Positions 1-64,000 of a DNA stretch of 64,000 nucleotides are shown here, piece after piece. Source of the DNA: Candidatus Nomurabacteria bacterium (GTDB lineage: Bacteria; Patescibacteriota; Minisyncoccia; Phycocordibacterales; JAACPR01). The stretch covers positions 21,128 through 85,127 of the forward strand of contig JACKFZ010000005.1 in NCBI GenBank assembly GCA_020632215.1, written 5' to 3'. Under the pieces are notes generated by a model. It did no database searches and had not been told where the DNA came from. It saw only the letters and a program-made list of their open reading frames with translations. The translations under genes and the position numbers were made by a program. Every line of letters starts with the position of its first letter. Position 1 is the stretch's first letter.

Positions 1-1117
1 GAAATACTGCTACTTTTATCGGTGCTAATTTTGGATCAAGTTTCAAAACTACACGAGTTTCGCCATCCATTTCGTCTTCATGATAAGCATCGGAGATAAC
101 AGCCAAGAATAAACGACCAAGACCAACTGAAGTTTCCAAAATCCAAGGAATATACTTTTCATTTTTCTCTTGGTCAAAGTACCTCAAATCTTGTCCGGAA
201 AATTCCATATGCTGAGTTAAGTCGTAATCTGTACGATCGTGGATACCTTCTAGTTCATCAAAACCAAGAGATGGAAAGTTATATTCAATATCCCAGGCAT
301 CTTTTGCATAAAAAACTAGATTTTCATGTTGTTTCCACCTAAGATTTTCTTCCTTAATACCAATAGACTTGTACCAATCCCATCTGTCTTGCTTAATCTT
401 TTCGTAAGCTTCTTTGTTTTCATCTGGTCGAACAAAATATTGTGTATCAGCTTGTTCAAGTTCTCTTGTTCTAAACAGAAAACTTCTTGGTGAAATTTCG
501 TTTCTAAAAGCTTTACCTATCTGAGCAATACCAAATGGAATTTTTGGTTGCATGGTATCTACAATATTTTTAAAATTTAAATAAATTCCCTGACAGGCTT
601 CCCCAGGAAGGTAAACGGGCTCTTCTCCATCAGAAGTAAAATCTCCCAAATTAGATTTTACTAAAAGATTGAAAGCTTTTGCTTCAGTAAAATTCTTCTT
701 ACCACATTTAGGACAAGATATATTATTTCTATTCTCATCAAATAACTTATTTATTTCCTCTTCCGACATTTTTTCATCAGCAGTAACACCTACTTTTGCT
801 AGCTCTTTATCGACTCGAATACGAGCATTACATTCTTTACACTCGGCAAGAGGATCGGAGAATCCTCCAATATGCCCGCTAGCTTCCCAGACTTTTGGAT
901 GTTTAAACATACCAGAATCGATACCAAAATAATTTTCTTTGTCGTAGACATTAGCATTCCACCAAGCTTGCTTTATGTTATTCAAAAGCTCAACACCTCT
1001 GGGTCCAAAATCATAAATACCAGCCAATCCACCATATATCTCAGATCCTTGATAAATAAAGCCTCTCCTTTTGGCCAAGGAGACTATTTTTTCCATCTTA
1101 TCTTCGTTTTTTGACAT
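1..1117 (-). CDS. glyQS: glycyl-tRNA synthetase, alpha2 (archaeal/eukaryote-like) type, N-terminal part (gene runs off window start)
   Basis: Own translation of the minus strand from ATG at 1117: MSKNEDKMEKIVSLAKRRGFIYQGSEIYGGLAGIYDFGPRGVELLNNIKQAWW..., a canonical class II GlyRS N-terminus. Not in the ORF track because it is truncated by the window edge. Confidence 0.75.
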   Translation of the reverse strand, partial: MSKNEDKMEKIVSLAKRRGFIYQGSEIYGGLAGIYDFGPRGVELLNNIKQAWWNANVYDKENYFGIDSGMFKHPKVWEASGHIGGFSDPLAECKECNARIRVDKELAKVGVTADEKMSEEEINKLFDENRNNISCPKCGKKNFTEAKAFNLLVKSNLGDFTSDGEEPVYLPGEACQGIYLNFKNIVDTMQPKIPFGIAQIGKAFRNEISPRSFLFRTRELEQADTQYFVRPDENKEAYEKIKQDRWDWYKSIGIKEENLRWKQHENLVFYAKDAWDIEYNFPSLGFDELEGIHDRTDYDLTQHMEFSGQDLRYFDQEKNEKYIPWILETSVGLGRLFLAVISDAYHEDEMDGETRVVLKLDPKLAPIKVAVF

Positions 1118-1282
1118 AGAAACAGAATATCACTAAGTTAGTAAAAGTTCAAAACCACGTAGCAATTAGATGTCAGATGTCAGCTGTCAGCGATCAGCTA
1201 TTAGAGAGTTAGATTTGACACAAAAGCTAATTGATTGTAAATTATTTGAGAACCCTAATTTTAACTTAGCCCTTTTCATAAA

Positions 1283-1597
1283 ATGGAAATGACGCTCGAC
1301 CAATTCGTCCTGATCTTCGCACTATGTGTTGCCGTTTTTCAATTCGGAGGATTCTTCTTGGCCTTCCAAGCACAAAAAACAAAAGTTCTGTTTTTTAGAA
1401 TCGCCTACTTCATTTGGTCGATTGCTTCGTTCTGTATTGCATCAACTCTTGCAATCCAAGCAATCAATATATTTGAGGGAAAAGAAACCACCCTCAAAGA
1501 GTTTTTCCAGATGCTAATTGCGGGGCTCATTATAGCAATCCTGTTCCTCTGGGGCTCATCTTGTCAAAAAAAGACAAGTGCATCTTTAATTGACTGA
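1283..1597 (+). CDS. small membrane protein, hypothetical
   Basis: 104-aa ORF with three hydrophobic helices; TGA stop; followed by the terminator hairpin at 1605-1660. Confidence 0.4.
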   Translation: MEMTLDQFVLIFALCVAVFQFGGFFLAFQAQKTKVLFFRIAYFIWSIASFCIASTLAIQAINIFEGKETTLKEFFQMLIAGLIIAILFLWGSSCQKKTSASLID

Positions 1598-1779
1598 ACT
1601 CAAGCAGCCGCGCGCGCGGACCGGCCTTACCCGTCGGTCCCACTTCTTTTATTTATATTAGTTTTTAGTGCCTAGTGGTTAGTTTATAGTTTTCAGGTAA
1701 TAGAATAAATAATTGACAGAAAAAATGGTTAAGGTAAGTTAATGAAGAACCCCGCACTGTAACTTCAGCTCTTAAAAAG

Positions 1780-2280
1780 ATGAGTGATTGGATAATAATC
1801 AATATCATGGTTTTTGGCCCCATGATGGTCTTCTTGCTTGCGGCACTTGTCTGTAAGCACAAAATGATCAAGGGAAGTACACAATGGAACATTGGCATGA
1901 CAGTTTGTGCTATTTTACTGCTATGTCTTTCATTCTTCCCGTGGCTCCTGGCCCAAGTGAAATACTCCCAAAATCCAGACTGTATGTCTCTGGCAATACT
2001 GACTTATGCCTTGTTTGTCATAGGGCTAACGAAAGCAAAAGAAAGTATCAGAGAATTTGCAGGAATTTTCGGGATAAATTCAATACGGCCGGAAAGTATC
2101 GGCAACTTTCTGATTTCTTTCAGCAAAAGCCTGACAATGTTCACACTGAGTGCAACCATGTGGCAAGCATCAATGAGTCCATCGAGTTTCTCTTTTTCCA
2201 TCTCGATAATGGCAGCAGCGATACTCTACTGGATATCGGCCAAAATGACACACTTCCTGTTGTCTCACGACCTGATATGA
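1780..2280 (+). CDS. membrane protein, hypothetical
   Basis: 166-aa ORF with multiple TM segments; followed by a duplicated copy of the same terminator module (2300-2345). Confidence 0.4.
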   Translation: MSDWIIINIMVFGPMMVFLLAALVCKHKMIKGSTQWNIGMTVCAILLLCLSFFPWLLAQVKYSQNPDCMSLAILTYALFVIGLTKAKESIREFAGIFGINSIRPESIGNFLISFSKSLTMFTLSATMWQASMSPSSFSFSISIMAAAILYWISAKMTHFLLSHDLI

Positions 2281-2460
2281 GACTTTCAACCTTCTCTCAC
2301 CTGTTGTGGACCGGCCCCATTCGTCGGTCCCACTTCTTTTTATTTATATTAGTTTCTAGTGCTCAGCTATTAGCTGTCAGCGGTCAGAAAGTTAGGTCAC
2401 TTATATAAAAACTAACCTCTGATATCTGATGTCTGATGTCTAATGTCTGATGTCTAATTA

Positions 2461-4383
2461 CTACTCCACCACCTGACTCGTTTCATTAGCACTATTACCA
2501 TATAGTTCTGTTGTAACGTCCTCTGCGACAGTCTCTATATTTCTATCTATGAAAGTATCAAGTGCTGCAAACCTCACATTACTAACCAACACTGGTGCAC
2601 CACCAATTTGACTAGCACTAGGGGTTAAGCCGACTTGGAAACTAACTTTCCTTGTTGGCAAAGTATATCCTGCAAAAGCCGAAACATCACCAAGTTTCCA
2701 CTCAATAATTCGAGAGATTGGATCATAATTGATAGTCTCTCCGCCACCAGTGACAATATTTTTCCACTTAACATAATTTGGCAGACTAGCAGTCAAAACT
2801 CCGTTAGATAAATTATTAGATGTATTATCTAGTTCCAAATCTATTGTGTAAGTTGTCTCTTGATCAACCTTTGGGGGAATAGGTCCAGAATCAGAGGATA
2901 ATCTGGTAGAAAAAGCTTGTAAGTCGATATCAGACACAAATCTAACTCTACTGAAACTTGTAGATTGGACTTCTTCTTGGACTTCTGTTTCCGAAGTTCG
3001 TAGACCGGAAGAGGTAATATTCATAGTAATTTCTGGATTTTTAAAGACAGTACTCCCAGATGCCAAAGGTTTTGTCTGAAAAGTAAAAGCCAAAACACCT
3101 GTATCGCCCGCTTGTATTTCTGTCAGATCTCCTTTAGTACTCTTGTCCCATAAGATAGTATTGTCAGTTGAGCGGTAAAATCCATCAGAAACACGAACGG
3201 AATTTTTATCTAAAACATCACCGTTAAAACTCAAGACTACTTTAGCATTACTAATATTTGAATTTGTATTATTGGCATATCTCAACTCAGCTTGAACAAG
3301 TTGATTGCCTTGCTTCACCACTTCCCCGTCAGTATTTCCGTCGAGAGAAAGACGAACATCAAAGAATGGTCGACTAATCGTCACAGACTTAGGTATAGTG
3401 GTAAAAACAATTCCAATATTATCTTTTACTTCTTCATCTCGAATTCCTGTAGTAAATTTAAAAACTCTCTCCTCTTTGTCCTGACCGAGCAACCTTCCTC
3501 TAATCTGGAATCTTTGTGTTTCTTTTGGTTTCAAAACTTCAAAAAACCATTTGTTATCTCCGGTATAAGGGTCTCTTGTTGTACTCTCTACCTCAAAGCC
3601 AAATGGATATACGGCTTCTAACATCACATTTTGTAAAATTTGATTTGAATTAGAACTAACAGAAACATCAAAAACTAACTCTTGCCCAGCGTTTACTTCT
3701 TTAACATTATCAACTAACAGTCGAATTGGTGAGGATTGCAGGACAACATCAAAAGTTTTTTTCTTTTCAAAAATCGCATTAGATTCAGGTAATCGATATT
3801 CGACAGAAACAATTATTTCTTTATCTTCTCCCTCTTCCCCGAACAGTGCTGCGGCATATGTTCTCTTCACAACAGTTCCAGGTTCTAGGTTACCTAATCC
3901 TTCCCTGATACGAGGTAAATCTGTTCTCAAGTCATCAGCCTGTTTTGTACCATCAGGGTATTCAATGACCAGATCAACTGTTTGAATAACGCCAGCATTA
4001 CTATTTTGCACAACAATGTCTAAGGTCAATTCTTCACCACCACCAATAGAAACTGGTCCTATGACATTGATGTCCACATCATTTCCCGCTACATTCGATG
4101 TTCCATTCAAAAAATTAAAGAACCCATAAACAGCTGCTCCGATGAAAAATAAAAAAGCTATAACAGCAAATACAATGAACCAATTCAATCTCTTCTTCGG
4201 CTTATACTCTGAAATCATTGTGTTCAAATCTCCGTCATCCCAACTTTCATTGGCAGCATACCCTTTTGGTTTCAAATCTTTCCTCGGCTTAAGACCAGCA
4301 TATTTGCTTGGAGAATATAGATTGTCCTGAACTTTCTCCAACTTTGTTCTATCATCTCTATTTGGTGGTGTAATATCTTGCAT
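2461..4383 (-). CDS. large membrane-anchored extracytoplasmic protein, hypothetical
   Basis: ORF track 2461..4443. The first 20 codons overlap a perfect palindrome/terminator; the likely start is MQDITPP at 4383. One TM helix near residue 90, then a roughly 550-aa Ser/Thr/Asn-rich ectodomain. Confidence 0.5.
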   Translation of the reverse strand: MQDITPPNRDDRTKLEKVQDNLYSPSKYAGLKPRKDLKPKGYAANESWDDGDLNTMISEYKPKKRLNWFIVFAVIAFLFFIGAAVYGFFNFLNGTSNVAGNDVDINVIGPVSIGGGEELTLDIVVQNSNAGVIQTVDLVIEYPDGTKQADDLRTDLPRIREGLGNLEPGTVVKRTYAAALFGEEGEDKEIIVSVEYRLPESNAIFEKKKTFDVVLQSSPIRLLVDNVKEVNAGQELVFDVSVSSNSNQILQNVMLEAVYPFGFEVESTTRDPYTGDNKWFFEVLKPKETQRFQIRGRLLGQDKEERVFKFTTGIRDEEVKDNIGIVFTTIPKSVTISRPFFDVRLSLDGNTDGEVVKQGNQLVQAELRYANNTNSNISNAKVVLSFNGDVLDKNSVRVSDGFYRSTDNTILWDKSTKGDLTEIQAGDTGVLAFTFQTKPLASGSTVFKNPEITMNITSSGLRTSETEVQEEVQSTSFSRVRFVSDIDLQAFSTRLSSDSGPIPPKVDQETTYTIDLELDNTSNNLSNGVLTASLPNYVKWKNIVTGGGETINYDPISRIIEWKLGDVSAFAGYTLPTRKVSFQVGLTPSASQIGGAPVLVSNVRFAALDTFIDRNIETVAEDVTTELYGNSANETSQVVE

Positions 4384-4442
4384 TGAAAATATTATATCAG
4401 AAAAAACCCGTCGACCTGCCACGTCGACGTGGCAGGTCGACA

Positions 4443-5030
4443 TTAAAGCTGACTCTCCTTCAATGCTCTATTGATTTCAGAGAGAACTACTTTTCTGCTT
4501 CTTTTTATTTCTTCAATGTGCTCATTTTTCATAGAATTGTCCAGAATAAAAAATTGTAAGTCTTTGTGATCACCTACATATCCAAGATTATTCAAAATCC
4601 TTAAAACCAAAACACATTCAATATCTTTTATTTGATCATCGAATAAATGATCTTTTTCTAAAAATAAAATAGCGTTATTCAAAATATCGAAAAGGTGTTC
4701 GTTTTTCTCTTCTCCGTTAATGAGTCTTCCCAATAGAGAAAATATTCTGGCTACTAATCTAAATCTTTGATCAGAACCTAATTGGTAATAAATATTTGAA
4801 AGAGAATATGCATTAGTTATGCGCCAACCTGTTTTTCCAAACACTAAGGCAATATTTGCCAGAGAATATTTTTGCAAAGCAAATCTAAGTTTCGACTTTT
4901 CAAATCTAATACCTTGGGCAGAAGCATAAATCAGTCCAAAATCTTTAGTAAATAAAACAAAAGTTTTGCCTGCCTCACCATTCGGCCGTTCATCTAAAAC
5001 ATATGCATCTGTGTGATATATAGTATGCAT
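4443..5030 (-). CDS. recO: DNA repair protein RecO-like
   Basis: N-terminal OB-fold pattern DAYVLDERPNGEAGKTFVLFTKDFGLIYASAQGIRFEKSKL...LANIALVFGKTGWRITNA matches the RecO family. Confidence 0.55.
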   Translation of the reverse strand: MHTIYHTDAYVLDERPNGEAGKTFVLFTKDFGLIYASAQGIRFEKSKLRFALQKYSLANIALVFGKTGWRITNAYSLSNIYYQLGSDQRFRLVARIFSLLGRLINGEEKNEHLFDILNNAILFLEKDHLFDDQIKDIECVLVLRILNNLGYVGDHKDLQFFILDNSMKNEHIEEIKRSRKVVLSEINRALKESQL

Positions 5031-5138
5031 GGTTACCTGTCATCCCAGATTCTAAACCAGAACTTTAGTCAAAAATATATGCTTAAAGTTGTTCGGTTTT
5101 CCAGACTCCGCCTAAGGCGGATCTGGAATGACCTTTTA

Positions 5139-8100
5139 TTATTTTACAATACTAATCTTCACTTCTCCAAAACTTAGACCAACTACTTCTCCATCTTCAT
5201 CAATAAATTTAAATTCTGAAATACCAGCTGTACTTTCTATCTCTTTTCTAAACATGTGAATCAAATGTTCTGCTGATTTTGAAATAGTCAAAGTAATTTT
5301 GTCACTTGGCTTCAAATTCATATTTTTTCTCAGACTTTGGATAGAACGAATAAGCTCCCGAGAATCTCCTTCGTTTTTCAAATCTTCGGTAATATTTGTA
5401 TCTAGTTCAACTTTTTTGTCTAACCCAATATCATAATTTACTTCCTTAACATTGACTTCATCTTTTATAAGATCAATTAGGCTAGCTTCGTAATGAGATA
5501 TCTTCACGTTAGTCTTCATAGACTGAAGTGGTTGTCGAACTTTTATACCAGCCTTTGTCCTAGCTTCCAAAGCAATACTGATGAGGTCTCTAATTTCATA
5601 CATTCTCTGTATTAAAGATTGATCAAAACTAGATTTTTTACCAAATAATTTTGCAAAAAATGAAACACTTTGAACTTGTGGCCAATCTTCTAAGTGAACA
5701 CTTTCTTTTCTACCTCCAATTCTCTGATAAACATCTTCTGCAAGATAAGGAGTAAAAGGTGCCATTATTTTTGACAGTTCTATCAAAACAAATTTCATTG
5801 TTTTCAACGCATTTTCCTTATCACCATCTTCCTTAAATCTATCTCTAGATCTTCTAACATACCAAGTAGAAAGATCATCGATAAAATCCAAGATTGGTCT
5901 CTCTGCCCTATCAAGTTTGTATGCTTCCATATTTTCTGTCACTTCTGCAATTGTCTGAGACAATTTAGCTAAAATCCATTTATCTAAAATATTTTCTGAT
6001 TGACTTGAACCTTCTACTTTCTTATCGGCATAAAGTTTATAGAAGGAGACAACGTTTCTTAAACGTAAAATTATTTTTTTATAAATTTCATCAACTCCTT
6101 TTTCTGAAAAATTTAAGTCTTCTGATTGAACTACTGGTGAAGAAAGCAAATAATATCTTTCTGCATCAACACCATATTTATCAAAAATTAACCAAGGGTC
6201 TGGAAAATTGTTTTTTGATTTTGACATCTTTGATCCATCTTCGGCCAAAATATTCCCTGTTGTCACCACATTTTCAAATGGAACATTGTCAAATAGTATG
6301 GCTGAAAGAATATGTGTGTAATAAAACCATGTTCTTGTCTGAGCAATATACTCAGCTACAAACTGTGCTGGGAAATTTCTTTTGAAATTTTCTTTATTTT
6401 CAAAAGGATAATGTTTTTGTGCAAAAGGCATTGATCCAGACTCAACCCAACAATCAATAACTTCAGAGATTCTAGTAAACTTTTTGTCATTCTCTTCAAA
6501 AGTAATGTCGTCAATATATGGTCGGTGAAAATCTAATTCGTAATTATCGTTATGTGGAATTGTCGCGAAATCATATTTTTCGTAATATCCAGGAACAACG
6601 ACTTCTCCTATTTTTTTTCTCATAGAAACAGTATCTGTAATATCTAAACCATTTTGCATAGCCTTTAACATCCAGACACAATATTCGTGAGTAATGATAA
6701 GAATATTTTTTGCTTGATATTTTTTATCTATTTCATAAATAAAATCGCCACATCTTTTCCTCAAATCCAAAATAGACTCTCCACCTTTTGATGGTTTAGT
6801 CATTTTTTCTTCCAATGATGCGAATTGTTCTCGATATTCTTTGCCTAATTTACCATTAAAATTACCAGCTTGAATCTCTTTTATTCTGTCATCTACTAAA
6901 ACATTACTTTTATCCAAACCTAAGCCCTTAGCTACAATGTCTGCAGTTTGTGTTGTTCTATCCAACGGCGAAGTGATGATCAAATCAATATTTTGATTTT
7001 TGAAAAACTCTATTGAATTTCTGACTTCCTCTTTTCCTTTTTCTGTTAAATCACTTTTGACATCATTAGTTGAACAGACAAAATCATCAACATTGCTTTG
7101 TGCTTCACCATGTCGCATGACGAAATATTTGTTTGTGCTTTTTGTTTTTTCTTTTAATTCATCCAAAGATCCGAGAACTTTTAATTCCATTCCATCTTCA
7201 GATTTCCAAAAAGGCAAAGGTGACGCCCAATATCTATTTCTAGAAATGTTCCAATCTGGTGCACTTTCCATACTTTTTTTGAATCTTCCTTCTTTCAAAT
7301 GTTCTGGCACCCAATTGATCTTATTGTTCAAATCCAAAGCTCTTTGTTTAACACTTTGAATATTTATAAACCAAGCAGAAAGTGCGTTATAGAAAAGAGG
7401 AGTCTCACATCTAAAACAATGGGGGTAGGAGTGAATTATTTTTTCTTTTGAAAAAAGCTTCCCTCTATGTGCTAGATTTTTAATAATCTCGATATCTGTT
7501 GATTGGTGAAAATCTTTTTGTTCTGGTGTTGATTTTGGCTTTACTTTGATACCTGCAAACTCTGTCACTTTGTCTATAAAAGTGCCGTTTTGAGCAACAT
7601 GATAGATCAAAGGTAAATTAACCTTTTTTGCTAAAACCATATCTTCTTCACCATACACTGGTGCAAGATGGACAATTCCAGTTCCCTGCTCTGTGGTGAC
7701 ATAATCCGCATTCCATATTTTCCAAATATTTTCTTTATTCTTCAATGGAACATCTTTGAAGTAGTCAAAAACGGGCAAATAACTTTTACCGATCAGATCT
7801 TCTGTATTAACTTTTTCTCCATTAACATCTTCTTTAAAAACTTTTTCAGCTAAATCTTTAGCGACAATATATTTCCCATCTTCTCTAATAACTTGTATAT
7901 ATTCCAAATCTTTATTTATGGCAGCCGCCACATTTCCTGGTAAAGTCCACGGAGTGGTTGTCCAAGCAAGTAAATATGTTTTCAGTTCACTTGCCCCGTT
8001 TGACGCAGTCGTCGAAGACGACTTTTCGTCATTTACGGGGTCAATAAGTTCAAGCTTAACAGTGACAGAAATATCGGTTATGTCTTTGTAACTGTTGTCC

Positions 8101-8741
8101 ATGGCAATCTCTGAGTTTGCAATAGGAGTCTCACATCTAGGACAATAAGGTAAAACTTTTTCTCCTTCATACAAAAGTCCTTTGTTATGAATTTCTTTCA
8201 GTGCCCACCACACAGATTCTATGTAACTATTCTGCATTGTTAAATATGCACCATCAAAGTCTACCCATCGGGCCATACGTTCAACAGTTCTTTTCCATGC
8301 ATCTACATATTCCAAAACTTGAGCTCGGGCAGTTTCATTAAATTGTTGAATGCCGATTTTTTCAATTTCCTTTTTACCAGAAATTCCTAATTTCTTTTCA
8401 ACAATATTTTCTATTGGTAAACCGTGAGTATCCCAACCCCATCGTCTCTCCACTCTTTTTCCTCGCATTGTCTGGTATCTAGGTACCACATCTTTGATTG
8501 TACTAGCTAAAATATGTCCATGATGTGGTAAGCCAGTAGCAAAAGGAGGTCCATCATAAAAAACATAACTACCATTTGGCGATGGTTTTTTTAAACTTTT
8601 TTCAAAAATTTGATTATCTTGCCAAAATTTCAGTATTTCTTCTTCACGTAAAGCCACTTCAGACTTTTTTTGGCTATTTGAGTCAGTCATAGGACATACA
8701 ATACGATGAAATAAAGGTTTTTTCAAGACACTACCCCGCAC
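5139..8741 (-). CDS. ileS: isoleucyl-tRNA synthetase (type 2) with an inserted histidine-phosphatase domain
   Basis: HIGH motif PFATGLPHHGHIL, KMSKS motif, DWNISRNRYW and CWVESGSMPF blocks. 1200 aa, about 190 aa longer than usual because of an insertion at residues ~537-733 carrying RHGEAQSN / SPLDRTTQTA / ITHE. The true start is probably M18 (MTDSNSQKK). Confidence 0.9.
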   Translation of the reverse strand: MRGSVLKKPLFHRIVCPMTDSNSQKKSEVALREEEILKFWQDNQIFEKSLKKPSPNGSYVFYDGPPFATGLPHHGHILASTIKDVVPRYQTMRGKRVERRWGWDTHGLPIENIVEKKLGISGKKEIEKIGIQQFNETARAQVLEYVDAWKRTVERMARWVDFDGAYLTMQNSYIESVWWALKEIHNKGLLYEGEKVLPYCPRCETPIANSEIAMDNSYKDITDISVTVKLELIDPVNDEKSSSTTASNGASELKTYLLAWTTTPWTLPGNVAAAINKDLEYIQVIREDGKYIVAKDLAEKVFKEDVNGEKVNTEDLIGKSYLPVFDYFKDVPLKNKENIWKIWNADYVTTEQGTGIVHLAPVYGEEDMVLAKKVNLPLIYHVAQNGTFIDKVTEFAGIKVKPKSTPEQKDFHQSTDIEIIKNLAHRGKLFSKEKIIHSYPHCFRCETPLFYNALSAWFINIQSVKQRALDLNNKINWVPEHLKEGRFKKSMESAPDWNISRNRYWASPLPFWKSEDGMELKVLGSLDELKEKTKSTNKYFVMRHGEAQSNVDDFVCSTNDVKSDLTEKGKEEVRNSIEFFKNQNIDLIITSPLDRTTQTADIVAKGLGLDKSNVLVDDRIKEIQAGNFNGKLGKEYREQFASLEEKMTKPSKGGESILDLRKRCGDFIYEIDKKYQAKNILIITHEYCVWMLKAMQNGLDITDTVSMRKKIGEVVVPGYYEKYDFATIPHNDNYELDFHRPYIDDITFEENDKKFTRISEVIDCWVESGSMPFAQKHYPFENKENFKRNFPAQFVAEYIAQTRTWFYYTHILSAILFDNVPFENVVTTGNILAEDGSKMSKSKNNFPDPWLIFDKYGVDAERYYLLSSPVVQSEDLNFSEKGVDEIYKKIILRLRNVVSFYKLYADKKVEGSSQSENILDKWILAKLSQTIAEVTENMEAYKLDRAERPILDFIDDLSTWYVRRSRDRFKEDGDKENALKTMKFVLIELSKIMAPFTPYLAEDVYQRIGGRKESVHLEDWPQVQSVSFFAKLFGKKSSFDQSLIQRMYEIRDLISIALEARTKAGIKVRQPLQSMKTNVKISHYEASLIDLIKDEVNVKEVNYDIGLDKKVELDTNITEDLKNEGDSRELIRSIQSLRKNMNLKPSDKITLTISKSAEHLIHMFRKEIESTAGISEFKFIDEDGEVVGLSFGEVKISIVK

Positions 8742-8802
8742 TGAGCTATGCTCTGGTATAGGGTAAAGTGAAACAGCCGTCTTGCCTCCTACAAAACGAC
8801 TG

Positions 8803-9063
8803 CTATTTTTTGTGTGCGTATAGGGCTTGTCTCATCCAATCATCGTTACCGAATTGGACATCAGCTTGTCGGACCATCTTTTTGGCTCGACGTTTGTCGA
8901 TGGAATATTTTTCAACTCCATCAGGTAGTTCAGCCACCTTATCAATCTTGGTAGCATGCTGACCTTCAATCATTTCAGCACGATACCAGTGATTCTCTAG
9001 CTGGAAGAAGACTGAAATGGAAAGTTTGCCATTCAAGTCTTCAACTTTTTTGAATGCTTTCAT
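8803..9063 (-). CDS. hypothetical protein (GC-rich island)
   Basis: 86-aa ORF with strong AAAGGAGG SD; local GC is well above the genome background. Confidence 0.35.
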   Translation of the reverse strand: MKAFKKVEDLNGKLSISVFFQLENHWYRAEMIEGQHATKIDKVAELPDGVEKYSIDKRRAKKMVRQADVQFGNDDWMRQALYAHKK

Positions 9064-9291
9064 CTCGGCCTCCTTTCTAAGTTTGGTTTAATACTTTTAA
9101 AGTCACCATAACATACTGAGAGTATAAATCAAAAAATTATTTATCCTTTATTTTTTAAAAATCACCTGCTCATTGCCCGCCCAGAGGGTGGGGGTTAACC
9201 ACTTAAGTTATATTATACCAATCGCAAATAAAACCACGTTAAAGAAAAAATAAATTTTTTATGAAAATTTAAATAAAAATAAAAGAAGCGC

Positions 9292-9729
9292 TCAACCCAA
9301 AAGGGAGGCGCTGGATCCTTCAACAATTTCATACTCGAAATGTTCTTGAAGAAGAATTGGGTACCTAGCCGCAGCGAGTAAGACCGCTTCCCAGTGAGGA
9401 GATCGATCATCGTCTTCAAGAATCGGTTGTCGAGAAAATTCTTCAAAGTTACCGATTACATGAGGAAGATTCTCGAACACATGACCTTCTTGTAAGATAC
9501 TGAGAACTAACTCTTGATCTGTTGGGTTGCTTGATGGCCAAGAATCAACAGCCCCAGTAAAAAGAATGTAATTCGCGGCATCACGAATTGAGCATTCTTC
9601 GTCTATTGCAGCCCACATGAGAAGGATGATGATATCCATATCATCAAAGTGCTCGTGCCGATCTCTGAACAGAGTCTCTACGGCATAGAAGACGCTGTCA
9701 GGAATATCAGGATGCTTATTGTTGTTCAT
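9292..9729 (-). CDS. hypothetical protein (GC-rich island)
   Basis: 145-aa ORF in the same GC-rich island. Confidence 0.35.
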   Translation of the reverse strand: MNNNKHPDIPDSVFYAVETLFRDRHEHFDDMDIIILLMWAAIDEECSIRDAANYILFTGAVDSWPSSNPTDQELVLSILQEGHVFENLPHVIGNFEEFSRQPILEDDDRSPHWEAVLLAAARYPILLQEHFEYEIVEGSSASLLG

Positions 9730-9850
9730 TTCAGAATTTTTCTAGGGGTTAAATTTAAAACCGATGAATCAAAGTAGCTGCTTTTCGAACGAAAGAAATT
9801 CGAAGAGGAATTTCGCGAGAAAAACAGATAGCTTTTTCATAGCCACATTG

Positions 9851-10132
9851 CTACATCCAAAGACGCACTCTCTCAATCTCTTGATAACGTTCCCACGATT
9901 GGTCTCCGAAAATGTGTCGATGTGAATACAAAGCATTCCACGTTTGCACCAAAAAGAACTGGAGCAGAACTTTGGCCATCGCATCCTCACCGTCCACGGC
10001 CAACTGGAACAAGTGTCCGCATGTATGTTCCTCGTCTTTCAAAGGACCAAACCGTTGGACAAAATCTTGAACATAATTCCCCCTTTGTTTGAGCAGGAGA
10101 TCATAGCAAAAAGAAGCTGATGGTTCCTTCAT
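9851..10132 (-). CDS. hypothetical protein (GC-rich island)
   Basis: 93-aa ORF in the same GC-rich island. Confidence 0.3.
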   Translation of the reverse strand: MKEPSASFCYDLLLKQRGNYVQDFVQRFGPLKDEEHTCGHLFQLAVDGEDAMAKVLLQFFLVQTWNALYSHRHIFGDQSWERYQEIERVRLWM

Positions 10133-10369
10133 GGCTATAGATTTCTAGTTGTTGAGGGTTTTAGTTGAAAAGTGAATGAGCAAACTGCTCTAAAGTCTCA
10201 GATTAGCATTTCAAATGTAAAAAAGCAATTAAGATAAAGCTCGTTGAAAACTACTCTAGTTAAAGCTTGGAATTCGTGGAAGCAAGTGAGATCCTCTGTC
10301 AGGCCCAGGACAGAGATGTCTTTTGTAATTTAATCTTTAGAATTTGTTTCGGATTTCGTGCTTTATTTA

Positions 10370-12085
10370 TTACATTTTACTGGGCACAGGAATTCCTAAA
10401 ATATATAATCCGTTTTTAATAATAGTAGCCACTGCATGAGTAATAACAACTCTATAAGCAGAATGTTCATCATTTTCATCAACAATCTTTTGATTGCCAT
10501 AAAAGCTGTTAAATTCAGCTGATACTTCTATCAAATATTTCACTAATTTTTGCGGTCCCCTGTCCTCAAAAGAATCTTTAATAACTTCTGGCATTTGATA
10601 AAGTATTTTTTCTAAATTTGTAACTTGCCAATCACTTGGTTGTTTTACATTCAGGTCAACTAAACTTAACCCTTTGGCTTTTTCTAAAACAGAAAGAGCT
10701 CTAGTATGTGTGTATTGCAAATATGGACCAGAGTCACCTTCAAATGAAATAGATTTTTCAAAATCAAAGACAATATTCTTTCCTGGAGTTTGTTTTAAAA
10801 TTGAATATTTGATTGCTCCAACTGTCACCGCTAAAGCCACTAGATCTTTAAAGTCTTCATCGAAATCCCTTCCAGACATTTTCTCTTTCACTTTCTTAAC
10901 AACATCAGCTATCAATGAGGAAGCGGTGATGACATTTCCTAAACGAGAACTCATTTTGCCAGAAGATAGTTGTAACAAACCAAAAGTAATGTGTTCTGTC
11001 TTCTCTCTTATCTCAGGCATCATTTCTTCCATAGCAGCAAAAACTACTTTGAAATATTCCTTTTGCTCATTGGCTGTGATAATAACAGATTTGTCATAAT
11101 CAAACTTATCATCCTTCATTCTAGCTAAGCCGAGATCTTTGGCTTCATAAGTTGGTAAACCCTCTGATGTGAGAAAAACTCTGGTATGAAGACCCTTTTT
11201 TTCTCCTTTATAAACAATAGCTTCTTCACTTTTTTCAAAAATTCCCTTCTCCAAACCTTCTTCTACTATTTTCTTCCCGATATCAGCTGTTTCGCTTTCA
11301 AACAAATAATAGTCAAAAGTAGTTCCTAGAACTCGATATAGAATTTCAAAAGACTGCAGACTCCACTCTTTTCCTTTTTTATATAATTCATTCAGTTCGT
11401 TGTCTGATTTGGCAAAAAGCTTTTTGTTTATCTCTACAATCTCATTCTTAGCCTCTTCATCTTTTTCATACTGAGAAGCTCCAAAAGAATATGACGAACC
11501 TAGAAAATCTACTTTCTCTGTTAAAGAGTCATCATCCTTTGGTAAAGCTGATAGGTTTTGTTTCATCCCCCAAATAGCCTTGGCAACATGCAATCCAATA
11601 TCTCCTTGATAGTTTGCTCTCTTTACCTCTGCCCCGTTAGCTTCTGCTAACCTAGCCAATGCTTCACCAATCGCATTGGGCATCAAGTGACCAATATGAA
11701 AAGACTTAAATGGATTGAGATCTGTATATTCAAAAATAATTTTCTGATCTTTCAAACGAGTGTTTTTCCCATATTCATTTTCTTCATTCACCACTCTCTT
11801 CAGTGCATTTTCAAAAAACTTTTTAGATAAAAAGAAATTCAGAAAACCTGGACCGGCTATTTCTACCTTTTCAATTGTCTCGGGTAAATTATTTTCTAAC
11901 TCAGCCTTGATATCGCTAGCTAATTCTTGAGGATTTTTACCTGCTTCTTTAGCACCAACAATAGCAACATTGACTGCATAATCACCATGAGAAAAATCAG
12001 TGGGATGCTCAATTGTAAACTCAATCTGTGATAGATTTAGGTTTTTTAAAGCGTTCTTTATCAGTTTTTTTATCTCTTCTTTCAT
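10370..12085 (-). CDS. argS: arginyl-tRNA synthetase
   Basis: HIGH-region FHIGHLMPNAIGEALARL and ArgRS-wide similarity. The track start (12124) adds 13 residues, MTTFYILHTIYSS, encoded by the TGTAGAA heptamer repeat; the likely real start is MKEEIKK at 12085. Confidence 0.9.
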   Translation of the reverse strand: MKEEIKKLIKNALKNLNLSQIEFTIEHPTDFSHGDYAVNVAIVGAKEAGKNPQELASDIKAELENNLPETIEKVEIAGPGFLNFFLSKKFFENALKRVVNEENEYGKNTRLKDQKIIFEYTDLNPFKSFHIGHLMPNAIGEALARLAEANGAEVKRANYQGDIGLHVAKAIWGMKQNLSALPKDDDSLTEKVDFLGSSYSFGASQYEKDEEAKNEIVEINKKLFAKSDNELNELYKKGKEWSLQSFEILYRVLGTTFDYYLFESETADIGKKIVEEGLEKGIFEKSEEAIVYKGEKKGLHTRVFLTSEGLPTYEAKDLGLARMKDDKFDYDKSVIITANEQKEYFKVVFAAMEEMMPEIREKTEHITFGLLQLSSGKMSSRLGNVITASSLIADVVKKVKEKMSGRDFDEDFKDLVALAVTVGAIKYSILKQTPGKNIVFDFEKSISFEGDSGPYLQYTHTRALSVLEKAKGLSLVDLNVKQPSDWQVTNLEKILYQMPEVIKDSFEDRGPQKLVKYLIEVSAEFNSFYGNQKIVDENDEHSAYRVVITHAVATIIKNGLYILGIPVPSKM

Positions 12086-12147
12086 TGATGAGTATATAGT
12101 ATGTAGAATGTAGAATGTAGTCAATGGATGAGTATGTAGAATGTAGT

Positions 12148-12242
<95 letters not shown>

Positions 12243-12364
12243 AAAGATTATACTCATTGTCTATCTAATCACTAACCACCAGAAACTGATCACTAATATT
12301 GAAACAAAAAGATGAGGCGGTCGCGTCGTGGACGCGAGCCGCCAATAAGAGAGAGCTTCGAAAG

Positions 12365-12835
12365 TCAGGGCTCGGTACTGCTCGGTCGACCTTCGTCTTC
12401 GTATTTGGTCTTACGCAGAATCAGGCCGTCACAGATCAGCAAGTTGCCGTGATTAACGATATCTTCGATATCCTCCGCCGTAAGTGCTAGTTGCCAATGG
12501 CGGAGAACCATTTGTTTCGGGTCCCATTCTGGATAGTTTCCCCGAGGGGCTTTTTCCGAAATTTCGACCCAAGCGCCGAGTGATAGCTCGCGGAGGACTT
12601 TCCGAAGATCTTCCGGCTTTTCGCTCATTTGAGGAGCGCCCGCCAGAGCCACGAAGGACAAGTTGTCCTCTCTCAAGGCTTGCGAGACGGTATCCCGCAC
12701 TTGATCTTCCATAAAAGAATTGTCGTTGTATTTTATATTCGCAATGACTATCGCCACAATCGTGAAGGTGACTGCCATGATAACAAGTCCCTCCACCAGT
12801 GTAAGTCCAGAGTTTGTTTTTTTGTTTCCTTTCAT
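12365..12835 (-). CDS. type IV pilin-like / pseudopilin protein
   Basis: N-terminus MKGNKKTNSG|LTLVEGLVIMAVTFTIVAIV is a class III (prepilin) signal with Gly-1 and Glu+5. GC-rich ORF; its leader is shared with the ORF at 21128..21451. Confidence 0.5.
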   Translation of the reverse strand: MKGNKKTNSGLTLVEGLVIMAVTFTIVAIVIANIKYNDNSFMEDQVRDTVSQALREDNLSFVALAGAPQMSEKPEDLRKVLRELSLGAWVEISEKAPRGNYPEWDPKQMVLRHWQLALTAEDIEDIVNHGNLLICDGLILRKTKYEDEGRPSSTEP

Positions 12836-13091
12836 AACTGAATGCGCCTCCTTTCAAGCGCGAAGGGTTGATTGATGAAAAACAGGTTCCGAAAGACTTT
12901 ATGATATTTTTAAATTTATTGCAATCATTGAAAATAATCGCCTAAAGTTGTTCGGGATTTCAGACTCCGTCTAAAACGGATCCGGAATAACAACGATTAT
13001 ATAAAATTTAACCAGATCCTGACCGCGTCTGACGTAGCAAGAAGACAATACTAATTCTAATTACTGACAACTGTCTTCTGATCACTAATCA

Positions 13092-14423
13092 CTAGTAAAT
13101 CCCAAACTTCTGACACAATTCCTTCACTTCTTCCCTAATTTTTTTTAACTCTTCATTACCTTCAATCTTCTTTTGAAAATCTCTTAGGTAAGCAATACGT
13201 TCCTTTTTACCTTCTGGTAAATCAAATTCTGCAATTTGGTCAAAAACTCTTTTTAACCACCCTGCAACAATTTTCATTTCCTCTTCTTTCATTCCACGAG
13301 TTGTCATAATAGGGGTTCCAAGACGAACACCACTTGGATAAAAAGGAGAGCTTGGATCTTTCGGTATAGTATTTTTATTCAAAGTGATACCAGCAACATC
13401 TAAAGCATCTTGAAAAAAGACTCCTCTTCCCTTTCCACAATCAACAAGCATCAGGTGAGTATCAGTTCCTCCACCAATAACTTTCATACCTAAACTAATC
13501 AATTCTTGAGCCAGCGCTTTTGCATTTTTGACAATTTGCTTTGCATAATCTCTGAAGTCCGGTTTCATTGCTTCTGCCAACGCAACACCAATAGCTGCTA
13601 TCTGATGATTGTGTGGGCCTCCTTGCAATTGAGGAAAAATAGCTGAATCTATTTTTTTTGCCAAATCTTCATCTTTTTCCAAACCTTTTTTTGTGACCAT
13701 AATCATTCCTCCTCTTGGACCACGCAAAGTTTTGTGAGTAGTAGTTGTCATGATGTGAACATTATTTACGGGACTTGGATGAGAACCTCCAGCGACCATT
13801 CCTGCGATATGAGCAATATCTGCTGCTAAATATGCTCCGACACTGTCGGCAATTTCTGCAAATTTTTTATAATCTAAAATTTTTGAATAAGCAGAAGTTC
13901 CAACCCAAATCAATTTTGGCTTATTTTCTTTTGCCAATCTCTCTACTTCTTCCATATCAACTTCTCCATCTTCAGTAACATGATATTGAACAGATTTAAA
14001 ATATTTACTTGTAGCACTAGCTGGACTACCGTGCGTTAAGTGACCCCCGTCTGTCAGAGCTTGCCCCATAATAATATCTCCTGGCTGACAGACAGCGGTA
14101 TAAACAGCAAAGTTTGCTGGGCTTCCTGAATATGGTTGCACATTTACATGCTCAACTTCAAAAATCTTTTTTGCCCTCTCTTGAGTTAACTTTTCTATTT
14201 CATCTACAAATTGATTGCCACCATAATATCTTTTTCCCGGATAACCTTCTGAATATTTATTGGTAAAAACACTTCCAAGCGCTTCTAGAACACTTGGAGA
14301 AGTAATGCATTCTGACGGAATTAATTCCAAAGTATATTTTTGTCTGTCTATTTCTTTTAAAATCCAGTCATACATCTCTGGATCTGTCTTTTTTATATTT
14401 TCTAAATGTGATTCAAAATTCAT
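13092..14423 (-). CDS. glyA: serine hydroxymethyltransferase
   Basis: Full-length SHMT similarity (PLP-lysine region HVMTTTTHKTLRGPRGG). Confidence 0.9.
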   Translation of the reverse strand: MNFESHLENIKKTDPEMYDWILKEIDRQKYTLELIPSECITSPSVLEALGSVFTNKYSEGYPGKRYYGGNQFVDEIEKLTQERAKKIFEVEHVNVQPYSGSPANFAVYTAVCQPGDIIMGQALTDGGHLTHGSPASATSKYFKSVQYHVTEDGEVDMEEVERLAKENKPKLIWVGTSAYSKILDYKKFAEIADSVGAYLAADIAHIAGMVAGGSHPSPVNNVHIMTTTTHKTLRGPRGGMIMVTKKGLEKDEDLAKKIDSAIFPQLQGGPHNHQIAAIGVALAEAMKPDFRDYAKQIVKNAKALAQELISLGMKVIGGGTDTHLMLVDCGKGRGVFFQDALDVAGITLNKNTIPKDPSSPFYPSGVRLGTPIMTTRGMKEEEMKIVAGWLKRVFDQIAEFDLPEGKKERIAYLRDFQKKIEGNEELKKIREEVKELCQKFGIY

Positions 14424-14480
14424 GATATTTAAATAGTAAATAGTAAATAGTTAGTAGTTAGTAGTATTTATTAAATCATA

Positions 14481-15458
14481 TTATTTCTTCATAGCTTTAG
14501 TTCTGTCTTTTTCATCAAAACCTCCGGCTACTGTCATCTTGCCTTTTATAAAACCGTGTGGCTCGTAACCTTCAACAGTTACATGTTCTGGTTTAAATGT
14601 TTCCAAACTTGTCACTTCGTCAGAAATGATAAGTTTTGGAAAAGGTTTTGGTTCACGAGTTAACTGTTCTCTGACCTGCTCAACATGATCTTCGTAAATA
14701 TGCGCATCTCCAAAAGTATGGATAAATTCTCCGGGTTCATAGCCACAAATTTTGGCCATAATCATAGTCAAGGCAGAATAACTAGCAATATTAAATGGAA
14801 CTCCTAAAAACATATCTGCACTTCTTTGATAAAGCTGACAAGACAATTTTCCATCAGCAACATTAAAGTGAAATAGAATATGGCAAAGCGGAAATCGTAG
14901 AGCATCTCCCTCCTTCGCCATGGCATAAAGAAATTGAGGATTCCAAGCAGATAATACAGCATGCTTCCTTTCTGGATAATTTTTCAAAGTATCAACAATC
15001 CATGATAATTGATCTATTTTTCTACCGTCAGCTGCTGGCCACGCTCTCCATTGTTCACCATATATTCTCGGCAAGTGTCCGTGTTGTTCTGCAAAGTCAT
15101 CATCACTTCTAACTTTTTCAACAAACTCTTCTAAAGTCATGTCGGGTAACTCCCCTTTTTTAACTTTGTCTTGATAAATCTTGTATGGATAATCGTTCCA
15201 AATAGGCACCTTGTGATCAATAAGGTAACGAATATTAGTCTGGCCTGACATAAACCAGTAGAGTTCGTGCAATATACTATTCCATGCAACTTTCTTTGTA
15301 GTTAATAACGGAAAACCTTTTGATAAATCGTATCGAGTTTGTCTACCAAAAACACTTATCAAGCCATTACCAGTATTGTGATCATGTTTCAAAACACCAT
15401 TGTCTAAAATATCTTTTAACAAATCTAAGTATTGATATTCTGGGTGTCTATTTTCCAT
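14481..15458 (-). CDS. thyA: thymidylate synthase
   Basis: ThyA active-site region PLCHILFHFNV...QLYQRSADMFLGVPFNIASYSALT. Confidence 0.9.
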   Translation of the reverse strand: MENRHPEYQYLDLLKDILDNGVLKHDHNTGNGLISVFGRQTRYDLSKGFPLLTTKKVAWNSILHELYWFMSGQTNIRYLIDHKVPIWNDYPYKIYQDKVKKGELPDMTLEEFVEKVRSDDDFAEQHGHLPRIYGEQWRAWPAADGRKIDQLSWIVDTLKNYPERKHAVLSAWNPQFLYAMAKEGDALRFPLCHILFHFNVADGKLSCQLYQRSADMFLGVPFNIASYSALTMIMAKICGYEPGEFIHTFGDAHIYEDHVEQVREQLTREPKPFPKLIISDEVTSLETFKPEHVTVEGYEPHGFIKGKMTVAGGFDEKDRTKAMKK

Positions 15459-15461
15459 AAG

Positions 15462-16010
15462 CTATTTATCATTTTTATGAGGAACATATGCATTCCAGTT
15501 GTTGTCATGATATCGTCCCGTATCCTTATAATGTTGCTCTGTATCACTCGAAAGAGTTGAGAAGGTGATTTGACCAATAGCCATCTTTGGTCGAAGAATA
15601 ATTGGGATATTGTTTGTATTTGATAGTTCAAAAGCCACATTTAGTCTATGCCCTGGATTGATAATACCTGCAGTGTTGTGAATCATCAGGCCAATTCTTG
15701 CTAGAGAGCTTTTTCCTCCAAGCTGAATGAGGAATTTGTCAGAACCAAAGTAATCATGAGAAAAACCAATAACAGAAAGTCCTGGGTGCAATATGAACTT
15801 TCCATCATCTGGAATTTCTACTTCTCTCAAGTTTGCAAACTCTTTTTTGACAGGATCAATATAAGCCATATCATGACTGTCATGAAGCATAAATTTATTC
15901 CCCAGCAAAATATCATAACTAGCTGGTTGTAATCTTTCTTCATCAAAAGGTTCAAGAGTAATGTTCCCTACTTCAACTTCTCTTTTTATATCCTTATCAA
16001 CTAAAAACAT
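15462..16010 (-). CDS. dcd: dCTP deaminase
   Basis: MFLVDKDIK...ITLEPFDEERLQPASYDILLG and the rest match the Dcd/dUTPase fold. Confidence 0.85.
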   Translation of the reverse strand: MFLVDKDIKREVEVGNITLEPFDEERLQPASYDILLGNKFMLHDSHDMAYIDPVKKEFANLREVEIPDDGKFILHPGLSVIGFSHDYFGSDKFLIQLGGKSSLARIGLMIHNTAGIINPGHRLNVAFELSNTNNIPIILRPKMAIGQITFSTLSSDTEQHYKDTGRYHDNNWNAYVPHKNDK

Positions 16011-16014
16011 AAGC

Positions 16015-16689
16015 TTATTCTATATTAAATACTTTATCAGTGCCGTAATAATCTCTCCAATTTTTATTATAAAAATCAAACATTCTCTCTAATCTATCTT
16101 GCATCAACTCAACTACTCCGAATTCATTCATCAAGTCATTCAGCATTTTCTTTTCTTCTTCTACTGTCTCATCAGAATCAACAACTGTCTCAAATTCCGC
16201 TAAATATCCATAACCTGAATTTTTATCAATAGTAACATTAACTTCATCGTTGAGTTTGTATTCTTCCCTTTCTCTGGACCACTTAGCTTGATATTCCAAT
16301 CCGTTTTCTAAAAGAAGTTTATCTAAATCATCTAAAGTCATACCAACTTCATCTTCGAATTCCATTCGGGAAACAGCGTTGGAGCTAGTGCCTTCATCAA
16401 TAGACGCCTTTATAACTAAAATCACTTTCCCGTCAGCATCGCGAGTTCTAATAGAAAAATCTTTTCCGTCTGTAAGAATTTTTTTGAAATAATCTTTCTG
16501 TAATTCAGAAACATGTGGTTCTAGTCCATTTTTAAATTTTTCTAAATCATTAATAACAAAATAGTGATTGAGTTGTTTGTGCTGACTTTTTAAAGTAGCG
16601 CCTTTAGCGAGCAACTTATCTCGCAAATTATCAGCATTTTCTTTCTCCCCGAGTAAGCTTTTTATTTCTATTTCAAATTGAGATGACAT
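16015..16689 (-). CDS. CYTH-domain (triphosphate tunnel metalloenzyme) protein
   Basis: N-terminal EIEIK (ExExK) motif followed by IRTRD...K...R.E.E, the CYTH pattern. Confidence 0.45.
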   Translation of the reverse strand: MSSQFEIEIKSLLGEKENADNLRDKLLAKGATLKSQHKQLNHYFVINDLEKFKNGLEPHVSELQKDYFKKILTDGKDFSIRTRDADGKVILVIKASIDEGTSSNAVSRMEFEDEVGMTLDDLDKLLLENGLEYQAKWSREREEYKLNDEVNVTIDKNSGYGYLAEFETVVDSDETVEEEKKMLNDLMNEFGVVELMQDRLERMFDFYNKNWRDYYGTDKVFNIE

Positions 16690-16749
16690 ATTCGTTTTCA
16701 GTGAAAATTAATATGTGTAGTATACTAAAATGATTACAAAATATCAGCG

Positions 16750-17265
16750 TTGACAAATAGTGGAAAAATTATGAAAAAGCCAATGATAAGTGCCATAGCA
16801 GCTATAGGTGCCCAAAATAGAGTTTTGGGTAAAAATAACACACTTTTGTGGCATATTCCTGAGGATATGAAGCATTTTAGAGACATAACCAAAGGTCATG
16901 CTGTCATTATGGGAGGTAACACATTCGCTTCTTTAAATAATAAACCTTTACCTAACCGAGTAAATATAGTTGTGACCAAAGATGAAAACTTTGTCGCGGA
17001 AGAAGTTTATGTAGCCCATTCAATAGAAGAAGCTATTGAAATTGCCAAGCAACACGAAACAGAAGAAATTTTTAATATCGGTGGAGGACAAATCTATACC
17101 ATTGGCCTTCCCTACGCTGACCGTCTTTATCTGACACTAATAGATACAGACATAGAAGGTGATGTCTATTTCCCAGAATATGAAAAAGATTTTACAAAAG
17201 TTGTTTCAAAAGTAAATTCCCAAGATAAAAATTTTAAATATCAGTTTGTTGTGTTGGAGCGGTAG
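16750..17265 (+). CDS. folA: dihydrofolate reductase
   Basis: ISAIAAIGAQNRVLGKNNTLLWHIPEDMKHFRDITKGHAVIMGGNTF is the DHFR signature. Confidence 0.85.
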   Translation: MTNSGKIMKKPMISAIAAIGAQNRVLGKNNTLLWHIPEDMKHFRDITKGHAVIMGGNTFASLNNKPLPNRVNIVVTKDENFVAEEVYVAHSIEEAIEIAKQHETEEIFNIGGGQIYTIGLPYADRLYLTLIDTDIEGDVYFPEYEKDFTKVVSKVNSQDKNFKYQFVVLER

Positions 17266-18017
17266 TTTGGTAACTTTGTATTGTCAATATCTTTCGAAGA
17301 AAAATTTACAAAAATTCCTCTTGTTACTGGTTTGGAATTCTCATCGGATTCTGTTCGTATCAAAAAACCTCTTCGCTTTTGAGTATCCATAACAAATGTA
17401 TCAGTTCCTTTACCAATCTTTGGCCCACCAACAACCTGAGGATAAAAATCCAATACGCTTTTGACCAAACTTGAAACAAAAGAAATTGATCTTCTATAAT
17501 TATTCTCTGGGTCCCCTATTTCTTTTCTCTCATCATCACTGATTTGTATATTGTTACCACCAAAGATTACAGAATCAATGGTTCCTTCATTACACCTGTC
17601 CCTCATTTCTTCTAATACACTTATAAGATCATCTCTAAAATCTGTACTATCTAAATTCAAGAAGTCTGTATTATATTGATGCGATATGAAAGAAATTTCT
17701 CTACCTGTTTTTTTATCAATTCCTAAAACAACAAGACCTGTGCAATTAGAATATCTGTCAGAATATTTAGCATTCTCATTTATTCCAGAAATAGCATACC
17801 CCCGTCTCCTAACTCCAGTTTCAGCTTCTCCTTGTGTTTCGTAATAATCAACACTTTCAAGATAAGTATCTCCATCAACAAAATGTTGATTTTGGATAGT
17901 CTTTGCATCATTGAAATGTTCATCCATAGTCCCAACAGAAACAATGATCGGATTAACTCCCTCTTTCAGATGCTCAAACCCCTCTTCATTCCTGTAATCA
18001 AATTTATCTAAATTCAT
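17241..18017 (-). CDS. hypothetical protein
   Basis: 258-aa ORF with no recognisable motif. Confidence 0.4.
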   Translation of the reverse strand: MNLDKFDYRNEEGFEHLKEGVNPIIVSVGTMDEHFNDAKTIQNQHFVDGDTYLESVDYYETQGEAETGVRRRGYAISGINENAKYSDRYSNCTGLVVLGIDKKTGREISFISHQYNTDFLNLDSTDFRDDLISVLEEMRDRCNEGTIDSVIFGGNNIQISDDERKEIGDPENNYRRSISFVSSLVKSVLDFYPQVVGGPKIGKGTDTFVMDTQKRRGFLIRTESDENSKPVTRGIFVNFSSKDIDNTKLPNYRSNTTN

Positions 18018-18118
18018 ATGTAGACCATTATGCTATAAATTATAAAAATAAAAAGTTTGACAACTATTTTAAAAAGATAGGCTGGAAGAAAACAGTTCAA
18101 CTCACAACCCATCACAGG

Positions 18119-18541
18119 ATGGCAGAAGACACTAATTTTCATATTGTACCACAACAAATTGTTGGTATTGGTAACCAAGTGAATGGACACAATCAAGTAG
18201 GAATCATCCTTCACCATCACAGAGATTACCTTGAATTGCTCGGTATCAACGCTAGAAAATTGGAGGCTCAAGAATTATTCTTCTTCACGAGAAGTCTTGG
18301 AGAAACAACCTTCCCGCATGTACTGCTGGCCAACAGCATGATGAAAATTCATGTTCGCATTTGGCTTCCAAGGCACGATGAGACCAAAATGCTCATGGAT
18401 GGTCAGATCTCTGTCCAAGGTAAAGTAACGGCAAAGATGGCTCCATCAGAAATGGTCCTGTGTACCCTTGATAGCACACCGGTCAAAATACCAGATTGGA
18501 TTCGAGACATCATCGGTAGAGACACACCAGACGATATCTGA
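18119..18541 (+). CDS. hypothetical protein (GC-rich island)
   Basis: 140-aa ORF followed by the terminator cccacggaccgcttcggcgagttcgtgttttt. Confidence 0.35.
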   Translation: MAEDTNFHIVPQQIVGIGNQVNGHNQVGIILHHHRDYLELLGINARKLEAQELFFFTRSLGETTFPHVLLANSMMKIHVRIWLPRHDETKMLMDGQISVQGKVTAKMAPSEMVLCTLDSTPVKIPDWIRDIIGRDTPDDI

Positions 18542-18653
18542 TTTCACAATTTCTTCAACCCCACGGACCGCTTCGGCGAGTTCGTGTTTTTATTTGACAA
18601 CTATTTGAAAGATAATATTCTTAGAAATAGAAGAACTCTAACCCGCACCGAAA

Positions 18654-19007
18654 ATGGACATAGCACTAAGACTCATCCAGTTCAATGAAAACCACCCTTT
18701 AAAACCAGATGGAAAAGTAAGGGCTCTTGTCTTTATCTCGACAGGAGGAGGCATGGATCTTTCTGTAGAAGAAGTCAAAAAAATGGCAGATGAAATTAAG
18801 TTTGCCTTCCCTGACTGTCATATTGATGAAGAAAGTATGCATGTTGGTATGACGACCCCGAACTTCTCAGGGCCAAATGAACCAGATCCTTTCTTTTGTT
18901 ATCGAGGTGTGTACACCTATATCACCATAAACCGAGACAGGAGACCAGAAGGATGGACAGTCTCTGTCAAAGGAAGAAATTCCCCATATGAACGGCTGGA
19001 AATCTAA
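18654..19007 (+). CDS. hypothetical protein (GC-rich island)
   Basis: 117-aa ORF followed by a second identical copy of the same terminator. Confidence 0.35.
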   Translation: MDIALRLIQFNENHPLKPDGKVRALVFISTGGGMDLSVEEVKKMADEIKFAFPDCHIDEESMHVGMTTPNFSGPNEPDPFFCYRGVYTYITINRDRRPEGWTVSVKGRNSPYERLEI

Positions 19008-19510
19008 CCATTTCCTCGCCCCCCCACGGACCGCTTCGGCGAGTTCGTGTTTTTTATTTCATATTTTCTTCACACTTTTTAAGTTTTCTTTATTAAAACT
19101 TTAACTTTTTTTGTATGTTTTTTGAGAATAGATTTGTTAGAATTTTCAATAGCCCAGAACCAAAGCATAGCTTGGTTCTGGATTAGTCCCGAACCGAACA
19201 AAGTTCTGGTTCGGGAGTGGTAAGCGGTAAGCCCCCACCCAAAAGGGCGGGAATTTTAATAAAATTTTTTGAGATTTATTTAGATAAAAAGATATTTTGT
19301 GAAAATAGCACCCCAAACATGTACCTTATGCCTGTTTTTTGTTTAAAATTATCGTCTTCCTAAACACAAGCACTTGGTGTGCTAAGTGCTTGTGTTTTTC
19401 AGAATCTTAGTAAATTACAGCTAAATCTAACCAGATTCTGAATGTCACAAAACCCCGCACTATTACAGCGCGGGGCTTCGTTCTTTCAGGAAGATGTGGT
19501 TTTTGAAAAT

Positions 19511-19933
19511 TTACTTTATCTCCACTCCCATTGATCTAGCAGATCCTTCCATAATTTTCATTGCTGCTTCAACATCATTAGCGTTCAGATCTTCCATTTT
19601 TTCTTCAGCTACTTGTTGTAATTGTGCTTTTGTAATAGAGCCAACTTTCTTTGAAGCGTTTTTACCAGAACCTTTCTGAATACCAGCTGCCTTCATTATC
19701 AAATAAGAAGCTGGGGCCTTTTTATACTCTAAACTGAAGCTTCTGTCCTCGTAAACTGTAACTACTACAGGTACAATTTCACCCATACGATCTCTGGTTT
19801 CTTCATTGAATCTAGTTGTGAATTCCCCAATGTTAATACCAGCTTGTCCAAGAGATGGTCCAAGAGGAGGAGCAGGAGTTGCCTTCCCCGCTGGTACTTG
19901 TAGTTTCATCATTTTTAATACTTTCTTTGCCAT
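19511..19933 (-). CDS. rplK: 50S ribosomal protein L11
   Basis: [35 protein letters not shown]... Confidence 0.9.
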
Positions 19934-20121
19934 AATTTTTCTTTATATATAAATAGAAGCATTTATACGTAACAGTAGCAATAAGTTACTTTAAATTTGA
20001 GGTGTTGTCAAACAGATTCTGAAAAACACAAGCACTTGGTGTGCTAAGTGTTCGAGTTCAGAATGATGGAAAATGCCTAAAGTTGTTCGGGATTCCAGAC
20101 CAAGTCTGGAATGACGATTAT

Positions 20122-20667
20122 TTAGATTTTTTTGACTTGCAAGAAATCAAGTTCCACTGGAGTTTCTCGACCAAACATCGAAACTAAGACTTTAACTTTT
20201 CCTCTTTCTTCATCAACTTCTTCAATCTTTCCTTCAAGTTCTTTGAAAGGACCATCAACAACAGAGATGATATCTCCCACTTCGAGATCAATAGCATGCT
20301 TTGTGTTGTCATTGTTCATTCTTCGGAACAATTCATCTATTTCCTTTTTATCCAAAGGTACAGGGTAAATTCCAGATCCAACAAATCCAGTAACCCGAGG
20401 AGTGTTTCTGATGACGTACCAAGAATCATCGGTTACAACCATATCTACTAGAACATACCCAGGATAAATTTTTTCTTCTACTTCTACTCGTTTTCCTGCC
20501 TTGATCTTGATCTTTTTTTCCATAGGAACAACAATGTTGAAGATTTTATCTTCCATTCCTAGAGATTCAACTCTCTGTTTTAGATTTCTTAGAACAGCAT
20601 TTTCGTATCCAGCATAAGTGTGGATTGCGTACCAGTTCCGATCTCTTTTTGGTTGTTGTTTTTGCAT
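20122..20667 (-). CDS. nusG: transcription antiterminator NusG
   Basis: [18 protein letters not shown] domain plus a KOW region; canonical secE-nusG-rplK order. Confidence 0.9.
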
Positions 20668-20686
20668 ATTGATAATTTATTAAAAT

Positions 20687-20866
20687 TTAGATAACAAGAG
20701 ATTCAACAATGTATGTGAATAGCCAATCAAAAAATCCTAGGTAAATAGAAATTGCTACAGAAATCAAAACAACCAGACCAGTATAGACAAGTGATTGTTT
20801 TCTAGTTGGCCAACTAACATGTTTTAGTTCCCCTTTTGTATCTTTAATATAATTTATTAATCCCAT
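20687..20866 (-). CDS. secE: preprotein translocase subunit SecE
   Basis: Own translation: MGLINYIKDTKGELKHVSWPTRKQSLVYTGLVVLISVAISIYLGFFDWLFTYIVESLVI matches the SecE consensus. It is 59 aa, below the ORF-track cutoff, and sits immediately upstream of nusG. Confidence 0.7.
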   Translation of the reverse strand: MGLINYIKDTKGELKHVSWPTRKQSLVYTGLVVLISVAISIYLGFFDWLFTYIVESLVI

Positions 20867-20937
20867 ATTTTTACTAATTTATCCATTTTTAAAAGCCCTT
20901 TCGGGCCTTTTGATACGTACATATTACAGGGTTAAAA

Positions 20938-21020
20938 AGAGAATGTCAACCACGTAAAGAACGTAAAAAGATTTTCTAACGAAAATCTTCACGTTCCACG
21001 TGGCAGGCCACGATTCTGTC
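20938..21020. repeat. about 80-bp palindromic REP/MITE-like element, copy A
   Basis: gagaatgtcaaccacgtaaagaacgtaaaaagattttctaacgaaaatcttcacgttccacgtggcaggccacgattctg. Near-identical copies at 21530..21612 and 22908..22990. Confidence 0.8.
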
Positions 21021-21127
21021 CCAACAATGAGAGAAACACTGTCAAATATATAAAAACAAAAAGAGTTGCCCACCGAGCTTGCGTGTCGGCGGGGCTTAAG
21101 GGAAAAAAGTATGGTGAGAATATCAAT

Positions 21128-21451
21128 TCAATCTATTCTCTCCCAATAATGCGGAAAAATCATTTGCAACACCAGTGGCCATTTTTCCTTTTGAGCGCTG
21201 GTGCAAAAGACTGTCCCCAGGAAGGAGTAGAGAATGAACAGGCAAACATTCAAATAGAACACGCCCTTCATCACATACTCGACCCGTTGGGTTGTTAATT
21301 CGTCTTCCATGGTAAAGACGGTGAGCAAGATTATTGTTCCCACCAACATGGCGAGGTAGGTCACAACGAAAATCACGAATTGTTTGAGGAGGAACGCACA
21401 GAAGTCCCACATTTCATCCATGATTTCATATATCAGATCCAGTGTTTTCAT
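21128..21451 (-). CDS. small membrane protein, hypothetical (GC-rich)
   Basis: 107-aa ORF with two TM helices; shares a 5' leader with the pilin-like gene at 12365..12835. Confidence 0.4.
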   Translation of the reverse strand: MKTLDLIYEIMDEMWDFCAFLLKQFVIFVVTYLAMLVGTIILLTVFTMEDELTTQRVEYVMKGVFYLNVCLFILYSFLGTVFCTSAQKEKWPLVLQMIFPHYWERID

Positions 21452-21529
21452 AATCTTATGCGCCTCCTTTCAAGCGCAGGGGTTTTGTTAAAACGAACGG
21501 TTCCTAAGAAATAACCTACTATTTTGAAA

Positions 21530-21612
21530 GAGAATGTCAACCACATAAAGAACGTAAAAAGATTTTCTTCGAAAATCTTCACGTTCCACGTGGCAGGTCA
21601 CGATTCTGGTCC
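21530..21612. repeat. REP/MITE-like palindromic element, copy B
   Basis: Near-identical to copy A. Confidence 0.8.
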
Positions 21613-21634
21613 AGATTTCGTACTTAGCGTTTCG

Positions 21635-22435
21635 CTACTTTATCTCGTAAGTAACATAAACCCTAATAGTAATTGTGTTTTCACCAGTTGGTAGACTTGG
21701 AGCAGCAGAACTTTTTACAGCAACATCTCCTCCCATTCCGTAAGCTTCAGGGTAAGGGTAAAATCCGCTATCTTCACTAAAACTAACAACCTTTTTTATC
21801 TTCACTCCCAGATCTTTTGCCAATTGTTCTGCTTTTGCTCTAGCATCTTGAACAGCCTTTGTTCTAGCCTCTTCTCTCAAATCATCCTCATCGTCAATTG
21901 TGAATTGAAGTCCACTAATATTTGTCACCCCTGTTGTTCCAATGCCAGATAGAATCTCTCCCGCCTTGTTTGTCTCTCTAACTTTGACTTCTACACTTTG
22001 ATTGACATCGTATCCAATAACGACTGGTTCTTGAGGAGGACAGTTGTATCCACGACAATCTCCATAACTATATTTTGGAGAAACATAGTAGTTAGTTGTC
22101 TTTATATCCTTCTCATCAATGTTGTTATCTTTCAAATAGTCTAAAGCCTTATTCATACTTTCTGCAGAAAGTTGCTGTGCCGCTTCTACTGACTCTGCAC
22201 TAGCATTGACTGAGAATGTAAATTTTGCCACGTCAGGTGCAGCTACCACTTCCCCTTCTCCTTGAACAGAAACGGTATTGGCCGCATAAGTGTCGTCAGT
22301 GGCATCCCACATCGCTACCTCAGTAATAATTTTTGATATTAAAAATAGTGACAAAAGTCCAACTGCAATAGTTGTCACAAATAGAGTTGTATTTACTGCA
22401 AAACTTCTATCTTCTAAAAATCTTTTAACGCACAT
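21635..22435 (-). CDS. SIMPL-domain (BP26/OMP28-like, DUF541) protein
   Basis: N-terminal TM segment, then ...TVSVQGEGEVVAAPDVAKFTFSV... and a C-terminal repeat characteristic of SIMPL. Confidence 0.55.
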   Translation of the reverse strand: MCVKRFLEDRSFAVNTTLFVTTIAVGLLSLFLISKIITEVAMWDATDDTYAANTVSVQGEGEVVAAPDVAKFTFSVNASAESVEAAQQLSAESMNKALDYLKDNNIDEKDIKTTNYYVSPKYSYGDCRGYNCPPQEPVVIGYDVNQSVEVKVRETNKAGEILSGIGTTGVTNISGLQFTIDDEDDLREEARTKAVQDARAKAEQLAKDLGVKIKKVVSFSEDSGFYPYPEAYGMGGDVAVKSSAAPSLPTGENTITIRVYVTYEIK

Positions 22436-22549
22436 AATTTACAAAGTTAATATTAATAGATTCATCATACAACAACTATATATAAAAGCGAAAGGGCTCC
22501 GTGGTGGGAGCCCTATTTAATGATTGAAAGCGGATTTGGTTCAATCCTG

Positions 22550-22846
22550 TCACGGATGAACTAGCTCCACAATCTTGAAAACGATGAGTCTGTCGCTTGA
22601 TGAGACTTCCTCGAGTCTTGCAACACCGGAAGGTGCGTAGAGTCGAAGTATAAGGGATTTCACCGCACCAACCGAAGGTGCATAACGGTGAGATTCATAA
22701 GCAATCTCCCCATCTCGGTTGAGAAGAGTGCCCCCATTACGACAGACTGACACAACAACGGATTTTTCAGATTCCCGTATCTGGACATGGAGACAGTCCC
22801 CAAATTTCAGTGAAGTTGCTTGACCATTAAAATCGAAAAGTTGCAT
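22550..22846 (-). CDS. hypothetical protein (GC-rich)
   Basis: 98-aa ORF with an AAGGAG SD. Confidence 0.35.
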   Translation of the reverse strand: MQLFDFNGQATSLKFGDCLHVQIRESEKSVVVSVCRNGGTLLNRDGEIAYESHRYAPSVGAVKSLILRLYAPSGVARLEEVSSSDRLIVFKIVELVHP

Positions 22847-22907
22847 AGCTCAATCTCCTTTTGTTTAGGTTAAAATCGGTTCCAATGGCGATACTACATT
22901 TTGGGAA

Positions 22908-22990
22908 AGTGGAAGTCAACCACGTAAAGAACGTAAAAATATTTTCTTCGAAAATATTCACGTTCCACGTGGCGGGCCACACTTTCTCCT
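22908..22990. repeat. REP/MITE-like palindromic element, copy C
   Basis: ggaagtcaaccacgtaaagaacgtaaaaatattttcttcgaaaatattcacgttccacgtggcgggccac. Confidence 0.8.
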
Positions 22991-23179
22991 TTCCTCTTGT
23001 AAAAGGAAAGAGAATAGAGGAAAGAATGAAAACCTTTTAAGACATGTTTAGTATAATGTGAAATATATTAACTCTCATTACAGAAAAGATCCCGGATCGA
23101 GTCCGGGATGACATTGTTTGTTTATGATTTAGAATTTAGAATTTGTTTCAAATTAGGATTTAGAATTTTGTGCTTTCTC

Positions 23180-23887
23180 CTATTGTTGTCCCAAAATTGT
23201 ATCAATAACTTGCCTAAAAGCTTCTATTGGTTGAGCACCATTGACTGTAGCTTTCAAACCATTCGGACCAACCACAACTGTATACGGAGTTCCTTGTGCC
23301 CCGACAGCAACAGCATTATTTCTATCGTCAATTACATCTTGTTGAAATTCGTCACTGTTAATACAAGCTCTAACATTTTCTCCATTTAGACCTATTTGAT
23401 TTGCAAGAGTAACTATAGCTTCTTCTCCTTTTGTTCCTTGTTCAAAGACTTTTCCAATAAAAGACCAGAATGAATCATTGCCCCCTTCTTTGGCTACACA
23501 CTCAGAAGCAAGAGCCAGCTGTCCAGCATTAGGATGAATCTGGCTTAGAGGAAAATGTCGGTACACCCATGCCACTTTTCCATCATACTCTTCTACTATT
23601 TTTTCAATTGTTGGATGAACTTTTGAACAAAATGGACATTCTAAGTCAGAATACTCTACAAGTATCACAGATGCGTTTGGGTTGCCAATAATGTGATCTT
23701 CGTCAGTTACTGGAGTCAACGAGCTTAAGTCTGGCTGTTGCTCTTCTTGTTGTGCAGGTTGCTCTGCTTCTTCTGTGACATCAGAACCACTTTTATCATT
23801 AGTTAAATAAACAGCTCCAGCCACTAGCAATCCAGCGATAACTATAGACAATGGAACCATGATGTTGCTGTTGTTTTTCTCTTCCAT
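23180..23887 (-). CDS. DsbA-like thiol:disulfide oxidoreductase (thioredoxin fold)
   Basis: N-terminal TM segment and a CPFC active-site motif (EYSDLECPFCSKVHP). Confidence 0.7.
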   Translation of the reverse strand: MEEKNNSNIMVPLSIVIAGLLVAGAVYLTNDKSGSDVTEEAEQPAQQEEQQPDLSSLTPVTDEDHIIGNPNASVILVEYSDLECPFCSKVHPTIEKIVEEYDGKVAWVYRHFPLSQIHPNAGQLALASECVAKEGGNDSFWSFIGKVFEQGTKGEEAIVTLANQIGLNGENVRACINSDEFQQDVIDDRNNAVAVGAQGTPYTVVVGPNGLKATVNGAQPIEAFRQVIDTILGQQ

Positions 23888-24015
23888 ATTTTAAAAATTA
23901 ATTGTATAGGAGAAGTGTACTGCAGAAAGAGCCTATAGGCAAATACATCCTTTTGTCGTCCCAGACCCTGCTTGCCGGCAGTCAGGTTGATCCGAGTTCT
24001 GTTGTGACGCTAGAG

Positions 24016-24414
24016 TTATAAATTAAGAAAAGTAATACTTATTTGCAACACTGTAGCAAAAGCTCCCCATAATAGATAAGGAATTAGAAGCCAAAATATC
24101 ACTTTTGAATATTTCCATATCTTGATCTCGAAAATAGCAAGTGTTGTGATGATTAATAATATATCAATCATGGCCAACACATTGTTTTGTAAACCAAATT
24201 GAATGGGAGAAAAGATAAAGTTACCAATCATATTAATAATCAATAACCAAAAAAGTTTCTGTGGAATCCTCTTTTTTGCTACTCCAATAATGAGAAAGAT
24301 GAAGGCAATAGCAATCAAAGGATAAATAATTCCCCAAGCAAGACCAAATGCCCAACTAGGTGGTGCAAAGAATGGTTTTTCTAATACTTGATACCACTGA
24401 TACGTGTTGTCCAT
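24016..24414 (-). CDS. tspO: TspO/MBR family tryptophan-rich membrane protein
   Basis: WYQVLEKPFFAPPSWAFGLAWGIIYPLI and the C-terminal PYLLWGAFATVLQ match TspO hallmarks. Confidence 0.55.
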   Translation of the reverse strand: MDNTYQWYQVLEKPFFAPPSWAFGLAWGIIYPLIAIAFIFLIIGVAKKRIPQKLFWLLIINMIGNFIFSPIQFGLQNNVLAMIDILLIITTLAIFEIKIWKYSKVIFWLLIPYLLWGAFATVLQISITFLNL

Positions 24415-24813
24415 TTAAGCAATAGAAAAGATAAGGGCGGTTACTAATAGAGAAACTAGTCTATATGAAAAATTAATCCAAAAAATTCCCCAAGGTCTTT
24501 TTTCCCATAAACTTCCATCCGCCATAACAGGAAACATTACACCAATAGCAAATAGCAAAGCAACACAGTAAGGATTAATACCAGAAACATTCAGAGTGTA
24601 ATTGAAAGCTCCAGCCACAACGACTTGTAAAAGAAAACCAGTAAGAATTGTTAGTCCCATCCCCTCTTTACTACCAGCTTCCATTTCTTCTTTAGATATT
24701 CCTTGCAATTTCGCCCAATGTGCTCCAAAAGCTCTTTGGGAATACCAGATCATCCCGAGAGCCATGCTGACAACTGCAGCGATTAAGATAACAAAATAAT
24801 TTAAATCAGCCAT
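24415..24813 (-). CDS. membrane protein, hypothetical
   Basis: 132-aa ORF with four TM helices. Confidence 0.4.
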   Translation of the reverse strand: MADLNYFVILIAAVVSMALGMIWYSQRAFGAHWAKLQGISKEEMEAGSKEGMGLTILTGFLLQVVVAGAFNYTLNVSGINPYCVALLFAIGVMFPVMADGSLWEKRPWGIFWINFSYRLVSLLVTALIFSIA

Positions 24814-25311
24814 ATATTAGTTAGTAGTTAATAGTAAATAGTTAGTAGTGGTAAATACTAGTTTTGTATTTACTGAATAATTATAGCGTAAAGTTGGTTT
24901 TAGATAAAAAGTAGACGTGCAGGTTCTCGGGAGGAGATGAGAGCCTGCACGCCTTGGATGGTCGGTGGTGTTCGCGACGAAATCACAGTTCCGAATCCGG
25001 GCACGGATCCAGCGGAACGCTGGATCCATTTGAGGGATGAGGAAGGTCGGCATCCATGTAATAGGTGCCGTCGGTCATGATGGGATCAAATTTCATGATG
25101 AATTACTGGGTTGGTTGTTAGAGAAAATGTTTCGGTTTCTATTCACGATTATACAACACGAAGTAAGAAAAAGTCAATTTTTTGGGGAAATAAGACCAAA
25201 ATGTGGATAAATGGCCACTCCTTCCATTATTCTGAATCTGCCGGCTAGCATGCAGGGTTTTATTCGTTCCTGACAAAACTTCAGGACGACCAATACATAC
25301 TATTACCTAAC

Positions 25312-26286
25312 CTACGCTTTTGAGTTTACCTCGTAATTTGTATTCTGCTGTTCAAAAAAGTTTACAAGCTCAAAGACATCTGTAGAAGTCGCCATCCACT
25401 TAGCAGGATTCTGGACATTGTAATGTGGCTCAAATCCTAGTTCTTCAAGTCTTCTATCTGCAACATACTTCACATATTGATTGACATAGTCAGAGTTCAA
25501 ACCAAGAATACCGTGTTTAAACAAGTCTTTATTATACTCAATTTCAATATTTACTCCTTTAACAATTAGATCTCGAATCTCGGTAGCAAATTCTTCTGTT
25601 ACCAACTCAGCATTTTCTTCTAAAACAGTTAGGAGAAGAGTCATACCAAATTTTAAATGCAAACTTTCATCTCGAATAATCCAATTTATAAGAGAGCCAA
25701 AGTTTCTAAGTTTGTTTCTTTGTCGAAAAGAAAGCATAACCATGAATCCTGAGTAAAACCAAACTCCTTCCATAACAATATTTGTAGCGATAAGATTTCT
25801 GATGAAATCTTTTTTCCCTTCATCTGAAGTAATATTGAGAGAGCTTTCTGTCATTTTCTTTGTAAATCCTTGTACAAATTGTTCTTTAGCTTGCATTGAT
25901 TCTGTAATCAAATGCTTCCCGTAAATTTCATCTCTATTCCAAGGAAAAGTTTCCAGCATGTATTCAAAAGTCATACAATGATTAGCTTCTTCCCACATCC
26001 ATTTAGCAATATATAAGTGACACTCAGCAGATTTGATATATGGATAAATACCAAGAGCAATAGATCTGTTAACAATAAGTTCTGCTGGATTCATAAACGA
26101 CATAATGAACTTTACGGCTTCAACTTCATCAGTGGTCATACTTGCCAAGTCATCAAGATCTTCTTTTAATGGAATTTCCTTTGGGAACCAGGTATTAGCA
26201 ACAGCTTGATCATACATCTCCCTAGCCCACGGATATTCACTTGGATAAATGTTATAGTCTTTTTCTTCTGCTGTTCCGATGATCAT
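25312..26286 (-). CDS. nrdB: ribonucleotide reductase class I beta subunit
   Basis: R2 di-iron ligand blocks (WMWEEANH, NIVMEGVWFYSGF). Confidence 0.9.
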   Translation of the reverse strand: MIIGTAEEKDYNIYPSEYPWAREMYDQAVANTWFPKEIPLKEDLDDLASMTTDEVEAVKFIMSFMNPAELIVNRSIALGIYPYIKSAECHLYIAKWMWEEANHCMTFEYMLETFPWNRDEIYGKHLITESMQAKEQFVQGFTKKMTESSLNITSDEGKKDFIRNLIATNIVMEGVWFYSGFMVMLSFRQRNKLRNFGSLINWIIRDESLHLKFGMTLLLTVLEENAELVTEEFATEIRDLIVKGVNIEIEYNKDLFKHGILGLNSDYVNQYVKYVADRRLEELGFEPHYNVQNPAKWMATSTDVFELVNFFEQQNTNYEVNSKA

Positions 26287-26355
26287 ATTAGTTGGTAGTT
26301 AATAATTGATAATTAAAAGTTTTATCACGTGGCCGGCGAAGCCGGCTTTACGTGA

Positions 26356-28962
26356 TTATTGACAACTATCGCAAACAAATCTTTCTTGTGGATCTTCTGG
26401 ACCCTTAACATCATTACTGGCAGTTACAGGCACTTTAACGCCGGGAGTTACTGGACTTTCAACACTTGGTGCTGGTTCTGCTGTTGTATGTTCTTTTTCT
26501 TCTACATTGTGTGAAATTTGTGATAGTTTCTGTCGCAAAGCACCGAATCCAACTTTTCCAAGAGAAGCTCCTTTGTTTACCTTGGTAGTAGATTGCTCTG
26601 CAGTATGGCGTGGCTTCATATGTAAGTAGTAAGTAGATTTCAAACCCTTTCTCCAAGCTGTAGTATAAATATTCATAATCTCTTCATTGTCTCTTGTTTC
26701 TAAATACATATTTCTAGAAAGAGCTTGATCGACCCATTTCTGAGCTCTAGCAGCAACTTCGACATAAGCGTAAGGCGAGGTTGTAAATGCTGTTTTATAA
26801 ATTTCTTTTAGCTCTGCTGGTATTTCTTCGATATTTGCAATGTCTCCTTGAGCTTCGACAATTTTTTCTTTTACTTTCTCCCAAAGATTAATTTTCTTTA
26901 GATCAGCAACGAGGTTGGTGTTGATGTCTAAATATTTTCCAGACATTTTATTTCGTGAAAATACTTGAGCAAATCTTGCATCAATACCAGGTGTTGTAGC
27001 TGCCACCAAACCAATGTTTGCATTTGGAGCAACAGCCATCAAAGTTGCGTTTCTAATCCCCTTCTTAACTTTTTCTCGTAACACGTCCCAGTTTAGTCCT
27101 TTGTGTTTGCTTTCTTTATCAATATCAAGTGTAATACCTCTTTCTTGTTCTAATTTTGCGATACTATCAATTGGCACTTTTCCTTTTGACCACATTGATC
27201 CTGCGTAGTTTGGATAACTTCCTCTCTCTTCTGCTAATGACGCACTTTCGTCAATTGCCATATAACTAATAAATTCAAAAATTCTATCTGCAAAATCATA
27301 AGCTTGTGGACTATCATATGAAAATCCCATTCTTTCTGTAGCATCTGCAAATCCCATCACTCCAAGACCGATCGCTCTGTTTTGTTTGTCAGCATTTTCT
27401 GCTTCTTTGATAGGTAACACATTGATATCAATGAGGTTATCTAGATGTCTTGTGGCAATTCTAACTGTTTGTTCAAGTCTTTGCCAATCAACTTCCTTAT
27501 CTTTGATATGATTTGCCAAATTAATAGATCCTAAATTACAAACAGCGATGTTATCTTTGTCCTGAGGAAGGCAAATTTCTGTACATAAGTTAGACATATG
27601 AATTGTGCCAGTATTGTTATTCAAAGCTCGCAAGTTTATAGAGTCCTTCCATGTCAACCATGGGTGCGAAGTACCTTGCAAAGAAACTAAAATTTGTCTG
27701 TACTGCTCCTTAGCTGGAACTTTTTTGTAAGTTCTAAGTTCCCCCTTTTCTGCTTTTTCAATATACTCTGCATATCTTCGACTAAAAGCCGCTCCATAAA
27801 GCTCGTTCAGATCAGGAGTTTCTTTAGGATCAAACATATACCATTCATCGTCATCTTGAACTCTCTTCATAAATTCATCAGAAAGATAGCAAGCTGTATT
27901 AGCGGTTCTCATTCTCAAATGCTCATCTCCTGAGTTAAATCTCCATTCGATAAACTCTGGAAAGTCTGTGTGCCAGTTTTCCATATAGAAACAAAGAGCA
28001 CCTTTTTTCTTTCCTCCTCTTTGAATTGCTCGAATTGCAACATCAATAATTTTTGCAAAAGGAGTTGGTCCAGAAGAAACTGTGTTAGAAGCAGCCAGTG
28101 GAGAACCGCTGGCTCGCAACTTTGTAATAGAAGCACCGATTCCTCCCGAAGCTTTGGAGAGCATCATAATGTCTGATACCGACTTCGCAATGTGTTCCAT
28201 ATCATCATGAATTTCCAAAAGAAAACAGTTGGACATTGCAGGTCTAGGAGTTCCCGAATTTAAATTTGTTGACCCAGCAGCTAAATAATCAAGTTTAGAC
28301 ATTTTGTCGTAAAACTTTGTAGCATATTCTGTTGGATTTTCTTCATTATACGAAAGACCCATAGCAACTCTCATAAAAAGATATTGTGGAGTCTCACATG
28401 GAGTTTGATTTTGATCTTTCAAAGCATATCGATAAAACAATCCTGATAGTCCAGCATAATTAAAAAGTTCATCACGGTTTGTATCTATCACTTTCGAAAG
28501 TTCTTCTAGATCAAACTTGTCGATCATCTTTCGATCAAGTAAACCTATTTCGACTTTTTCTTTTATATAATCAACAAATCTTTTTTGGTGAAGTCTTTGT
28601 GGAGCGGTAGGATCATTTCCATCGTAATCACCAAGAACTTTTTTATAAATTGTCTTTAGAAGAATTCGTTTTGCAACGACATCATAGTCTGGATCATCTT
28701 TGATATTTTGCAACGCAGCACTTATTGTTGCCTCATCTAATTCGTTTTCTGTAACACCATCGTAAAGTGTGAGCTGAGTTTCAGTAGCAATCTGTGTAAC
28801 CATTTGGATTTTATTTTCTAATCCATAACATGCCCTTTCGACAGAGCGATTGATACGATCGGCGTCAAATTGTACTTTGGTTCCGTCTCTTTTTGTGACG
28901 GTTAGCTCAAGTGGTGTCATAACTTTTTCAAAAATTACTATTAATTGTGATGATCCAGTCAA
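26356..28962 (-). CDS. nrdA: ribonucleotide reductase class I alpha subunit
   Basis: N-terminal ATP-cone (VTKRDGTKVQFDADRINRSVERA), catalytic NLCTEI block, C-terminal CDSCQ tail. Confidence 0.9.
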   Translation of the reverse strand: MTGSSQLIVIFEKVMTPLELTVTKRDGTKVQFDADRINRSVERACYGLENKIQMVTQIATETQLTLYDGVTENELDEATISAALQNIKDDPDYDVVAKRILLKTIYKKVLGDYDGNDPTAPQRLHQKRFVDYIKEKVEIGLLDRKMIDKFDLEELSKVIDTNRDELFNYAGLSGLFYRYALKDQNQTPCETPQYLFMRVAMGLSYNEENPTEYATKFYDKMSKLDYLAAGSTNLNSGTPRPAMSNCFLLEIHDDMEHIAKSVSDIMMLSKASGGIGASITKLRASGSPLAASNTVSSGPTPFAKIIDVAIRAIQRGGKKKGALCFYMENWHTDFPEFIEWRFNSGDEHLRMRTANTACYLSDEFMKRVQDDDEWYMFDPKETPDLNELYGAAFSRRYAEYIEKAEKGELRTYKKVPAKEQYRQILVSLQGTSHPWLTWKDSINLRALNNNTGTIHMSNLCTEICLPQDKDNIAVCNLGSINLANHIKDKEVDWQRLEQTVRIATRHLDNLIDINVLPIKEAENADKQNRAIGLGVMGFADATERMGFSYDSPQAYDFADRIFEFISYMAIDESASLAEERGSYPNYAGSMWSKGKVPIDSIAKLEQERGITLDIDKESKHKGLNWDVLREKVKKGIRNATLMAVAPNANIGLVAATTPGIDARFAQVFSRNKMSGKYLDINTNLVADLKKINLWEKVKEKIVEAQGDIANIEEIPAELKEIYKTAFTTSPYAYVEVAARAQKWVDQALSRNMYLETRDNEEIMNIYTTAWRKGLKSTYYLHMKPRHTAEQSTTKVNKGASLGKVGFGALRQKLSQISHNVEEKEHTTAEPAPSVESPVTPGVKVPVTASNDVKGPEDPQERFVCDSCQ

Positions 28963-29315
28963 TTAAAGACGCACTTGTCTCACATACTGGAGAGATTAGT
29001 CAAAATATCACTTTTGACCTCTTGCCCTTGCTCCCCTGCAGTCTGTGAGACTAATGCGTCTTTGACTGTAGGAAAATTATATCAAAGTTACTCTTTCATC
29101 ACATGACTATTAAAGAAAGATAAGCTTATGAGGTGTGGATAAAAAAAATTAGAAAACTATTGAATTACTTTTTCAAGACCTATCGCATAAGATAGCAAGA
29201 AAGAAAGCTAAAAAAGGTCTTTTTTTGATGGTCTCATTTTTCAAAATCACTCTTTTCAAAATAAACTTTCTATGTTAAATTGTCTGCTACCTAATTTTAG
29301 ATAAATAAAACTATC

Positions 29316-29432
29316 ATGAAAGTAAAATCATCAATCAAAAAAGAAAAGCAAGGCGACTTTTTGGTCAAAAGAAGAGGCAAGCTTCATAGAAGAAACAAAA
29401 AAGACCCTCGCCGAAACGCTCGACAAGGATAG
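29316..29432 (+). CDS. rpmJ: ribosomal protein bL36-like (non-zinc variant)
   Basis: Own translation: MKVKSSIKKEKQGDFLVKRRGKLHRRNKKDPRRNARQG aligns with L36 (MKVRASVKK....KRRGR.......K.KQRQG) but lacks the Cys/His zinc ligands. Followed by the terminator aaaaaagccccgcgaaaggggttttt. Below the ORF-track size cutoff. Confidence 0.55.
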   Translation: MKVKSSIKKEKQGDFLVKRRGKLHRRNKKDPRRNARQG

Positions 29433-29474
29433 AGACAAAAAAGCCCCGCGAAAGGGGTTTTTATAATTATCTTT

Positions 29475-29888
29475 TTACCACCTATGAAATCCCCCGTAAA
29501 ATCCGTGGAAGGATGATGAGTAAAGTAGATAAACTCCTAAGACTAAGGCAATAGCAACCCCCAAGTTGTACCAAACTGGTTTATTGAAGTATTGTATAAA
29601 TCTTTTTGTTAGGTGATGTGGTGCAAATGACAAGAAAATTCCTTCAATAACCATTAACCATCCGAGAATAGTGACAATAACCGCAAATCCTGGAAACCAA
29701 AAGTTATGAAGAATAACAACAATCAATCCAAAAAGTAATTCGCCAGCAGCTGTTAATACTATTACCGCTTTACTGTTTACCAAATCTGAAACAAGTTCCT
29801 CGCATTCTTTTCTTCGGAACAAAATTGCCAAACCTTTGACGATAGCAAAGACTCCAAAAATTTTTGCAAAAAATATTGAAATAACCAT
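29475..29888 (-). CDS. membrane protein, hypothetical
   Basis: 137-aa ORF with four TM helices. Confidence 0.4.
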   Translation of the reverse strand: MVISIFFAKIFGVFAIVKGLAILFRRKECEELVSDLVNSKAVIVLTAAGELLFGLIVVILHNFWFPGFAVIVTILGWLMVIEGIFLSFAPHHLTKRFIQYFNKPVWYNLGVAIALVLGVYLLYSSSFHGFYGGFHRW

Positions 29889-29979
29889 ATCTTAAAAAGT
29901 AAATAATAAATAGTAAGTACTAAATAGTAGCGGTGAATGTTCCTCTATTTACTATTTAGTATTTACTAGAATAATTGTA

Positions 29980-30648
29980 TCAAATTTCTTGAGAAGCTTT
30001 TTCTAAATCTTCTGGCGCAGTAATCTGACACCATTTATCACAGACAACAACTTTTATATCATGATGTCCTAAAGCTTGAACTAATGTTTGTGGTAATCCA
30101 AACTCTTCTCGCCCTGGTATTTTGACTAAGTTATAATCAAAAATTGCTGGCTGCAAAACATAAAGTCCTGTATTTACCAAAGGTGAAGAAGTATTCCCTT
30201 CCATAACGTCAATCACTACCCCTTTATCATCTACTTCCACGGCACCAGCGGGACTAGAGTCTGTTCTATTCTTAGCAACCAAAACCCAGTCATGTTGAAT
30301 CGCTTCCCGTAAAACTTCCTCATCATAAATATCATCGCCCATCATGACGAGAAACTTAGAATCACCAATATGATCTCTACAAAGCCACAAAGCTCCGCCT
30401 GTTCCGTTTAGTTCGGATTGTTCTACATAGCTAATTTTTTTATCACCAAAACTATCACCAAAGGATTCCTTAATCTGATCTTTTAAATAACCAACAACAA
30501 TAATTACTTCCTCAACTTCTTTTGGTAAAACCTCAAGTTTATGCTGAATAAGACTTTTTCCTGCCACCTTAAGCATTGGTTTCGGAGTATCCTTGGTCAG
30601 GTCTTTCATGCGAGTTCCCAGTCCCGCTGCTAGAATTACTGCTTTCAT
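29980..30648 (-). CDS. sugar-phosphate nucleotidyltransferase
   Basis: MKAVILAAGLGTRMKDLTKDTPKPMLKVAGKSLIQH is the NTP_transferase signature. Confidence 0.7.
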   Translation of the reverse strand: MKAVILAAGLGTRMKDLTKDTPKPMLKVAGKSLIQHKLEVLPKEVEEVIIVVGYLKDQIKESFGDSFGDKKISYVEQSELNGTGGALWLCRDHIGDSKFLVMMGDDIYDEEVLREAIQHDWVLVAKNRTDSSPAGAVEVDDKGVVIDVMEGNTSSPLVNTGLYVLQPAIFDYNLVKIPGREEFGLPQTLVQALGHHDIKVVVCDKWCQITAPEDLEKASQEI

Positions 30649-30830
30649 ATAGTCGAGTAGTATACACGAACTGATGTGAAATCGGAAATTAGAATTTCAT
30701 AAATATTTTAGAGTTTTTTATAATTTTCTTTATAACCATTATGATAAAATAAGCTTAGGTGGGTAACCCCCACCCAATATAGGGTGGGCTGTTTTTGAAG
30801 AGATTTTTAAAAATTTTATGATTATGTAGA

Positions 30831-31415
30831 TTAATTTAGTATCTCTTCTAATAGCTCTGGAAATTCATCAGTTCCCATATGATCATAGGTATAGTGTCCT
30901 CTACCGCCAAGAGATACAACTTGAGCACCTAATAGATTCTGGTAGATTAATACGTTTTCCTGTCTATGAGGTGGCTCTTCTGGTGATGTAAATATGATGA
31001 TCTCATTAACCTGTTCTTTGATTTTTGAATTTATAGTGAAATCATAAAGTTCTTTATTATGTTCAGCGTTCGGGTAATTCCCAATATTTTTACCAGGAGA
31101 AACAAGAATGAGTTTCTTCACTTTTTGACCAGTATCTCCCAACCACCTTACAACAAAAGCTCCTCCAGCACTATGACCTATTAATATGGTATCTTCATTG
31201 ATGGGCATTTTTTCAAATTCTTTTCTCCAGTCAGCATAAATGGGTTGCCATGGAATTGGCATATTTGGTGTATAAGTCGTTATATCTCTTTTCTCCAACT
31301 CTTCTTTTGTCCAAGTGATCCACCTTTTCTTGTCACCAATAGGAACCCATTTCTCTGGACTAGCAGGAGAACCATGAATGATAATGCAATTCCTCATATA
31401 AAGATATTGTAACAA
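30831..31415 (-). CDS. alpha/beta serine hydrolase, YdeN/RBBP9 family
   Basis: IIIHGSPAS ... ILIGHSAGG (GHSxG nucleophile elbow), about 190 aa. Confidence 0.5.
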   Translation of the reverse strand: MLQYLYMRNCIIIHGSPASPEKWVPIGDKKRWITWTKEELEKRDITTYTPNMPIPWQPIYADWRKEFEKMPINEDTILIGHSAGGAFVVRWLGDTGQKVKKLILVSPGKNIGNYPNAEHNKELYDFTINSKIKEQVNEIIIFTSPEEPPHRQENVLIYQNLLGAQVVSLGGRGHYTYDHMGTDEFPELLEEILN

Positions 31416-31432
31416 AAAAATTAATACAAAAT

Positions 31433-31942
31433 TTATATATTATTCAAAACAAACTCCACCCTCTTCTCAGGTTTATCCAACGGAACCAAAATATATTCAT
31501 ATCCAAAGTGTTCATAGGCCTTTCTGATTTCTATATCAATATTCAACTGATCTTCCCTACTCTCGTGTTCAAACCTGTTATCTATAAAATCCAATGGTTC
31601 AAGTAGAAAAACTTTATCATATCTTTCCTTGGCTAAATCAAAGACTTTTTGGGGACAATCTATTTTGAAAAAATTACAATAACCAAACTGATCAACAATA
31701 CTTCTATCTAAAAAATAATTTTTTTCATCAGTTAACTCAGATTCTTTTTCTAATTGTCTATCTAAAATAGCTTCTTGAAACTTCTTTACATTCTTTGTTG
31801 GTAAAATATCTCCACCGATGGCGTTCTGTTCATTTATAATTTCTAATGCAGACTCCGGGACAACTTCAAATCCACGCTTTGCTAACAAATCCAAAGTCGT
31901 ACTCTTGCCTGCACATGTTGTTCCGGTGATAACTATTTTCAT
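31433..31942 (-). CDS. P-loop NTPase (AAA_28/NadR-like nucleoside kinase family)
   Basis: Walker A motif ITGTTCAGKST near the N-terminus. Confidence 0.5.
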   Translation of the reverse strand: MKIVITGTTCAGKSTTLDLLAKRGFEVVPESALEIINEQNAIGGDILPTKNVKKFQEAILDRQLEKESELTDEKNYFLDRSIVDQFGYCNFFKIDCPQKVFDLAKERYDKVFLLEPLDFIDNRFEHESREDQLNIDIEIRKAYEHFGYEYILVPLDKPEKRVEFVLNNI

Positions 31943-31943
31943 A

Positions 31944-32417
31944 TTAATATCCTTGAGGTGGTTTTTGTTTACTTGGTAATTTCTTTAACTTTAATTTTTT
32001 AATTTGTTCTAGAATATACTTTATTTCATTTTTGACAAATTCTACACCGAAACCTTTGTGTTCTACTTTTTCTAAAATCAATTCTTCTGTTTTAGCAAAA
32101 TCATTTTTAAAACTGACATTTATATCTTTCCACCTTATTCCTTTCAGAGCTTCAGCAACATTTTTGTCAAAATCAATAATTCCTTTTTTCATTAAAAAAA
32201 CTATTGATGGATAACCAAGATAACCTTGCCAATATGAACCGTTATCATTGGCAGTAATGGAGTTGGTTTCCGGATCAAAAATGACATCATAAAATTTATT
32301 TCCACTTGATGAAAAAACCTTGGCAGAATTTTCGTGCATTTCAACACGATCGTCAGCAAACGTGCCAAGTGCTTCATAAACTTTGATATCTGATGGTATT
32401 TTCCAAAAGTTAGTCAT
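31944..32417 (-). CDS. hypothetical protein
   Basis: 157-aa ORF, 4-bp overlap with the downstream gene. Confidence 0.35.
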   Translation of the reverse strand: MTNFWKIPSDIKVYEALGTFADDRVEMHENSAKVFSSSGNKFYDVIFDPETNSITANDNGSYWQGYLGYPSIVFLMKKGIIDFDKNVAEALKGIRWKDINVSFKNDFAKTEELILEKVEHKGFGVEFVKNEIKYILEQIKKLKLKKLPSKQKPPQGY

Positions 32418-32955
32418 TGTCTTTTAACCATTCATTGGCTAGCCTTTCGGTCTCATCAACAAATTCTTGTTTGGCTAGTCTATATGATGGGTAATCATCT
32501 TTGTATAATTCTGCATTCTTTTCTTTCAGATCAGAGTAGAGCTTAGCACGATCAGGGTGACTTCTTAAATAGTCTCTGGTAGTCAGAAATTGTTTTATCT
32601 TATATGAATCTTCTTCGCAAACATGAATATTGATTGTCTTTTGACCTTGTTCATTTTCTTTAAAGAAAATTATTGTCCTTGGTGCGATATAATCTCTACC
32701 ACATAAGTAACCACATAATTCCATACCTTTTATCTCTTCTTCAAGTGACTCAACATTATCAACAACAACTAAAACATCGATAACGGGCTTGGCTTTCATT
32801 CCAACTATTGAAGTACTCCCAATATGTTCTACCATTTCTGCCTTTGATCCAAAAACTTTTAATAAATCTTTTTTAATTTCTTCAAATCGCAATACCCAAT
32901 TTGGATCATAATCTTCAACAACAAAAGGTCTGTGCTTATTCTTATCTAACTTCAT
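32410..32955 (-). CDS. GrpB family protein (UPF0157)
   Basis: VEHIGSTSIVGMKAKPVIDVLVVV is the GrpB signature. Confidence 0.6.
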   Translation of the reverse strand: MKLDKNKHRPFVVEDYDPNWVLRFEEIKKDLLKVFGSKAEMVEHIGSTSIVGMKAKPVIDVLVVVDNVESLEEEIKGMELCGYLCGRDYIAPRTIIFFKENEQGQKTINIHVCEEDSYKIKQFLTTRDYLRSHPDRAKLYSDLKEKNAELYKDDYPSYRLAKQEFVDETERLANEWLKDND

Positions 32956-33485
32956 AAATACAAATCCTTATTCTTAAAAACTGAAAGAGCAATGATAGTG
33001 GGTTCAACATAATATTGAGTACGATCTATTAGTCCGTGTGTTAACTTTCCAATTAAACCTAAACTCTTTTTCAAGTCTTTGCCATTAAAAACTGAATCAA
33101 CTGCATCACCAAGCTCCATTCCAGACAAAACTTTCTCGGCAACAATATGTGGCATAAACATCGTTGAGCTTCTTCCTTTTCCATGTAAACCATCCTTATC
33201 CTTAACAACAATCCAAGCAAAAATCTCTATTTCTCCTCTCCTTTCTTCAATCCCTCCTTCTATTCCAACCCAATAGTCAGCATCTGGAAATTCTTTTGAA
33301 GATCCATCAGCTCTGTTCATAGCACCATCAAAAGTCTCTTGGTCAGACATTGGTTGATCACTGACATGAGAAGGAATAGGATAACCTTCAAATTCAAATG
33401 TCTCATCAGGGAATATCAATGAAAAAGCTTTTTCAGTAGCATTGATCTTCACAGGATTAGTAGAGGCGACTATAACTTTCATCAC
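32952..33485 (-). CDS. non-canonical purine NTP phosphatase (YjjX-like ITPase/XTPase)
   Basis: MMKVIVASTNPVKINATEKAF...SHVSDQPMSDQETFDGAMNRA matches YjjX/Ham1-like. Confidence 0.6.
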   Translation of the reverse strand: MMKVIVASTNPVKINATEKAFSLIFPDETFEFEGYPIPSHVSDQPMSDQETFDGAMNRADGSSKEFPDADYWVGIEGGIEERRGEIEIFAWIVVKDKDGLHGKGRSSTMFMPHIVAEKVLSGMELGDAVDSVFNGKDLKKSLGLIGKLTHGLIDRTQYYVEPTIIALSVFKNKDLYL

Positions 33486-33491
33486 TCTAAG

Positions 33492-34007
33492 TTACAAAGT
33501 AATGTTAAATAAATCAAGGATAATAGGTGCCAAAGGATCAGCCGTTGTGCCATGAACAAGAATGCCACCAAACATACCTGTCAGGGAGATAGCAATTAAA
33601 CCAAAGATAGCAATAATAATTACCAAAAATTTATTAGTTAAAATATTTTTTATAAAGAAAATTATTTTCTTGAAAAATTCTATTTTCAAATGACGGTTAA
33701 TAAAGTCAGCAGATAGTTTCAGCAACTCTCCAACTAAAAGTAGTGAATAAGAAAAAATCGTAAGTTGAGCAAATAACTCATGCATTTCCATAACTTCATT
33801 CCGGATTCTGAGAAGATGCTGGGCTTGATCACCTGTAGCAGCAGATACAAATAAACTAACAGTTCCTAAAATCAAAAGTGTGCTTTTGGTTATCTGTAGA
33901 TTTAATTTAGAAAAAATTTTTTCAAAAGGAATGATTACCAATATCGAATAAAGTAAGAGAAAAGCGATTGGGAAGTGAACAAAGATTGGATGAATGTTGT
34001 ATTGCAT
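33492..34007 (-). CDS. membrane protein, hypothetical
   Basis: 171-aa ORF with four to five TM helices. Confidence 0.4.
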   Translation of the reverse strand: MQYNIHPIFVHFPIAFLLLYSILVIIPFEKIFSKLNLQITKSTLLILGTVSLFVSAATGDQAQHLLRIRNEVMEMHELFAQLTIFSYSLLLVGELLKLSADFINRHLKIEFFKKIIFFIKNILTNKFLVIIIAIFGLIAISLTGMFGGILVHGTTADPLAPIILDLFNITL

Positions 34008-34051
34008 GGAGAGATTTTAGCATAATTAAAATAAAGAAAGCCATCGTGAAT

Positions 34052-34705
34052 TTAATCCGACGGCTGGTTTCTTGTTGATAGAAGTTCGCTAACACTGAGT
34101 GATTCGCGAAAATCTTCCCATCCCAACATACTTTCGTAGTATCGGATGGCCGTTTCTGCCTCCTCCTGCGTATCGAAGTGGCAAGCCTCGATCTCAGCCA
34201 AGAGAAAAGATCGTGTTCTGTCTAAGGTGGACACCTCGTAAATCACAATCTCGATCTTTTGTCTGCCTATTCCAGGAATATAACGAATAAGTCCTTCGCC
34301 TAACACATCAATACTTTCACATTGGTCTCCTAAAATGCCAACTTCTTCAAAGAAAGCTAAGATTGAGCTCTTATAACTATCGTCAACAGGGAACTCCACC
34401 TCTCTGCGCGATAATCTTTCATGTTTACGTTTAAGCCCAATCCTACCTTTCACAGGACTCCCTACCCTATATCTCAAAGTATGAACTCCCTCTCCTTTGT
34501 AAACAAGAAGATAGTGATCCACCCCGTGAAATTTAACAGGTCGAATGCTAGGAAATTCATCGCAGAGAAATTGATCAAGTCCCTCTATCGTAAATCGAGC
34601 CCTTGGAAAATTGTACTTCTGCTCAATCTCAAAGCCGTTATGAGAAATTTCTGATGTTTCGACAACCTCAAGAATATCAAGAAAATCTGTTTGTTCGTCA
34701 CTCAT
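34052..34705 (-). CDS. CYTH-domain protein (GC-rich)
   Basis: FEIEQKY (ExExK) plus the TLRYRVGSPVKGRIGLKRKHERLSRREVEF pattern; second CYTH protein in the window. Confidence 0.45.
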   Translation of the reverse strand: MSDEQTDFLDILEVVETSEISHNGFEIEQKYNFPRARFTIEGLDQFLCDEFPSIRPVKFHGVDHYLLVYKGEGVHTLRYRVGSPVKGRIGLKRKHERLSRREVEFPVDDSYKSSILAFFEEVGILGDQCESIDVLGEGLIRYIPGIGRQKIEIVIYEVSTLDRTRSFLLAEIEACHFDTQEEAETAIRYYESMLGWEDFRESLSVSELLSTRNQPSD

Positions 34706-34779
34706 TTCAATAACCTCCTTTCTAATTTAGGTTAACGTTCTTTTGCCATACTATATAAAAATATAAAAAAAGCAATTAT

Positions 34780-35199
34780 TTAATTTTCAATAAATGTCTC
34801 AATAATTTTTTTCTTGACTTCATTTTTTACCCTCCTATGAGTTTCCAAATCAGTACCTGCAGGATCATCAACTTCCCATCTGATATATTTCGGATGCTTT
34901 AAGACAAAATCAGGTACAGTGTCTTGTTGTGCCATGTCAATCAGAATATCAGCTTCTTTAACCATTTCGGAAGTAATTACCTTTCTTATATGATTACTAA
35001 CATCAATATCTTCTTCTGCCATAACTTGTATAACATTGGCTGAGGTGGGTAACTGCTCTTTCAAAGTCTTATTAAAATTCTCTGGACTTATTTTAGTACC
35101 AGCACTAATAGCATCATTAGAGTTTGTTAACTTGTTATACATCCTCTCGGCAAATAAACTTCTACCAACATTGCCTTTACACAAGAAAAGAATTTTCAT
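34780..35199 (-). CDS. low-molecular-weight phosphotyrosine phosphatase / ArsC family
   Basis: ILFLCKGNVGRS CX5R P-loop at the N-terminus. Confidence 0.7.
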   Translation of the reverse strand: MKILFLCKGNVGRSLFAERMYNKLTNSNDAISAGTKISPENFNKTLKEQLPTSANVIQVMAEEDIDVSNHIRKVITSEMVKEADILIDMAQQDTVPDFVLKHPKYIRWEVDDPAGTDLETHRRVKNEVKKKIIETFIEN

Positions 35200-35281
35200 A
35201 ATTATTGAGTTATTGTCATAGATAATATAGGAACTATTTTAATATAAAAACGATGCGACAATCTATATTCCCAGTTTTGAT

Positions 35282-35881
35282 TTAGCTACTTAAAAATAAA
35301 CTTTGCATCCCCTCCAATACTTCACTATTTCTTATCAAAACCACCTGATTGGTAGTATAAGTCAAACCTTTATTAGGATTATCCTCAAAACCAAGGTATG
35401 TGACTTCCACATCTCTGCTTTTCACTTCAATTATAGCTGGTTGCAAATCTGAATCTGAACTACCTAATACAATATTTTTTACCTTCTTGTCACAAGCGAG
35501 ACCAACCATATCTACAGCTATTTTTACATCCACACCTTTTTCCTTAAAAACTAATGTTTCTTTACCTTTACTATCTCTTTCATATTGACCTCTAACACGA
35601 CCAGATAATACAACTTCAAACCCCTGATTCTCTAGATGTGTTTTTAATAAACGTTGTTCTTGTATAAGTTGTTCTGATTTATCTTTTGTCTCTGAATGAG
35701 ATTTTAATTTAGCAAAATAAAAAATAGTTTTATCAAGACTATAACCAGATAGAGCAGAATCAAATAAACCTTTGAAATTATATTTATTCCAAATTAAATC
35801 ATTAACTTTATTCTCTTTTTCAAAGACAGAGCGTATCTTGCCTTTAAAATTTTCTCCATCTATTCAAAGCACAGTAGACAT
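35282..35881 (-). pseudogene. NYN/LabA-like domain gene interrupted by an in-frame TGA at codon 6
   Basis: Own translation: MSTVL*IDGENFKGKIRSVFEKENKVNDLIW...VDVKIAVDMVGLACDKKVKNIVLGSSDSDLQP... The track only calls the GTG-started 83-aa tail (35282..35533). No in-frame ATG/GTG/TTG lies between the TGA and that tail. Confidence 0.4.
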
Positions 35882-36064
35882 ATTTTTATAAAAAAACTCC
35901 AACGGACCCGAAGGCTGGCTGGAGCGTGTATACCTACAATACTACACATTAACAACAAAAAGTCAATTGCAGGATATACACTTTTTATTACCTGATAGAT
36001 AGTTCTGATTTTAACTCCCATTAGAATACTCAAATTGGTATTGAAAAACAAAGCTGATTTAGCT

Positions 36065-36286
36065 GGGTCCTTATCGGGATTCGGTCACAAATCACTAAGC
36101 ATAATTCTTCACTCCCCTGAAATAAATTCAGGGTCGCTCGAATTCTGCCAAGTGTTCGCGACCCCGACTCGCCGACAAGCATTTTTGCTACGCAAAAATC
36201 TTGTATACCGGCTCCGTCTTTCGAATCCCGCTAAGGCCTCCAAAAATATGTTTCGCAAACGCTACGCATTTGCTTCAGTATTTTTG
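36065..36286 (-). repeat. tRNA-3'-linked conserved structured module (His copy): terminator, antisense tRNA 3' end, covarying hairpin, conserved core, direct repeat of tRNA-His 3' end
   Basis: Shares GTGTTCGCGACCCCGACTCG (36152..36173), TTCGAAAGACGGAGCC and GAAGAATTATGCTTAGTGATTTGTGAC with copies at 39170..39364, 45716..45915 and 52480..52626. 36065..36084 repeats the tRNA-His 3' 20 nt. Confidence 0.6.
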
Positions 36287-36359
36287 GGTCCTTATCGGGA
36301 TTCGAACCCGAACTGAGGGTTCCACAAACCCTAGTGCTAACCATTACACCATAAGGACC
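36287..36359 (-). tRNA. tRNA-His (anticodon GTG) with G-1 and C73
   Basis: Manual fold: G-1, acceptor GTCCTTA/TAAGGAC, D-arm GTGT-AATGGTTA-GCAC, anticodon loop TTGTGGA, T-arm TCGGG-TTCGAAT-CCCGA. Confidence 0.8.
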
Positions 36360-36651
36360 ATAATGTGATGAGAATACTACTAATTGTTGACTAAAAAGTC
36401 TAGGACTTTTTTAAAATAGGTTCGTGCAATTCCCTCCCTGTTTGGGTGGGCCCGCCCAACTGAATGACCTGCCAGAATGAATCTGTCGGGCTGGCTTCAG
36501 TCATTCGGGCGGGGGCTTACCGCTTGCTATTTTTATTATAAAAAAACTATTCTCAAAAAACATATAAAAAGAATTAAAATCTTTTTAAATTAAAGGTAAA
36601 TTTTTATAAAAATTATTAGAAACTTTTTAGTATAACTTTATAAATTATTCA

Positions 36652-37587
36652 CTAGAACCACCCAAACAACTTAATGACAAACAACGCATAAATCAATAAA
36701 TACATGATCCCTTCCTGAATATGAATTTTTCTAGAAATACCCGAAACAACAAAAATAGCTGTAGCTAAAATCAAAAATGGAAATCCAATCATCATTGTTG
36801 GGTTATCAATAGAAAGTCTGCCAAAAATTCCTGGCACACCAACGACCATTAGAACATTAAAAATATTTGATCCAAAAACATTACCAAGCGCCACTTCAGG
36901 TTGCCCTCGTAAAGCCGCTTTTGCAGAAACCAAAACTTCTGGTAATGATGTTCCAACAGCAACAGCGGTAATAGCAATGACACCTGTACCAATATTTAGA
37001 ATTGTTGAAAGTGCAATAACAGACTCAATCAAATAATTGGCACCAATACCTATACCAATAATTCCAACAGCAAGTAAGACAAAAACTTTTAGGTTAAGTT
37101 TTGGACGTTCAATTGGTTCGATTTTGTCAGAACCTTCTTTATAAACAATGGTAAAAATAACATAGACTAAATAAGTAAGAATTAGAAATATAGAGTCAAC
37201 CAAACTAATTTGTCCATCCCAAGCTAGAATAAGAAAAACTGTTGTGCCAAGTGTCAGCAAAGGTAAATCTAAGTCAATAAGATCTTTTGTCACCTTCAAA
37301 TTTTTCCCAACTAAAGTTGCAACACCGAGAACAAGAAGTATATTGGCAATATTTGAACCAACAGCATTAGCTACTACCAGTTCAGATATTCCGTTCACAA
37401 CAGCAGCAATAGATGAAACAAGTTCGGGCACAGAAGTACCGACGGCAACAATTGTTACTCCAACAATAAAAGGAGATAGTCCTGCCCACAATCCAATTTT
37501 CTCAGCACCATCTAGCAACCAGTCAGCACTTTTTACCAACAAAGCTAACGAAACTATAAAAACTACAATCCAAATTATCAGTGTCAT
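36652..37587 (-). CDS. Ca2+/cation antiporter (CaCA, YrbG-like)
   Basis: Two alpha-repeat signatures GTSLPELVSS and GSNIFNVLMVVG. Confidence 0.8.
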   Translation of the reverse strand: MTLIIWIVVFIVSLALLVKSADWLLDGAEKIGLWAGLSPFIVGVTIVAVGTSVPELVSSIAAVVNGISELVVANAVGSNIANILLVLGVATLVGKNLKVTKDLIDLDLPLLTLGTTVFLILAWDGQISLVDSIFLILTYLVYVIFTIVYKEGSDKIEPIERPKLNLKVFVLLAVGIIGIGIGANYLIESVIALSTILNIGTGVIAITAVAVGTSLPEVLVSAKAALRGQPEVALGNVFGSNIFNVLMVVGVPGIFGRLSIDNPTMMIGFPFLILATAIFVVSGISRKIHIQEGIMYLLIYALFVIKLFGWF

Positions 37588-37605
37588 ATGAAAACTATTC
37601 TACCA

Positions 37606-38610
37606 TTATTGCTTCAAAGTGATATATTTTTTATTCAATCTTAGAGAAACAAAACCAATAACAATCAACAATAGACCAGATAATACAAGAGTAAATGGCC
37701 AACCTAAACTATTCGCAAAATATTCACTGGTAATTTTTATAATATAAACCATAAGAAAAATAGAGCTGAACGTTAAGAATGACTTACTTCTCAAACGTAC
37801 ACTAAGCCAAATACCAATAAAAACTAAAATTGGAAAAGCTACTTCCCAAAACATGTTTTGCTCTGGAGAATAACCACCCAACACCAAAGTTGTAATAAAA
37901 AAGATTACCAAACCAAAACTATATAAAACACCAGTCAAAACCTTTAAATTATTTTTTAAAAATGAATACCCGAGAAGTATATATGATACGGCAACCAGCA
38001 TCGCTCGATATTCTTCAAAATCTGAATCTCCGAACTGTGGCGAGTTACCAACAAGGAAGCTAGTAAAACTAAAAATGAACCATGTTCCAAAAATAATATT
38101 AAACAAAGCAAAGAGAATAGTTCTAGAAATAGCAAAAGAGATTAAATAGAGAACAAAAAGAATAGCACTTACTGTTGCAGAAACTCCAAAACTAGTAATA
38201 TCAAAACCAGCGCTATCAAAAATAACAAATAGTCCGACCGGTAAAACAAGTCCAGCAATTAAATGAAAAGCATTACCAACAGCATGTAAGTTATTATGTC
38301 TATTCAAAATAACAGCCACTATATAAGCAACCAAGCCCGCACCGAAAGAAGACAATATCCTTGTTGTAGAACTCAATAAATCCCATGATTGCCATATCAG
38401 AACAACAATGCCTAGAAAAACTATTGCTCCTCCGATGTAATACAAAATGGTAGACAAAATAGAATTTTTGTTCCCTTTTCTACCGAAAATTCCTTTGCCG
38501 TAATAAAAAGATTCCAATACTTCATCTTCAGTTATCATTCCAAGAGAAGATAAGTCTTTTATTCGATTTAATACTTCTTCTTTATCCATATTTTTATCTA
38601 ATCCAACCAA
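37606..38610 (-). CDS. polytopic membrane protein, hypothetical
   Basis: 334-aa ORF with about eight TM helices. Confidence 0.4.
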   Translation of the reverse strand: MVGLDKNMDKEEVLNRIKDLSSLGMITEDEVLESFYYGKGIFGRKGNKNSILSTILYYIGGAIVFLGIVVLIWQSWDLLSSTTRILSSFGAGLVAYIVAVILNRHNNLHAVGNAFHLIAGLVLPVGLFVIFDSAGFDITSFGVSATVSAILFVLYLISFAISRTILFALFNIIFGTWFIFSFTSFLVGNSPQFGDSDFEEYRAMLVAVSYILLGYSFLKNNLKVLTGVLYSFGLVIFFITTLVLGGYSPEQNMFWEVAFPILVFIGIWLSVRLRSKSFLTFSSIFLMVYIIKITSEYFANSLGWPFTLVLSGLLLIVIGFVSLRLNKKYITLKQ

Positions 38611-39139
38611 TAAAACTAAATTGATAACGATAATCTGACATATCGACGTCTATATTGATTTCGGTACTGATGCCATGCCCACGAACAAACTGCTGGCGAC
38701 AATCTTCGCCAGAATCAAAAACAAAGAATATAAAACCATCTACCCTATTTCCACAAGACACTGAGAAATCATCGGGAGATTTTCCAGATGGATTGATTTC
38801 TAGATCTTGTGCATCTTCTAAGCTAATTTCACGACTTATCCTCTCTGACACATCGTACAAAAATAATCTTGGTTCTTCATAGACAGGAGCTTCTGGATAA
38901 ACCAATCTTGCATCGTAAATATCTTTATCAACTCGAAGATCTTTTTTCTCTATCCTTGAATCTTTGACAGCAAACTGACTCCCGCCGTAATAATAGTTAT
39001 CTTCGATAGAATAAACAAAGTCATTTTGTGGTTCTGGTGCAGATAATCTGGGAATATAAATACTCAGTAAAACTACAATTATTAGCAAAACTGGTAGAGA
39101 TAAACCGATTAACAGAGTTAGGTTTTCTTTCTTTAACAT
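38594..39139 (-). CDS. secreted/membrane-anchored hypothetical protein
   Basis: Track start 39178 is a TTG inside the tRNA-Leu direct repeat; the likely start is MLKKENLTLLIGL at 39139. N-terminal TM segment. Confidence 0.4.
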   Translation of the reverse strand: MLKKENLTLLIGLSLPVLLIIVVLLSIYIPRLSAPEPQNDFVYSIEDNYYYGGSQFAVKDSRIEKKDLRVDKDIYDARLVYPEAPVYEEPRLFLYDVSERISREISLEDAQDLEINPSGKSPDDFSVSCGNRVDGFIFFVFDSGEDCRQQFVRGHGISTEINIDVDMSDYRYQFSFIGWIR

Positions 39140-39169
39140 AATCTGATTATAACAGAAAATGTAATCAAT

Positions 39170-39364
39170 GGTGCACAAGAGAGGACTTGGTCACAAGTTT
39201 CTAAATTCGTCCTCGATTTCTCTCGGACTCATTAAGAACTTTCGACCCCGGCTCGCCCATCCCAGTTGCTTCGCAACAGGGACCCTAGGGCTCCGCCTTT
39301 CAAGTCCTCTATGTTTACTAAAATAAAGTCGCCGACTCCTGCGGAGCCGACTCTTTTATTTTAT
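39170..39364 (-). repeat. tRNA-3'-linked conserved structured module (Leu copy)
   Basis: Minus-strand read after tRNA-Leu: ataaaataaaagagtcggctccgcaggagtcggcgactttattttag / taaacatagaggacttgaaaggcggagcc / ctagggtccctgttgcgaagcaactgggat / gggcgagccggggtcgaaag... / ttgtgac + caagtcctctcttgtgcacca. Confidence 0.6.
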
Positions 39365-39448
39365 GTGCACAAGAGAGGACTTGAACCTCCACGCCCATAA
39401 GGGCACACCCACCTCAAGGGTGCGCGTCTACCAATTCCGCCACTCATG
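39365..39448 (-). tRNA. tRNA-Leu (anticodon GAG)
   Basis: Manual fold: acceptor GCATGAG/CTTGTGC (two G-U pairs), D-region TGGCGGAATTGGTAGACGCG as in bacterial tRNA-Leu, anticodon stem CACCC/GGGTG with loop TTGAGGT, long variable arm, T-arm GGAGG-TTCAAGT-CCTCT. Confidence 0.8.
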
Positions 39449-39549
39449 CAAGTGAATTTATCCAAACCAACAATTTGTTTTAATCCAAAGACAAGACGCT
39501 TTGTTATTATCTAAATAATTATTTATTTTTACAAGCAAAATAGAAGTTA

Positions 39550-40059
39550 TTATTCACTCTTTTCTTCTTGGTTTTCGTCTGGAGAAACTTCCTTTTCTGT
39601 TTCTTCTTGTTCTTTAGCAACCACTTCAACATTTTCTTCGATTGATTGTTCATCCTTATCAGAGACAACTTCGTCAGTTTCCGCCTCAACTAAGTCTGCA
39701 CTACTTGCTGAGAAGAAAGTTTGCTTCAACCTCTTACTAATCTGTTTCAAAGCTTTTCTTCGAATATAATATAGTTTCGATCGTCTTACTTTTGATCGTT
39801 TAACAATCTCGATTTTATCGATAATTGGAGAATAAAGAGGAAAAATTTTCTCTACACCATAACCTCCTGTATTTCTTCTAACAGTAAAAGTAGCTCCTGG
39901 CTCTGTGCCATGCTTTCTAGCCAGAATCATTCCTTCAAAAACTTGAAGTCTTGTCTTGCCTTTTTCTTGAATCTTTTGGTAAACACGAACAGTGTCTCCT
40001 GGTCGCATATCTAAGTTTCTTCGTGAGTCTATATTTACTGGTGAGATAACTGTTTTCAT
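39550..40059 (-). CDS. rplS: 50S ribosomal protein L19 with an acidic C-terminal extension
   Basis: MRPGDTVRVYQKIQEKGKTRLQVFEGMILARKHG...KLYYIRRK core. The track ORF (to 40281) has a 74-aa non-homologous N-terminal read-through; the likely start is MKTVISPVN at 40059. Confidence 0.8.
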   Translation of the reverse strand: MKTVISPVNIDSRRNLDMRPGDTVRVYQKIQEKGKTRLQVFEGMILARKHGTEPGATFTVRRNTGGYGVEKIFPLYSPIIDKIEIVKRSKVRRSKLYYIRRKALKQISKRLKQTFFSASSADLVEAETDEVVSDKDEQSIEENVEVVAKEQEETEKEVSPDENQEEKSE

Positions 40060-40715
40060 AATTAATATTGTAGGCAGTAGGTTAACATATGGCTTTAATA
40101 AAGGCAATAGATAAAAAGAGGTTGGGGTCGCCTGATGGACCCCTCCAGAAAGGGAGCATGCTCTTTTCGTGTTATTTATTTTGATTACCCCCATCTGTTG
40201 ATTTCGGCTTTTTCTTTTTCCGGCCAATTTGACCATGGTATTTCCCACCAGGTAAACTTTTGTCAGGATTGTGGTTACCACCCCTAACCTTTGGCGGTCT
40301 TTCGTGTCGTGATTTTTTCATAAAGTTTCCTTTCTTTCGACTCCACTATTTCTATAACACTCGTAAGAATTAAAGCAAGAGATAAAAAAAGAAGCGCCTC
40401 GTGTTTCGGAGTGGGCGCTCTTTCCTCCCTTAAAATTCACTTCTTGGTTTTGGGGCCTTTTTGCATGGCTTGGTTTTTTTCTTGTTTCGCAGCTCGTTTG
40501 GCAGCAGCCCTCTTCAGACGCTCCTGCCTTTTTTTGCATCCCGATCTTCCGTCCTTTGCCATCAGGAATATGCCTTCCTAGGTTAGGGTTAATTTCTGTT
40601 TCTATACTGCACTTTATACTTTTATAGTTTTATTGTAAAGCCGATGTTCTAGAACGTAGTATCTGGTACGCAGAATTTATGTTTCTTCATTTTTCTACAT
40701 TCTACATACTAAATT

Positions 40716-41504
40716 CTACATTCTACATTCCACATTCCACATTCTACACACTCTATCAACTGCATCTTGAAAATCTTCTGGGTAAGGCGCGGTAATGTCT
40801 ACACTTTCCCCTTGTCTATTTTGAAATACAATTTCTCTAGCATGTAGAGCTAACCTTTCAAATCCTAGAAGTTTGGCTCTCCCTGGTGCATAGAGTTCAT
40901 CACAAATCAGTGGATGGTAAATAGCCTTCATATGAACTCTGATCTGGTGTGTTCTCCCCGTCATCGGTCGTGCCTCGACAAAAGAAACATGCTCATGATG
41001 AGATTTTTCATTAGTTGGATTTTCAAAAACCACAGCTCTATTTAAAACTTTTATTTCAGTCACCGCTTCCCTAATTTTTCCTCGAGCAAACTTTTTTACA
41101 GTCCACCTTCTAATGTCGCCCTTGCTTCTACCAATTGGCCAATCAATAGTTTTTTTATCAATTTTTAAATTCCCATAAACAAAAGCATTATAAACTTTGA
41201 GTATTTCCCTTTTCTTGAACTGCGCTTTTAAGTGAGTAAATCCTACTTGAGTTTTTGCAACCAACATCACTCCCGAAGTGTCTTTATCTAATCGATGAAC
41301 AATTCCTGGTCGCTTGATTAACCGTCCGTCTTGCAATTTCAAAGGTTCTCCCACATCTTTTATTTTGGGATATTTTTCCAAAAGCTTATCAGTCAAAGTA
41401 TTATTTAAACTTTTACCATCTGGATGAACAACAACACCAGCAGGTTTATTGATAGCAATTATATCTTCATCTTCGTATAAAATCTCTAGATCAAAGTCTA
41501 TCAT
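40716..41504 (-). CDS. RluA-family pseudouridine synthase
   Basis: HRLDKDTSGVMLVAKT catalytic Asp motif. The last about 9 codons are encoded by the TGTAGAA/TGTGGAA heptamer repeat. Confidence 0.85.
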   Translation of the reverse strand: MIDFDLEILYEDEDIIAINKPAGVVVHPDGKSLNNTLTDKLLEKYPKIKDVGEPLKLQDGRLIKRPGIVHRLDKDTSGVMLVAKTQVGFTHLKAQFKKREILKVYNAFVYGNLKIDKKTIDWPIGRSKGDIRRWTVKKFARGKIREAVTEIKVLNRAVVFENPTNEKSHHEHVSFVEARPMTGRTHQIRVHMKAIYHPLICDELYAPGRAKLLGFERLALHAREIVFQNRQGESVDITAPYPEDFQDAVDRVCRMWNVECRM

Positions 41505-41557
41505 CTAATTATAATGCTCCCACTATACAAAATAGTAATGAAAGTGCAATAAGATAA

Positions 41558-42970
41558 CTACCGAGTTTGTTCTCTGAATATTCTATTGGCTTCCTGACTA
41601 AAAGCGTTATAAATCATGTCTTGTTCACCTTCTGGCACTTTATATAGACTCATCAGATTTCGAATTTCATTCAAACTAGTATCTTCTGGTAATTGATGAC
41701 CTGATAGTTCAGCATATTTCAGTAATCTCTCTAGAGCTTGATTGAATCCTTTTATTACAACTTTTTCTTTATACTTAACAATCAACTCTTTCAACTTATG
41801 TTGATCATCCAATAGACCTCCTTCTACAATTTGCTTGATCTGATTTCTATTCAAAACCTCTGGCAGTGTTTGTCCATGAAAATGTTTATCTCGAATGACA
41901 TTTTGCAAAGTTGAATCGAGATCTTTGGTATTGATACCCAATTCACGATAAGCCACTCGGTACAATTCAAAAACTTTTTGTCTGATACCAGAATCTTTAG
42001 GAATATTATTCAAAATACCAATTGTCTCATTGCTCAAAGGATCATTATCTAATTTTGCTAGCGATAACTCTAATTGACCTAAATAATCAATAATTTTATC
42101 TATACCTCTATAATCAACAAAAGGTTCATTTCTTTTTTCTAAAAAGTAACTTTTCAAATCATCAAAAGTCAGAACATTCTTAGTTTCATTCTCAAAGTTT
42201 TTTGCTGACAATGTCTCTAAGCTGACTTCTCCAAGTTCAGAAAGAAAATCGTCACGTTTTTCTTCTATAGTTCTTTCCCCAAGTTCTTCTCCGATCAGAT
42301 CGAGTGCTGGTAATTTACCACTTTTTGGTTTGGGAGGTGTTGGCTCTACAGGATCACCTTCAAGATCTAAATCTAAAGTAACATCATCCAAATCATGTTT
42401 TGGTCCTTCTAGTGCTCCTAAATCAATACTTGTTCCTGCTCCATCAAAATTTTCTGTATTTGCAACTCTAGGTTTTTTAGGTTCTTCATCGTCAAAATAG
42501 AGAACGACATCATCTAATTCTCCACCTGCTGATGACAAATCAATCGTTACGTCTGGATTTATATTCTCATCCCCACCATCAACATCTCCATACTTACCTA
42601 CAACATCTTCGATCTTTTTTTGTAAACCTCTTTGACTAATTTTGTACCGACCAGCGACCGTTCCATCAGAAATAACTTTGTCCTCTTTCAAGCGATCAAC
42701 AAAATTTTTTAAAAAAACTTCACTGATACCATATTCTTGAAGATGACCTTTTAATAATTCATCACTTAGTAAATAATACCCAAGAATTCCAGATTTTCCT
42801 TCAGCACCTTGCACCAGTTCAACGTATTGTTCATCAGAAAGCATATTGGCAGATTCATTTCCTTCTTTATCGTCTAAAGATATCTTAATATCATCAAAAC
42901 CTGTTCCATCATCAACATCGAGGTCTAATAATACTTCTCCTTCGGTTGTAGCTGCTGTTCTATCTGACAT
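41558..42970 (-). CDS. large acidic hypothetical protein
   Basis: 470 aa, Asp/Glu-rich, no recognisable motif; co-directional with the 784-aa ORF, 18 bp apart. Confidence 0.45.
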   Translation of the reverse strand: MSDRTAATTEGEVLLDLDVDDGTGFDDIKISLDDKEGNESANMLSDEQYVELVQGAEGKSGILGYYLLSDELLKGHLQEYGISEVFLKNFVDRLKEDKVISDGTVAGRYKISQRGLQKKIEDVVGKYGDVDGGDENINPDVTIDLSSAGGELDDVVLYFDDEEPKKPRVANTENFDGAGTSIDLGALEGPKHDLDDVTLDLDLEGDPVEPTPPKPKSGKLPALDLIGEELGERTIEEKRDDFLSELGEVSLETLSAKNFENETKNVLTFDDLKSYFLEKRNEPFVDYRGIDKIIDYLGQLELSLAKLDNDPLSNETIGILNNIPKDSGIRQKVFELYRVAYRELGINTKDLDSTLQNVIRDKHFHGQTLPEVLNRNQIKQIVEGGLLDDQHKLKELIVKYKEKVVIKGFNQALERLLKYAELSGHQLPEDTSLNEIRNLMSLYKVPEGEQDMIYNAFSQEANRIFREQTR

Positions 42971-42988
42971 AATTATGGATATAAATTA

Positions 42989-45343
42989 TTATTTATCACT
43001 TGCTCTAAGTCTACGTGCTTCTGCCTCAAAAGCTGCTATCAGAGTTTCTTTTTCATCAGACGATAATGAAGATTTTTCAACAAGTGCTTTTAAATCAGCA
43101 AAAGTAGGTTTGTTGCTAGTTGGTTTTCCAATCAAACCTTCTTTGATATATTCACGAAATCTGATGACTGCATCTCGAAAAGAGAGCATTTCTGCTGGCC
43201 TAGACACTTCTTCTGCTTTTTTGCTTGAAGCATAATCTCTAAAAGCATCAACTAATTGCTTCCTTTCTCCTACTGATAAATCTGACTTTTCTATTGCTGG
43301 GATAATGTCACGCGCAATATCTTGTTGTGTTCTTTTAAGAGATATTCTACCTGCTTCTATATGTGCTATTAATTTTTCCCTTGCTTCCTCAAAAGATATG
43401 CTTGGTAAATCTTCAGGTTCTGGCAATGGTTCTGGTTCTGATGATAATGATGTTGTCTCTACAGAAGTTTCTTCAGGTTCTTTAGGTTCTTTAGGTTCTT
43501 CTGGTGTTGAGTCATTGGGCCTGTAAAATTTCTCTGGAAGTGGTGGGGGTGTTTCTTCTTTTTCTGATTTAGTTGATTGTCTATTTTTTTTTCTATCTAA
43601 CATCTGAAATATTTTTGTTCTTATCTCAAGCGGTATTTCTAGATACTGTAACAAACGGGAAAGATCATCAGTATTCTTTATTTCTTCTCTTAAAATCTCT
43701 AAGGTCAAATCATCTTCATCTACCCCTTTATGTCTATTTAAAAGATCAACAATATCATCACCTATTTCAACTTCCTGATAAGGCCTCAAAGAATCTATCA
43801 TTTCTCGTCTGTCTCTCAATTTGGTAGGATCTAATTCATGCGACACAGGTTCCTTTTTCCCCTCACTATCAACATTTCCAGTTATAACTTCTCTATTTTT
43901 TATGCCTTTCAAAATTCTACCTTTAACTGCATCCTGTCCTTTTAGACTGTTTAATTGATTAAGAAAAGTAGCCACATCATCCACATCTGAAAAAAGTGGT
44001 ATTGCTACACGATTTCTATTAGCAAGTTGTGTCATAGAATTCCAAATGTATCTTGGTATTATAACGTGTACTTGGTCTTCTAGAGATACAGATGCCCCGG
44101 CAGATTCAAAAGTTCTTTGTGCATCTTTATGAGTGCTCGATAAAATATCAGGAGGATATTCCTCATGATCATCTTTATGTCTGTTATATATTTGCGACTT
44201 TGCGTATCTTTTCATTCGAGACGTATAAAAATCATAATCACTCATATTCCTTTCTGCAGGAGTTTCCTTATTTCGTCTACGACCACTATTAACCATGAGC
44301 AAGAGCCTTTTGAAACCTTCTGGATCATGTATAGAAAAAGAATTTTTTCCAACAATACCTAATTCTCTAGCTACAGGCATAATAACCTTACCAGACTGTT
44401 CTGAAGAAAAACCCATTTCTATTAAATCCCTACCTAAAATTTTTCCGCTAAAACCACTCCCTCTTATTTGATATGCAATTTGATCATGTTTTAATCTTCG
44501 ATACATCCGATCAACAGCCGCCTTTTTTTCCTTCGCTTCTTTAGTTTTTTGTGATTCATCTCCTTCTGTTATTTGTCGTCCCGGTTTCCCATTGTCTGCA
44601 CTGGCTAAACTACCGAAGTGTGGGTCATTTCTTATAGCTTCGGTTGTTGCATCAAAACGCGCTCTCTCTCCCGAAGAAAGAACTCCTTTTAAACCTCCTG
44701 GCGCTACGTTTTGTATCATTTGATACACTGGAGGAGGATAAATTTTACCCAACTTTACTGGCGCTGCTTCTGTTCCCTTTTCACGCAAAGGAGGTCCCAG
44801 TGGAGGCATTGATGTTCCTTCTTTTAGTCTCGATCCCTGACGACTATCAGCATCAAGTTCAAGAAGGTTAAGGGCTTCTGCTTTCTGCTCAGCAATCGAA
44901 GATCTATTTTGTGTTGATGTTTCCGTAGCATCACCTCCTGTTGCATCGTCTCCTTTGTCCTCTGATAACATAGAGTCATCTAGAGGTGGAGGTGTTTCTT
45001 CTCTAACAGGTGCTGTTGATAAATCTTCAACAGAAGGGCTATCACCCCCTTCCTCTACTTCTAAATCTAATTCCAAAGCATCTCTAACAGACAATCCTAA
45101 GTCTTCCAGAATAGCAGTAGTAACTCTGACATCTCCTTTTCTTTTAGCAAAATCTATAATAGCTTGTCTTTCTAAAAAAGCTTCCTTGTCTTTTGGACTT
45201 AAACCTAAACTATCTATACCTTCTTCTGTTAGCAACTCTTGTATAGCATCAAAATCTTTTTTGTTGATTCTCTTTTCTACTGGTTGTGTTGGTTCTTCTA
45301 TTTGCATTACCCTCTCTGGATCTCCTTTTGGACTTTGTGACAT
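42989..45343 (-). CDS. large hypothetical protein with Pro/Glu-rich linker repeats
   Basis: 784 aa, KEPKEPEE repeats, no catalytic motif recognised. Confidence 0.45.
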   Translation of the reverse strand: MSQSPKGDPERVMQIEEPTQPVEKRINKKDFDAIQELLTEEGIDSLGLSPKDKEAFLERQAIIDFAKRKGDVRVTTAILEDLGLSVRDALELDLEVEEGGDSPSVEDLSTAPVREETPPPLDDSMLSEDKGDDATGGDATETSTQNRSSIAEQKAEALNLLELDADSRQGSRLKEGTSMPPLGPPLREKGTEAAPVKLGKIYPPPVYQMIQNVAPGGLKGVLSSGERARFDATTEAIRNDPHFGSLASADNGKPGRQITEGDESQKTKEAKEKKAAVDRMYRRLKHDQIAYQIRGSGFSGKILGRDLIEMGFSSEQSGKVIMPVARELGIVGKNSFSIHDPEGFKRLLLMVNSGRRRNKETPAERNMSDYDFYTSRMKRYAKSQIYNRHKDDHEEYPPDILSSTHKDAQRTFESAGASVSLEDQVHVIIPRYIWNSMTQLANRNRVAIPLFSDVDDVATFLNQLNSLKGQDAVKGRILKGIKNREVITGNVDSEGKKEPVSHELDPTKLRDRREMIDSLRPYQEVEIGDDIVDLLNRHKGVDEDDLTLEILREEIKNTDDLSRLLQYLEIPLEIRTKIFQMLDRKKNRQSTKSEKEETPPPLPEKFYRPNDSTPEEPKEPKEPEETSVETTSLSSEPEPLPEPEDLPSISFEEAREKLIAHIEAGRISLKRTQQDIARDIIPAIEKSDLSVGERKQLVDAFRDYASSKKAEEVSRPAEMLSFRDAVIRFREYIKEGLIGKPTSNKPTFADLKALVEKSSLSSDEKETLIAAFEAEARRLRASDK

Positions 45344-45499
45344 AAAACAAGTTTAATTTAATATAAAAATATTATACTGCAATTTTCATAATATGTAACA
45401 GCAAAAAGTAAACATAATACTCCTTGTATTTGAATTAGTAATTTACTATTGATATTTTTCTCATATTACGATAATCTTTCCTTACTTATTTTGAAATAA

Positions 45500-45576
45500 G
45501 GGCGATTAGCTCAGTTGGCTAGAGCAACCCGTTTACACCGGGTAGGTCGGGGGTTCGAATCCCTCATCGCCCACCA
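45500..45576 (+). tRNA. tRNA-Val (anticodon TAC), CCA encoded
   Basis: GGGCGAT-TA-GCTC-AGTTGGCTA-GAGC-A-ACCCG-TTTACAC-CGGGT-AGGTC-GGGGG-TTCGAAT-CCCTC-ATCGCCC-A-CCA. Confidence 0.85.
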
Positions 45577-45643
45577 CTTCATCAAAACAACAAGGCACTT
45601 CTAAGTGCAGTAAGTAATGTTGTCTTGAGAAGTTATGCTATCC

Positions 45644-45715
45644 GCTCCCGTAGTTCAATGGATAGAACAGGGGACTTCTAAGCCTCTGATGTAGGTTCGA
45701 TTCCTGCCGGGAGCA
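45644..45715 (+). tRNA. tRNA-Arg (anticodon TCT)
   Basis: Acceptor GCTCCCG/CGGGAGC, anticodon loop CTTCTAA, T-loop TTCGATT. Confidence 0.8.
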
Positions 45716-45915
45716 CAAAAAAACAATGAGTCGGACACGAAGTGTATGGAAATTTGTTTTTAGTGCTATCCGCAGGAATCGAAAGGCGGAAACAAAAAGT
45801 CTGGAGGAACGAAGACTTTTTGTTGAGCCGGGGTCGCGAGCACTTAGTATAATTCGAGCTGAGAGCGAAGAATTATACTTAGTGACTTGTGACCGATTCC
45901 TGCCGGGAGCACCAA
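45716..45915 (+). repeat. tRNA-3'-linked conserved structured module (Arg copy)
   Basis: A-rich terminator; tgctatccgcaggaatcgaaaggcggaaac (antisense of the tRNA-Arg 3' end); a hairpin; gagccggggtcgcgagcacttagtataattcgagctgagagcgaagaattatacttagtgacttgtgac; then cgattcctgccgggagcacca (tRNA 3' end + CCA). Confidence 0.6.
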
Positions 45916-46263
45916 TTAATTTGTAGTTTCCTCTACATTCCCTATGGGTTCACTTGGTGTTACAACACTTTGAACTTTAACTTTCAAGGTTTTTTGTTCA
46001 ATTAACGGACCGGTAACCTCTCTTATCTCCCCCGCACTTAATGTTCGACTAGAGACAACACCTTGAACACTTTTGTTTATTTCTTCATTCAGACTTAAGT
46101 ATGTTTTTGTAGCGAAAATCATAAGACCAATACCAACAATAGCCACAATAAATAATATCATTAACCAATCAAAAGAAATTGAGATTCCACTAATGGCCAA
46201 AGTAGTTTTTCTTGTTTCGTGATATCGTCTACTATAGTCTTTGTATTTTTCAAAAATTTTCAT
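45916..46263 (-). CDS. small membrane-anchored protein in a pilMNO-like cluster (PilP-like?)
   Basis: 115 aa, one TM segment; context only. Confidence 0.3.
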   Translation of the reverse strand: MKIFEKYKDYSRRYHETRKTTLAISGISISFDWLMILFIVAIVGIGLMIFATKTYLSLNEEINKSVQGVVSSRTLSAGEIREVTGPLIEQKTLKVKVQSVVTPSEPIGNVEETTN

Positions 46264-46264
46264 A

Positions 46265-46834
46265 TTAATTTGTTAAGACTGAAATATTAAAAATGGCTCC
46301 CCACAACACGGATCCAGATTCACCATCAACAGAAGAAGAAAGACGTAAGCCATCAATTGTAATCTTTTTATCTATCTTTTCCAAAATTGCCAAGAAAGAC
46401 ATTATCGCATTCCAACTACCACGAGTCTGTACTGTTAAAATTAATTCGCCTCCTCCTCTAACTTCCTGACTTTTGATCTCTCCGTTTTCTTCTGTTCTCT
46501 TTGTACGATTTCTATCTTCCAATCGAACATTTTGTATTTCAGCAGTCAGTCCTGTTGTCACAGCAAACTCCTCTATTTTTCCAATAAAATTCACAACAGC
46601 ATCTGGTTCAATAAAAAAATTATTGAGCTCTTCAACTTCAAACTGGATTATTTGCAAAGACTGTTTTATCTCAACGATATTCTCAGACTTCAATTCTTTT
46701 ACTTTTGTTAATGTGTCCAAAAGATGAGTTTTTTGTTTAAAGATAAAAGTAATAAAAAAGATGCTAGCAGTAGTAATTAATGCAAAAAGTATTGTAGATA
46801 TAATCAATATTATTTTGTCTTGCTTATTGTTCAT
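46265..46834 (-). CDS. PilO-like pilus assembly protein
   Basis: 189 aa, N-terminal TM segment then a coiled-coil; context. Confidence 0.35.
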   Translation of the reverse strand: MNNKQDKIILIISTILFALITTASIFFITFIFKQKTHLLDTLTKVKELKSENIVEIKQSLQIIQFEVEELNNFFIEPDAVVNFIGKIEEFAVTTGLTAEIQNVRLEDRNRTKRTEENGEIKSQEVRGGGELILTVQTRGSWNAIMSFLAILEKIDKKITIDGLRLSSSVDGESGSVLWGAIFNISVLTN

Positions 46835-47366
46835 CCTCTTTTGCTAATTTTATTTTTATCAAAAATGGAATATCAGAGCTTCTAGTAAAACTTGATACTG
46901 GTAAATCAACAGCTTCAAAATATGCTGATTCTTCTAATAAATTTCCAAACTCTACTAAACTTTCGCGGTTATTGGCTACACCTTGCAATTCTACAATATC
47001 TCCCTTGTTGTCTTTTTTAAAATCGATGACATTAATCCTGACGGATCTGATTTGCCGACTAGTAACTTCTCTTACCAACTCAGAGACAACAATACTTTCA
47101 GCTTTTAGCGAATTCAACTGAAAACGAATCAGACCAACATCATCTCTTAACTGATTACGATCTTGAGACAAACCGAATACCGTTAGTGAATCTAATTCTT
47201 TTTGAGCTGCATCATTCTGCCCTTTGATTAGAAAAAGCGTTGGAATAAAAGCAATATCTAAGACAATTATAGTAATGATCAAAAACACAAAAAGAAGAGT
47301 GAGAAAACGAATATTGTATTCTCTCTTTAATTTATTTTTCTCTTTTTCAGTAAAAAAATACAACAT
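46824..47366 (-). CDS. PilN-like pilus assembly protein
   Basis: 180 aa, short basic N-terminus then a TM segment; overlaps its neighbours by a few bases. Confidence 0.4.
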   Translation of the reverse strand: MLYFFTEKEKNKLKREYNIRFLTLLFVFLIITIIVLDIAFIPTLFLIKGQNDAAQKELDSLTVFGLSQDRNQLRDDVGLIRFQLNSLKAESIVVSELVREVTSRQIRSVRINVIDFKKDNKGDIVELQGVANNRESLVEFGNLLEESAYFEAVDLPVSSFTRSSDIPFLIKIKLAKEDEQ

Positions 47367-47367
47367 A

Positions 47368-48384
47368 TTACGAATCTTTATTTATCAAAGCTAGTCCAAT
47401 GGCAATACCGTAACGTAATGAGTCTACTTTACTTATTTCTGGAATATATTTATCAAGAGAAAAACAATTTCTCCAAACATCTGCCACTTGAACTGATAAT
47501 CTCAAGTGTCTTTCTAGAAAATTAACTAGGTCGATTGAATTACCAACTTCTCCTGTAACAATAGCCAATTCGATCTTTTCATTCTGACTTGGGTCATGTT
47601 CATTGGTAAACCAGTATATAAGGAGCTTATTTATTTGCTCTTTCAAAATTTGTGCTTCGTTTGAAGTGAGATCGGCAACAACTTGCCCCCCACCAACAGG
47701 CACAGAGGAAGCATATTGAACAATATTTTTCTCGACAATAGATAAGTTTATCTTTGTTGCTCCTAAATGTATTAGTAGGTATGAATCATGATCATTTCGG
47801 TCTATGACAGAACGAGCTAAGGCATGACTTTCAGATTCAAAAGTAATTGGAAATAAATTCAAACTATGCAAAAGTTCGGTGTAAGTTTCTATAACCCCTT
47901 TTGGTAAAGCAGCAACTGTTACCTCAAAGTCATCGCTTACTCCTCGAGTATTTTGGTTCATAACATAATAGTGAAAAATAACATCTTCTGGAGACAATGG
48001 GACATTATCTTCTAGCTTGAACTTAATAGCATGACGAATATTAATAGCTGCTTCTTTTGGTAAAGTAATCTTGAAAATATATGTTTTTAGCTCTGGGATA
48101 GAAACATTAACAAATCTCATCTTATACTTATCTCTTAACTTAACTAGAGCTTCTTGTAACTCATCACAACTAGAAAGATCTTTCTCGCTTTCTAAAAGAC
48201 TACAAGATTCTGTTAAAATAATTTCATCATAAACAACAGGCGTATAACCGTTTTTGGTGTGAGTCATCTGCATCATCCTCACCGCTTTCGGAGAAATTTC
48301 AAGAGCAAAAGGATCCAAAGTTAAGTATTTTGGTACAGGAAAAAATTTTTGCAAAAGAGATGTCTTTCTCTCCGAAATAATCAT
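47368..48384 (-). CDS. PilM-like (actin-fold) pilus assembly ATPase-like protein
   Basis: 338 aa; size and position upstream of the N/O-like genes. Confidence 0.45.
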   Translation of the reverse strand: MIISERKTSLLQKFFPVPKYLTLDPFALEISPKAVRMMQMTHTKNGYTPVVYDEIILTESCSLLESEKDLSSCDELQEALVKLRDKYKMRFVNVSIPELKTYIFKITLPKEAAINIRHAIKFKLEDNVPLSPEDVIFHYYVMNQNTRGVSDDFEVTVAALPKGVIETYTELLHSLNLFPITFESESHALARSVIDRNDHDSYLLIHLGATKINLSIVEKNIVQYASSVPVGGGQVVADLTSNEAQILKEQINKLLIYWFTNEHDPSQNEKIELAIVTGEVGNSIDLVNFLERHLRLSVQVADVWRNCFSLDKYIPEISKVDSLRYGIAIGLALINKDS

Positions 48385-48409
48385 GTATTTATTATATCAA
48401 GAGAAGTCT

Positions 48410-48997
48410 TTAAATAAATTGAATTATTATATAAAAGATAATAACTAAACCTATTGCAAAAGTTAGCCAATTAAAATATTTGAAAACAAAATTACTAATT
48501 TGCGGACCAAACATTTTCATAATCAATCCAACAAACAAAAACCTAAGTGTTCTTCCAATAACAGATGCAATTATAAATATGAAAATATTTACTTTTAACA
48601 AACCAGCAGTAATAGTAAAGATCTTGTAAGGAATAGGAGTAAAAGCAGCTGTGAACAATGCCCAGAATGCATTCTCGTTAAATAATTTGGTGACTTGAAT
48701 CAATTCATTCTGCAAATGATAAGTTTCAACTATCCAATTACCAAATGTTTCAAAAAATAGTAGTCCCAAAAAATACCCAAAAAGTCCTCCTAAAATTGAA
48801 GTGACTGCTACCAACAAACTATTTGTTAACCACCTTCTCTGATCCCTCAATAATGATGCCATCAAGAAAGGGTCCGGTGGAATTGGAAAGAAAGAGCTTT
48901 CCAAAAAAGAAATAATGGAAAGCCACCAACGAACATTTGGACTTTCTATTTTTGCCAAAAAATAATTTTTAAATTTTTCTCTACTCTTAAAAATCAT
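48410..48997 (-). CDS. DedA/VTT-domain membrane protein
   Basis: Internal re-entrant pattern and the G(Y/F)xxG...FTPIPYK motif. Confidence 0.55.
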   Translation of the reverse strand: MIFKSREKFKNYFLAKIESPNVRWWLSIISFLESSFFPIPPDPFLMASLLRDQRRWLTNSLLVAVTSILGGLFGYFLGLLFFETFGNWIVETYHLQNELIQVTKLFNENAFWALFTAAFTPIPYKIFTITAGLLKVNIFIFIIASVIGRTLRFLFVGLIMKMFGPQISNFVFKYFNWLTFAIGLVIIFYIIIQFI

Positions 48998-49015
48998 TCT
49001 TAAATTGTATCAGAT

Positions 49016-49351
49016 TTAGCTCACACGACTTCCTGGTGAAATGTGTTCACCGGCTTCCAAAAGTGAAAAACCGTTTCCTTCTTTATCAGATACAGCCATG
49101 ATCATCCCATTACTTTCAAAACCTTTTATGATTCTTGGTTCAAGATTGGTAGCAAAAGGAACATGTTTCCCGACCAAAGATTGAGGATTCTCAAAATATA
49201 GTCTGATACCTGAAACAATCTGTCTTGGCTCCTCTTCTCCCAGATCAACTGTCAGTTTTAGTAATTTGTCTGCGTCTGGAACAATTTCCACTTCCAAAAT
49301 TTTACCAATGGTAATCTCTGTTTTTTTAAAGTCATCTATTGAAATTTTCAT
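49016..49351 (-). CDS. tRNA-binding protein (CsaA/Trbp111, EMAP-like OB fold)
   Basis: GKILEVEIVPDADKLLKLTVDLGEE..RQIVSGI. Confidence 0.7.
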   Translation of the reverse strand: MKISIDDFKKTEITIGKILEVEIVPDADKLLKLTVDLGEEEPRQIVSGIRLYFENPQSLVGKHVPFATNLEPRIIKGFESNGMIMAVSDKEGNGFSLLEAGEHISPGSRVS

Positions 49352-49470
49352 GTTAGCAATCAGGATTCAGACATCAGACTTCAGATAATAAGCCTGCTTG
49401 CCTTTTTTATTTAATAAAATTTAATCTTATCTTTATATATTTTTCATAGACTTTATGCAAGATTAAAATA

Positions 49471-49706
49471 ATGGAATATCAGCGAAATACATCATTTGAA
49501 AATCTAACAGTGTGGAAAAATCAATACCGTCAAATATAACAGAAGGATTATTGAGAAGTTCAAGAAAAGACTTTTTGAGGTTTTTGTTTATCGCTTATGG
49601 TTCTGGAGCAGAATTACAAACACAATTACAGATAGCAAGAAATTTAAAATTTATTAGCGATAAAGATTTTATTAAAAAATATATAAAGACTCTATTGAAA
49701 TTATGA
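49471..49706 (+). pseudogene. degenerate four-helix-bundle protein gene of the 23S-rRNA-IVS family
   Basis: MEYQRNTSFENLTVWKNQYRQI* in one frame, then ..IPSNITEGLLRSSRKDFLRFLFIAYGSGAELQTQLQIARNLKFI in another. The SNI.EG...S..ElqtqL signature is present; a frameshift plus an internal deletion is implied. Confidence 0.45.
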
Positions 49707-49766
49707 AGATGTTAAATACTTTTATTGTAAAAATTAAATACTCAATAAAATCCTGATGTCTGATGT

Positions 49767-50180
49767 CTAATAACTATCTAAATAACTTTGCAAAATAATT
49801 GTTGCCGCTTTTGCATCTACATCTTTCACCTTATGGTAACCTCTCTTCTTACCCATCTCGGATATTTGAAAATGTTCTCGTTCAACTTGCATAGAAGTCA
49901 TGAATTCTGGTTGAAAAACAATATCGCAACTAATTTCTTTTTTTAAATCTTCTGAAAATTGTCTCGCTTCTGCCATTATCTTGTTCTCTTTCATTTGAAA
50001 GTCTTTTGATTCACCAATGACAATCTTTTCAATATTATTATCTTCAACAATTTTTTTTATATTTAAAACTAGTTTGTCGTCATTTGACAACACTTCTAAA
50101 GGAAAAGCCAAAGAACCTCCATCATCTGATATGGCTAAACCAACTCTCTTTGAACCAAAATCTATTCCTAGGTGTTTCAT
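49767..50180 (-). CDS. ruvX: Holliday junction resolvase-like RuvX/YqgF
   Basis: MKHLGIDFGSKRVGLAISD. Confidence 0.85.
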   Translation of the reverse strand: MKHLGIDFGSKRVGLAISDDGGSLAFPLEVLSNDDKLVLNIKKIVEDNNIEKIVIGESKDFQMKENKIMAEARQFSEDLKKEISCDIVFQPEFMTSMQVEREHFQISEMGKKRGYHKVKDVDAKAATIILQSYLDSY

Positions 50181-50388
50181 ACAGAAATCATATCAAAAAT
50201 AGATCGATAATCATCAAGTTCTCTTTGAGATTTTATATTCGACCATGATTCTTTCCATACTTTTTGGTTCTCCTTGAGTTGCAATTTGGACATTTTTTGT
50301 TGTTTTTTTAAATTCATATTTAAAAAATACTCAAATTACAGCTCAACTACAACCTATATTGGTTAAAACAGCACCCTGTTTCTGCATC

Positions 50389-52299
50389 TTATCTCTGTTT
50401 TTTTCTACCCAGAAAATCGTCCCAACTGAATGTAATATTTCGACGGCTGAAGAAATCCTTAGGATTTGATGGCAACATAGGGTCCTTGTGTCGATACTTA
50501 CAATAACTATCCCAACCTGTAATTTCTGGTATTCTTCTTACAGCATTACATGCTTCTTCGTAAGTTTTGTATTTAACACTTCCTTTTCCAAGAAAATCCT
50601 TCCAAAAATCATAATCTTTCTGCAAATGGTCATGTCCGAAACCATAAATTTCTTTTGGATTAGATGGTAGTCTTGGATCAAGACTTCTGTAAGCTTGATA
50701 TGTCAGTGAATTTGTAATTTCTGGTATTCTTCTTACAGCTTTTTTTGCATCCACATATGTTTCATATGGATTTATTTTCTCAGGCTCTTTTAGTTTCATC
50801 ATCTTGGCACTAAGACTACTAACATCCTCGATATCAAAAATAATTTCAATCCCTTCAATATTTACATTGAAATCTTTTCTTTCTCCGAAAGATTCACCAC
50901 CAGCAACAGACTCTTCTCTGTTTGAATTATTCGGGTTATATATCACCGCACCCTTAATCACTTGAGCAAAAGTTATAGGCATTTTCTTTGGATCTTCTGT
51001 TTCATCAATAAAATCAATAACAGTCGCGAATTTATTTGGATCATCTTTATTTAATCTCAAAATTCTTCCTGCCCGCTGTTCTGCAACAATAAGAGATCTA
51101 GTGGGTCTTAGATTTATGCAAACAGATGTATTGGGTGCATTAAATCCTTCAATTAAAAGATCAGCATTACAGAGAATTTTTATTTCTCCATTTCTAAATC
51201 TTCTTATTTTTTCATCCTGAACTCTTTTTGAATCCTTTCCACTTATGGTTTCTGCAACAACACCTTTCTCATTAAACATTCTAGTCACTGCTTCTGCATG
51301 TTTTATACCAGAACAAAAAACAACACCGCTTTCTTCACCATGATAAGCTTTATAAATTTCAACTGCTGCTTTATTTCGTGAAAATATATTTATAGCCTCT
51401 TCTAACTCTGATTCAACATATTCACCACCCTGTGTAAGAGAAACTTTATCTAGGTTGGTACTTGTTCTAACAAATCTAGCCCGAGAAGAGCAAAGAGCTC
51501 CAAAATTCTCAACCGCTTCTCGCAATGTAATACTGTGAATTTCTTCGCTGGTATGCTCTAATTTTCCTGGAGTAGCAGTAAATCCAATATTGATTGAGTC
51601 TGTAAATTTTTTTAGTGCATCCAATGTTTCTTTTCCTTGAGATTTATGAGCTTCATCTGTAATAACACAATCAAAGTTGCTTGGGTCTATTTCTCCTTTT
51701 TTAATCTGATTAACAAGAGACTGGTATGTAATAATAGTAACTTGACCACTTAAGTCTTTTTCATTGCTATAAAATACACCAGTTGTTAAATCAGGAGCAA
51801 ATTCTGCAAATTCCTCCTGTGTTTGAGTAACTAATGTTTTTTTAGGAACAACAACCAAAGTTCGTAAGTTTAAAGTTTGAACAAATTTAGAAAATATCAC
51901 TGTTTTTCCAGTTCCTGTTGGCATTTTTATATATCCACCATTTCCACCTTTTTCAAGATAATCTCTTAGATCTTCAAAAACTGGAATTTGATGATGTCTC
52001 AAACCGTCATGTTCCCCTTCTTGATGACTCAACACATATTCATCTAACGCATTTAGAGCTTTAATCCATTTTTTCATACCTGGGAGAGAATCTGATTCCT
52101 TTCCTCTTCTTTGATTACGAAGAATATCTACATACATAGAATACCTGCGAGGAAATTTTTCTTTTATTTCCCCTAGTTCCATAGTGTCAATACTTTCTCC
52201 CAAAGAAGGTGGTCTTATAGACTCTCCAATGACATCATCCACAGAGTCTGTCTGCACTTCTAATTCTTCCCCTGTTTTTTTTCGAAAACTTTCAAACAT
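50389..52299 (-). CDS. SF2 DEAD/DEAH-box helicase (type III res-subunit-like) with two C-terminal roughly 50-aa repeats
   Basis: Walker A PTGTGKT, DEAH-like VITDEAHKS. The C-terminus carries two copies of the ...VRRIPEIT...Y...DP.LPSNPK.....W.DFLG unit. Confidence 0.75.
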   Translation of the reverse strand: MFESFRKKTGEELEVQTDSVDDVIGESIRPPSLGESIDTMELGEIKEKFPRRYSMYVDILRNQRRGKESDSLPGMKKWIKALNALDEYVLSHQEGEHDGLRHHQIPVFEDLRDYLEKGGNGGYIKMPTGTGKTVIFSKFVQTLNLRTLVVVPKKTLVTQTQEEFAEFAPDLTTGVFYSNEKDLSGQVTIITYQSLVNQIKKGEIDPSNFDCVITDEAHKSQGKETLDALKKFTDSINIGFTATPGKLEHTSEEIHSITLREAVENFGALCSSRARFVRTSTNLDKVSLTQGGEYVESELEEAINIFSRNKAAVEIYKAYHGEESGVVFCSGIKHAEAVTRMFNEKGVVAETISGKDSKRVQDEKIRRFRNGEIKILCNADLLIEGFNAPNTSVCINLRPTRSLIVAEQRAGRILRLNKDDPNKFATVIDFIDETEDPKKMPITFAQVIKGAVIYNPNNSNREESVAGGESFGERKDFNVNIEGIEIIFDIEDVSSLSAKMMKLKEPEKINPYETYVDAKKAVRRIPEITNSLTYQAYRSLDPRLPSNPKEIYGFGHDHLQKDYDFWKDFLGKGSVKYKTYEEACNAVRRIPEITGWDSYCKYRHKDPMLPSNPKDFFSRRNITFSWDDFLGRKKQR

Positions 52300-52479
52300 T
52301 ATAGAATCATAATTCTAAATCTTAACAAAACCCTAAAGGTCTAGTTTCATGCCACGATTTTTACTTAATATACCCATATTACCAATTAAGAGTTTTTTAG
52401 TCACTACAGGACACACGGATCACACAAATACTAAATTCTTACTGCGGGGCATTTTTTACACAAAAATTTGAGATTATAA

Positions 52480-52626
52480 AATACAAAGTGTTCGCGACCC
52501 CGACTCGGCCATCCCACGTAGAAGGCTACGCCTTCTACGTGGGACCCTGGGCCTCCGTCTTTCGAATCCCCTCCTCCTGTAAAATAAAAGTCGGACAACG
52601 CTTCGCGTTGCCCTCCTTTATTTTAT
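52480..52626 (-). repeat. tRNA-3'-linked conserved structured module (Ser copy; no terminal direct repeat seen)
   Basis: cataaaataaaggagggcaacgcgaagcgttgtccgacttttattttac / aggaggaggggattcgaaagacggaggcc / cagggtcccacgtagaaggcgtagccttctacgtgggat / ggccgagtcggggtcgcgaacactttg. Confidence 0.55.
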
Positions 52627-52713
52627 GCGGAGGGAGTGAGATTCGAACTCACGGTCCCCTTTCGGAGACTCCGGTTTTCAAGACCGGTGCATTCAACCAC
52701 TCTGCCATCCCTC
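52627..52713 (-). tRNA. tRNA-Ser (anticodon TGA)
   Basis: GGAGGGA-TG-GCAGAGTGGTTGAATGCACC-GGTCT-TGA-AAACCGG-long variable arm-GTGAG-TTCGAAT-CTCAC-TCCCTCC-G. Confidence 0.75.
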
Positions 52714-52806
52714 CAGATCAAAGTGTTCTACAAGATTAAACTGAAATGAGGATATTTTCAAGTCTTTACCATAGCTAGCTACCTCATCTTAGGTTAAAAT
52801 ATTCTC

Positions 52807-53823
52807 ATGAATATTTTAATGATGACCTACAGTCTTATAATCCTTGCGGCATTATGGGGGCTTTCTATTACTTACAGAATTAGCAAAGAGAAAAAAAGTG
52901 GTCAACCGATGGTTTGTCCGCTCGGCGCAGATTGTAAAAAAGTGGTTACAAGTGAATTTTCCAGCTTCTTGGGTATAGGGCTTGAGGCATATGGAGCTAT
53001 ATATTATGTTGTGACAATAGTTGGCTACACTTTTCTGCTTCTTTTTTTACCAAATATACCTCCTGACACTGTAGTCTTTCTTCTAACAGGATTCACTATT
53101 GTAGCTTTTCTTTTTTCTGTTTATCTAACCATTGTTCAAGCTTTTTACCTTAGATCTTGGTGTACTTGGTGCCTATGTTCCGCTTGCGCCTCTACTGTCA
53201 TTTTCCTTTTAACAATTTTTGCACTCATTGTCTCTGCTGTAGAAATCATGCCTCTGTTAGTTTGGTTACAAAAACCAATTTTGATATTACATCTTCTAGG
53301 TTTTGCTCTTGGTGTCGGTGGTGCAACTATCTCAGATATCCTTTTCCTAAAATTCCTAAAAGATTTTCAGATTTCTGAAGAGGAAGACAAGATATTACGC
53401 ACAATGTCGCAGATTGTGTGGGTAGGTCTTTTGATTGTGATTATTAGTGGTGTTGGCTTATTCATTCCAAACTCTGCTGAATTACTTGGGTCTTCCAAAT
53501 TTCTTGTGAAGATGACTGCTGTTCTGATAATAATAATCAACGGCTCATTCCTAAACCTAATACTCTCTCCTCGAATACTAAGATTAGATTTAAATACTGG
53601 TATAGAAGTAAAAAAAGCACACATGATGAGAAAAATAGCATTCGCGCTTGGTGGTATATCATTTGTTTCTTGGTACATAGCTTTTATACTAGGTGTCTTA
53701 AAACATGTAGACTTAACTTACTTTGAATTAATAAGTTTCTACGGACTATGTTTAATATTTGCAATTGTGGCTAGTCAAATTGGTGAGAGATTATACTGCA
53801 CTCGTTCGACAAAAAAGTCTTAG
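52807..53823 (+). CDS. VKOR (vitamin K epoxide reductase)-family membrane oxidoreductase with extra C-terminal TM helices
   Basis: Loop cysteines VCPLGADCKK and CXXC (CTWC) in a TM helix; SFLGIGLEAYGAIYY pattern. Confidence 0.55.
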   Translation: MNILMMTYSLIILAALWGLSITYRISKEKKSGQPMVCPLGADCKKVVTSEFSSFLGIGLEAYGAIYYVVTIVGYTFLLLFLPNIPPDTVVFLLTGFTIVAFLFSVYLTIVQAFYLRSWCTWCLCSACASTVIFLLTIFALIVSAVEIMPLLVWLQKPILILHLLGFALGVGGATISDILFLKFLKDFQISEEEDKILRTMSQIVWVGLLIVIISGVGLFIPNSAELLGSSKFLVKMTAVLIIIINGSFLNLILSPRILRLDLNTGIEVKKAHMMRKIAFALGGISFVSWYIAFILGVLKHVDLTYFELISFYGLCLIFAIVASQIGERLYCTRSTKKS

Positions 53824-53842
53824 TGTGTGAAAATATTGTTAT

Positions 53843-54310
53843 ATGCCAAGTAAAAAAATAACTTGGAGAGCTATGGAGCATGGTCATAAGGAGAAATCTT
53901 CTGATTGGTTTTGGATTGTCGGCATTGTAGCTATTGCGGGAACTGTTCTAGCAGTCTACTTTGGTAATCTTCTATTTGGAATTTTGATATTGTTGGCTGG
54001 TTTCACTGCCATTCTCCAAGGTCACACTCGTCCAGCAATTTTAACTATCGAAATCACTCGAAAAGGCATTCGCGTTAATGACACAATTTATCCTTACTCC
54101 AACTTGCAATCTTTCTGGGTAATAGACGAAGAAATAAATGACAGAATATTATTACGATCTAGCAAAGCTCTAATGCCGATAATTGTCCTACCTTTTGATA
54201 GTACCCAAACCGATCCTGATGAAATTCGAGATTATCTTTTAGATTACTTAGATGAAGAAGAGCTAGATGAGCCTTTCTTTCAAAAAATAATGGAGATCTT
54301 TGGTTTTTAA
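53843..54310 (+). CDS. membrane protein, hypothetical
   Basis: 155-aa ORF with two TM helices and an acidic tail. Confidence 0.4.
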   Translation: MPSKKITWRAMEHGHKEKSSDWFWIVGIVAIAGTVLAVYFGNLLFGILILLAGFTAILQGHTRPAILTIEITRKGIRVNDTIYPYSNLQSFWVIDEEINDRILLRSSKALMPIIVLPFDSTQTDPDEIRDYLLDYLDEEELDEPFFQKIMEIFGF

Positions 54311-54312
54311 TG

Positions 54313-54384
54313 TGCCCTTGCCAGGAATCGAACCTGGAGCTAGAGTTCCGCAAACTCTTGTTTTATCCATTAAACTACAAGGAC
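54313..54384 (-). tRNA. tRNA-Arg (anticodon GCG as read)
   Basis: Acceptor GTCCTTG/CAAGGGC (one U-G pair), anticodon stem AGAGT/ACTCT with loop TTGCGGA, T-arm CCAGG-TTCGATT-CCTGG. Confidence 0.7.
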
Positions 54385-54503
54385 ATATTGATAACTTAGG
54401 TTACATTAGTTTTTATATTAAATAAAGAAGGTTCTCTTAGTCTAAATAAAAAAGAATCTCGTCTCCAAAGAGCGAGTTCTGGTTATAGAATAGGAACAGG
54501 GTG

Positions 54504-54839
54504 CTAATCTGCGACCATCTCGCAGCAGTCTGCTGGGATTAAGATGGTGGCGATAATTATCATGAACCCAAAAGTCTTGACCAAAATCTCGACAGCTTTG
54601 TCGCGAATTTCCTCTCCGTGCAGTTCTTCGATGGCAATCATAATAGCTTCAACATCAACGGAGTGCGTCACTGGATCATTCTGGCCCAGCATATCATTCA
54701 GAAGCTTCTGACCGCCTGTCTCGTCTATGCCTGCACGGTTAACCATGGTCACAAGACTGATTTTGCAACCCATCATCAATTCAGCGACTTCTCTTGGCAC
54801 AACATGTTCAGGAACAATCTTTTTAATCAAAATATTCAT
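54504..54839 (-). CDS. hypothetical protein (GC-rich)
   Basis: 111-aa ORF. Confidence 0.35.
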   Translation of the reverse strand: MNILIKKIVPEHVVPREVAELMMGCKISLVTMVNRAGIDETGGQKLLNDMLGQNDPVTHSVDVEAIMIAIEELHGEEIRDKAVEILVKTFGFMIIIATILIPADCCEMVAD

Positions 54840-54949
54840 TTTTCTTTTCTCCTTTCTTGTTGGATTCTACTGGGACATTACCACTATCATATTAAAAAGT
54901 AAATCATTGTATTTTTCTATTTATCTTATATATTTACCAACATAAAAAT

Positions 54950-56260
54950 ATGAAGCAATATTTGAACAATTTAAAAACTTTTGTATCCTTCAAAACAATT
55001 TCAACAGACAAAAGATATAAAGATGAAATGAAAAAAGCAGTCAGCTGGCTATCTTCTGTGTTTCTACAAAATGGATTCAGAGTCAGCACTTTCAAACACA
55101 AAAACTCAAATCCAATAATCTGCGCCAAATTTTCTCATAACAAAAAGACAGAAACTGTTTTGATATATGGTCATTATGACGTTCAACCTGCGCACAAAAA
55201 AGATTGGTCTCTTGATCCTTTTGAAATAAAAATTACAAAAACAAAAATACTCGGTCGTGGCGTAGTAGACAACAAAGGACAAATCCTAATTCACATCACT
55301 ACAATTTTTAAATTAATTAAAGAAAAAAAATTGAAATACAATATTATCTTTTTAATAGAAGGTGATGAAGAATCTGGTAGCGAGCATCTAGAAGATATTT
55401 TAAAAAAGAATAAAAAACTTCTACATTGTGACCACATAATCTTTTCAGATGGTGAAATGACCAATGGTTTCCCTACTATAGACACTTCTTTTAGGGGTGG
55501 TTTTAATATGTCTGTCACATTGACCTCAGCACAAAATGATTTACATTCTGGAATATTTGGTGGAGCTGTGCCCAATGCCGCTAATGAAATGACAAAACTT
55601 TTAGCAAAAATTTATGACAAAAATAATACAGTAACGATTCCTGGCTTTTATAAGAATGTCGACAAAATTAGTAAATCTCAAATTTCTACTCACAAAAAAT
55701 TATCCGACGAAAAAACCTTGTGCGAATTGGCTTGTGTCAAAAAAACTTTGTGCGAATCTGGGCTAGATTTCTATACTCAAACAGGAATGCGTCCAACTAT
55801 TCAGATTACGGGTCTTTCATCAGGATATTGCAAAGATGGTTACGCAAACATAGTTCCCTCTTCAGCTTGTGCCAAACTGAATATCAGAATTGTTCCATCC
55901 CAAAATGCTAACGAGATGGCAAAAGCTGTCCAAACGTTTTTTGAAAAAAATATTCCAAAGTATTTAAAATCCGAAATCAAAATAGATAGCAAGTGGCCAC
56001 CAATCAAACTAAAGCACGATCAAGAAATTTTTGAAGAAATACAAAAAATATTAGAAAAAATATATAAAAAACCTGTTATCACAAAATATTGTGGTGGTAG
56101 TCTTCCTATCATTGGATCGTTCAAAAATATTCTTGGGCATAATCCTATCTCTGTTTCATTAGCAAATGAGGATTGTAATATGCACGGAGTCAATGAAAAC
56201 TTTCAGATTAAATATATAAAGAAAGGATTGGAAGTTAGTGAAAAGATTTTTGGAAAGTAA
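54950..56260 (+). CDS. M20-family metallopeptidase (ArgE/DapE/CPG2-like dipeptidase)
   Basis: VLIYGHYDVQPA, GRGVVDNKG, EGDEESGS metal-binding blocks. Confidence 0.8.
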   Translation: MKQYLNNLKTFVSFKTISTDKRYKDEMKKAVSWLSSVFLQNGFRVSTFKHKNSNPIICAKFSHNKKTETVLIYGHYDVQPAHKKDWSLDPFEIKITKTKILGRGVVDNKGQILIHITTIFKLIKEKKLKYNIIFLIEGDEESGSEHLEDILKKNKKLLHCDHIIFSDGEMTNGFPTIDTSFRGGFNMSVTLTSAQNDLHSGIFGGAVPNAANEMTKLLAKIYDKNNTVTIPGFYKNVDKISKSQISTHKKLSDEKTLCELACVKKTLCESGLDFYTQTGMRPTIQITGLSSGYCKDGYANIVPSSACAKLNIRIVPSQNANEMAKAVQTFFEKNIPKYLKSEIKIDSKWPPIKLKHDQEIFEEIQKILEKIYKKPVITKYCGGSLPIIGSFKNILGHNPISVSLANEDCNMHGVNENFQIKYIKKGLEVSEKIFGK

Positions 56261-56299
56261 TACATTTGACATACAAGATCTATGTAGGTAATATCCGAA

Positions 56300-56523
56300 A
56301 TGGAGTCGTCAAGTACAAAAGCACGAAAGGGAGCATTGAATGTTGTGAGCATGCCTGGACCAACAGGTCTTCAGGAAGTGATCGGCAGAATTGCCCTTAA
56401 AGATAGCCAGTGCGACTCCAGGCGATTCGCGCTAGGTCCAATCCCTTCGTGAATCAGCCGCAAAAAACCTCGCTGAGCGGGGATCTTTTATTTTAAAAAC
56501 CCACCAATTGGTGGGTTTTTTGT
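56300..56523 (+). ncRNA. candidate structured RNA between convergent genes, ending in a strong bidirectional terminator
   Basis: Long-range stem ggagtcg(56303)...cgactcc(56419) enclosing nested hairpins, then aaacccaccaattggtgggttttttg. No ORF. Confidence 0.25.
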
Positions 56524-56793
56524 TTATTTGCTACTTGCTCTCTTTATGCTTGCGGATAATCTTGATTTTTTTCTTGAAGCAGTGTTCTTTGTCATTGTGT
56601 TCATCTTTGCTGCTTTATCTAAAGCCTTGTAAGCTGCGCTTAGTTGTTTTTCGGCTTCTGCTGTCTTACCTTCTTTGATTAATTTTTCAATATCTTTTGT
56701 AACACTCTTAACGGCTCTTGTTCGGCGAATGTTAAAAACACGCTTTCGTCCGCTGTTTCGAAGTGCTTTTTTTGCTGATTTAGTTATTGGCAT
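56524..56793 (-). CDS. rpsT: 30S ribosomal protein S20
   Basis: MPITKSAKKALRNSGRKRVFNIRRTRAVKS... Confidence 0.85.
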   Translation of the reverse strand: MPITKSAKKALRNSGRKRVFNIRRTRAVKSVTKDIEKLIKEGKTAEAEKQLSAAYKALDKAAKMNTMTKNTASRKKSRLSASIKRASSK

Positions 56794-56944
56794 AGTTCGA
56801 ACACTTTATCAGAACTATCTATTTTTTGCAATAAGTCAGAGGTCAGAGAAGATTATACAGCTTTTAGCTGATGTCTGATGTCTAAATAAAAAAGAACAGC
56901 CGTCCCCCGCAGGGAACGACTTATCGAAAGGAGAAAAGGCGAGA

Positions 56945-57433
56945 TTACACTCCTTTCGCCTCCCCCTCCATCCACATTCCGGCCACAAAGAACTCGTCGC
57001 TGTCGAGATAAGCTCTTGCGAGCTTGAGAAGAGTTTCCACGTAAGGAAGATTCGCCTCAACTTCAAACCAGTGTCGAATATTCTCATCTCGAGAAGGTTC
57101 GGTCAGACGCATCCCCTTTTTATTGGGACCTATTTCCCATTCTTTGGTCGGCTCTGTGAATATTCGCCTGAACTCCCGACAGAACCCGGTAACATCGTCA
57201 TCTGCCAAGTACGGAAGAAGCGGCTCGAATGGGACCCTAACGTCTTTGGGAAAGTGTATCCACAAAAAACGGTAAGTCACATGCCACATCAACCGACCAT
57301 TCTTGGTAAATGCGTTCGGGAGAAAGAAACCCTCCGTTGGCCGATTTGACTCTTGAACAATCTCCCAGCAGGCACAGAAGAAGTACAAGGGGAAGTAACA
57401 AGCTTGAAGCTCAAGTGGTTTTTGGTTTTTCAT
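56945..57433 (-). CDS. hypothetical protein (GC-rich)
   Basis: 162-aa ORF, GC well above background. Confidence 0.35.
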   Translation of the reverse strand: MKNQKPLELQACYFPLYFFCACWEIVQESNRPTEGFFLPNAFTKNGRLMWHVTYRFLWIHFPKDVRVPFEPLLPYLADDDVTGFCREFRRIFTEPTKEWEIGPNKKGMRLTEPSRDENIRHWFEVEANLPYVETLLKLARAYLDSDEFFVAGMWMEGEAKGV

Positions 57434-57571
57434 TTGTTAATCCTCAGTTGATTGTTGGTGTTGTTGATTATTGTTGTTGTGAAAAGGAAACTAGTTCCAC
57501 CGCCCAGCATACCCTACTCAGAAAATCTATCAAGATTACCTAGCTCCAATTTTTAATGTAGAATATGCTCA

Positions 57572-58138
57572 ATGATTGCAAAAATCACAGGCAAGGTTGA
57601 TGAGGTGGATTTAGGCTCTATTATTGTTGATGTTTCTGGTATTGGATATAAAGTTTTTGTTACTAATTCCCTACTTTCTAGTTTAAAAGTTGATAATCCT
57701 ATCTCTCTTTTCACCTACTTTGCAGTTCGAGAAAACTCTCAAGATCTGTATGGTTTTCAAAATAAAGAAGAGAAAAATTTTTTTGAATTACTGCTGTCTA
57801 TATCTGGTATCGGACCAAAGTCAGCATTAGGAATCCTCAATACTGCTCCCATTGAAACTATCAAAGAAGGTGTGGCTTCAGGTGATGCTAGCCACTTAAC
57901 AAAAGTCTCTGGAATTGGTAGAAAGAGTGCTGAAAAAATTATTGTTGAATTGAAAGATAAACTTGGCACAATTGAGGGACAAGAGGGTGGTAATCTTTCT
58001 GGAAGTGGAATGGCTATAGAAGCTCTGACTTCTCTGGGATACTCAGAAAGAGATGCCAGATCTGTCATTCAAAAGATAGACAAAAATCTATCGACAGAAG
58101 AAATGATCAAAGAAGCATTGAGGCAACTAGGAGCATAA
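57572..58138 (+). CDS. ruvA: Holliday junction branch-migration protein RuvA
   Basis: MIAKITGKVDEVDLGSIIVDVSGIGYKVFV; two HhH motifs (GIGPKSA, GIGRKSA). Confidence 0.85.
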   Translation: MIAKITGKVDEVDLGSIIVDVSGIGYKVFVTNSLLSSLKVDNPISLFTYFAVRENSQDLYGFQNKEEKNFFELLLSISGIGPKSALGILNTAPIETIKEGVASGDASHLTKVSGIGRKSAEKIIVELKDKLGTIEGQEGGNLSGSGMAIEALTSLGYSERDARSVIQKIDKNLSTEEMIKEALRQLGA

Positions 58139-58140
58139 TT

Positions 58141-58791
58141 ATGTTAGAAAAAGACAATAATTCAATTTGGAACAAACTATTTGAAAAGAAAGTTGTTATT
58201 AATAAATCAAGTGTGTTTATAAATAATTTCCTAAAGGATAAGAAACCAGGTAAATTACTAGATTTAGGTTGTGGTGCTGGAAGAAATATTAGAACTGCCA
58301 TTGAAAATAATATGAAAGTATCAGCAATAGATTCATCTGATATTGCTTTGAAGATTCTACAAAAACAACTAGAGAATGATAATGTAAATATCATAAATGC
58401 AGATATAAAAAGACTTCCTTTTGAGACTAAATCTTTTGATTATATTATTGCCACACGAACATTACATCATGGAGTGTTAGAAGATATTACTCAATACTTT
58501 AAAGAGTTAGAGCGAGTATTAAAATGTGATGGAGAAATAGCTATTAACTTATTATCAGATTCTGATATAAGAATAAATACGGGGGAAGAAATTGAAAAAA
58601 ATACTAGAATAAATATCCAGAATACTTTTGATCCACAGATCCCACACCATTTTTTCTCAAAAACAGAAATATTAGAATATTTAGCAAACTTTAATATATT
58701 AGACATATATGAAAGAGATTCCCTTCTATCATCAGAAGAAAAATATGGAAGTATAATTTATTGGTATATTATTGCTAAAAAACAATGTTAG
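58141..58791 (+). CDS. class I SAM-dependent methyltransferase
   Basis: Motif I LLDLGCGAGRN. Confidence 0.7.
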   Translation: MLEKDNNSIWNKLFEKKVVINKSSVFINNFLKDKKPGKLLDLGCGAGRNIRTAIENNMKVSAIDSSDIALKILQKQLENDNVNIINADIKRLPFETKSFDYIIATRTLHHGVLEDITQYFKELERVLKCDGEIAINLLSDSDIRINTGEEIEKNTRINIQNTFDPQIPHHFFSKTEILEYLANFNILDIYERDSLLSSEEKYGSIIYWYIIAKKQC

Positions 58792-60044
58792 AAAATTTTT
58801 TAAGAATAATTAAAAAAATACTTCCGAATAAGCTTTTTAGATTTACCCAGCCTGTTTATCATTTTCTCTTGGCGTATATTGGTGCAGTTATATATGGATT
58901 TCCTGCAAAGAAAATAAAAATTGTAGCCGTCACTGGAACAAAAGGTAAAACAACTACCACAGAATTATTAAACGCGGTTTTAGAAAGTGCTGGATACAAA
59001 ACCGCTTTACAAAACGGCATTAGGTTCAAAATAGGTGAAAAAGAAAATTCAAATGAGTACAAAATGTCTATGCCAGGACGAATGTTCATGCAAAGGTTTT
59101 TAAAAAAAGCCGTCAATCAAAAGTGTGATTGGGCAATTTTGGAGATGACGTCTGAAGGTGCGCGGTTTTACAGACATTTATATATAGACTTAGATGCACT
59201 TATTTTTACCAACTTAGCTCCTGAACATATCGAGTCTCATGGTTCATACGAAGCTTACAGAGAAGCTAAGCTTTCTATTGCAGACAACTTGAAAAATAAA
59301 AAAGGTTCAATTGTGATTGTAAATGGACATGATCCAGAATCAAAACATTTCCTAAAAAAAGAAGCCTCCCAAAAAATTTCCTATCAAAAAGAAGATTTCT
59401 ATCCTTACAATACGACTGATAAGGGTGTTTCCTTAACAATAGATAAAACAACTATTTTTTCAAAACTTCGTGGCGAATTTAACTTATTAAATATCATTGC
59501 AGTCATTACTTTTGCAAAAGCAATTGGTCTAAACTCGGAAAAAATAAAAACGGGTATCGAATCTTTGGAGACTATCTTGGGAAGAGTCCAAAAAGTAGAA
59601 AACGATAAAAATATAGAAGTTTACGTAGACTATGCTCACACTCCTGAATCTCTAGAGGCTTTATATAAAGAATTTAGCAGAGAAAAAAAACTTATTTGTG
59701 TTTTAGGGAATGCTGGAGGTGGCAGAGATACCTGGAAAAGATCAGCAATGGCAAAAATTGCAGATCAATATTGTCATAAAATAATCCTAACTGACGAAGA
59801 TCCATATGATGAGGAACCACGATTTATTGTAGATCAAATGGCAAAAGCTATAGATAAGACCCCTTTTGAAATTATTATGGACAGAAGAGAAGCAATTGCT
59901 AAAGCTTTGAGATTAGCAAACAAAGATCATATTGTTCTAATAACAGGAAAAGGTGGAGACAGATTTCTGATGGGTCCAAACGGACAAAAGACTCCTTGGA
60001 TTGATGCTGAGGTAGTTGTAGAAGAATTGAAAAAGCTTGATTAA
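58785..60044 (+). CDS. Mur-ligase-family protein (central and C-terminal domains; MurE/MurT/CapB-like)
   Basis: P-loop VTGTKGKTTTTELL, Mur ligase middle-domain pattern DYAHTPESL. Confidence 0.6.
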   Translation: MLENFLRIIKKILPNKLFRFTQPVYHFLLAYIGAVIYGFPAKKIKIVAVTGTKGKTTTTELLNAVLESAGYKTALQNGIRFKIGEKENSNEYKMSMPGRMFMQRFLKKAVNQKCDWAILEMTSEGARFYRHLYIDLDALIFTNLAPEHIESHGSYEAYREAKLSIADNLKNKKGSIVIVNGHDPESKHFLKKEASQKISYQKEDFYPYNTTDKGVSLTIDKTTIFSKLRGEFNLLNIIAVITFAKAIGLNSEKIKTGIESLETILGRVQKVENDKNIEVYVDYAHTPESLEALYKEFSREKKLICVLGNAGGGRDTWKRSAMAKIADQYCHKIILTDEDPYDEEPRFIVDQMAKAIDKTPFEIIMDRREAIAKALRLANKDHIVLITGKGGDRFLMGPNGQKTPWIDAEVVVEELKKLD

Positions 60045-60658
60045 TAATCTTTTTTTGAGTATAAACTTATTTGGTGAAAAAAGTACAAAACATCGTGTTG
60101 GGAGGAATAGCAATTGTTCTATTCCTCATTGCTTGGCCACTTGGCCTACTCTCCGTTTTTATCATTGCCTTGCTGTTTATATTCAAGGCAATATGCGACG
60201 GGAAGATCAAAATCTGAGCTTCAAAACCAAATTAACAGAGCCCCACAAGGGCCTCTTTTTTTATAGTTGTAATAAAAGAGTTCTAGGTGTAAATTTAAAT
60301 TAGAATTAGAAATTTGAAAACCTTAAAATATGACCGAATTGATTTCTTCAGTAGTACTTGCAGTAATAATTTCACTTCTCATTGCCTCTACAAAAAAAGG
60401 TTTTGATATTTACTACTGCTTGCATCGAATAACTTACAAACTATTTCTGAAACTAAAAACCCTCCACAAACCATGAACAAGACTCTATTAACTCTTACTT
60501 CTGCCCCAGACAACCAGAAAGGAGGTGGTCAATGATTGGTCCGTATGAAATAGCATTCCTGCTTTTCATGCTAGTAATGGCCTGGTTAGGCAAATTACTA
60601 GCTGATTCAACAGAACCACCGCCCTAGACTGCAATACAAGTCAGGGCGGTTTACCATT

Positions 60659-61588
60659 TTATTTTTCCAAAAAAGTTTGGAGGCCCAGATAAGTAACTCT
60701 GGCTATATTTTTCAAAAATTCTTCGCTTTGAAATTTCTCCTCATAAATAAATCCATATTCAATAAGAATAGATGCGGAGTTTAAAGTATTAAATGCACCC
60801 AAAGCAATCAGAGAATCATTTTTTATAATAATATCTTTTTCCTCTGGATTATCACTTGGCACTAAAATTTTTAAAAGTTGCTTTTCCATACTTGCAGCCA
60901 ACTCATAGCTAACTTTTTTATTTATCAATTCATCTCCAGGTGTATATATAGAAAAACCAGATAAATTTCCTATGTCATCTTTGGTTCTTCCATTAACATC
61001 ATTAAAGTGAATATGGATGACGATATCAATATCACCATCATTAGCCCAAGCGTTAATGGCATAGAGAGTTTGAATGATTTCCTCTGGAGTATCAGTATGT
61101 AATGAATCATCGAGTATTGCGTCAATGTCTTCTCCTCGAAACCATTTGGCTAATCTCTGATAACTTGTTTTGAAATTTTCTATATGATCTTTTTCTCCCA
61201 AATAAACAGAAATCTTTTCATCAAAAACTCCTGCTTCTTTTTGAAAAACATAAGTTTCAAAATGAGGATTATTTTTCAAGATATCATAAATATAATTAGC
61301 AACTTTGATATTTAAGTCCACTTCCCTAGTATTTTCAAACAAGGCTCCAGGGTATTCATCATTGTGACCAGCGACAAGAAGTATTTTTATTGGCTGATCA
61401 TTGTGGTATTTATAAACCAACTCATCGTGACTAACTTTTTCCTGAAAAAAATAATGGCTAAGTTCACTTTTGGTGAAAGGTATTAGCGGCTCTGTCCTGT
61501 CTCTTAAATAAGAAAAAAAGGCTGAAATTCCAAATCCAAGCGTTAAAGCCACGAATACAATAGTTACTGGTTCCAAAAATTTTCTCAT
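60659..61588 (-). CDS. N-acetylmuramoyl-L-alanine amidase (Amidase_3-like), membrane-anchored
   Basis: N-terminal TM segment; ILLVAGHNDEYPGALFENTREVDLNIKVANYIYDIL. Confidence 0.5.
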   Translation of the reverse strand: MRKFLEPVTIVFVALTLGFGISAFFSYLRDRTEPLIPFTKSELSHYFFQEKVSHDELVYKYHNDQPIKILLVAGHNDEYPGALFENTREVDLNIKVANYIYDILKNNPHFETYVFQKEAGVFDEKISVYLGEKDHIENFKTSYQRLAKWFRGEDIDAILDDSLHTDTPEEIIQTLYAINAWANDGDIDIVIHIHFNDVNGRTKDDIGNLSGFSIYTPGDELINKKVSYELAASMEKQLLKILVPSDNPEEKDIIIKNDSLIALGAFNTLNSASILIEYGFIYEEKFQSEEFLKNIARVTYLGLQTFLEK

Positions 61589-61654
61589 GGCGACACTCTA
61601 CTTCAAACTGTCTAGTTGTTCAACCTTGACTCATCCAGTAGACTATCTCTACTT

Positions 61655-62563
61655 ATGCCGGAACTGCCAGAGGTTACAACTACCGCTAATATTTTAAATA
61701 AGCTAATTAAAGGTAAGAAAATAAAAGCTGTTTGGACTAATTACAGAAGTCTTTTCTATTCTAGAAAAGAAAATATAAAAGATCCAAAATACTTTAGAAA
61801 ATTTCAAAAAGAGGTGGTCAATCACAAAGTTATTGCTGTTTGGCGTCGAGCAAAAAATGTTCTGATAGATATTTCTGGCGATAAGACTATTTTGATTCAT
61901 ATGAAAATGACAGGTCATCTCTTATATGGAAAATATATTTTTAATAAAAAATCAAAAGAATGGGAACCAAGAAGTAAGAATGGTCCATTAGCTGATCCTT
62001 TCAACAAATTTATTAGATTAGTTTTTGAATTTACTGATGGGACACATTTGGCTTTTTCTGACATGAGAAAATTCGCAACAGTTTTTCTGATACCAGACAA
62101 GATGACATTAAGTGAGAAATTTAGAAAAATTGGCCCGGAACCATTGGAAAAAAGTTTTGATTGGAAAAAATTAAAAGAACAGATTGGTAAAAAACCAAAT
62201 GGCAAAATAAAGACTGTTTTAATGAATCAAGAAATTGTAGCTGGTATAGGTAATATATATTCTGATGAAATATTGTGGATGAGTAAAATAAGACCAGACA
62301 GATTGGTTAAAAAAATAAAAGATGCTGAGATAAAAGAGATATTAAAAAATGCAAAAGTGATTTTGAATAAAGGTATAGATTTTGGTGGTGACTCAATGTC
62401 AGACTATAGAAACCCTTATGGTGAAAGAGGAGACTTTCAAAACCATCATCAAGCCTACAGAAGAACAAAAGAAAAATGTTTAACAAGAAGGTGTAAAGGT
62501 GTGATCGAAAGAAAAGTTATCAATGGCAGAAGTGCTCACTTTTGTCCCAAATGTCAAAAATAG
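61655..62563 (+). CDS. fpg: formamidopyrimidine-DNA glycosylase (Fpg/Nei family)
   Basis: Starts MPELPEVTT (catalytic Pro2, Glu3); C-terminal zinc finger CPKCQK. The track start at 61616 is an upstream read-through. Confidence 0.85.
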   Translation: MPELPEVTTTANILNKLIKGKKIKAVWTNYRSLFYSRKENIKDPKYFRKFQKEVVNHKVIAVWRRAKNVLIDISGDKTILIHMKMTGHLLYGKYIFNKKSKEWEPRSKNGPLADPFNKFIRLVFEFTDGTHLAFSDMRKFATVFLIPDKMTLSEKFRKIGPEPLEKSFDWKKLKEQIGKKPNGKIKTVLMNQEIVAGIGNIYSDEILWMSKIRPDRLVKKIKDAEIKEILKNAKVILNKGIDFGGDSMSDYRNPYGERGDFQNHHQAYRRTKEKCLTRRCKGVIERKVINGRSAHFCPKCQK

Positions 62564-62622
62564 TTATTAGTATGTAGAATTTAGAATGTAGTATGTAGAG
62601 ACTGGATTAAAGTCAGTAAAAA

Positions 62623-63102
62623 CTACATTCTGTCTAACAATCTATACAACAAAACTCCGGTGGCCACAGAAACATTTAGCGAATCTTTCTTGCCTTGCAT
62701 CGGAATCTCGGCAATCTTATCAGCTAAAGCTAAAACTTTTTTATCTATACCTCCCACCTCTGTGCCAAGAATGATAGCAGTCTTCTCTCCTAATTCTACT
62801 TTTTTATAATCAACAGACTTTTTATCTTGTTCAAGAGCTAAAATCTGGAACCCTTCTTTTTTCAAATCTTCTATCAGTTCAAAAACATTTTCCTTGTATT
62901 CCCAAAAAACACTGTCCTCTGCTCCCAAACTAGCCTTGGTAATATCTTTTCTTTTTCTGCCAAAACGATCTATGGGCGATGGCGTGTAACCCGTCAAAAA
63001 TATTTTATCTACCCCTACAGCATCAGAAGTACGAAAAATAGATCCCACATTGTGAGTACTGCGAATGTTATGGATTATGAGAAAGACTTGTTTATTATTC
63101 AT
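62623..63102 (-). CDS. SpoU/TrmH-family RNA 2'-O-methyltransferase
   Basis: SPOUT motifs: ALEQD..., IILGTEVGGI, LNVSVATGVLLYRL. Confidence 0.8.
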   Translation of the reverse strand: MNNKQVFLIIHNIRSTHNVGSIFRTSDAVGVDKIFLTGYTPSPIDRFGRKRKDITKASLGAEDSVFWEYKENVFELIEDLKKEGFQILALEQDKKSVDYKKVELGEKTAIILGTEVGGIDKKVLALADKIAEIPMQGKKDSLNVSVATGVLLYRLLDRM

Positions 63103-63359
63103 GAATTTAAATAATTTTTAATTTGTTTCTTTAAAAATATACGGCCCGCACAACTCTTGAGAAATTTTTCTCTGTTTCTGGCATCTTTACTGTTTCTATA
63201 AAACTCACAGTAAATGAGATTCCATGGTCTCTTTTTTCTTGTGTAACTACTGTTTAGATCAGAGTTATGCTGTTTTAATCTAACTTTTAGATTCTTTGTA
63301 TAAACAATATACCAACTTTTATCTTGGACTGACTCTATCAGATAAACACAAAATAACAT
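63099..63359 (-). CDS. GIY-YIG nuclease-superfamily protein (YhbQ/UPF0213-like)
   Basis: FCVYLIES...YIVYTKNL..RL.QHN.....YT...RPW.L.YCE.Y. Confidence 0.65.
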   Translation of the reverse strand: MLFCVYLIESVQDKSWYIVYTKNLKVRLKQHNSDLNSSYTRKKRPWNLIYCEFYRNSKDARNREKFLKSCAGRIFLKKQIKNYLNS

Positions 63360-63439
63360 TTTTGAATACTATCTCATGTTGTCTAAATTAATTATAAATA
63401 AGTTCTAAACTAGATGGTCACATAAAGTTCGTTGCAAAA

Positions 63440-63503
63440 CAACTCACCACGTGACTAAAATAAAAGTCACCGACTCCTGCGGAGCCGGTTCCTTTATTTT
63501 ATG
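63440..63503 (-). terminator. A/T-flanked GC hairpin module after tRNA-Lys, near-identical to the one after tRNA-Leu
   Basis: aaagtcaccgactcctgcggagccggttcctttattttatg vs aaagtcgccgactcctgcggagccgactcttttattttatg (39327..39367). Confidence 0.6.
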
Positions 63504-63576
63504 TCCACCCGGCAGGGCTCGAACCTGCGACCCTCTGCTTAAAAGGCAGGTGCTCTACCAGCTGAGCTACGGGTGG
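63504..63576 (-). tRNA. tRNA-Lys (anticodon TTT)
   Basis: CCACCCG-TA-GCTC-AGCTGGTA-GAGC-A-CCTGC-CTTTTAA-GCAGA-GGGTC-GCAGG-TTCGAGC-CCTGC-CGGGTGG-A; unusual C1:G72. Confidence 0.7.
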
Positions 63577-63631
63577 TTTTTAAAGTGGAAATGATAATAG
63601 CACGAATAAATGTTTTTTCAATGCTAAGTTA

Positions 63632-63889
63632 TTACTTGTAAATATCGTGGTCACTAATTGTCAAAAGGTAGTATTTATCTTTTTCCTTTTTAAAAATAAT
63701 CCTGATTTTGTAATTCACTGAAAAACTAAAATAGTTTTTCAGCTCTCCTTTCAACTTGTGAGCTTTGAGTGTTTGGTGATTGTTTTTAATTCTAAATAAT
63801 TCTACTTTCTCCAAAACTTCATCCTGCAGATCAACTTCCAATTTTCCAAATTGCTTAATAAACTTGGCAGAAAAAAATACTTCCAACAT
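63632..63889 (-). CDS. RelE/ParE-family (YoeB/Txe-like) toxin
   Basis: ...NHQTLKAHKLKGELKNYFSFSVNYKIRIIFKKEKDKYYLLTISDHDIY. Confidence 0.6.
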   Translation of the reverse strand: MLEVFFSAKFIKQFGKLEVDLQDEVLEKVELFRIKNNHQTLKAHKLKGELKNYFSFSVNYKIRIIFKKEKDKYYLLTISDHDIYK

Positions 63890-63892
63890 AAG

Positions 63893-64000
63893 CTATTTGA
63901 TTTTCTTGGAAAGTTCTTTTAAATCACCTTGAAACGCCAGCCCTTTTTGGACATCTCGATCAGCTTCCAAGACGTCAAGAATGGCTTGTTCCTCCGCAAG
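63893..64000 (-). CDS. probable antitoxin (C-terminal part; gene continues beyond window end)
   Basis: ...LAEEQAILDVLEADRDVQKGLAFQGDLKELSKKIK*; its stop overlaps the toxin start region. Confidence 0.4.
   Translation of the reverse strand, partial: LAEEQAILDVLEADRDVQKGLAFQGDLKELSKKIK

Follow-up and report, generated by a model that had tools for sequence, protein, structure and literature searches.

According to work by Williams in 2002 on the att sites of tyrosine integrases, genomic islands and prophages are said to integrate in the T loop of their target, a tRNA or tmRNA gene. In this study, we describe a short module that lies directly downstream of four tRNA genes in a 64-kb stretch of DNA from a Candidatus Nomurabacteria bacterium (the whole stretch analysed, 64,000 nt, is called the window below) and that resembles such insertions in several ways: its targets are tRNA and tmRNA genes, it is associated with a repeat that runs from the T loop to or past the 3′ end of the gene, the upstream copy of this repeat completes the working tRNA while the downstream copy is a leftover, and the module is present in some relatives and absent from others. 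In contrast to T-loop islands, the insert is only about 200 nt long and carries no integrase, it contains an additional antisense copy of the target, its fold covaries and is strand specific, and one family is found at no fewer than 17 types of tRNA. The module also recalls MITEs and CIMEs, the latter being cis-mobilisable remnants of integrative elements, in that it is small, gene-less and multi-copy, has inverted-repeat ends, and occurs in tandem and decayed copies. Unlike in MITEs, however, the inverted ends, here termed parts 2 and 5, take their sequence from each target and are not fixed, the duplication is variable in length, no autonomous partner was found, and structure and junction bases are conserved on one strand.

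Other comparisons concern RNAs that recognize their target by base pairing. The bridge RNA of IS110 and the omega RNA of TnpB/IscB are guide-bearing RNAs encoded next to their own recombinase or nuclease gene. The module shares with them a structured scaffold and flanking target-matching sequence that varies from copy to copy, but it has no adjacent recombinase or nuclease gene, its two target-matching segments pair with each other, and it has no match in Rfam, HEARO included. Class C group II introns insert after terminator hairpins and are longer than 600 nt. The module likewise sits just after a terminator-like hairpin, in the orientation of the upstream gene and with a guide to upstream sequence, but it measures about 130 to 160 nt and has neither a domain V/VI nor a reverse transcriptase. 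One study records no group II introns in Patescibacteria (PMC13011429), where group I introns are found in tRNA genes and in the T loop of tmRNA (PMC13011429; 10.1101/2020.01.27.920355). With these group I introns the module has in common the hosts and the genes, the position in the tmRNA T loop, a protein-free RNA and an exon-pairing guide. It differs from them in that it is a plain three-way junction lacking the conserved P3-P9 core (P3-P7 included), a 5′-site U·G and a terminal G, that it has no match to the group I model (Intron_gpI gave none, either with Rfam 15 on the window or when the His and Arg modules were scanned permissively), and that the upstream tRNA is intact and functional, so that nothing needs splicing. 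Finally, as in the tRNA-like domain of tmRNA, in viral tRNA-like structures and in YrlA, a bacterial Y RNA, the 5′ and 3′ ends of the module pair with each other and may imitate the acceptor/T-arm, sometimes with CCA; unlike these, it would mimic the neighbouring tRNA specifically, is complete only in a minority of copies and has a two-hairpin junction in place of the T loop. A description of the module was found neither in Rfam 15 nor in full-text literature searches, and we rate it as a new kind of element, absent from the known catalogues.

The modules of the window and their fold

ARAGORN places seven tRNA genes in the window, of which four (tRNA-His, tRNA-Leu-GAG, tRNA-Arg-TCT and tRNA-Ser-TGA) are followed directly on their 3′ side, and on the same strand, by a module; tRNA-Val, tRNA-Arg-GCG and tRNA-Lys have none (Table 1). 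From the five parts distinguished in a preliminary description of this DNA we keep the names part 1 (a hairpin with A- and T-runs on its flanks), part 2 (the segment antisense to the 3′ end of the tRNA) and part 5 (the direct copy of that end), and we call X the corresponding tRNA segment, from C56 to N73 (18 nt). The four copies exist as described there, and the two core motifs quoted for them each occur exactly four times in the window, always at these modules. The same four copies, and nothing else in the window, are recovered by a covariance model (R1; 113 positions, 30 base pairs) that was built from 52 compact modules of other genomes without any window sequence, with E-values of 3e-17 for Arg, 6e-17 for Leu, 2e-6 for His and 3e-5 for Ser. 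Details of the preliminary description need revision. The supposedly invariant TTCGAAAGRCGGAGCC is exact in the His copy only, since the Ser copy ends in GGC and the Leu and Arg copies read CTTGAAAGGCGGAGCC and ATCGAAAGGCGGAAAC; the motif varies in front of GAAAG because those bases track the T loop of each tRNA. Part 2 is indeed antisense to the 3′ end of its own tRNA, but imperfectly so in all four copies (Table 1; ungapped Watson-Crick counts against C56-N73, the Ser value being counted by eye). The Ser copy, said to lack part 5, has lost the tRNA match in the corresponding place (52400-52417, a decayed part 5), but it is longer than had been stated, with an enlarged and in part decayed P3 hairpin that extends to about 52418 and has the terminus GTGTGATC.

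Table 1. Coordinates of the modules, their tRNA genes and the region downstream of tRNA-Lys in the window
Feature	Position	Strand	Remarks
tRNA-His	36286-36358	-	X = 36287-36304, copied in parts 2 and 5
His part 1	36241-36285	-	A-run, GC hairpin, T-run
His part 2 (X′), P1 5′ strand	36222-36239	-	15/18 antisense to C56-N73
His core	36084-36221	-	J1/2 AAA, P2a GAC:GTC, GGA/GAG tandem G·A, P2, J2/3 GGG, P3
His part 5, P1 3′ strand	36064-36083	-	direct copy of C56-N73, plus CA
tRNA-Leu(GAG)	39365-39449	-	X = 39366-39383
Leu part 1	39319-39364	-	terminator-like hairpin, A-/T-runs on flanks
Leu part 2 and core	39190-39318	-	part 2 = 39301-39318, 12/18 antisense; core P2a, P2, GGG, P3, GTGAC
Leu part 5	39169-39189	-	18/18 copy of C56-N73, then CCA; tRNA gene itself: CAT
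tRNA-Arg(TCT)	45644-45716	+	X = 45698-45715
Arg part 1	45717-45763	+	A-run, short hairpin, T-run
Arg part 2 and core	45764-45893	+	part 2 = 45764-45781, 15/18 antisense; AAA, GGC:GCC, P2, GGG, P3, GTGAC
Arg part 5	45894-45914	+	18/18 copy of C56-N73, then CCA; tRNA gene itself: CAA
tRNA-Ser(TGA)	52627-52714	-	X = 52628-52645
Ser part 1	52581-52626	-	terminator-like hairpin
Ser part 2 and core	52418-52580	-	part 2 = 52563-52580, ~10/18 antisense (by eye)
tRNA-Lys downstream	63380-63502	-	part-1 hairpin almost identical to that of Leu, then ~45 nt ending ...CTTTATGTGACC

The core of the His copy has a long P3 with an additional inner hairpin and terminates in GTGAC. Downstream of tRNA-Lys, the short stretch that follows the Leu-like part-1 hairpin terminates in ATGTGACC when compared by eye, and it is possibly a module from which most of the core has been deleted. 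A 9-nt match between part 2 of the Arg copy and the leader of tRNA-Arg (GCTATCCGC) is probably a coincidence.

On the strand of the tRNA, the module folds into a three-way junction in which part 2 and part 5 pair to form a closing helix, P1, and two hairpins, P2 and P3, are enclosed. Read from 5′ to 3′, the first half of the consensus comprises the 5′ strand of P1 (..GGAWTC-G), AAA, a 3-bp helix G-R-C, GGA and the P2 hairpin, and the second half comprises GAG, G-Y-C, GGG, P3 (which opens with GUCG and closes with UGAC) and, without any spacer after P3, the 3′ strand of P1 (CGAWUCC...). The junction is near-invariant in its AAA, its GGG, its tandem G·A and a G·U at the base of P3 that is identical in 52 of 52 aligned modules, with the qualification that the search pattern itself accounts for part of the constancy of the two long motifs and that pattern-free matches are more variable. 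A common variant of the P1 5′ strand, ..GAUGA-G, places a tandem G·A/A·G against G57 and A58 in place of two Watson-Crick pairs and, from its structure as read by eye, appears to keep the P1 helix. We keep a box C/D or K-turn reading of this variant, based on the tandem G·A with G57 and A58, as no more than a remark on structure.

The preliminary description argued for a selected RNA structure and not random decay, and the covariation found in 52 independent modules supports this view. In their alignment (A2), 88.8% of the cells assigned to pairs are paired, compared to 72.7% after shuffling and 30 to 45% when the partners are slid by 1 to 3 columns; changes on both sides of a pair affect 300 cells compared to 106 in the shuffles, and are seen at 21 of the 30 pairs. 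The middle pair of the 3-bp helix alone is A:U in 26 modules and G:C in 25, with C:G and U:A also occurring among pattern-free matches. Selection can be followed in place in two orthologous tmRNA modules (L010 and L024), which show compensatory changes at the tip of P2 and in which the core has changed more slowly than the outer part 5. The same junction is obtained when single sequences are folded (z-scores of -9.8 for Arg, -4.5 for Leu and -8.5 for His). It belongs to one strand: in 118 of 119 modules the fold of the sense strand is the better one, with a mean difference of 11 kcal/mol, and this strand offers 370 G·U pairs compared to 141 on the antisense strand. On these figures we reject antisense transcription, that is, a guide RNA ending at a bidirectional hairpin.

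That the shared blocks could be a mere terminator/promoter cassette, or decaying duplicated tRNA pseudogenes, in either case functionless, is in our view extremely improbable. Part 1 had been taken for a terminator, and in the Ser and Leu copies it passes a terminator scan, as the cassette idea would have it; part 5, moreover, decays by point mutation. Yet part 1 of the His and Arg copies fails the simple scan, and the copies align over the whole fold and not just in a few short blocks. The 30 covarying pairs all lie downstream of part 1 and stand far above both the shuffled and the slid controls, the 113-position, 30-pair model recovers the module across two phyla, and part 2 complements the 3′ strand of the tRNA (see below), hence is no tRNA pseudogene.

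The near-invariant junction, with its unchanging G·U at the base of P3, the direct abutment of P3 on P1 and the strong strand specificity would also suit a small ribozyme. The three-way junction would then cleave or ligate itself at the P3/P1 joint (GUGAC|C56) on behalf of an RNA-level mobile or circular element, akin to viroid-like RNAs or retrozymes, that enters and leaves the T loop of tRNA transcripts and whose DNA copies are fixed secondarily. We consider this quite unlikely, given that much of the apparent invariance stems from the search pattern and that no known ribozyme or intron family matches the module even at E ≤ 10. At gathering score, Rfam 15 finds only the seven tRNAs in the window, and the permissive scan (E ≤ 10) gives nothing for the His module and a single chance match to an miRNA (E 1.3) for the Arg module. 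The hammerhead core CUGAUGA is absent as judged by eye (GAAA is present), and an intron-like course of events is contradicted by the upstream tRNA, which is complete and the better of the two copies.

Parts 2 and 5 in relation to the tRNA

Wherever the direct repeat of part 5 is detected, it begins at C56 of the T loop. In nearly all of these tRNAs C56 is preceded by TT, and in the module by AC; the exceptions to TT come from spurious alignments or from the second copy of a tandem unit. To the right, the repeat is less fixed and stops between 6 and more than 50 nt from its start, often at the end of the tRNA and sometimes past it. As for part 2, the wobble pairs of the T stem reveal its origin, since at these sites it carries the Watson-Crick complement of the 3′ strand in 20 cases and the base of the tRNA 5′ strand in 3, which indicates that part 2 was copied from X and is not a shortened tRNA 5′ half. 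The same 20 to 3 count leads us to reject the idea that part 2 is what remains of a tRNA 5′ half after a deletion, as in a mini-tRNA pseudogene.

In 12 loci the two copies of X differ, and here the upstream X pairs at 7/7 positions of the acceptor stem and 5/5 of the T stem in 12 of 12 cases, and 8 of the 12 have a defective part 5. The upstream tRNA is thus the working gene, and part 5 drifts. Because the upstream tRNA is complete and contains the better-paired copy, we reject the view that part 5 is the true 3′ exon of an intron lying in the T loop; no tRNA interrupted by the core alone was found. As a side observation on the intron reading, the idea of a CCA supplied by part 5 is not general, and tRNA-Ser is without a usable part 5.

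The preliminary description held that parts 2 and 5 can close a long stem. They do pair, as P1, but only the inner 8 to 12 bp of this helix are generally kept; its T-stem portion is general, base pairs further out than about 9 bp are near what chance would give, and long versions are not needed in both parts at once. In fact, a long part 2 and a full part 5 are anticorrelated (Spearman rho -0.36, p 0.001): 45 modules have only the full part 5, 12 only the long part 2, 20 have neither, and just 5, with His and Arg of the window among them, have both. This anticorrelation fits decay from an earlier state in which both were present.

Folding also suggests an alternative to P1. In the minimum-energy fold of a transcript comprising tRNA-Arg and its module, the 5′ strands of the tRNA body pair with part 5, and the upstream X pairs with part 2 in a long hairpin, P0, capped by part 1, which makes this fold the mirror image of one that combines the tRNA with the P1 junction. 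By analogy with Arg, part 1 of the His copy would form the apex of a long P0 with X:part 2 at its base. In this P0 form, in which part 5 completes the body of the tRNA, everything from C56 to GTGAC would act as a self-contained unit, like an insert in the T loop, and if this unit were joined end to end, P0, P2 and P3 would make the same three-way junction in closed form, a prediction that the ribozyme idea could likewise claim for a circularly permuted unit.

Some modules look more like a tRNA than others. Of 95 modules, 12 have a perfectly paired acceptor (4.6 expected), clustered at a gap of 23 to 26 nt, with CCA not being systematic; seven loci combine the 7/7 acceptor pairing with this gap and have a tRNA-like look, and in one subset (L104, for instance) a hairpin splits part 2 exactly between its acceptor-complementary and its T-stem-complementary segments. 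Among 40 loci with no CCA in the tRNA gene, 6 have one after part 5, including Leu and Arg of the window, with no consistent CCA bias across all loci. This subset and these CCA ends favour a stable, host-serving RNA of about 130 to 200 nt that mimics the tRNA with which it would be co-transcribed when part 1 is read through. The tRNA-processing enzymes RNase P and RNase Z would excise the module, P1 imitating the T stem stacked on the acceptor stem, N73(CCA) included, and the product might be a decoy or partner of an enzyme that recognizes the acceptor/T-arm, or act as a sensor by switching between P0 and P1. Co-transcription is plausible in that no promoter-like site was found before the modules, and the fold is kept by compensatory change both in orthologous loci and across phyla. 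Nevertheless, we regard a tRNA mimic as possible but rather doubtful, because most modules are without acceptor-like pairing, P1 beyond about 9 bp is near chance level, and part 5 is truncated in many copies.

Distribution, gain and loss

By the homologues of its ribosomal protein L19, the organism belongs among Paceibacteria/Parcubacteria-like CPR bacteria. We scanned one genome per species for the exact pattern GAAAGRCGGA followed, after a gap of 24 to 54 nt, by GAGYCGGGGTCG. At least 120 loci match it, nearly all of them in CPR/Patescibacteria or Elusimicrobia; the matches listed come from Saccharibacteria, Paceibacterota, Kaiserbacteria and other Patescibacteria, with six from Elusimicrobia, and about five of them sit in GC-rich coding DNA and are chance hits. 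Among the listed matches, 84 of 126 have a tRNA on the same strand that ends about 63 nt upstream, and at least three have a tmRNA upstream (ARAGORN), with two more tmRNA loci noted separately. Downstream modules are carried by at least 17 amino-acid types of tRNA in more than 100 genomes. The covariance model R1 yields 127 matches in 100 loci, 29 of them outside the search pattern, and many of the 8-kb loci contain several modules. The viral contigs searched gave one chance match, located inside an ORF; a phage origin is rejected on this basis, and a ribozyme-bearing RNA element likewise finds nothing there in its favour.

The comparison of orthologous tRNA loci proposed in the preliminary description could be made with two relatives (L123 and L124), whose ribosomal protein L19 (rplS) is ~86% identical and which are too distant for an alignment of the flanks. 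Both keep the gene order L19, tRNA-Leu, Na/Ca exchanger, tRNA-His, and tRNA-Arg(TCT) is also there; none of these three tRNAs is followed by the hairpin or the module, and R1 gives no match. The absence of the module from the same tRNA loci of relatives points to insertion and not to a fixed tRNA trailer. It also weighs against a host-serving mimic, as the relatives' tRNAs do without it.

Several loci show turnover. Units of the form [X, part 1, part 2, core] stand in tandem in L104 and L088, and fragments of the module occur without a tRNA in L066 and L112. Such tandem and decayed copies resemble selfish DNA, which further argues against the mimic, as does the number of tRNA types, at least 17, for each of which an RNA serving the host would have no need to be built anew; tandem units in turn resemble rolling-circle products, as a ribozyme-bearing element might leave. 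Assemblies of the same species, sought via identical flanking proteins, break at modules, with contigs ending there. Copies from the same genome resemble each other just a little more than copies from different ones, with a P3 identity of 0.67 compared to 0.53.

No protein family accompanies the module. Clustering of 822 neighbouring ORFs returned housekeeping families only, with no family recurring beside modules and no linked integrase, transposase or reverse transcriptase among these ORFs, and no autonomous relative of the module was found. The lack of a linked mobility gene agrees with a tRNA mimic, and that of a protein partner with a ribozyme. Versions of the module that bear an ORF were also considered and rejected: no module has an ORF or a large insertion in P3, and the kilobase gaps in L021 and L001 are secondary or unrelated, containing IS3-family transposases or unrelated genes (in L021, secondary IS3-family insertions separate tRNA-Ser from its module). 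Fold-back replication, in which part 1 would be a palindromised native trailer, predicts the left half of part 1 after part 5; this half is found there in L033, L088 and L098 but not in the window or at most loci, and the model is rejected.

A candidate miniature integrative element

We tentatively interpret the module, with a little less than even confidence, as a miniature, gene-less and non-autonomous element that inserts itself into the T loop of tRNA and tmRNA genes. Unlike T-loop islands, it would depend on a single-stranded fold, that of the tRNA-sense strand, in the form of RNA or perhaps of DNA. The unit would begin at C56 of the tRNA T loop, stop with the GTGAC in front of part 5 and comprise, in this order, a replacement 3′ end of the tRNA (X), the part-1 hairpin, which with its A- and T-runs would end the tRNA gene, the antisense X of part 2, and P2 with P3. 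Part 5 would be the second copy of X, displaced downstream and marking the far boundary as in attL/attR. We infer that the unit is mobile, being inserted and lost by crossover between the T loop of a tRNA (..TT|CGA..) and the T-loop-like joint of the element (..GAC|CGA..); no enzyme is encoded nearby, and the crossover would depend on the fold itself or on an enzyme whose gene lies elsewhere. Upon insertion, parts 2 and 5 would be written from the target, so that fresh insertions would have both parts perfect, as in His and Arg of the window, and selection would afterwards keep the fold while the outer ends of both parts decay. A unit excised as a circle would present P0, P2 and P3 as a fully closed junction.

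This miniature integrative element is suggested by the repeats starting at C56, the complement of X in part 2, the working state of the upstream tRNA, the presence and absence of modules between relatives, the tandem units, the fold under selection and the lack of a linked protein family. Other observations fit it less well. There is no linked integrase, transposase or reverse transcriptase and no autonomous relative, and neither an excised form nor, in a close strain, a precise empty site was observed. To supply the correct tRNA 3′ end, the element would have to be retargeted to at least 17 tRNA types, for which no way is known. The P3 identities within and between genomes show no sign of a recent burst, and selection on the fold in place, as in L010 and L024, fits a host function equally well. 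Furthermore, part 5 of Leu and Arg in the window ends in CCA where the genes do not, which is unexpected for a displaced native end. If the module is mobile, it might even represent a new class of protein-free or trans-mobilised element built on RNA structure, a closed three-hairpin unit of about 200 to 230 nt that docks on tRNAs and tmRNAs of every kind at the T loop. The unit would be circular when free and would write the 3′ end of its target into itself in both orientations, so that its closing stem would serve as a self-retargeting guide and the conserved junction as a catalytic or recognition centre. We think this stronger proposal unlikely.

We know of no transposition, integration or intron mechanism that accounts for a stem written from a tRNA in both antisense and sense. 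CPR bacteria have tiny genomes, and despite this a module of about 200 nt follows four of seven tRNA genes in 64 kb, which makes it an abundant and uncatalogued RNA. In practical terms, the module breaks assemblies at tRNA loci and can mislead island finders that rely on tRNA fragments as boundaries. For the biology of these bacteria, the module would represent, if it is mobile, a natural case of retargeting by copying the target and, if it serves the host, a mimic made specifically for each tRNA.

tRNA 3′ ends and the makeup of parts 1, 2 and 5

Most tRNA genes in the window's clade encode CA, not CCA, after the discriminator base, as do tRNA-Arg(TCT), Arg(GCG), Leu, Ser and Lys in the window together with genes of its relatives; a full CCA is encoded by the window's tRNA-Val (45500-45576). 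Downstream of tRNA-Lys we found a hairpin, ATAAAATAAAGGAACCGGCTCCGCAGGAGTCGGTGACTTTTATTTTAG, nearly identical to part 1 (the A-run, hairpin and T-run) of the Leu module, followed by about 45 nt that terminate in CTTTATGTGACC, so that this stretch looks like a module lacking most of its core. The hairpins in part 1 of the Leu and Arg modules, and the one after tRNA-Lys, share GAGTCGG, a heptamer also present in the core motif GAGTCGGGGTCG; the Leu hairpin carries two directly repeated copies of it. Part 1 could be what is left of an older module.

Two further details concern the segments derived from the tRNA. Within part 2 of the Arg module, the antisense copy of the tRNA 3′ end, GCTATCCGC (45764-45772) is identical to 45637-45645, that is, the 7-nt leader and first two bases of tRNA-Arg(TCT); this match may have arisen by chance or may reflect the process that produced part 2. 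In the tRNA-Ser module of L034, a locus from another genome (minus strand), part 5, the direct copy of the tRNA 3′ end, is split after CGAATC by the 20-nt GC palindrome CCTGCCTGCCGGCAGGCAGG, a small palindromic insertion inside the repeat.

A second module family

In a second, related family of modules, GCGAGGCGGTGCCCAGAC is followed by a hairpin and then by GTCGAGGGAGAnATYCC, after which the tRNA 3′ end is repeated; R1, the covariance model built from 52 modules of other genomes, picks this family up weakly. Frequently the two types stand in tandem, with a module of the main family followed by one of the second.

Coordinates of features at tRNA and module loci
Feature	Location	Strand	Remark
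Two genes between Leu module and Na/Ca exchanger gene	window 38594-39178 and 37606-38610	(-)	
Example tRNA 3′ flanks	window 39363-39365 and 45716-45718		CA after discriminator
Hairpin and ~45 nt	window 63380-63502	(-)	3′ of tRNA-Lys 63503-63576
Part 1, Leu and Arg modules	window 39331-39351 and 45728-45735		GAGTCGG heptamer
Second-family modules	L052 about 6540-6640; L099 3498-3643; L093 3803-3915		
Second-family modules, continued	L118 350-470; L023 after its module		

Separated modules and gene content around them

In L021, two nested IS3-family insertion sequences with rve and HTH_Tnp domains (1190-3900) separate tRNA-Ser(TGA) from its module, which now lies, with its part 5, 2.7 kb away and still matches the tRNA at 17/17 positions of part 5. 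The sequence immediately upstream of the module is common to L014 and L021, and the arrangement in L014 is probably the same. The distance reaches five kilobases in L001 (350-5411), between tRNA-Gln and a module with a part 5 that agrees with it at 16/17 positions; the intervening DNA codes for a periplasmic-binding-like protein and several open reading frames (ORFs) without a Pfam match, and no integrase was recognized in it.

Short-read contigs of the same species as the window (L128-L131), which carry proteins identical to its Na/Ca exchanger and VKOR, break off no more than about 100-200 nt from the tRNA/module positions, as would be expected if the modules were assembly-breaking repeats. 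In the window, two genes separate the Leu module from the Na/Ca exchanger gene: a 194-amino-acid ORF that matches no Pfam family and one for a DUF2157 membrane protein. In the relatives L123 and L124, where tRNA-Leu is bare, the exchanger gene directly follows tRNA-Leu and both genes are absent between them. Genes have therefore been gained or lost in the region beside the module as well.

Follow-up and report, generated by a model that had tools for sequence, protein, structure and literature searches.

The window analysed here is a 64,000-nucleotide stretch of a contig of Candidatus Nomurabacteria bacterium (JACKFZ010000005.1, assembly GCA_020632215.1). It contains seven tRNA genes as called by ARAGORN, four of which carry a module at their 3' side. 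Behind three of these genes, tRNA-Leu(GAG), tRNA-Arg(TCT) and tRNA-His, the 3' part of the gene itself is found a second time on the same strand. The fourth module lies behind tRNA-Ser(TGA) and is degenerate, and a remnant is present behind tRNA-Lys. The features are listed below in window coordinates.

36064–36083, minus strand: distal repeat of the His module, 20 nt, not ending in CCA (repeat search)
36083–36284, minus strand: His module, with core 36083–36222, antisense arm 36220–36245 and spacer hairpin 36247–36284 (inverted repeats; covariance model match 36059–36246, 87.8 bits)
36286–36358, minus strand: tRNA-His, proximal repeat copy 36285–36304 (ARAGORN, repeat search)
39170–39189, minus strand: distal repeat of the Leu module, tRNA positions 56–73, ending in CCA (repeat search; confirmed in L202)
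39189–39301, minus strand: three-way-junction core of the Leu module, GAAAGGCGGAG – P2 – GAGCCGGGGUCG – P3 – GUGACC (motifs; covariance model match 39165–39325, 87.9 bits)
39299–39318, minus strand: antisense arm of the Leu module, ending in ACATAGAGGACTTGAA, complementary to the 3' strand of the T-loop/T-stem and partly to that of the acceptor (inverted repeats, fold)
39319–39364, minus strand: element-borne A-run, GC hairpin and T-run of the Leu module, terminator-like (inverted repeat; homologous to the Lys and Ser hairpins)
39365–39449, minus strand: tRNA-Leu(GAG), the last 19 nt (39365–39383) being the proximal repeat copy (ARAGORN, Rfam tRNA, repeat search)
45644–45716, plus strand: tRNA-Arg(TCT), proximal repeat copy 45698–45719 (ARAGORN, Rfam tRNA, repeat search)
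45717–45759, plus strand: A-run, weak hairpin and T-run spacer of the Arg module (inverted repeat of 32 nt, 81%; alignment)
45760–45781, plus strand: antisense arm of the Arg module, TTAGTGCTATCCGCAGGAATCG (inverted repeat with 45894–45915, 22 nt, 82%)
45779–45894, plus strand: three-way-junction core of the Arg module (covariance model match 45757–45918, 89.3 bits; fold)
45894–45915, plus strand: distal repeat of the Arg module, ending in CCA (repeat search)
52394–52626, minus strand: degenerate module behind tRNA-Ser(TGA), with a hairpin homologous to those of Leu and Lys, a non-cognate arm, a decayed P3 and no distal repeat (covariance model match, 32.6 bits)
63416–63502, minus strand: remnant behind tRNA-Lys, a Leu-like hairpin and a short GTCAC..GTGACC stub, core deleted (alignment; no covariance model match)

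The Leu repeat is exact over 19 nt (39171–39189 and 39365–39383 on the minus strand, CAAGTCCTCTCTTGTGCAC), after which the gene continues as A-CAT and the distal copy as A-CCA (39172–39170). The Arg repeat spans 22 nt (45698–45719 and 45894–45915) with a single mismatch, through which A-CAA in the gene reads A-CCA in the distal copy. The His repeat is exact over 20 nt (36064–36083 and 36285–36304), with C73-CAA at the gene end and C73-CAG at the distal end. In all three cases the left edge of the repeat is C56 of the T-loop, fused to the final C of a conserved GUGACC motif, such that 19–22 nt from C56 up to the tRNA 3' end are duplicated. Exact repeats of 19–20 nt within about 200 nt cannot be due to chance. 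Behind tRNA-Ser(TGA) no second copy of the tRNA end is found, and the arm of that module (GGAGGAGGGGATTCGAA) lacks complementarity to its tRNA. Of the ORFs of at least 90 amino acids, only one overlaps any of the four modules, a TTG-started frame of 93 amino acids that covers the His module on the other strand (36035–36316). It is taken to be spurious, in agreement with an earlier description of the modules as devoid of ORFs.

That earlier, sequence-only reading had described four modules carrying four cognate versions of a direct repeat that ends in CCA. The repeats are real for Leu, Arg and His but not for Ser, which leaves three cognate versions. The CCA ending holds for Leu and Arg (two of the four modules) and not for His, where CCA is encoded by neither copy. 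The concern that the CCA differences might be sequencing noise can be put aside for Leu, since L202, an assembly made independently from the same strain (99.97% identical), shows the same CAT/CCA difference.

All modules read on the tRNA strand have the same order. The tRNA is followed by an A-run, a hairpin and a T-run, then by the antisense arm, the junction and the distal repeat. The arm covers the 3' half of the T-loop, the 3' strand of the T-stem and, imperfectly, the 3' strand of the acceptor stem. The junction consists of GAAAGRCGGAG, a variable hairpin (P2), GAGYCGGGGUCG and a long hairpin (P3) that ends in YGUGACC. RNAfold predicts the same three-way junction for all window modules, with P1 formed by pairing of the arm with the distal repeat. 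The window contains four occurrences of the core motif GAGYCGGGGTCGMRA, where 0.09 would be expected. The over-representation of TTGTGACC (nine occurrences versus 1.45 expected in the window) was discarded; the six extra sites are in coding sequence.

The fold was evaluated on a MAFFT alignment of 64 modules, which contains about 25 invariant columns. The proposed structure pairs in 87.9% of the cells compared with 69% in shuffled alignments, and the covariation score is 0.518 compared with 0.19 after shuffling and 0.09–0.13 when the partners are slid. P2 and P3 are recovered independently by RNAalifold, and 14 of the 21 pairs show compensatory changes. In a larger alignment of 117 sequences the 12 column pairs with the highest mutual information are all helix pairs, and nothing beyond the nested helices was obtained that would indicate a pseudoknot. 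The P3 pair G89.U148 is a G.U pair in 64 of 64 sequences, a second P3 pair is split between G-C (27) and G-U (26), and R30:Y81 alternates between A-U and G-C with only one G-U. Overall, G.U is much commoner than A.C in the stems. These invariant or frequent G.U pairs mean that the fold belongs to the tRNA-sense strand only, and the core thus folds in a single-stranded form, either RNA or ssDNA. We infer that the folded junction is recognised by a trans-acting enzyme or by the nucleic acid itself. The main point, which the sequence-only reading had missed, is the interior of about 130 nt, a conserved and covarying three-way junction present in two phyla.

The element measures about 150–200 nt, is non-coding and is found far beyond the window. 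At least 120 genome loci were retrieved with one gapped core pattern. GC-rich matches to this pattern sit in coding sequence and were rejected as chance, and the low-GC loci among the matches listed all belong to Patescibacteria or Elusimicrobia. The patescibacterial carriers include Saccharibacteria, Paceibacteria and Kaiser-, Yonath-, Nomura- and Taylorbacteria. A covariance model (R1) finds exactly four matches in the window, three at about 88 bits and Ser at 33 bits. Among 161 matches of this model, 129 lie directly behind a tRNA (123) or a tmRNA (six, called by ARAGORN) on the same strand, where 'behind' stands for within 260 nt of a same-strand tRNA and the median gap is 41 nt. The tRNAs that carry modules represent at least 28 different anticodons. 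The rest of the matches comprise four behind another module, 13 that are cut by the end of the locus and 15 orphans.

Several of these orphan modules are explained by later insertions between tRNA and module. In L022 a stretch of 2.7 kb with transposase-like ORFs separates the module from a tRNA-Ser; judged from their sequences, we take these to be IS3-family transposases that probably arrived as a secondary insertion. In L001 5 kb of unrelated genes follow tRNA-Gln (a Pfam search with nine ORFs from this stretch returned only a periplasmic binding protein), and in L062 2 kb and a decayed module intervene. Searches of the window and six further loci against Rfam 15, at the gathering threshold and with E-values up to 1–10, matched tRNA models only, and neither tmRNA, Y RNA nor any tRNA-like structure family matches the module. 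No description of the motif was found in the literature searched, where the nearest paper deals with group I introns in anticodon loops of Patescibacteria (PMC13011429). The modules thus apparently form a widespread, previously undescribed family.

Which parts are element and which are copies of the target can be read from a comparison between loci. The spacer hairpin is homologous at all five window loci. The Leu, Lys and Ser hairpins have CATAAAATAAARGA...GACTTTTATTTTA in common, and the hairpin stems of Leu and Lys hardly differ from each other, in contrast to the tRNA-derived parts at these loci. At the Lys locus, only the hairpin and a stub of P3 are retained. Since the hairpin is homologous across loci and is absent from the empty orthologs of occupied sites (L174, L159 and L154), it belongs to the element. 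The antisense arm and the distal repeat, in turn, are locus-specific. Compared with tRNA positions 64–73, the distal copy agrees at 7.9 of 10 positions on average and is perfect in 28 of 64 cases, and the reverse-complemented arm agrees at 6.6 of 10. In copies that look young, the palindrome is perfect and includes the hairpin; its arms in L071 extend over about 40 bp by reading and over 29 nt by an automated measure, which allows Watson–Crick pairs only with at most one mismatch and halts at a bulge in this locus. Both arm and distal repeat were evidently exact copies of the target at first.

The arm is the Watson–Crick complement of the 3' strand of the tRNA and not a copy of its 5' strand; in Arg, G64 faces a C in the arm but U50 in the tRNA itself. 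When the two sense copies disagree, the arm agrees with the tRNA version 24 times and with the distal version four times, and hence no compensation keeps the pairing beyond the first ∼7 bp. The ratio of G.U to A.C is 24:21 between arm and tRNA and 26:11 between arm and distal copy, and the latter excess weakly hints at some selection at the RNA level. The length of the repeat varies across the family from about 6 to at least 37 nt, with a mode of 17–21 nt that coincides with the tRNA end. In a few loci the repeat extends through the trailer and the hairpin (37 nt in L035, at least 54 nt in L106). In some variants (L065 and L053) an additional hairpin, P0, splits the antisense arm. The P2 and P3 types are mosaic among the modules of the window.

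The repeats mark inserted material, as the sequence-only reading had proposed. The arrangement of L19 followed by tRNA-Leu(GAG) is conserved in relatives of the window (L19 identity 64–83%). The site behind this tRNA is occupied in the window and in L146, L166, L165, L180, L184 and L197 (seven in all), and it is empty in about 30 related loci. The sequence-only reading had regarded modules at every site in related genomes, with no empty ones, as an argument against insertion; with about 30 empty orthologous sites this is not the situation encountered. The occupied L166 and the empty L174 share their downstream flank. In the empty L154 a gene starts right after the tRNA, at the place where L184 has hairpin, module and repeat. 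L189 and L182 are near-identical contigs except that the former has one module and the latter two in tandem. Tandem arrays are common, with at least three identical units in L106 and three dissimilar units, two of them decayed, in L053. Decay is seen, among others, in the Ser module and the Lys remnant of the window and in modules of L053 and L062. The close strains examined turned out to be the window strain itself (99.97% identical), and no presence/absence polymorphism is seen among them; no record matched the L19 protein exactly. In a sample anchored on L19 and not chosen for modules, 27 of 131 tRNA genes (21%) carry one.

The idea that the displaced copy is a mature, CCA-bearing tRNA end does not survive a census of the family. 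CCA ends 10 of the 41 distal copies that can be scored, which is close to the proportion of module-less tRNA genes that encode it (44 of 206, 21%), and CCA is thus not diagnostic of a mature-tRNA template. The gene lacks CCA and the distal copy has it in six cases, and the reverse is seen in three. Among 31 tRNA-Leu orthologs without a module, four encode CCA.

A partner enzyme was searched for around the modules and in possible reservoirs. Clustering of the ORFs within 2.5 kb of 87 modules gave no integrase, reverse transcriptase, transposase, recombinase or HUH nuclease, nor tnpA, tnpB or iscB; the recurrent ORF families are housekeeping only, for example HU, ClpB, SmpB, FtsH and IF2. The window proteins examined are ordinary CPR housekeeping genes, and a Pfam search with ten unassigned window ORFs identified a helicase, SIMPL, an amidase and the like, with no recombinase, reverse transcriptase or TnpB. 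The viral contigs and the phage and plasmid records that were searched contain no module; one chance match in a GC-rich coding region was obtained and no BLAST match. The search for an integrase, reverse transcriptase or TnpB-like gene that the sequence-only reading had suggested is thus negative for these data, and its view that a single-integrase MITE fits poorly is borne out.

We assign a probability of about 0.5 to the modules being integrated copies of a non-autonomous insertion element that targets the 3' ends of tRNA and tmRNA genes, with a folded single-stranded recognition core and with flanking repeat and arm derived from the target. The unit would consist of the A-run/hairpin/T-run, the arm antisense to positions ∼57–73, the three-way junction and a sense copy of positions 56–73 or beyond. 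In a single-stranded or circular form, P1 (arm and sense copy) would be a double-stranded replica of the tRNA segment from the T-loop to the 3' end. Recombination with the chromosomal tRNA gene would then take place at C56/G57, which corresponds to the P3/P1 junction (GUGACC/GAWUCC). The tRNA would gain a 3' end and terminator supplied by the element, while its original 3' end would end up on the distal side, as with attL and attR. The order of parts that is seen is exactly the one expected from a single strand exchange between tRNA gene and folded circle. After insertion the ∼7 bp P1 and the junction would remain conserved and the remainder of both tRNA-derived segments would decay, and recombination between the repeats could produce tandem arrays or a clean deletion of the element. 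The enzyme that would carry out the integration is hypothetical.

Some observations count against this insertion model, among them the negative search for an enzyme and the slight G.U excess between arm and distal copy. A tRNA end carried in by the element presupposes that every lineage is adapted to its tRNA beforehand. Given the near-identical Leu and Lys hairpins next to different tRNA-derived parts, fast retargeting or gene conversion between modules is needed, and the mosaic P2 and P3 sequences in the window may hint at the latter. The arms split by P0 in L065 and L053 fit no simple copy mechanism, and about 30 near-invariant nucleotides across two phyla are unusual for a passive DNA site. 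A different form of mobility, which we consider unlikely, is a new mobile structured nucleic acid: a three-way-junction RNA or ssDNA of about 130 nt would pair with the segment from T-loop to 3' end of any tRNA or tmRNA, insert itself (ribozyme-like or with the help of a universal host enzyme), template the inverted and direct target copies and thereby build its own closing helix. Such a system would be programmable through its guide and would need no protein gene of its own.

The modules may instead be a functional tRNA-linked RNA transcribed with or after the tRNA, an explanation that we find doubtful. A mimic of the tRNA 'top half' (helices resembling the acceptor and T stems, together with a tail N73-C(C)A) would here be joined to the junction domain, and the module could serve in processing or quality control, act as a decoy or provide a scaffold for proteins. 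The strand-specific fold with its G.U pairs and tandem G.A motifs is typical of RNA, and an arm complementary to the 3' strand makes P1 reproduce the acceptor and T stems. The P0 variants place their hairpin exactly at the 65/66 junction, as in a tRNA, and the preference for G.U over A.C between arm and distal copy and a junction that is almost invariant in two phyla point in the same direction. The distribution argues otherwise: it is patchy, with most orthologous tRNA-Leu sites empty and about a fifth of tRNA genes occupied overall, and pseudo-copies and arrays are frequent. The acceptor-like helix is, moreover, not kept by compensatory changes, a terminator-like hairpin stands between tRNA and module, no promoter stands out at the modules, and the Rfam searches gave no match to an RNA family of this kind. 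A SINE-type, retroelement-like parasite is improbable. Priming would come from the cognate tRNA, with the arm as its binding site, or from the tRNA-like 3' end itself, and a reverse transcriptase encoded elsewhere would bring copies of tRNA ends into the element. Retroviral primer-binding sites are complementary to the 3' end of a tRNA over ∼17–21 nt, and the arm spans these positions as well. The arm of unit 2 in L053 has TGG opposite CCA, self-priming from the distal copy would be expected to regenerate palindrome and arrays, and a variable repeat length with one fixed edge is as in target-primed insertion. Set against this are an arm that usually lacks TGG, distal copies that are not enriched in CCA and a search of the surroundings of 87 modules and of the examined window proteins that gave no reverse transcriptase. 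Group II introns are, in addition, reported to be absent from Patescibacteria (PMC13011429).

The architecture may also have arisen without dedicated machinery, although we give this little credence. Replication would have switched templates at the terminator hairpin and at the shared T-loop box (TTCGAATCC / GGATTCGAA), with later gene conversion between modules. This would account for perfect palindromes centred on the hairpin, for microhomologies of 7–9 nt at both junctions, for P2 and P3 being mosaic among the modules of one genome and for the repeats in L035 and L106 that reach through trailer and hairpin. It needs three to four ordered switches repeated hundreds of times, however, leaves purifying selection on the junction across phyla unexplained, and is at odds with most repeats ending at the tRNA end. 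Highly improbable is a self-splicing T-loop intron, in which the true tRNA would be positions 1–56 joined to the distal copy. The boundaries C56/G57 and GUGACC/G57 are such that excision would restore a tRNA, and tmRNA T-loops are known as sites of group I introns (PMC13011429). An intact tRNA always precedes the module, however, distal copies decay freely, and no match to the group I core (RF00028) was found in the Rfam searches. For orphan modules, 960 hybrid constructs that combine upstream T-loop-like sites with the distal copy gave no tRNA. A group I or T-loop intron was rejected on these grounds.

The modules can be compared with several known systems. As in the genomic islands and prophages that tyrosine integrases insert into tRNA and tmRNA genes, the direct repeat starts in the T-loop and reaches the 3' end or passes it, the element would supply a replacement 3' end, tmRNAs are among the targets, and tandem arrays as well as empty and occupied sites are found. 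Unlike these islands, the modules are geneless and only ∼200 nt long, carry an inverted copy of the target segment and a covarying single-strand fold, and occupy dozens of tRNA species within one lineage. Among the hallmarks of a tRNA-integrative element, the modules have the target repeat and the empty and occupied alleles, and they do not have an integrase in or near the element (87 modules searched). With integron attC sites and the attP(+) site of CTX phage they share conservation of the structure and not of the duplex sequence, the use of one strand only and a hairpin that rebuilds a duplex copy of the target, and a single strand exchange would likewise give the order seen in the modules. 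A strand-specific fold that rebuilds the target duplex, the mark of a folded single-strand site, is thus present. The attC and attP(+) sites are nevertheless simple or forked hairpins with little sequence conservation that are used by IntI or XerCD, whereas the modules have a three-way junction, ∼30 near-invariant nucleotides and no enzyme found.

MITEs, REPINs and palindromic derivatives of IS200/IS605 are, like the modules, short, non-coding, multi-copy, intergenic, hairpin-rich and decaying, and both would be mobilised in trans. The modules differ from this group in having neither terminal inverted repeats of their own sequence nor a fixed short target duplication, in their conservation with covariation across phyla and in target-derived flanks of 17–37 nt. 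A MITE was rejected because the inverted segment copies the target and is no terminus of the element, the repeat length ranges from 6 to at least 37 nt and no related transposase was found. Mobile group I and II introns resemble the modules in a catalytic-looking core with covarying stems, a patchy distribution, tRNA and tmRNA targets and a guide-like arm able to pair with the flank; the modules, however, leave the gene uninterrupted, are far smaller, have no Rfam match and duplicate part of the target. The primer-binding site of retroviruses and LTR elements is, like the arm, ∼18 nt complementary to a tRNA 3' end, and the Mauriceville retroplasmid of Neurospora has a tRNA-like 3' end as the modules do. 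The modules, in contrast, sit in bacteria, the search around them gave no reverse transcriptase, and in most of them the arm has no complement of CCA.

The tRNA-like domains of tmRNA and of bacterial Y RNA (YrlA) also fuse a helix resembling the acceptor and T stems to a conserved domain, and the base of P3 (GGUCG/UGACC with a G.U pair) loosely recalls the Ro-binding helix. The modules differ in that they match no such family in Rfam and in that the mimic is cognate to the upstream tRNA and is not maintained by compensation. Retrons have a similar topology, a closing stem with two hairpins, but the modules are without an adjacent reverse transcriptase. The order of scaffold followed by flank sequence in the omega-RNA of IS200/IS605 holds in the modules as well, although no tnpA, tnpB or iscB is near the 87 modules and Rfam gives no match. 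An omega-RNA-type guide equal to an intact tRNA gene would moreover be self-targeting.

The repeats at three tRNA genes of the window are a genuine insertion-type signature and lead to a widespread family of structured elements that is apparently undescribed. About a fifth of the tRNA genes in relatives of the window carry a module, and in genomes below 1 Mb modules make up a visible fraction of the DNA. Independent assemblies of the window strain break at loci with tRNA and module (one case checked), and displaced tRNA ends could mislead callers of tRNAs and of genomic islands. If the insertion chemistry is guided by RNA or ssDNA, the family would represent a new programmable integration principle. 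If the module is instead a functional RNA, it would belong to a new ribonucleoprotein associated with tRNAs, and this in the bacterial radiation about which least is known.

The non-coding modules found behind tRNA and tmRNA genes each carry a three-way-junction core, for which the window modules and a MAFFT alignment of 64 modules show recurrent P2 and P3 subtypes, including GGUAUACAAG..CUUGUCGCC, CCAGGGUCCC..GGGAUGG and tandem-GA GAGCGACGGCGAG loops. Within one genome the P2 and P3 subtypes are mixed mosaically across modules. In the window, P2 is common to the Leu and Ser modules, while P3 is common to the Arg and His modules. These mosaic combinations suggest that the modules recombine with one another.

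A variant subfamily with the core GAGUCCGGGGAGGAAG..CUUGACCCC is present at loci L180, L197, L165 and L182/L189. Its antisense arm has as its partner the last bases of the tRNA together with the trailer, not the T-arm, and some of these modules possess a P0 hairpin (loop AACUGCUU) on the 5' side of this arm.

At the Arg-TCT locus the 10-mer TGCTATCCGC is present twice.

45636-45645: copy covering the leader and the first two bases of tRNA-Arg(TCT)
45764-45773: copy within the antisense arm of the Arg module

This duplication could be due to chance (about 5%), or it could be the remnant of a conversion event involving the antisense arm and the acceptor 5' region.

At two of the retrieved loci an insertion separates the tRNA from its cognate module.

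L022, 1270-3793: ORFs that, from our reading of them, we take to be nested IS3-family transposases
L001, about 350-5400: block of 5 kb carrying unknown ORFs and a gene for a periplasmic binding protein

The spacer between tRNA and module seems to be a landing pad for other insertions. The module repeats may also affect assembly: in two independent short-read assemblies of the window's own strain, contigs end at tRNA genes or within the Leu module, which suggests that these repeats are able to break assemblies.

Window 45574-36460 and 45525-39249: same-strain assemblies L202 and L203

The AT-rich spacer upstream of tRNA-His contains a GC-rich structured island.

36405-36535 (+): long hairpin and, behind it, a terminator-like stem with a T-run

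Its fold z-score is -2.85 and it has no match in Rfam. The island is a candidate for a small RNA missing from the annotation. Elsewhere in the window, two tiny, highly basic ORFs were noted by eye on the minus strand (about 40190-40320 and 40440-40570), located between the genes for L19 and a pseudouridine synthase.

Among 309 tRNA genes from the CPR and Elusimicrobia loci, only 54 encode CCA. In 204 of the 309 'CA' directly follows the discriminator in place of CCA (as CAA in 128), and position 74 is a C in 95%. In the window, six of the seven tRNAs have N73-CA, with CCA encoded by tRNA-Val only.

36286, 39365, 45716, 52627, 54312, 63503: window tRNAs listed for the N73-CA pattern

This N73-CA trend across tRNA genes looks like a conserved processing signal.

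Follow-up and report, generated by a model that had tools for sequence, protein, structure and literature searches.

Islands and prophages carrying an integrase are known from the T-loop sublocation of tRNA and tmRNA genes, together with miniature cis-mobilizable derivatives, and a direct repeat running from the T-loop to the 3′ end of the gene brackets the insert. These insertions leave the tRNA intact, use tmRNA as a target as well and accrete in tandem, and their distal repeats decay; identity from T-loop to gene end, tmRNA targets and tandem accretion are reportedly the hallmarks of integrase integration at this sublocation. A second set of described elements, comprising bacterial MITEs, Correia, RPE and REP/BIME elements and palindrome-associated elements derived from IS200/605, are small, non-coding, multi-copy and strongly folding; they are patchy among relatives, break assemblies, and are presumably mobilized in trans. 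Here we describe a module that resembles both in these respects. Its family is widespread in Patescibacteria (CPR bacteria), and it has no counterpart among the RNA families and mobile elements described in the sources searched (Rfam 15, phage and plasmid collections, searchable papers). We consider, with a probability of about one half, that it is a non-autonomous mobile element that homes to tRNA and tmRNA 3′ ends and is active as a folded single strand, probably RNA.

The copy studied in most detail lies in the window, by which we mean the whole 64-kb stretch of DNA that was analysed. It spans about 196 nt (45717–45912, plus strand) directly 3′ of tRNA-Arg(TCT), which ARAGORN, Rfam (tRNA, 64.2 bits) and the sequence itself place at 45644–45716 on the plus strand, as a sequence-only reading of this DNA had proposed. 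Within the tRNA gene, T54 is at 45696, C56 at 45698, the discriminator A73 at 45715 and C74 at 45716; CCA is not encoded. Modules begin with a hairpin that has an A-run on one side and a T-run on the other; next come a 5′ arm and a core forming a three-way junction, and last the tRNA sequence from C56 onward to the gene end, copied exactly. In the Arg copy the spacer hairpin between A-run and T-run has a weak stem (45717–45762; sequence, palindrome and terminator scans) and is followed by the 5′ arm (45763–45781; inverted repeats, fold, and P1 covariation at positions 56–66). Next come a junction AAA (45782–45784), invariant in all 91 aligned modules, and P2 (45785–45829; alignment, covariation, inverted repeat), which is built from a base helix GRC/GYC with R:Y covariation, a conserved internal loop GGA/GA, and a variable hairpin. 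An invariant junction GGG (45830–45832; alignment) leads into P3, a long hairpin GTCG...GTGAC (45833–45893; covariation, inverted repeat, fold) with an invariant G·U pair, a conserved bulged A and many compensatory pairs. The consensus of the conserved core is GAAAGRCGGA...GAGYCGGGGTCG...GTGAC. The module closes with the 3′ arm (45894–45912; direct repeat, sequence, ORF list), an exact terminal copy of C56–C74 of tRNA-Arg.

The repeats at this locus all involve the tRNA 3′ end. A repeat search found the exact 19-nt direct repeat formed by copy 1 within the tRNA (45698–45716, C56 to C74) and the terminal copy (45894–45912). The closing stem corresponds to the inverted repeat 45760–45781/45894–45915, and a longer imperfect palindrome (45696–45727/45752–45783) is 81% complementary. 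Across the family the 5′ arm is complementary to the T-loop and the 3′ half of the T-stem of the adjoining tRNA; here its partner is the terminal copy, forming P1, or alternatively tRNA positions 56–74, and its complementarity to the tRNA 3′ end covers 17 of 20 bases. This segment had been said to start exactly at the complement of the discriminator base, which does not hold, as G45763 also pairs with C74 and complementarity runs on through the A-run and T-run. A further expectation, that the start of a pil-like gene adjoins the terminal repeat, proved wrong too: the terminal copy is followed by CA (so that CCA reads at 45912–45914) and then by the stop codon (45916–45918) of the minus-strand ORF 45916–46263, whose start at 46263 is 350 nt away.

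Within the window the core motif GAGYCGGGGTCG is present at four places only, 3′ of the Arg, His, Leu and Ser tRNAs and on the same strand as the tRNA. A covariance model built from the 91 modules likewise gave only four matches in the 64 kb (Arg 80.5, His 77, Leu 70.1 and Ser 24.1 bits), with E-values reaching 1e-18 to 1e-21 and only at these tRNA sites, so that four of the seven tRNA genes in the window carry a module. The tRNA calls and core-motif positions bear out the sequence-only reading in placing the His, Leu and Ser copies on the minus strand behind minus-strand tRNAs. The His module (36064–36285; sequence, repeats, model match) lies 3′ of tRNA-His (36358–36286), with its 5′ arm at 36240–36220, core GAGTCGGGGTCG at 36170–36159 and terminal copy at 36083–36064. 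The Leu module (39171–39364; repeats, model match), 3′ of tRNA-Leu(GAG) (39449–39365), has a terminator-like hairpin at 39351–39331, 5′ arm at 39319–39299, core at 39254–39243 and terminal copy at 39189–39171. The Ser module (52459–52626; sequence, model match), 3′ of tRNA-Ser(TGA) (52714–52627), retains an intact 5′ arm, P2 and core (52506–52495), but it has no terminal tRNA repeat, its 3′ part being decayed and without an exact tRNA repeat. Behind tRNA-Lys (63503–63576, minus strand) sequence and alignment show a relic without a model match (63415–63502, minus strand); it comprises a hairpin nearly identical to that of the Leu copy and a short remnant ending ...TATGTGACC, with no core and no terminal copy. 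Exact repeats of the tRNA end, 19–20 nt long, thus border the modules on both sides at three window tRNAs (Arg, His and Leu), and the palindromes at the Arg and His copies are 81–85% complementary. The P2 type differs among the window modules, so this genome has seen no recent burst of copying.

The fold was assessed on the alignment of 91 modules. We see that 80.3% of alignment cells are paired in the predicted fold, compared to 63.8% when shuffled and 32–41% when partners are slid, and that the covariation score is 0.489 versus 0.19 in shuffles. In P3, 92.9% of cells are paired, with changes on both sides in 9 of 14 pairs. The R:Y pair of P2 is A-U in 68 modules, G-C in 22, G-U in one and A-C in none, with C-G there in divergent copies. 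Some 28 bases of the junction do not vary at all. Since the G·U pair is invariant in 91/91 modules, the folding strand is the tRNA-sense strand; the bottom strand was considered and is ruled out by this invariant G·T and many other G·T pairs. These compensatory changes show that the tRNA-sense strand folds as a conserved three-way junction made up of P1 (5′ arm with the copy of tRNA 56–66), P2 and P3. For the Arg copy, RNAfold (45764–45913) predicts a long closing stem and two inner hairpins (−75.7 kcal/mol, z = −10.6), so the long closing stem that had been anticipated does appear in this fold, but across the family it is conserved only at tRNA positions 56–66 and not in the acceptor part. 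A full acceptor-stem mimic (minihelix) was therefore rejected as a general feature: pairing at positions 67–74 is near random overall and is seen in subfamilies only, where it is either contiguous or interrupted by an inserted hairpin.

Module length across the family is about 115–290 nt, with no ORF inside, and more than 20 tRNA species carry modules, in addition to tmRNA. Counting its sister families, it makes up a superfamily: minimal modules that lack P2, variants of the core, and families C and D all keep the arm-core-arm layout. To count polarity, we used 125 exact pattern matches in 120 species-representative genome loci and the window. Of these, 76 lie at most 150 nt behind a same-strand tRNA, four at most 150 nt behind a same-strand tmRNA, and 12 further behind a same-strand tRNA within a module array; 11 are at a locus edge, with the upstream sequence outside the locus, 16 have no upstream ARAGORN call, and six are chance matches in a GC-rich non-CPR genome. 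Among the matches without a call, many of those inspected show a T-arm-like or tmRNA-like 3′ end upstream. Of the 119 CPR matches, 92 follow a tRNA or tmRNA on the same strand and not one is inverted, in agreement with the earlier view that the module always sits 3′ of a tRNA in the same orientation. That view would have fallen with copies unlinked to tRNAs or inverted; as no pattern match out of 125 lies beside an opposite-strand tRNA, this search fails to refute fixed polarity.

Species differ in whether a given orthologous tRNA site is filled or empty. The tRNA-Leu(GAG) gene beside rplS is followed by a module in the window and in loci L029, L031, L068 and L091, and by none in L054 and L078. 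Only one filled/empty comparison has alignable flanks: L147 (filled) and L148 and L139 (empty) are 81–87% identical there, a divergence of 13–19% that is compatible with insertion or deletion, and the filled allele has an extra terminator hairpin behind the terminal copy. To find strain-level alleles in which the window's own sites are empty, exact-protein look-ups were made; they returned only one or two contigs, which end at the modules; assembled contigs often end within modules. In a sample of 82 loci picked by homology to L19 and not by module, there are 12 model matches with E < 1e-6, at least eight of them immediately behind a tRNA on the same strand; as these loci have roughly 110 tRNA genes, occupancy is only partial. 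None of the four tRNAs of a related genome (L123) has a module. Tandem arrays occur: L069 and L161 have identical units, the array of L051 reads A-D-A-D, and L038 contains three modules. We also see a recombinant, L024, which joins a His-specific 5′ arm to a tmRNA-type terminal copy, and P2 types that differ between orthologous modules. In short, these data show that the module is a small, non-coding, multi-copy dispersed repeat with gains and losses at orthologous tRNA sites, that modules amplify in tandem, and that different copies recombine with each other. The filled and empty sites and the tandem arrays directly support the insertion at fixed polarity that had been suggested from the window.

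The borders are equally regular across the family. The terminal motif YGTGAC is followed by tRNA sequence from C56, and the terminal copy reaches the gene end, with CCA where this is encoded, and can extend up to 10 nt past it, giving a flanking tRNA-derived repeat of 19–29 nt. The tRNA gene is always intact because the element is bordered left and right by a full copy from C56 to the end. In about half of the modules the terminal copy has decayed, often with indels, while the tRNA remains intact; terminal copies are usually followed by their own, different terminator, and in one subfamily of family C they differ systematically from the tRNA at 2 nt. A terminal copy reverse-transcribed from mature tRNA was rejected, as CCA follows the terminal copy in 8/31 intact cases versus 5/31 for copy 1. 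A simple target-site duplication explains the terminal copy, but not the 5′ arm.

Searches for a partner or a relative were made at several levels. At the gathering score, Rfam 15 finds only tRNA families in the whole window, and at E up to 10 it gives nothing relevant in 45600–45960, with hammerhead, hairpin, twister and HDV-like ribozymes, group I/II introns, tmRNA, RNase P and HEARO included. A hammerhead or hairpin ribozyme core was rejected by eye, from misfitting junction strand lengths and conserved bases, and Rfam agrees. BLAST against phage and plasmid collections gave no module match. In 2.9 million viral contigs (IMG/VR) there is one match only, which lies inside a coding region with no tRNA nearby and is thus put down to chance. 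No protein family recurs beside the modules: the commonest neighbours (PilM, L19, RluA, ClpB, IF-2, CCA-adding enzyme and SmpB) are all housekeeping, each present in at most 9/120 loci. No transposase, recombinase or reverse transcriptase linked to modules was seen among the neighbours in the 120 loci. Candidate long autonomous copies were pursued through long-range tRNA-end repeats, which proved to be arrays or rearrangements with no cargo and no enclosed recombinase. A literature search found no description of such an element.

In the mobile-element reading that we favour, the active form would be a folded single strand, RNA being more likely than single-stranded DNA. The 5′ arm would act as a target-recognition (guide) segment that pairs with the T-loop and the 3′ half of the T-stem, a target that would be offered by every tRNA, by tmRNA, and by pseudo-ends left by earlier modules. 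This pairing may position a host-encoded, trans-acting enzyme at the T55|C56 boundary, where integration would duplicate segment 56–74 or supply a replacement copy, usually with a terminator. The tRNA body and terminal copy may in addition serve as homology arms when the element passes from one genome to another. A bolder version of this proposal, which we hold to be unlikely, is that the modules are a new class of protein-less, nucleic-acid-programmed mobile element, in which a three-way-junction RNA or ssDNA homes by an exchangeable arm to any tRNA-like 3′ end. It would then be either a guide for a host enzyme or a ribozyme that cleaves and ligates 5′ of C56, and the replacement tRNA 3′ end that it carries would allow insertion without a phenotype.

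Of the other explanations, the one that survives best, although we judge it somewhat unlikely, is that the modules are a resident ncRNA family: ancient 3′-trailer RNAs that are not mobile and arise when transcription from the tRNA promoter reads through. RNase P, RNase Z and the CCA-adding enzyme would process the tRNA-like closing helix to a stable RNA of about 130–150 nt, which might act in tRNA metabolism, for example as a decoy, sensor or guide for the cognate tRNA; patchiness would then reflect loss, arrays unequal crossing-over, and mixed cores gene conversion. The strongly conserved junction sequence, with its G·U pairs, tandem G·A motifs and recurring loop motifs, is typical of functional RNAs and fits this well. 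L068 and L091 are orthologous modules in which two substituted tRNA positions are matched by changes in the 5′ arm, a sign of selection or gene conversion acting on a resident locus and not of recent copying; in module 3 of L038 the arm is complementary at 21/21 positions although both flanking sense copies are decayed. The differing P2 types of orthologous modules also speak for exchange of cores rather than movement of whole elements. Against this, only a minority of tRNA genes in the unbiased L19 sample has a module, as do none of the four in L123, which makes a core function in tRNA biology unlikely. The frequent decay of terminal copies beside an intact tRNA is likewise at odds with it, and mixed-family arrays in which each unit has its own hairpin and arms are hard to make without insertion.

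Transcription bears on the same question. Most copies have a terminator-like hairpin between tRNA and module, which in the Leu copy scores as an intrinsic-terminator-like site in the terminator scan, and the promoter scan detected no promoter-like site within the modules; transcription of the module, and with it the co-transcription offered in the sequence-only reading, is thus putative, and both observations count against a trailer RNA. About one copy in ten, as judged by eye, has no terminator after the tRNA (L004, L006, L008, L011, L059 and L066), as the resident-RNA explanation would have it. The post-tRNA hairpin was rejected as a constant part of the element, since similar terminators follow tRNAs with no module (L054, and tRNA-Lys in the window).

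Alternatively, the module could be a miniature integrative element that acts at the DNA level, like a cis-mobilizable island or an integron cassette, which appears quite improbable to us. The unit would be [tRNA 56–74]-hairpin-[5′ arm]-core, its palindrome would form in ssDNA an attP-like hairpin mimicking the tRNA 3′ end, and a host tyrosine recombinase would swap strands in the T-loop, leaving the displaced original tRNA end as the terminal copy. The identity block from the T-loop to slightly past the gene end, the tmRNA targets and the tandem accretion at one tRNA are what such an element would give, and a different terminator after the terminal copy is as expected of a displaced native 3′ end. 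The imperfect palindromes fold on one strand, as a folded attachment site should, with 81–85% complementarity at Arg and His, near perfection over about 100 nt in L046, and G·T helices on the tRNA-sense strand only; a d(GCGAAGC)-type mini-hairpin motif is frequent in module loops. What weighs against this account is that there is no linked integrase and no long version, and that the module is absent from phage and plasmid collections and, bar the one chance match, from the viral contigs. Moreover, attC-type sites keep structure and not sequence, whereas the modules keep their invariant junction bases, and a jump to a different tRNA would produce a chimeric, non-functional tRNA.

A T-loop intron with a ‘spare exon’, or a cleaving and ligating ribozyme, is highly improbable. 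In a read-through transcript, the 5′ arm would sequester copy 1 while the tRNA body pairs with the terminal copy; the junction would then cut 5′ of C56 in each copy and rejoin the ends, releasing a possibly circular element and an intact tRNA, and the same reactions run backwards would make the element mobile. When tRNA and module are folded together (45644–45913; −121.8 kcal/mol, z = −10.7), the minimum-free-energy structure does use the terminal copy as the tRNA 3′ half, with copy 1 placed in the palindrome, and both junctions are immediately 5′ of C56, adjoining the invariant junction core. This thermodynamic prediction is, however, the sole basis for the idea: Rfam at E up to 10 holds no similar ribozyme or intron, acceptor-part pairing is not conserved, and the acceptor part of the terminal copy is decayed in many copies, including the orthologous L068 and L091. 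Finally, the notion of ordinary tRNA terminators with fortuitous repeats, which draws on the A-run/T-run hairpins behind module-less tRNAs, can be dismissed as refuted by the exact repeats at three window tRNAs, the model matches at tRNA sites only, and more than 100 homologous copies with covariation.

Comparison with described systems sets the module apart from each of them. Unlike the tRNA/tmRNA islands, it is small (about 115–230 bp), has no integrase (no tyrosine or serine recombinase gene lies inside any module), no cargo, and no presence in phage, plasmid and viral collections; it has a covarying three-way-junction fold and an internal arm complementary to the repeat, and one family serves more than 20 different tRNAs. 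Unlike MITEs, it has no terminal inverted repeats matching an IS element, and no IS partner was seen among neighbouring proteins; its inverted repeats are tRNA-derived and copy-specific, its target is strictly the tRNA 3′ end at strict polarity, and its arms are rewritten for each target, with the 19–29-nt flanking repeat in place of a short fixed target-site duplication. With integron attC and CTX-phage attP(+) it shares an imperfect palindrome, two arms that rebuild a mimic of the target duplex, strand-specific folding, and cassette-like arrays beside a fixed site. It differs in its highly conserved junction sequence and its extra P2 and P3 domains, and, unlike integrons, it has no integron integrase, attI or R′/R′′ consensus; no recombinase family recurs near the modules. 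The retron ncRNA (msr-msd) has a comparable closing stem formed by its ends (a1/a2-like) and a short 5′ hairpin (msr-like) before a long variable 3′ hairpin (msd-like). The module differs in having no adjacent reverse transcriptase gene, upstream or downstream, tRNA-derived arms, and many copies per genome, four of them in 64 kb and all beside tRNAs, where a retron has one copy per locus.

The remaining comparison is with the guide RNAs of mobile elements, which we take to include the IS110 bridge RNA, the omega RNAs of TnpB and IscB, the EBS-IBS pairing of group II introns, and the tRNA-gene-homing crRNAs of CRISPR-associated transposons. By analogy, the module may be likened to these in having a structured scaffold with a segment that matches the flanking target, and in the use of tRNA genes as a safe landing site; as with omega RNAs, a copy of the target directly follows the 3′ end of the scaffold. 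Unlike them, it has no adjacent recombinase, nuclease or reverse transcriptase, with no recurrent neighbour such as tnpB, iscB or a DEDD recombinase to place it in a transposon end, its two arms pair together, and there is no sequence or Rfam similarity. Overall, these tiny Patescibacteria genomes have an annotation gap in what is evidently a major component, a folded element that fragments metagenome assemblies and acts as a site of rearrangement. If its active form is RNA, it could represent a new class of guide RNA or ribozyme associated with the 3′ ends of tRNAs; were it DNA, the module would stand for a novel type of miniature integrative element with a folded attachment site. In what amounts to a programmable-targeting design, it couples a conserved scaffold to arms rewritten for more than 20 tRNAs and tmRNA, and so offers a concrete system for studying how mobile elements with no enzyme of their own use tRNA genes as safe landing sites.

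The module behind tRNA-Arg(TCT) is built in a regular order, with every part on the plus strand. The tRNA gene, one of seven in the window, occupies 45644-45716, with T54 at 45696, C56 at 45698, A73 at 45715 and C74 at 45716 as read from the sequence. It is followed by a hairpin between an A-run and a T-run (45717-45762), a segment complementary to the tRNA 3' end (45763-45783), the motif GAAAGGCGGA with a hairpin (to 45829), GAGCCGGGGTCG with a long hairpin that has GTGAC at its end (to 45893), and an exact copy of tRNA positions C56-C74 (45894-45912). A repeat search returned this 19-nt direct repeat (45698-45716/45894-45912), the pairing of the arms (45760-45781/45894-45915) and a 32-nt imperfect palindrome that joins the tRNA end to the complementary segment (45696-45727/45752-45783). 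The sequence-only reading had the antisense segment starting exactly at the complement of the discriminator base; instead, the complementarity is part of the longer palindrome. The closing stem proposed in that reading is predicted by RNAfold, which recovers the three-way junction from the Arg module (z = -10.6). With the tRNA added, the minimum-free-energy fold, a thermodynamic prediction only, would pair the terminal copy with the tRNA body and hold the tRNA's own 3' half in the palindrome. The repeat search also found an exact 10-nt direct repeat, TGCTATCCGC, at 45636-45645 and 45764-45773; the first copy spans the 5' boundary of tRNA-Arg, the second opens the 5' arm, and the pair brackets tRNA and hairpin. 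On the other side of the module, a pil-like gene had been thought to start immediately after the terminal repeat, but the open reading frame 45916-46263 (-) ends at the repeat and starts elsewhere. It is the last gene of a cluster including PilM and PilN homologues, which adjoins tRNA-Arg(TCT) both in the window (45916-48384, -) and in the related genome L123 (3996-6562), where the tRNA runs opposite to the cluster and carries no module.

The same layout is seen on the minus strand at tRNA-His and tRNA-Leu, with exact repeats of 20 nt and 19 nt, respectively. At tRNA-Ser the layout also follows the tRNA as had been described, but the 3' part has decayed and the terminal repeat is missing. In the window sequence, no module was found behind tRNA-Val or tRNA-Arg(GCG). 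The core motif occurs four times in the 64 kb, each time on the strand of its tRNA, and the family covariance model matches within the window at the four module sites only (80.5, 77, 70.1 and 24.1 bits). As both signals are confined to four tRNA-linked sites, the window modules are real and far beyond chance. The flank of tRNA-Lys (63415-63502, -) holds a hairpin nearly identical to the one following tRNA-Leu, then a short remnant ending TATGTGACC; there is no core, tRNA copy or covariance-model match in this flank, and the remnant looks like a decayed module. Two further likenesses give a hint, from sequence comparison, that the core may be tRNA-derived. In the Ser module, the 3' strand of P2 together with GAGT (GGGATGGCCGAGT, 52503-52515, -) is identical at 12 of 13 positions, with borderline significance, to the 5' acceptor/D-arm of tRNA-Ser (GGGATGGCAGAGT, 52699-52711, -), and the family core GAGTCGGGGTCGAGA resembles the variable loop and 5' half of the T-arm of tRNA-Val (AGGTCGGGGGTTCGAAT, about 45540-45556).

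The module belongs to a repeat family that is widespread in Patescibacteria and restricted to them. When one genome per species was scanned for the exact pattern, at least 120 loci matched, and among the 125 matches listed the carriers are nearly all Patescibacteria (Saccharibacteria, Paceibacteria/Parcubacteria lineages, Moraniibacteriota, Minisyncoccia). Six matches in GC-rich genomes were rejected as chance, lacking every other module feature. Modules take a fixed position and polarity behind genes for tRNA and tmRNA: 76 of the 125 matches listed have a same-strand tRNA 18-121 nt upstream (mode 64-67), 4 lie behind tmRNA, 12 in arrays behind earlier modules and 11 at a locus edge, and 16 have no ARAGORN call upstream. 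Many of these 16, where inspected, show tmRNA-like or T-arm-like 3' ends upstream. None of the 125 is inverted relative to a tRNA and all four window copies keep the orientation of their tRNA, so the same-strand, 3'-of-tRNA placement claimed earlier holds. More than 20 tRNA species carry modules. In L098, L116 and L115 (about 6650-6890), the stretch between tRNA and module contains long perfect hairpins and T-arm-like starts of the GGTTCGAGC type, none of them called as a tRNA by ARAGORN; these may represent a further type of insertion behind tRNAs. Rfam 15 has no family matching the module, IMG/VR gave only one chance match inside a coding region, the phage and plasmid collections did not contain it, and a literature search found no description of such an element.

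The single-strand fold is conserved. For 91 distinct modules aligned over 108 anchored columns, with the structure read from the sequences and then counted on the same alignment, pairing reaches 80.3% of cells, compared with 63.8% after column shuffling and 32-41% with slid partners; for covariation the score is 0.489, the same two controls giving 0.19 and 0.11-0.15, respectively. P3 (GTCG...GTGAC) shows 92.9% pairing; 9 of its 14 pairs have compensatory changes, a bulged A is conserved, and one G.U pair is invariant in 91/91 modules. The base helix of P2 is GRC/GYC, its middle pair being A-U in 68 modules, G-C in 22, G-U in one and A-C in none, and C-G in more distant copies (L147, L136, L205); above it lie a conserved GGA/GA internal loop and a covarying helix. 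About 28 junction bases never change. P1, formed by the 5' arm and the terminal copy, pairs and covaries only over tRNA positions 56-66. Its acceptor part is near random overall and paired in subfamilies only, some of which have an additional hairpin inserted precisely where the complement of the acceptor meets that of the T-stem. Because G.T pairs become A.C mismatches on the opposite strand, the tRNA-sense strand is the one that folds. Two loop motifs recur, GA-NN-(GAA or GNNG)-NN-GA at the P3 tip, including the GCGAAGC mini-hairpin, and a six-base NAGYAN loop in P2 of the short subfamily; to judge from their sequences, they look like putative contact or protein-binding sites.

The left edge of the tRNA repeat is fixed at C56, immediately 3' of the conserved GTGAC, and its right edge lies 0-10 nt past the tRNA gene end, CCA included where encoded. 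In roughly half of modules the terminal copy matches exactly for 18-29 nt; in the others it has decayed by mismatches, indels or truncation. Often a different terminator of its own comes after it, which fits a displaced native 3' end. An origin of terminal copies from mature tRNA was rejected since CCA is not enriched behind them (8/31, vs 5/31 after copy 1, the one inside the tRNA).

Modules are gained or lost, amplified and recombined. In a gene neighbourhood conserved in Paceibacteria (pil genes, tRNA-Arg(TCT)/Val(TAC), rluA, rplS, tRNA-Leu(GAG), tRNA-His), the module-bearing tRNA varies by species. The tRNA-Leu(GAG) site beside rplS is filled in the window and in four loci from other genomes (L029, L031, L068, L091), has modules in tandem or divergent variants behind it in L038, L074, L088 and L108, and is empty in L054 and L078, with a plain terminator or unique DNA behind the tRNA. 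The related genome L123 has no module at any of four tRNAs. Occupancy is low in an unbiased sample of 82 loci gathered by L19 homology rather than by module, with 12 model matches at E below 1e-6 for roughly 110 tRNA genes, at least 8 of them directly 3' of a same-strand tRNA. The filled locus L147 and the empty L148 share 87% identity in a 754-nt alignment across rplS and the tRNA, and 83% over the tRNA-proximal 488 nt; the L139 site is empty too. The shared flank begins 8 nt past the tRNA in L148 and 45 nt past the terminal copy in L147. The two differ cleanly by the presence or absence of about 230 bp, whose left boundary is the end of the tRNA; at such divergence the difference is not polarizable as insertion or deletion. 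Identical tandem units occur in L069 and L161, three modules follow one tRNA in L038 and two in L014, and in L051 modules of family A alternate with those of family D over about 900 nt. Behind tRNA-His in L024 (4386-4700), a His-specific 5' arm is combined with a tmRNA-type terminal copy (CGATTCGCCGTCTCCACA), followed by another palindromic hairpin; this module is probably a recombinant between two modules. In independent assemblies of the window's own species (L121, L122), contigs break in or beside module-bearing tRNAs, and the repeat appears to fragment metagenome assemblies.

Sister families have one order of parts in common: 5' arm, GAA, core, hairpin and tRNA copy. They comprise modules without P2 (L088), core variants (L074, L108, L136, L161, L167, L200), family C, with GAAAAGGYTG...CAACCTGTACTG and then a hairpin with a TGTAA loop at the end (L031, L038, L040, L062, L086, L102, L139, L150, L168, L178, L179, L199), and family D (L051). 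Families C and D also lie behind tRNAs, with different cores, often mixed with family A in arrays. In one family C subfamily the copy has two extra bases before T60 relative to the tRNA, at six different tRNAs; either the junction is at 59|60 there, or the arm was shaped by structure and not copied.

The family has no coding capacity. It has no linked protein either, no protein family recurring among the genes neighbouring modules. We infer that the module is a non-autonomous mobile element whose active form is the folded strand, with a 5' arm that would recognize the 3' half of the T-arm common to any tRNA-like end. RNA is the more likely form, given that the junction and a G.U pair are invariant, that G.A motifs occur in tandem and that loop sequences recur. 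The main gap in the mobile-element reading lies in how the two arms each acquire their tRNA specificity: target duplication accounts for the terminal copy and not for the 5' arm. In the orthologous loci L068 and L091 this arm has changed in step with the tRNA, an argument for selection or gene conversion acting at resident loci. A resident trailer RNA family is one rival explanation. Another is a DNA-level integrative mini-element, with the fold as its attachment site, and a third is a T-loop 'spare-exon' intron or ribozyme.

That the module is a categorically new, nucleic-acid-programmed mobile system has about a one in five chance. Its likenesses place it among known kinds. Flanking repeat, tmRNA targeting and tandem accretion, all found here, are reportedly (Williams, in 2002) the signature of integrase-borne islands at the T-loop sublocation; the module differs in having no integrase, in being a hundred times smaller and in its covarying core. 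It resembles MITEs in size and copy-number behaviour, but lacks both terminal inverted repeats and an IS partner. With the guide-bearing RNAs of mobile elements and with retron ncRNAs it shares layout only, their defining neighbour genes being absent here. We therefore file the module as a small, non-autonomous element aimed at the 3' ends of tRNAs or as a structured non-coding RNA, both of which are known kinds.
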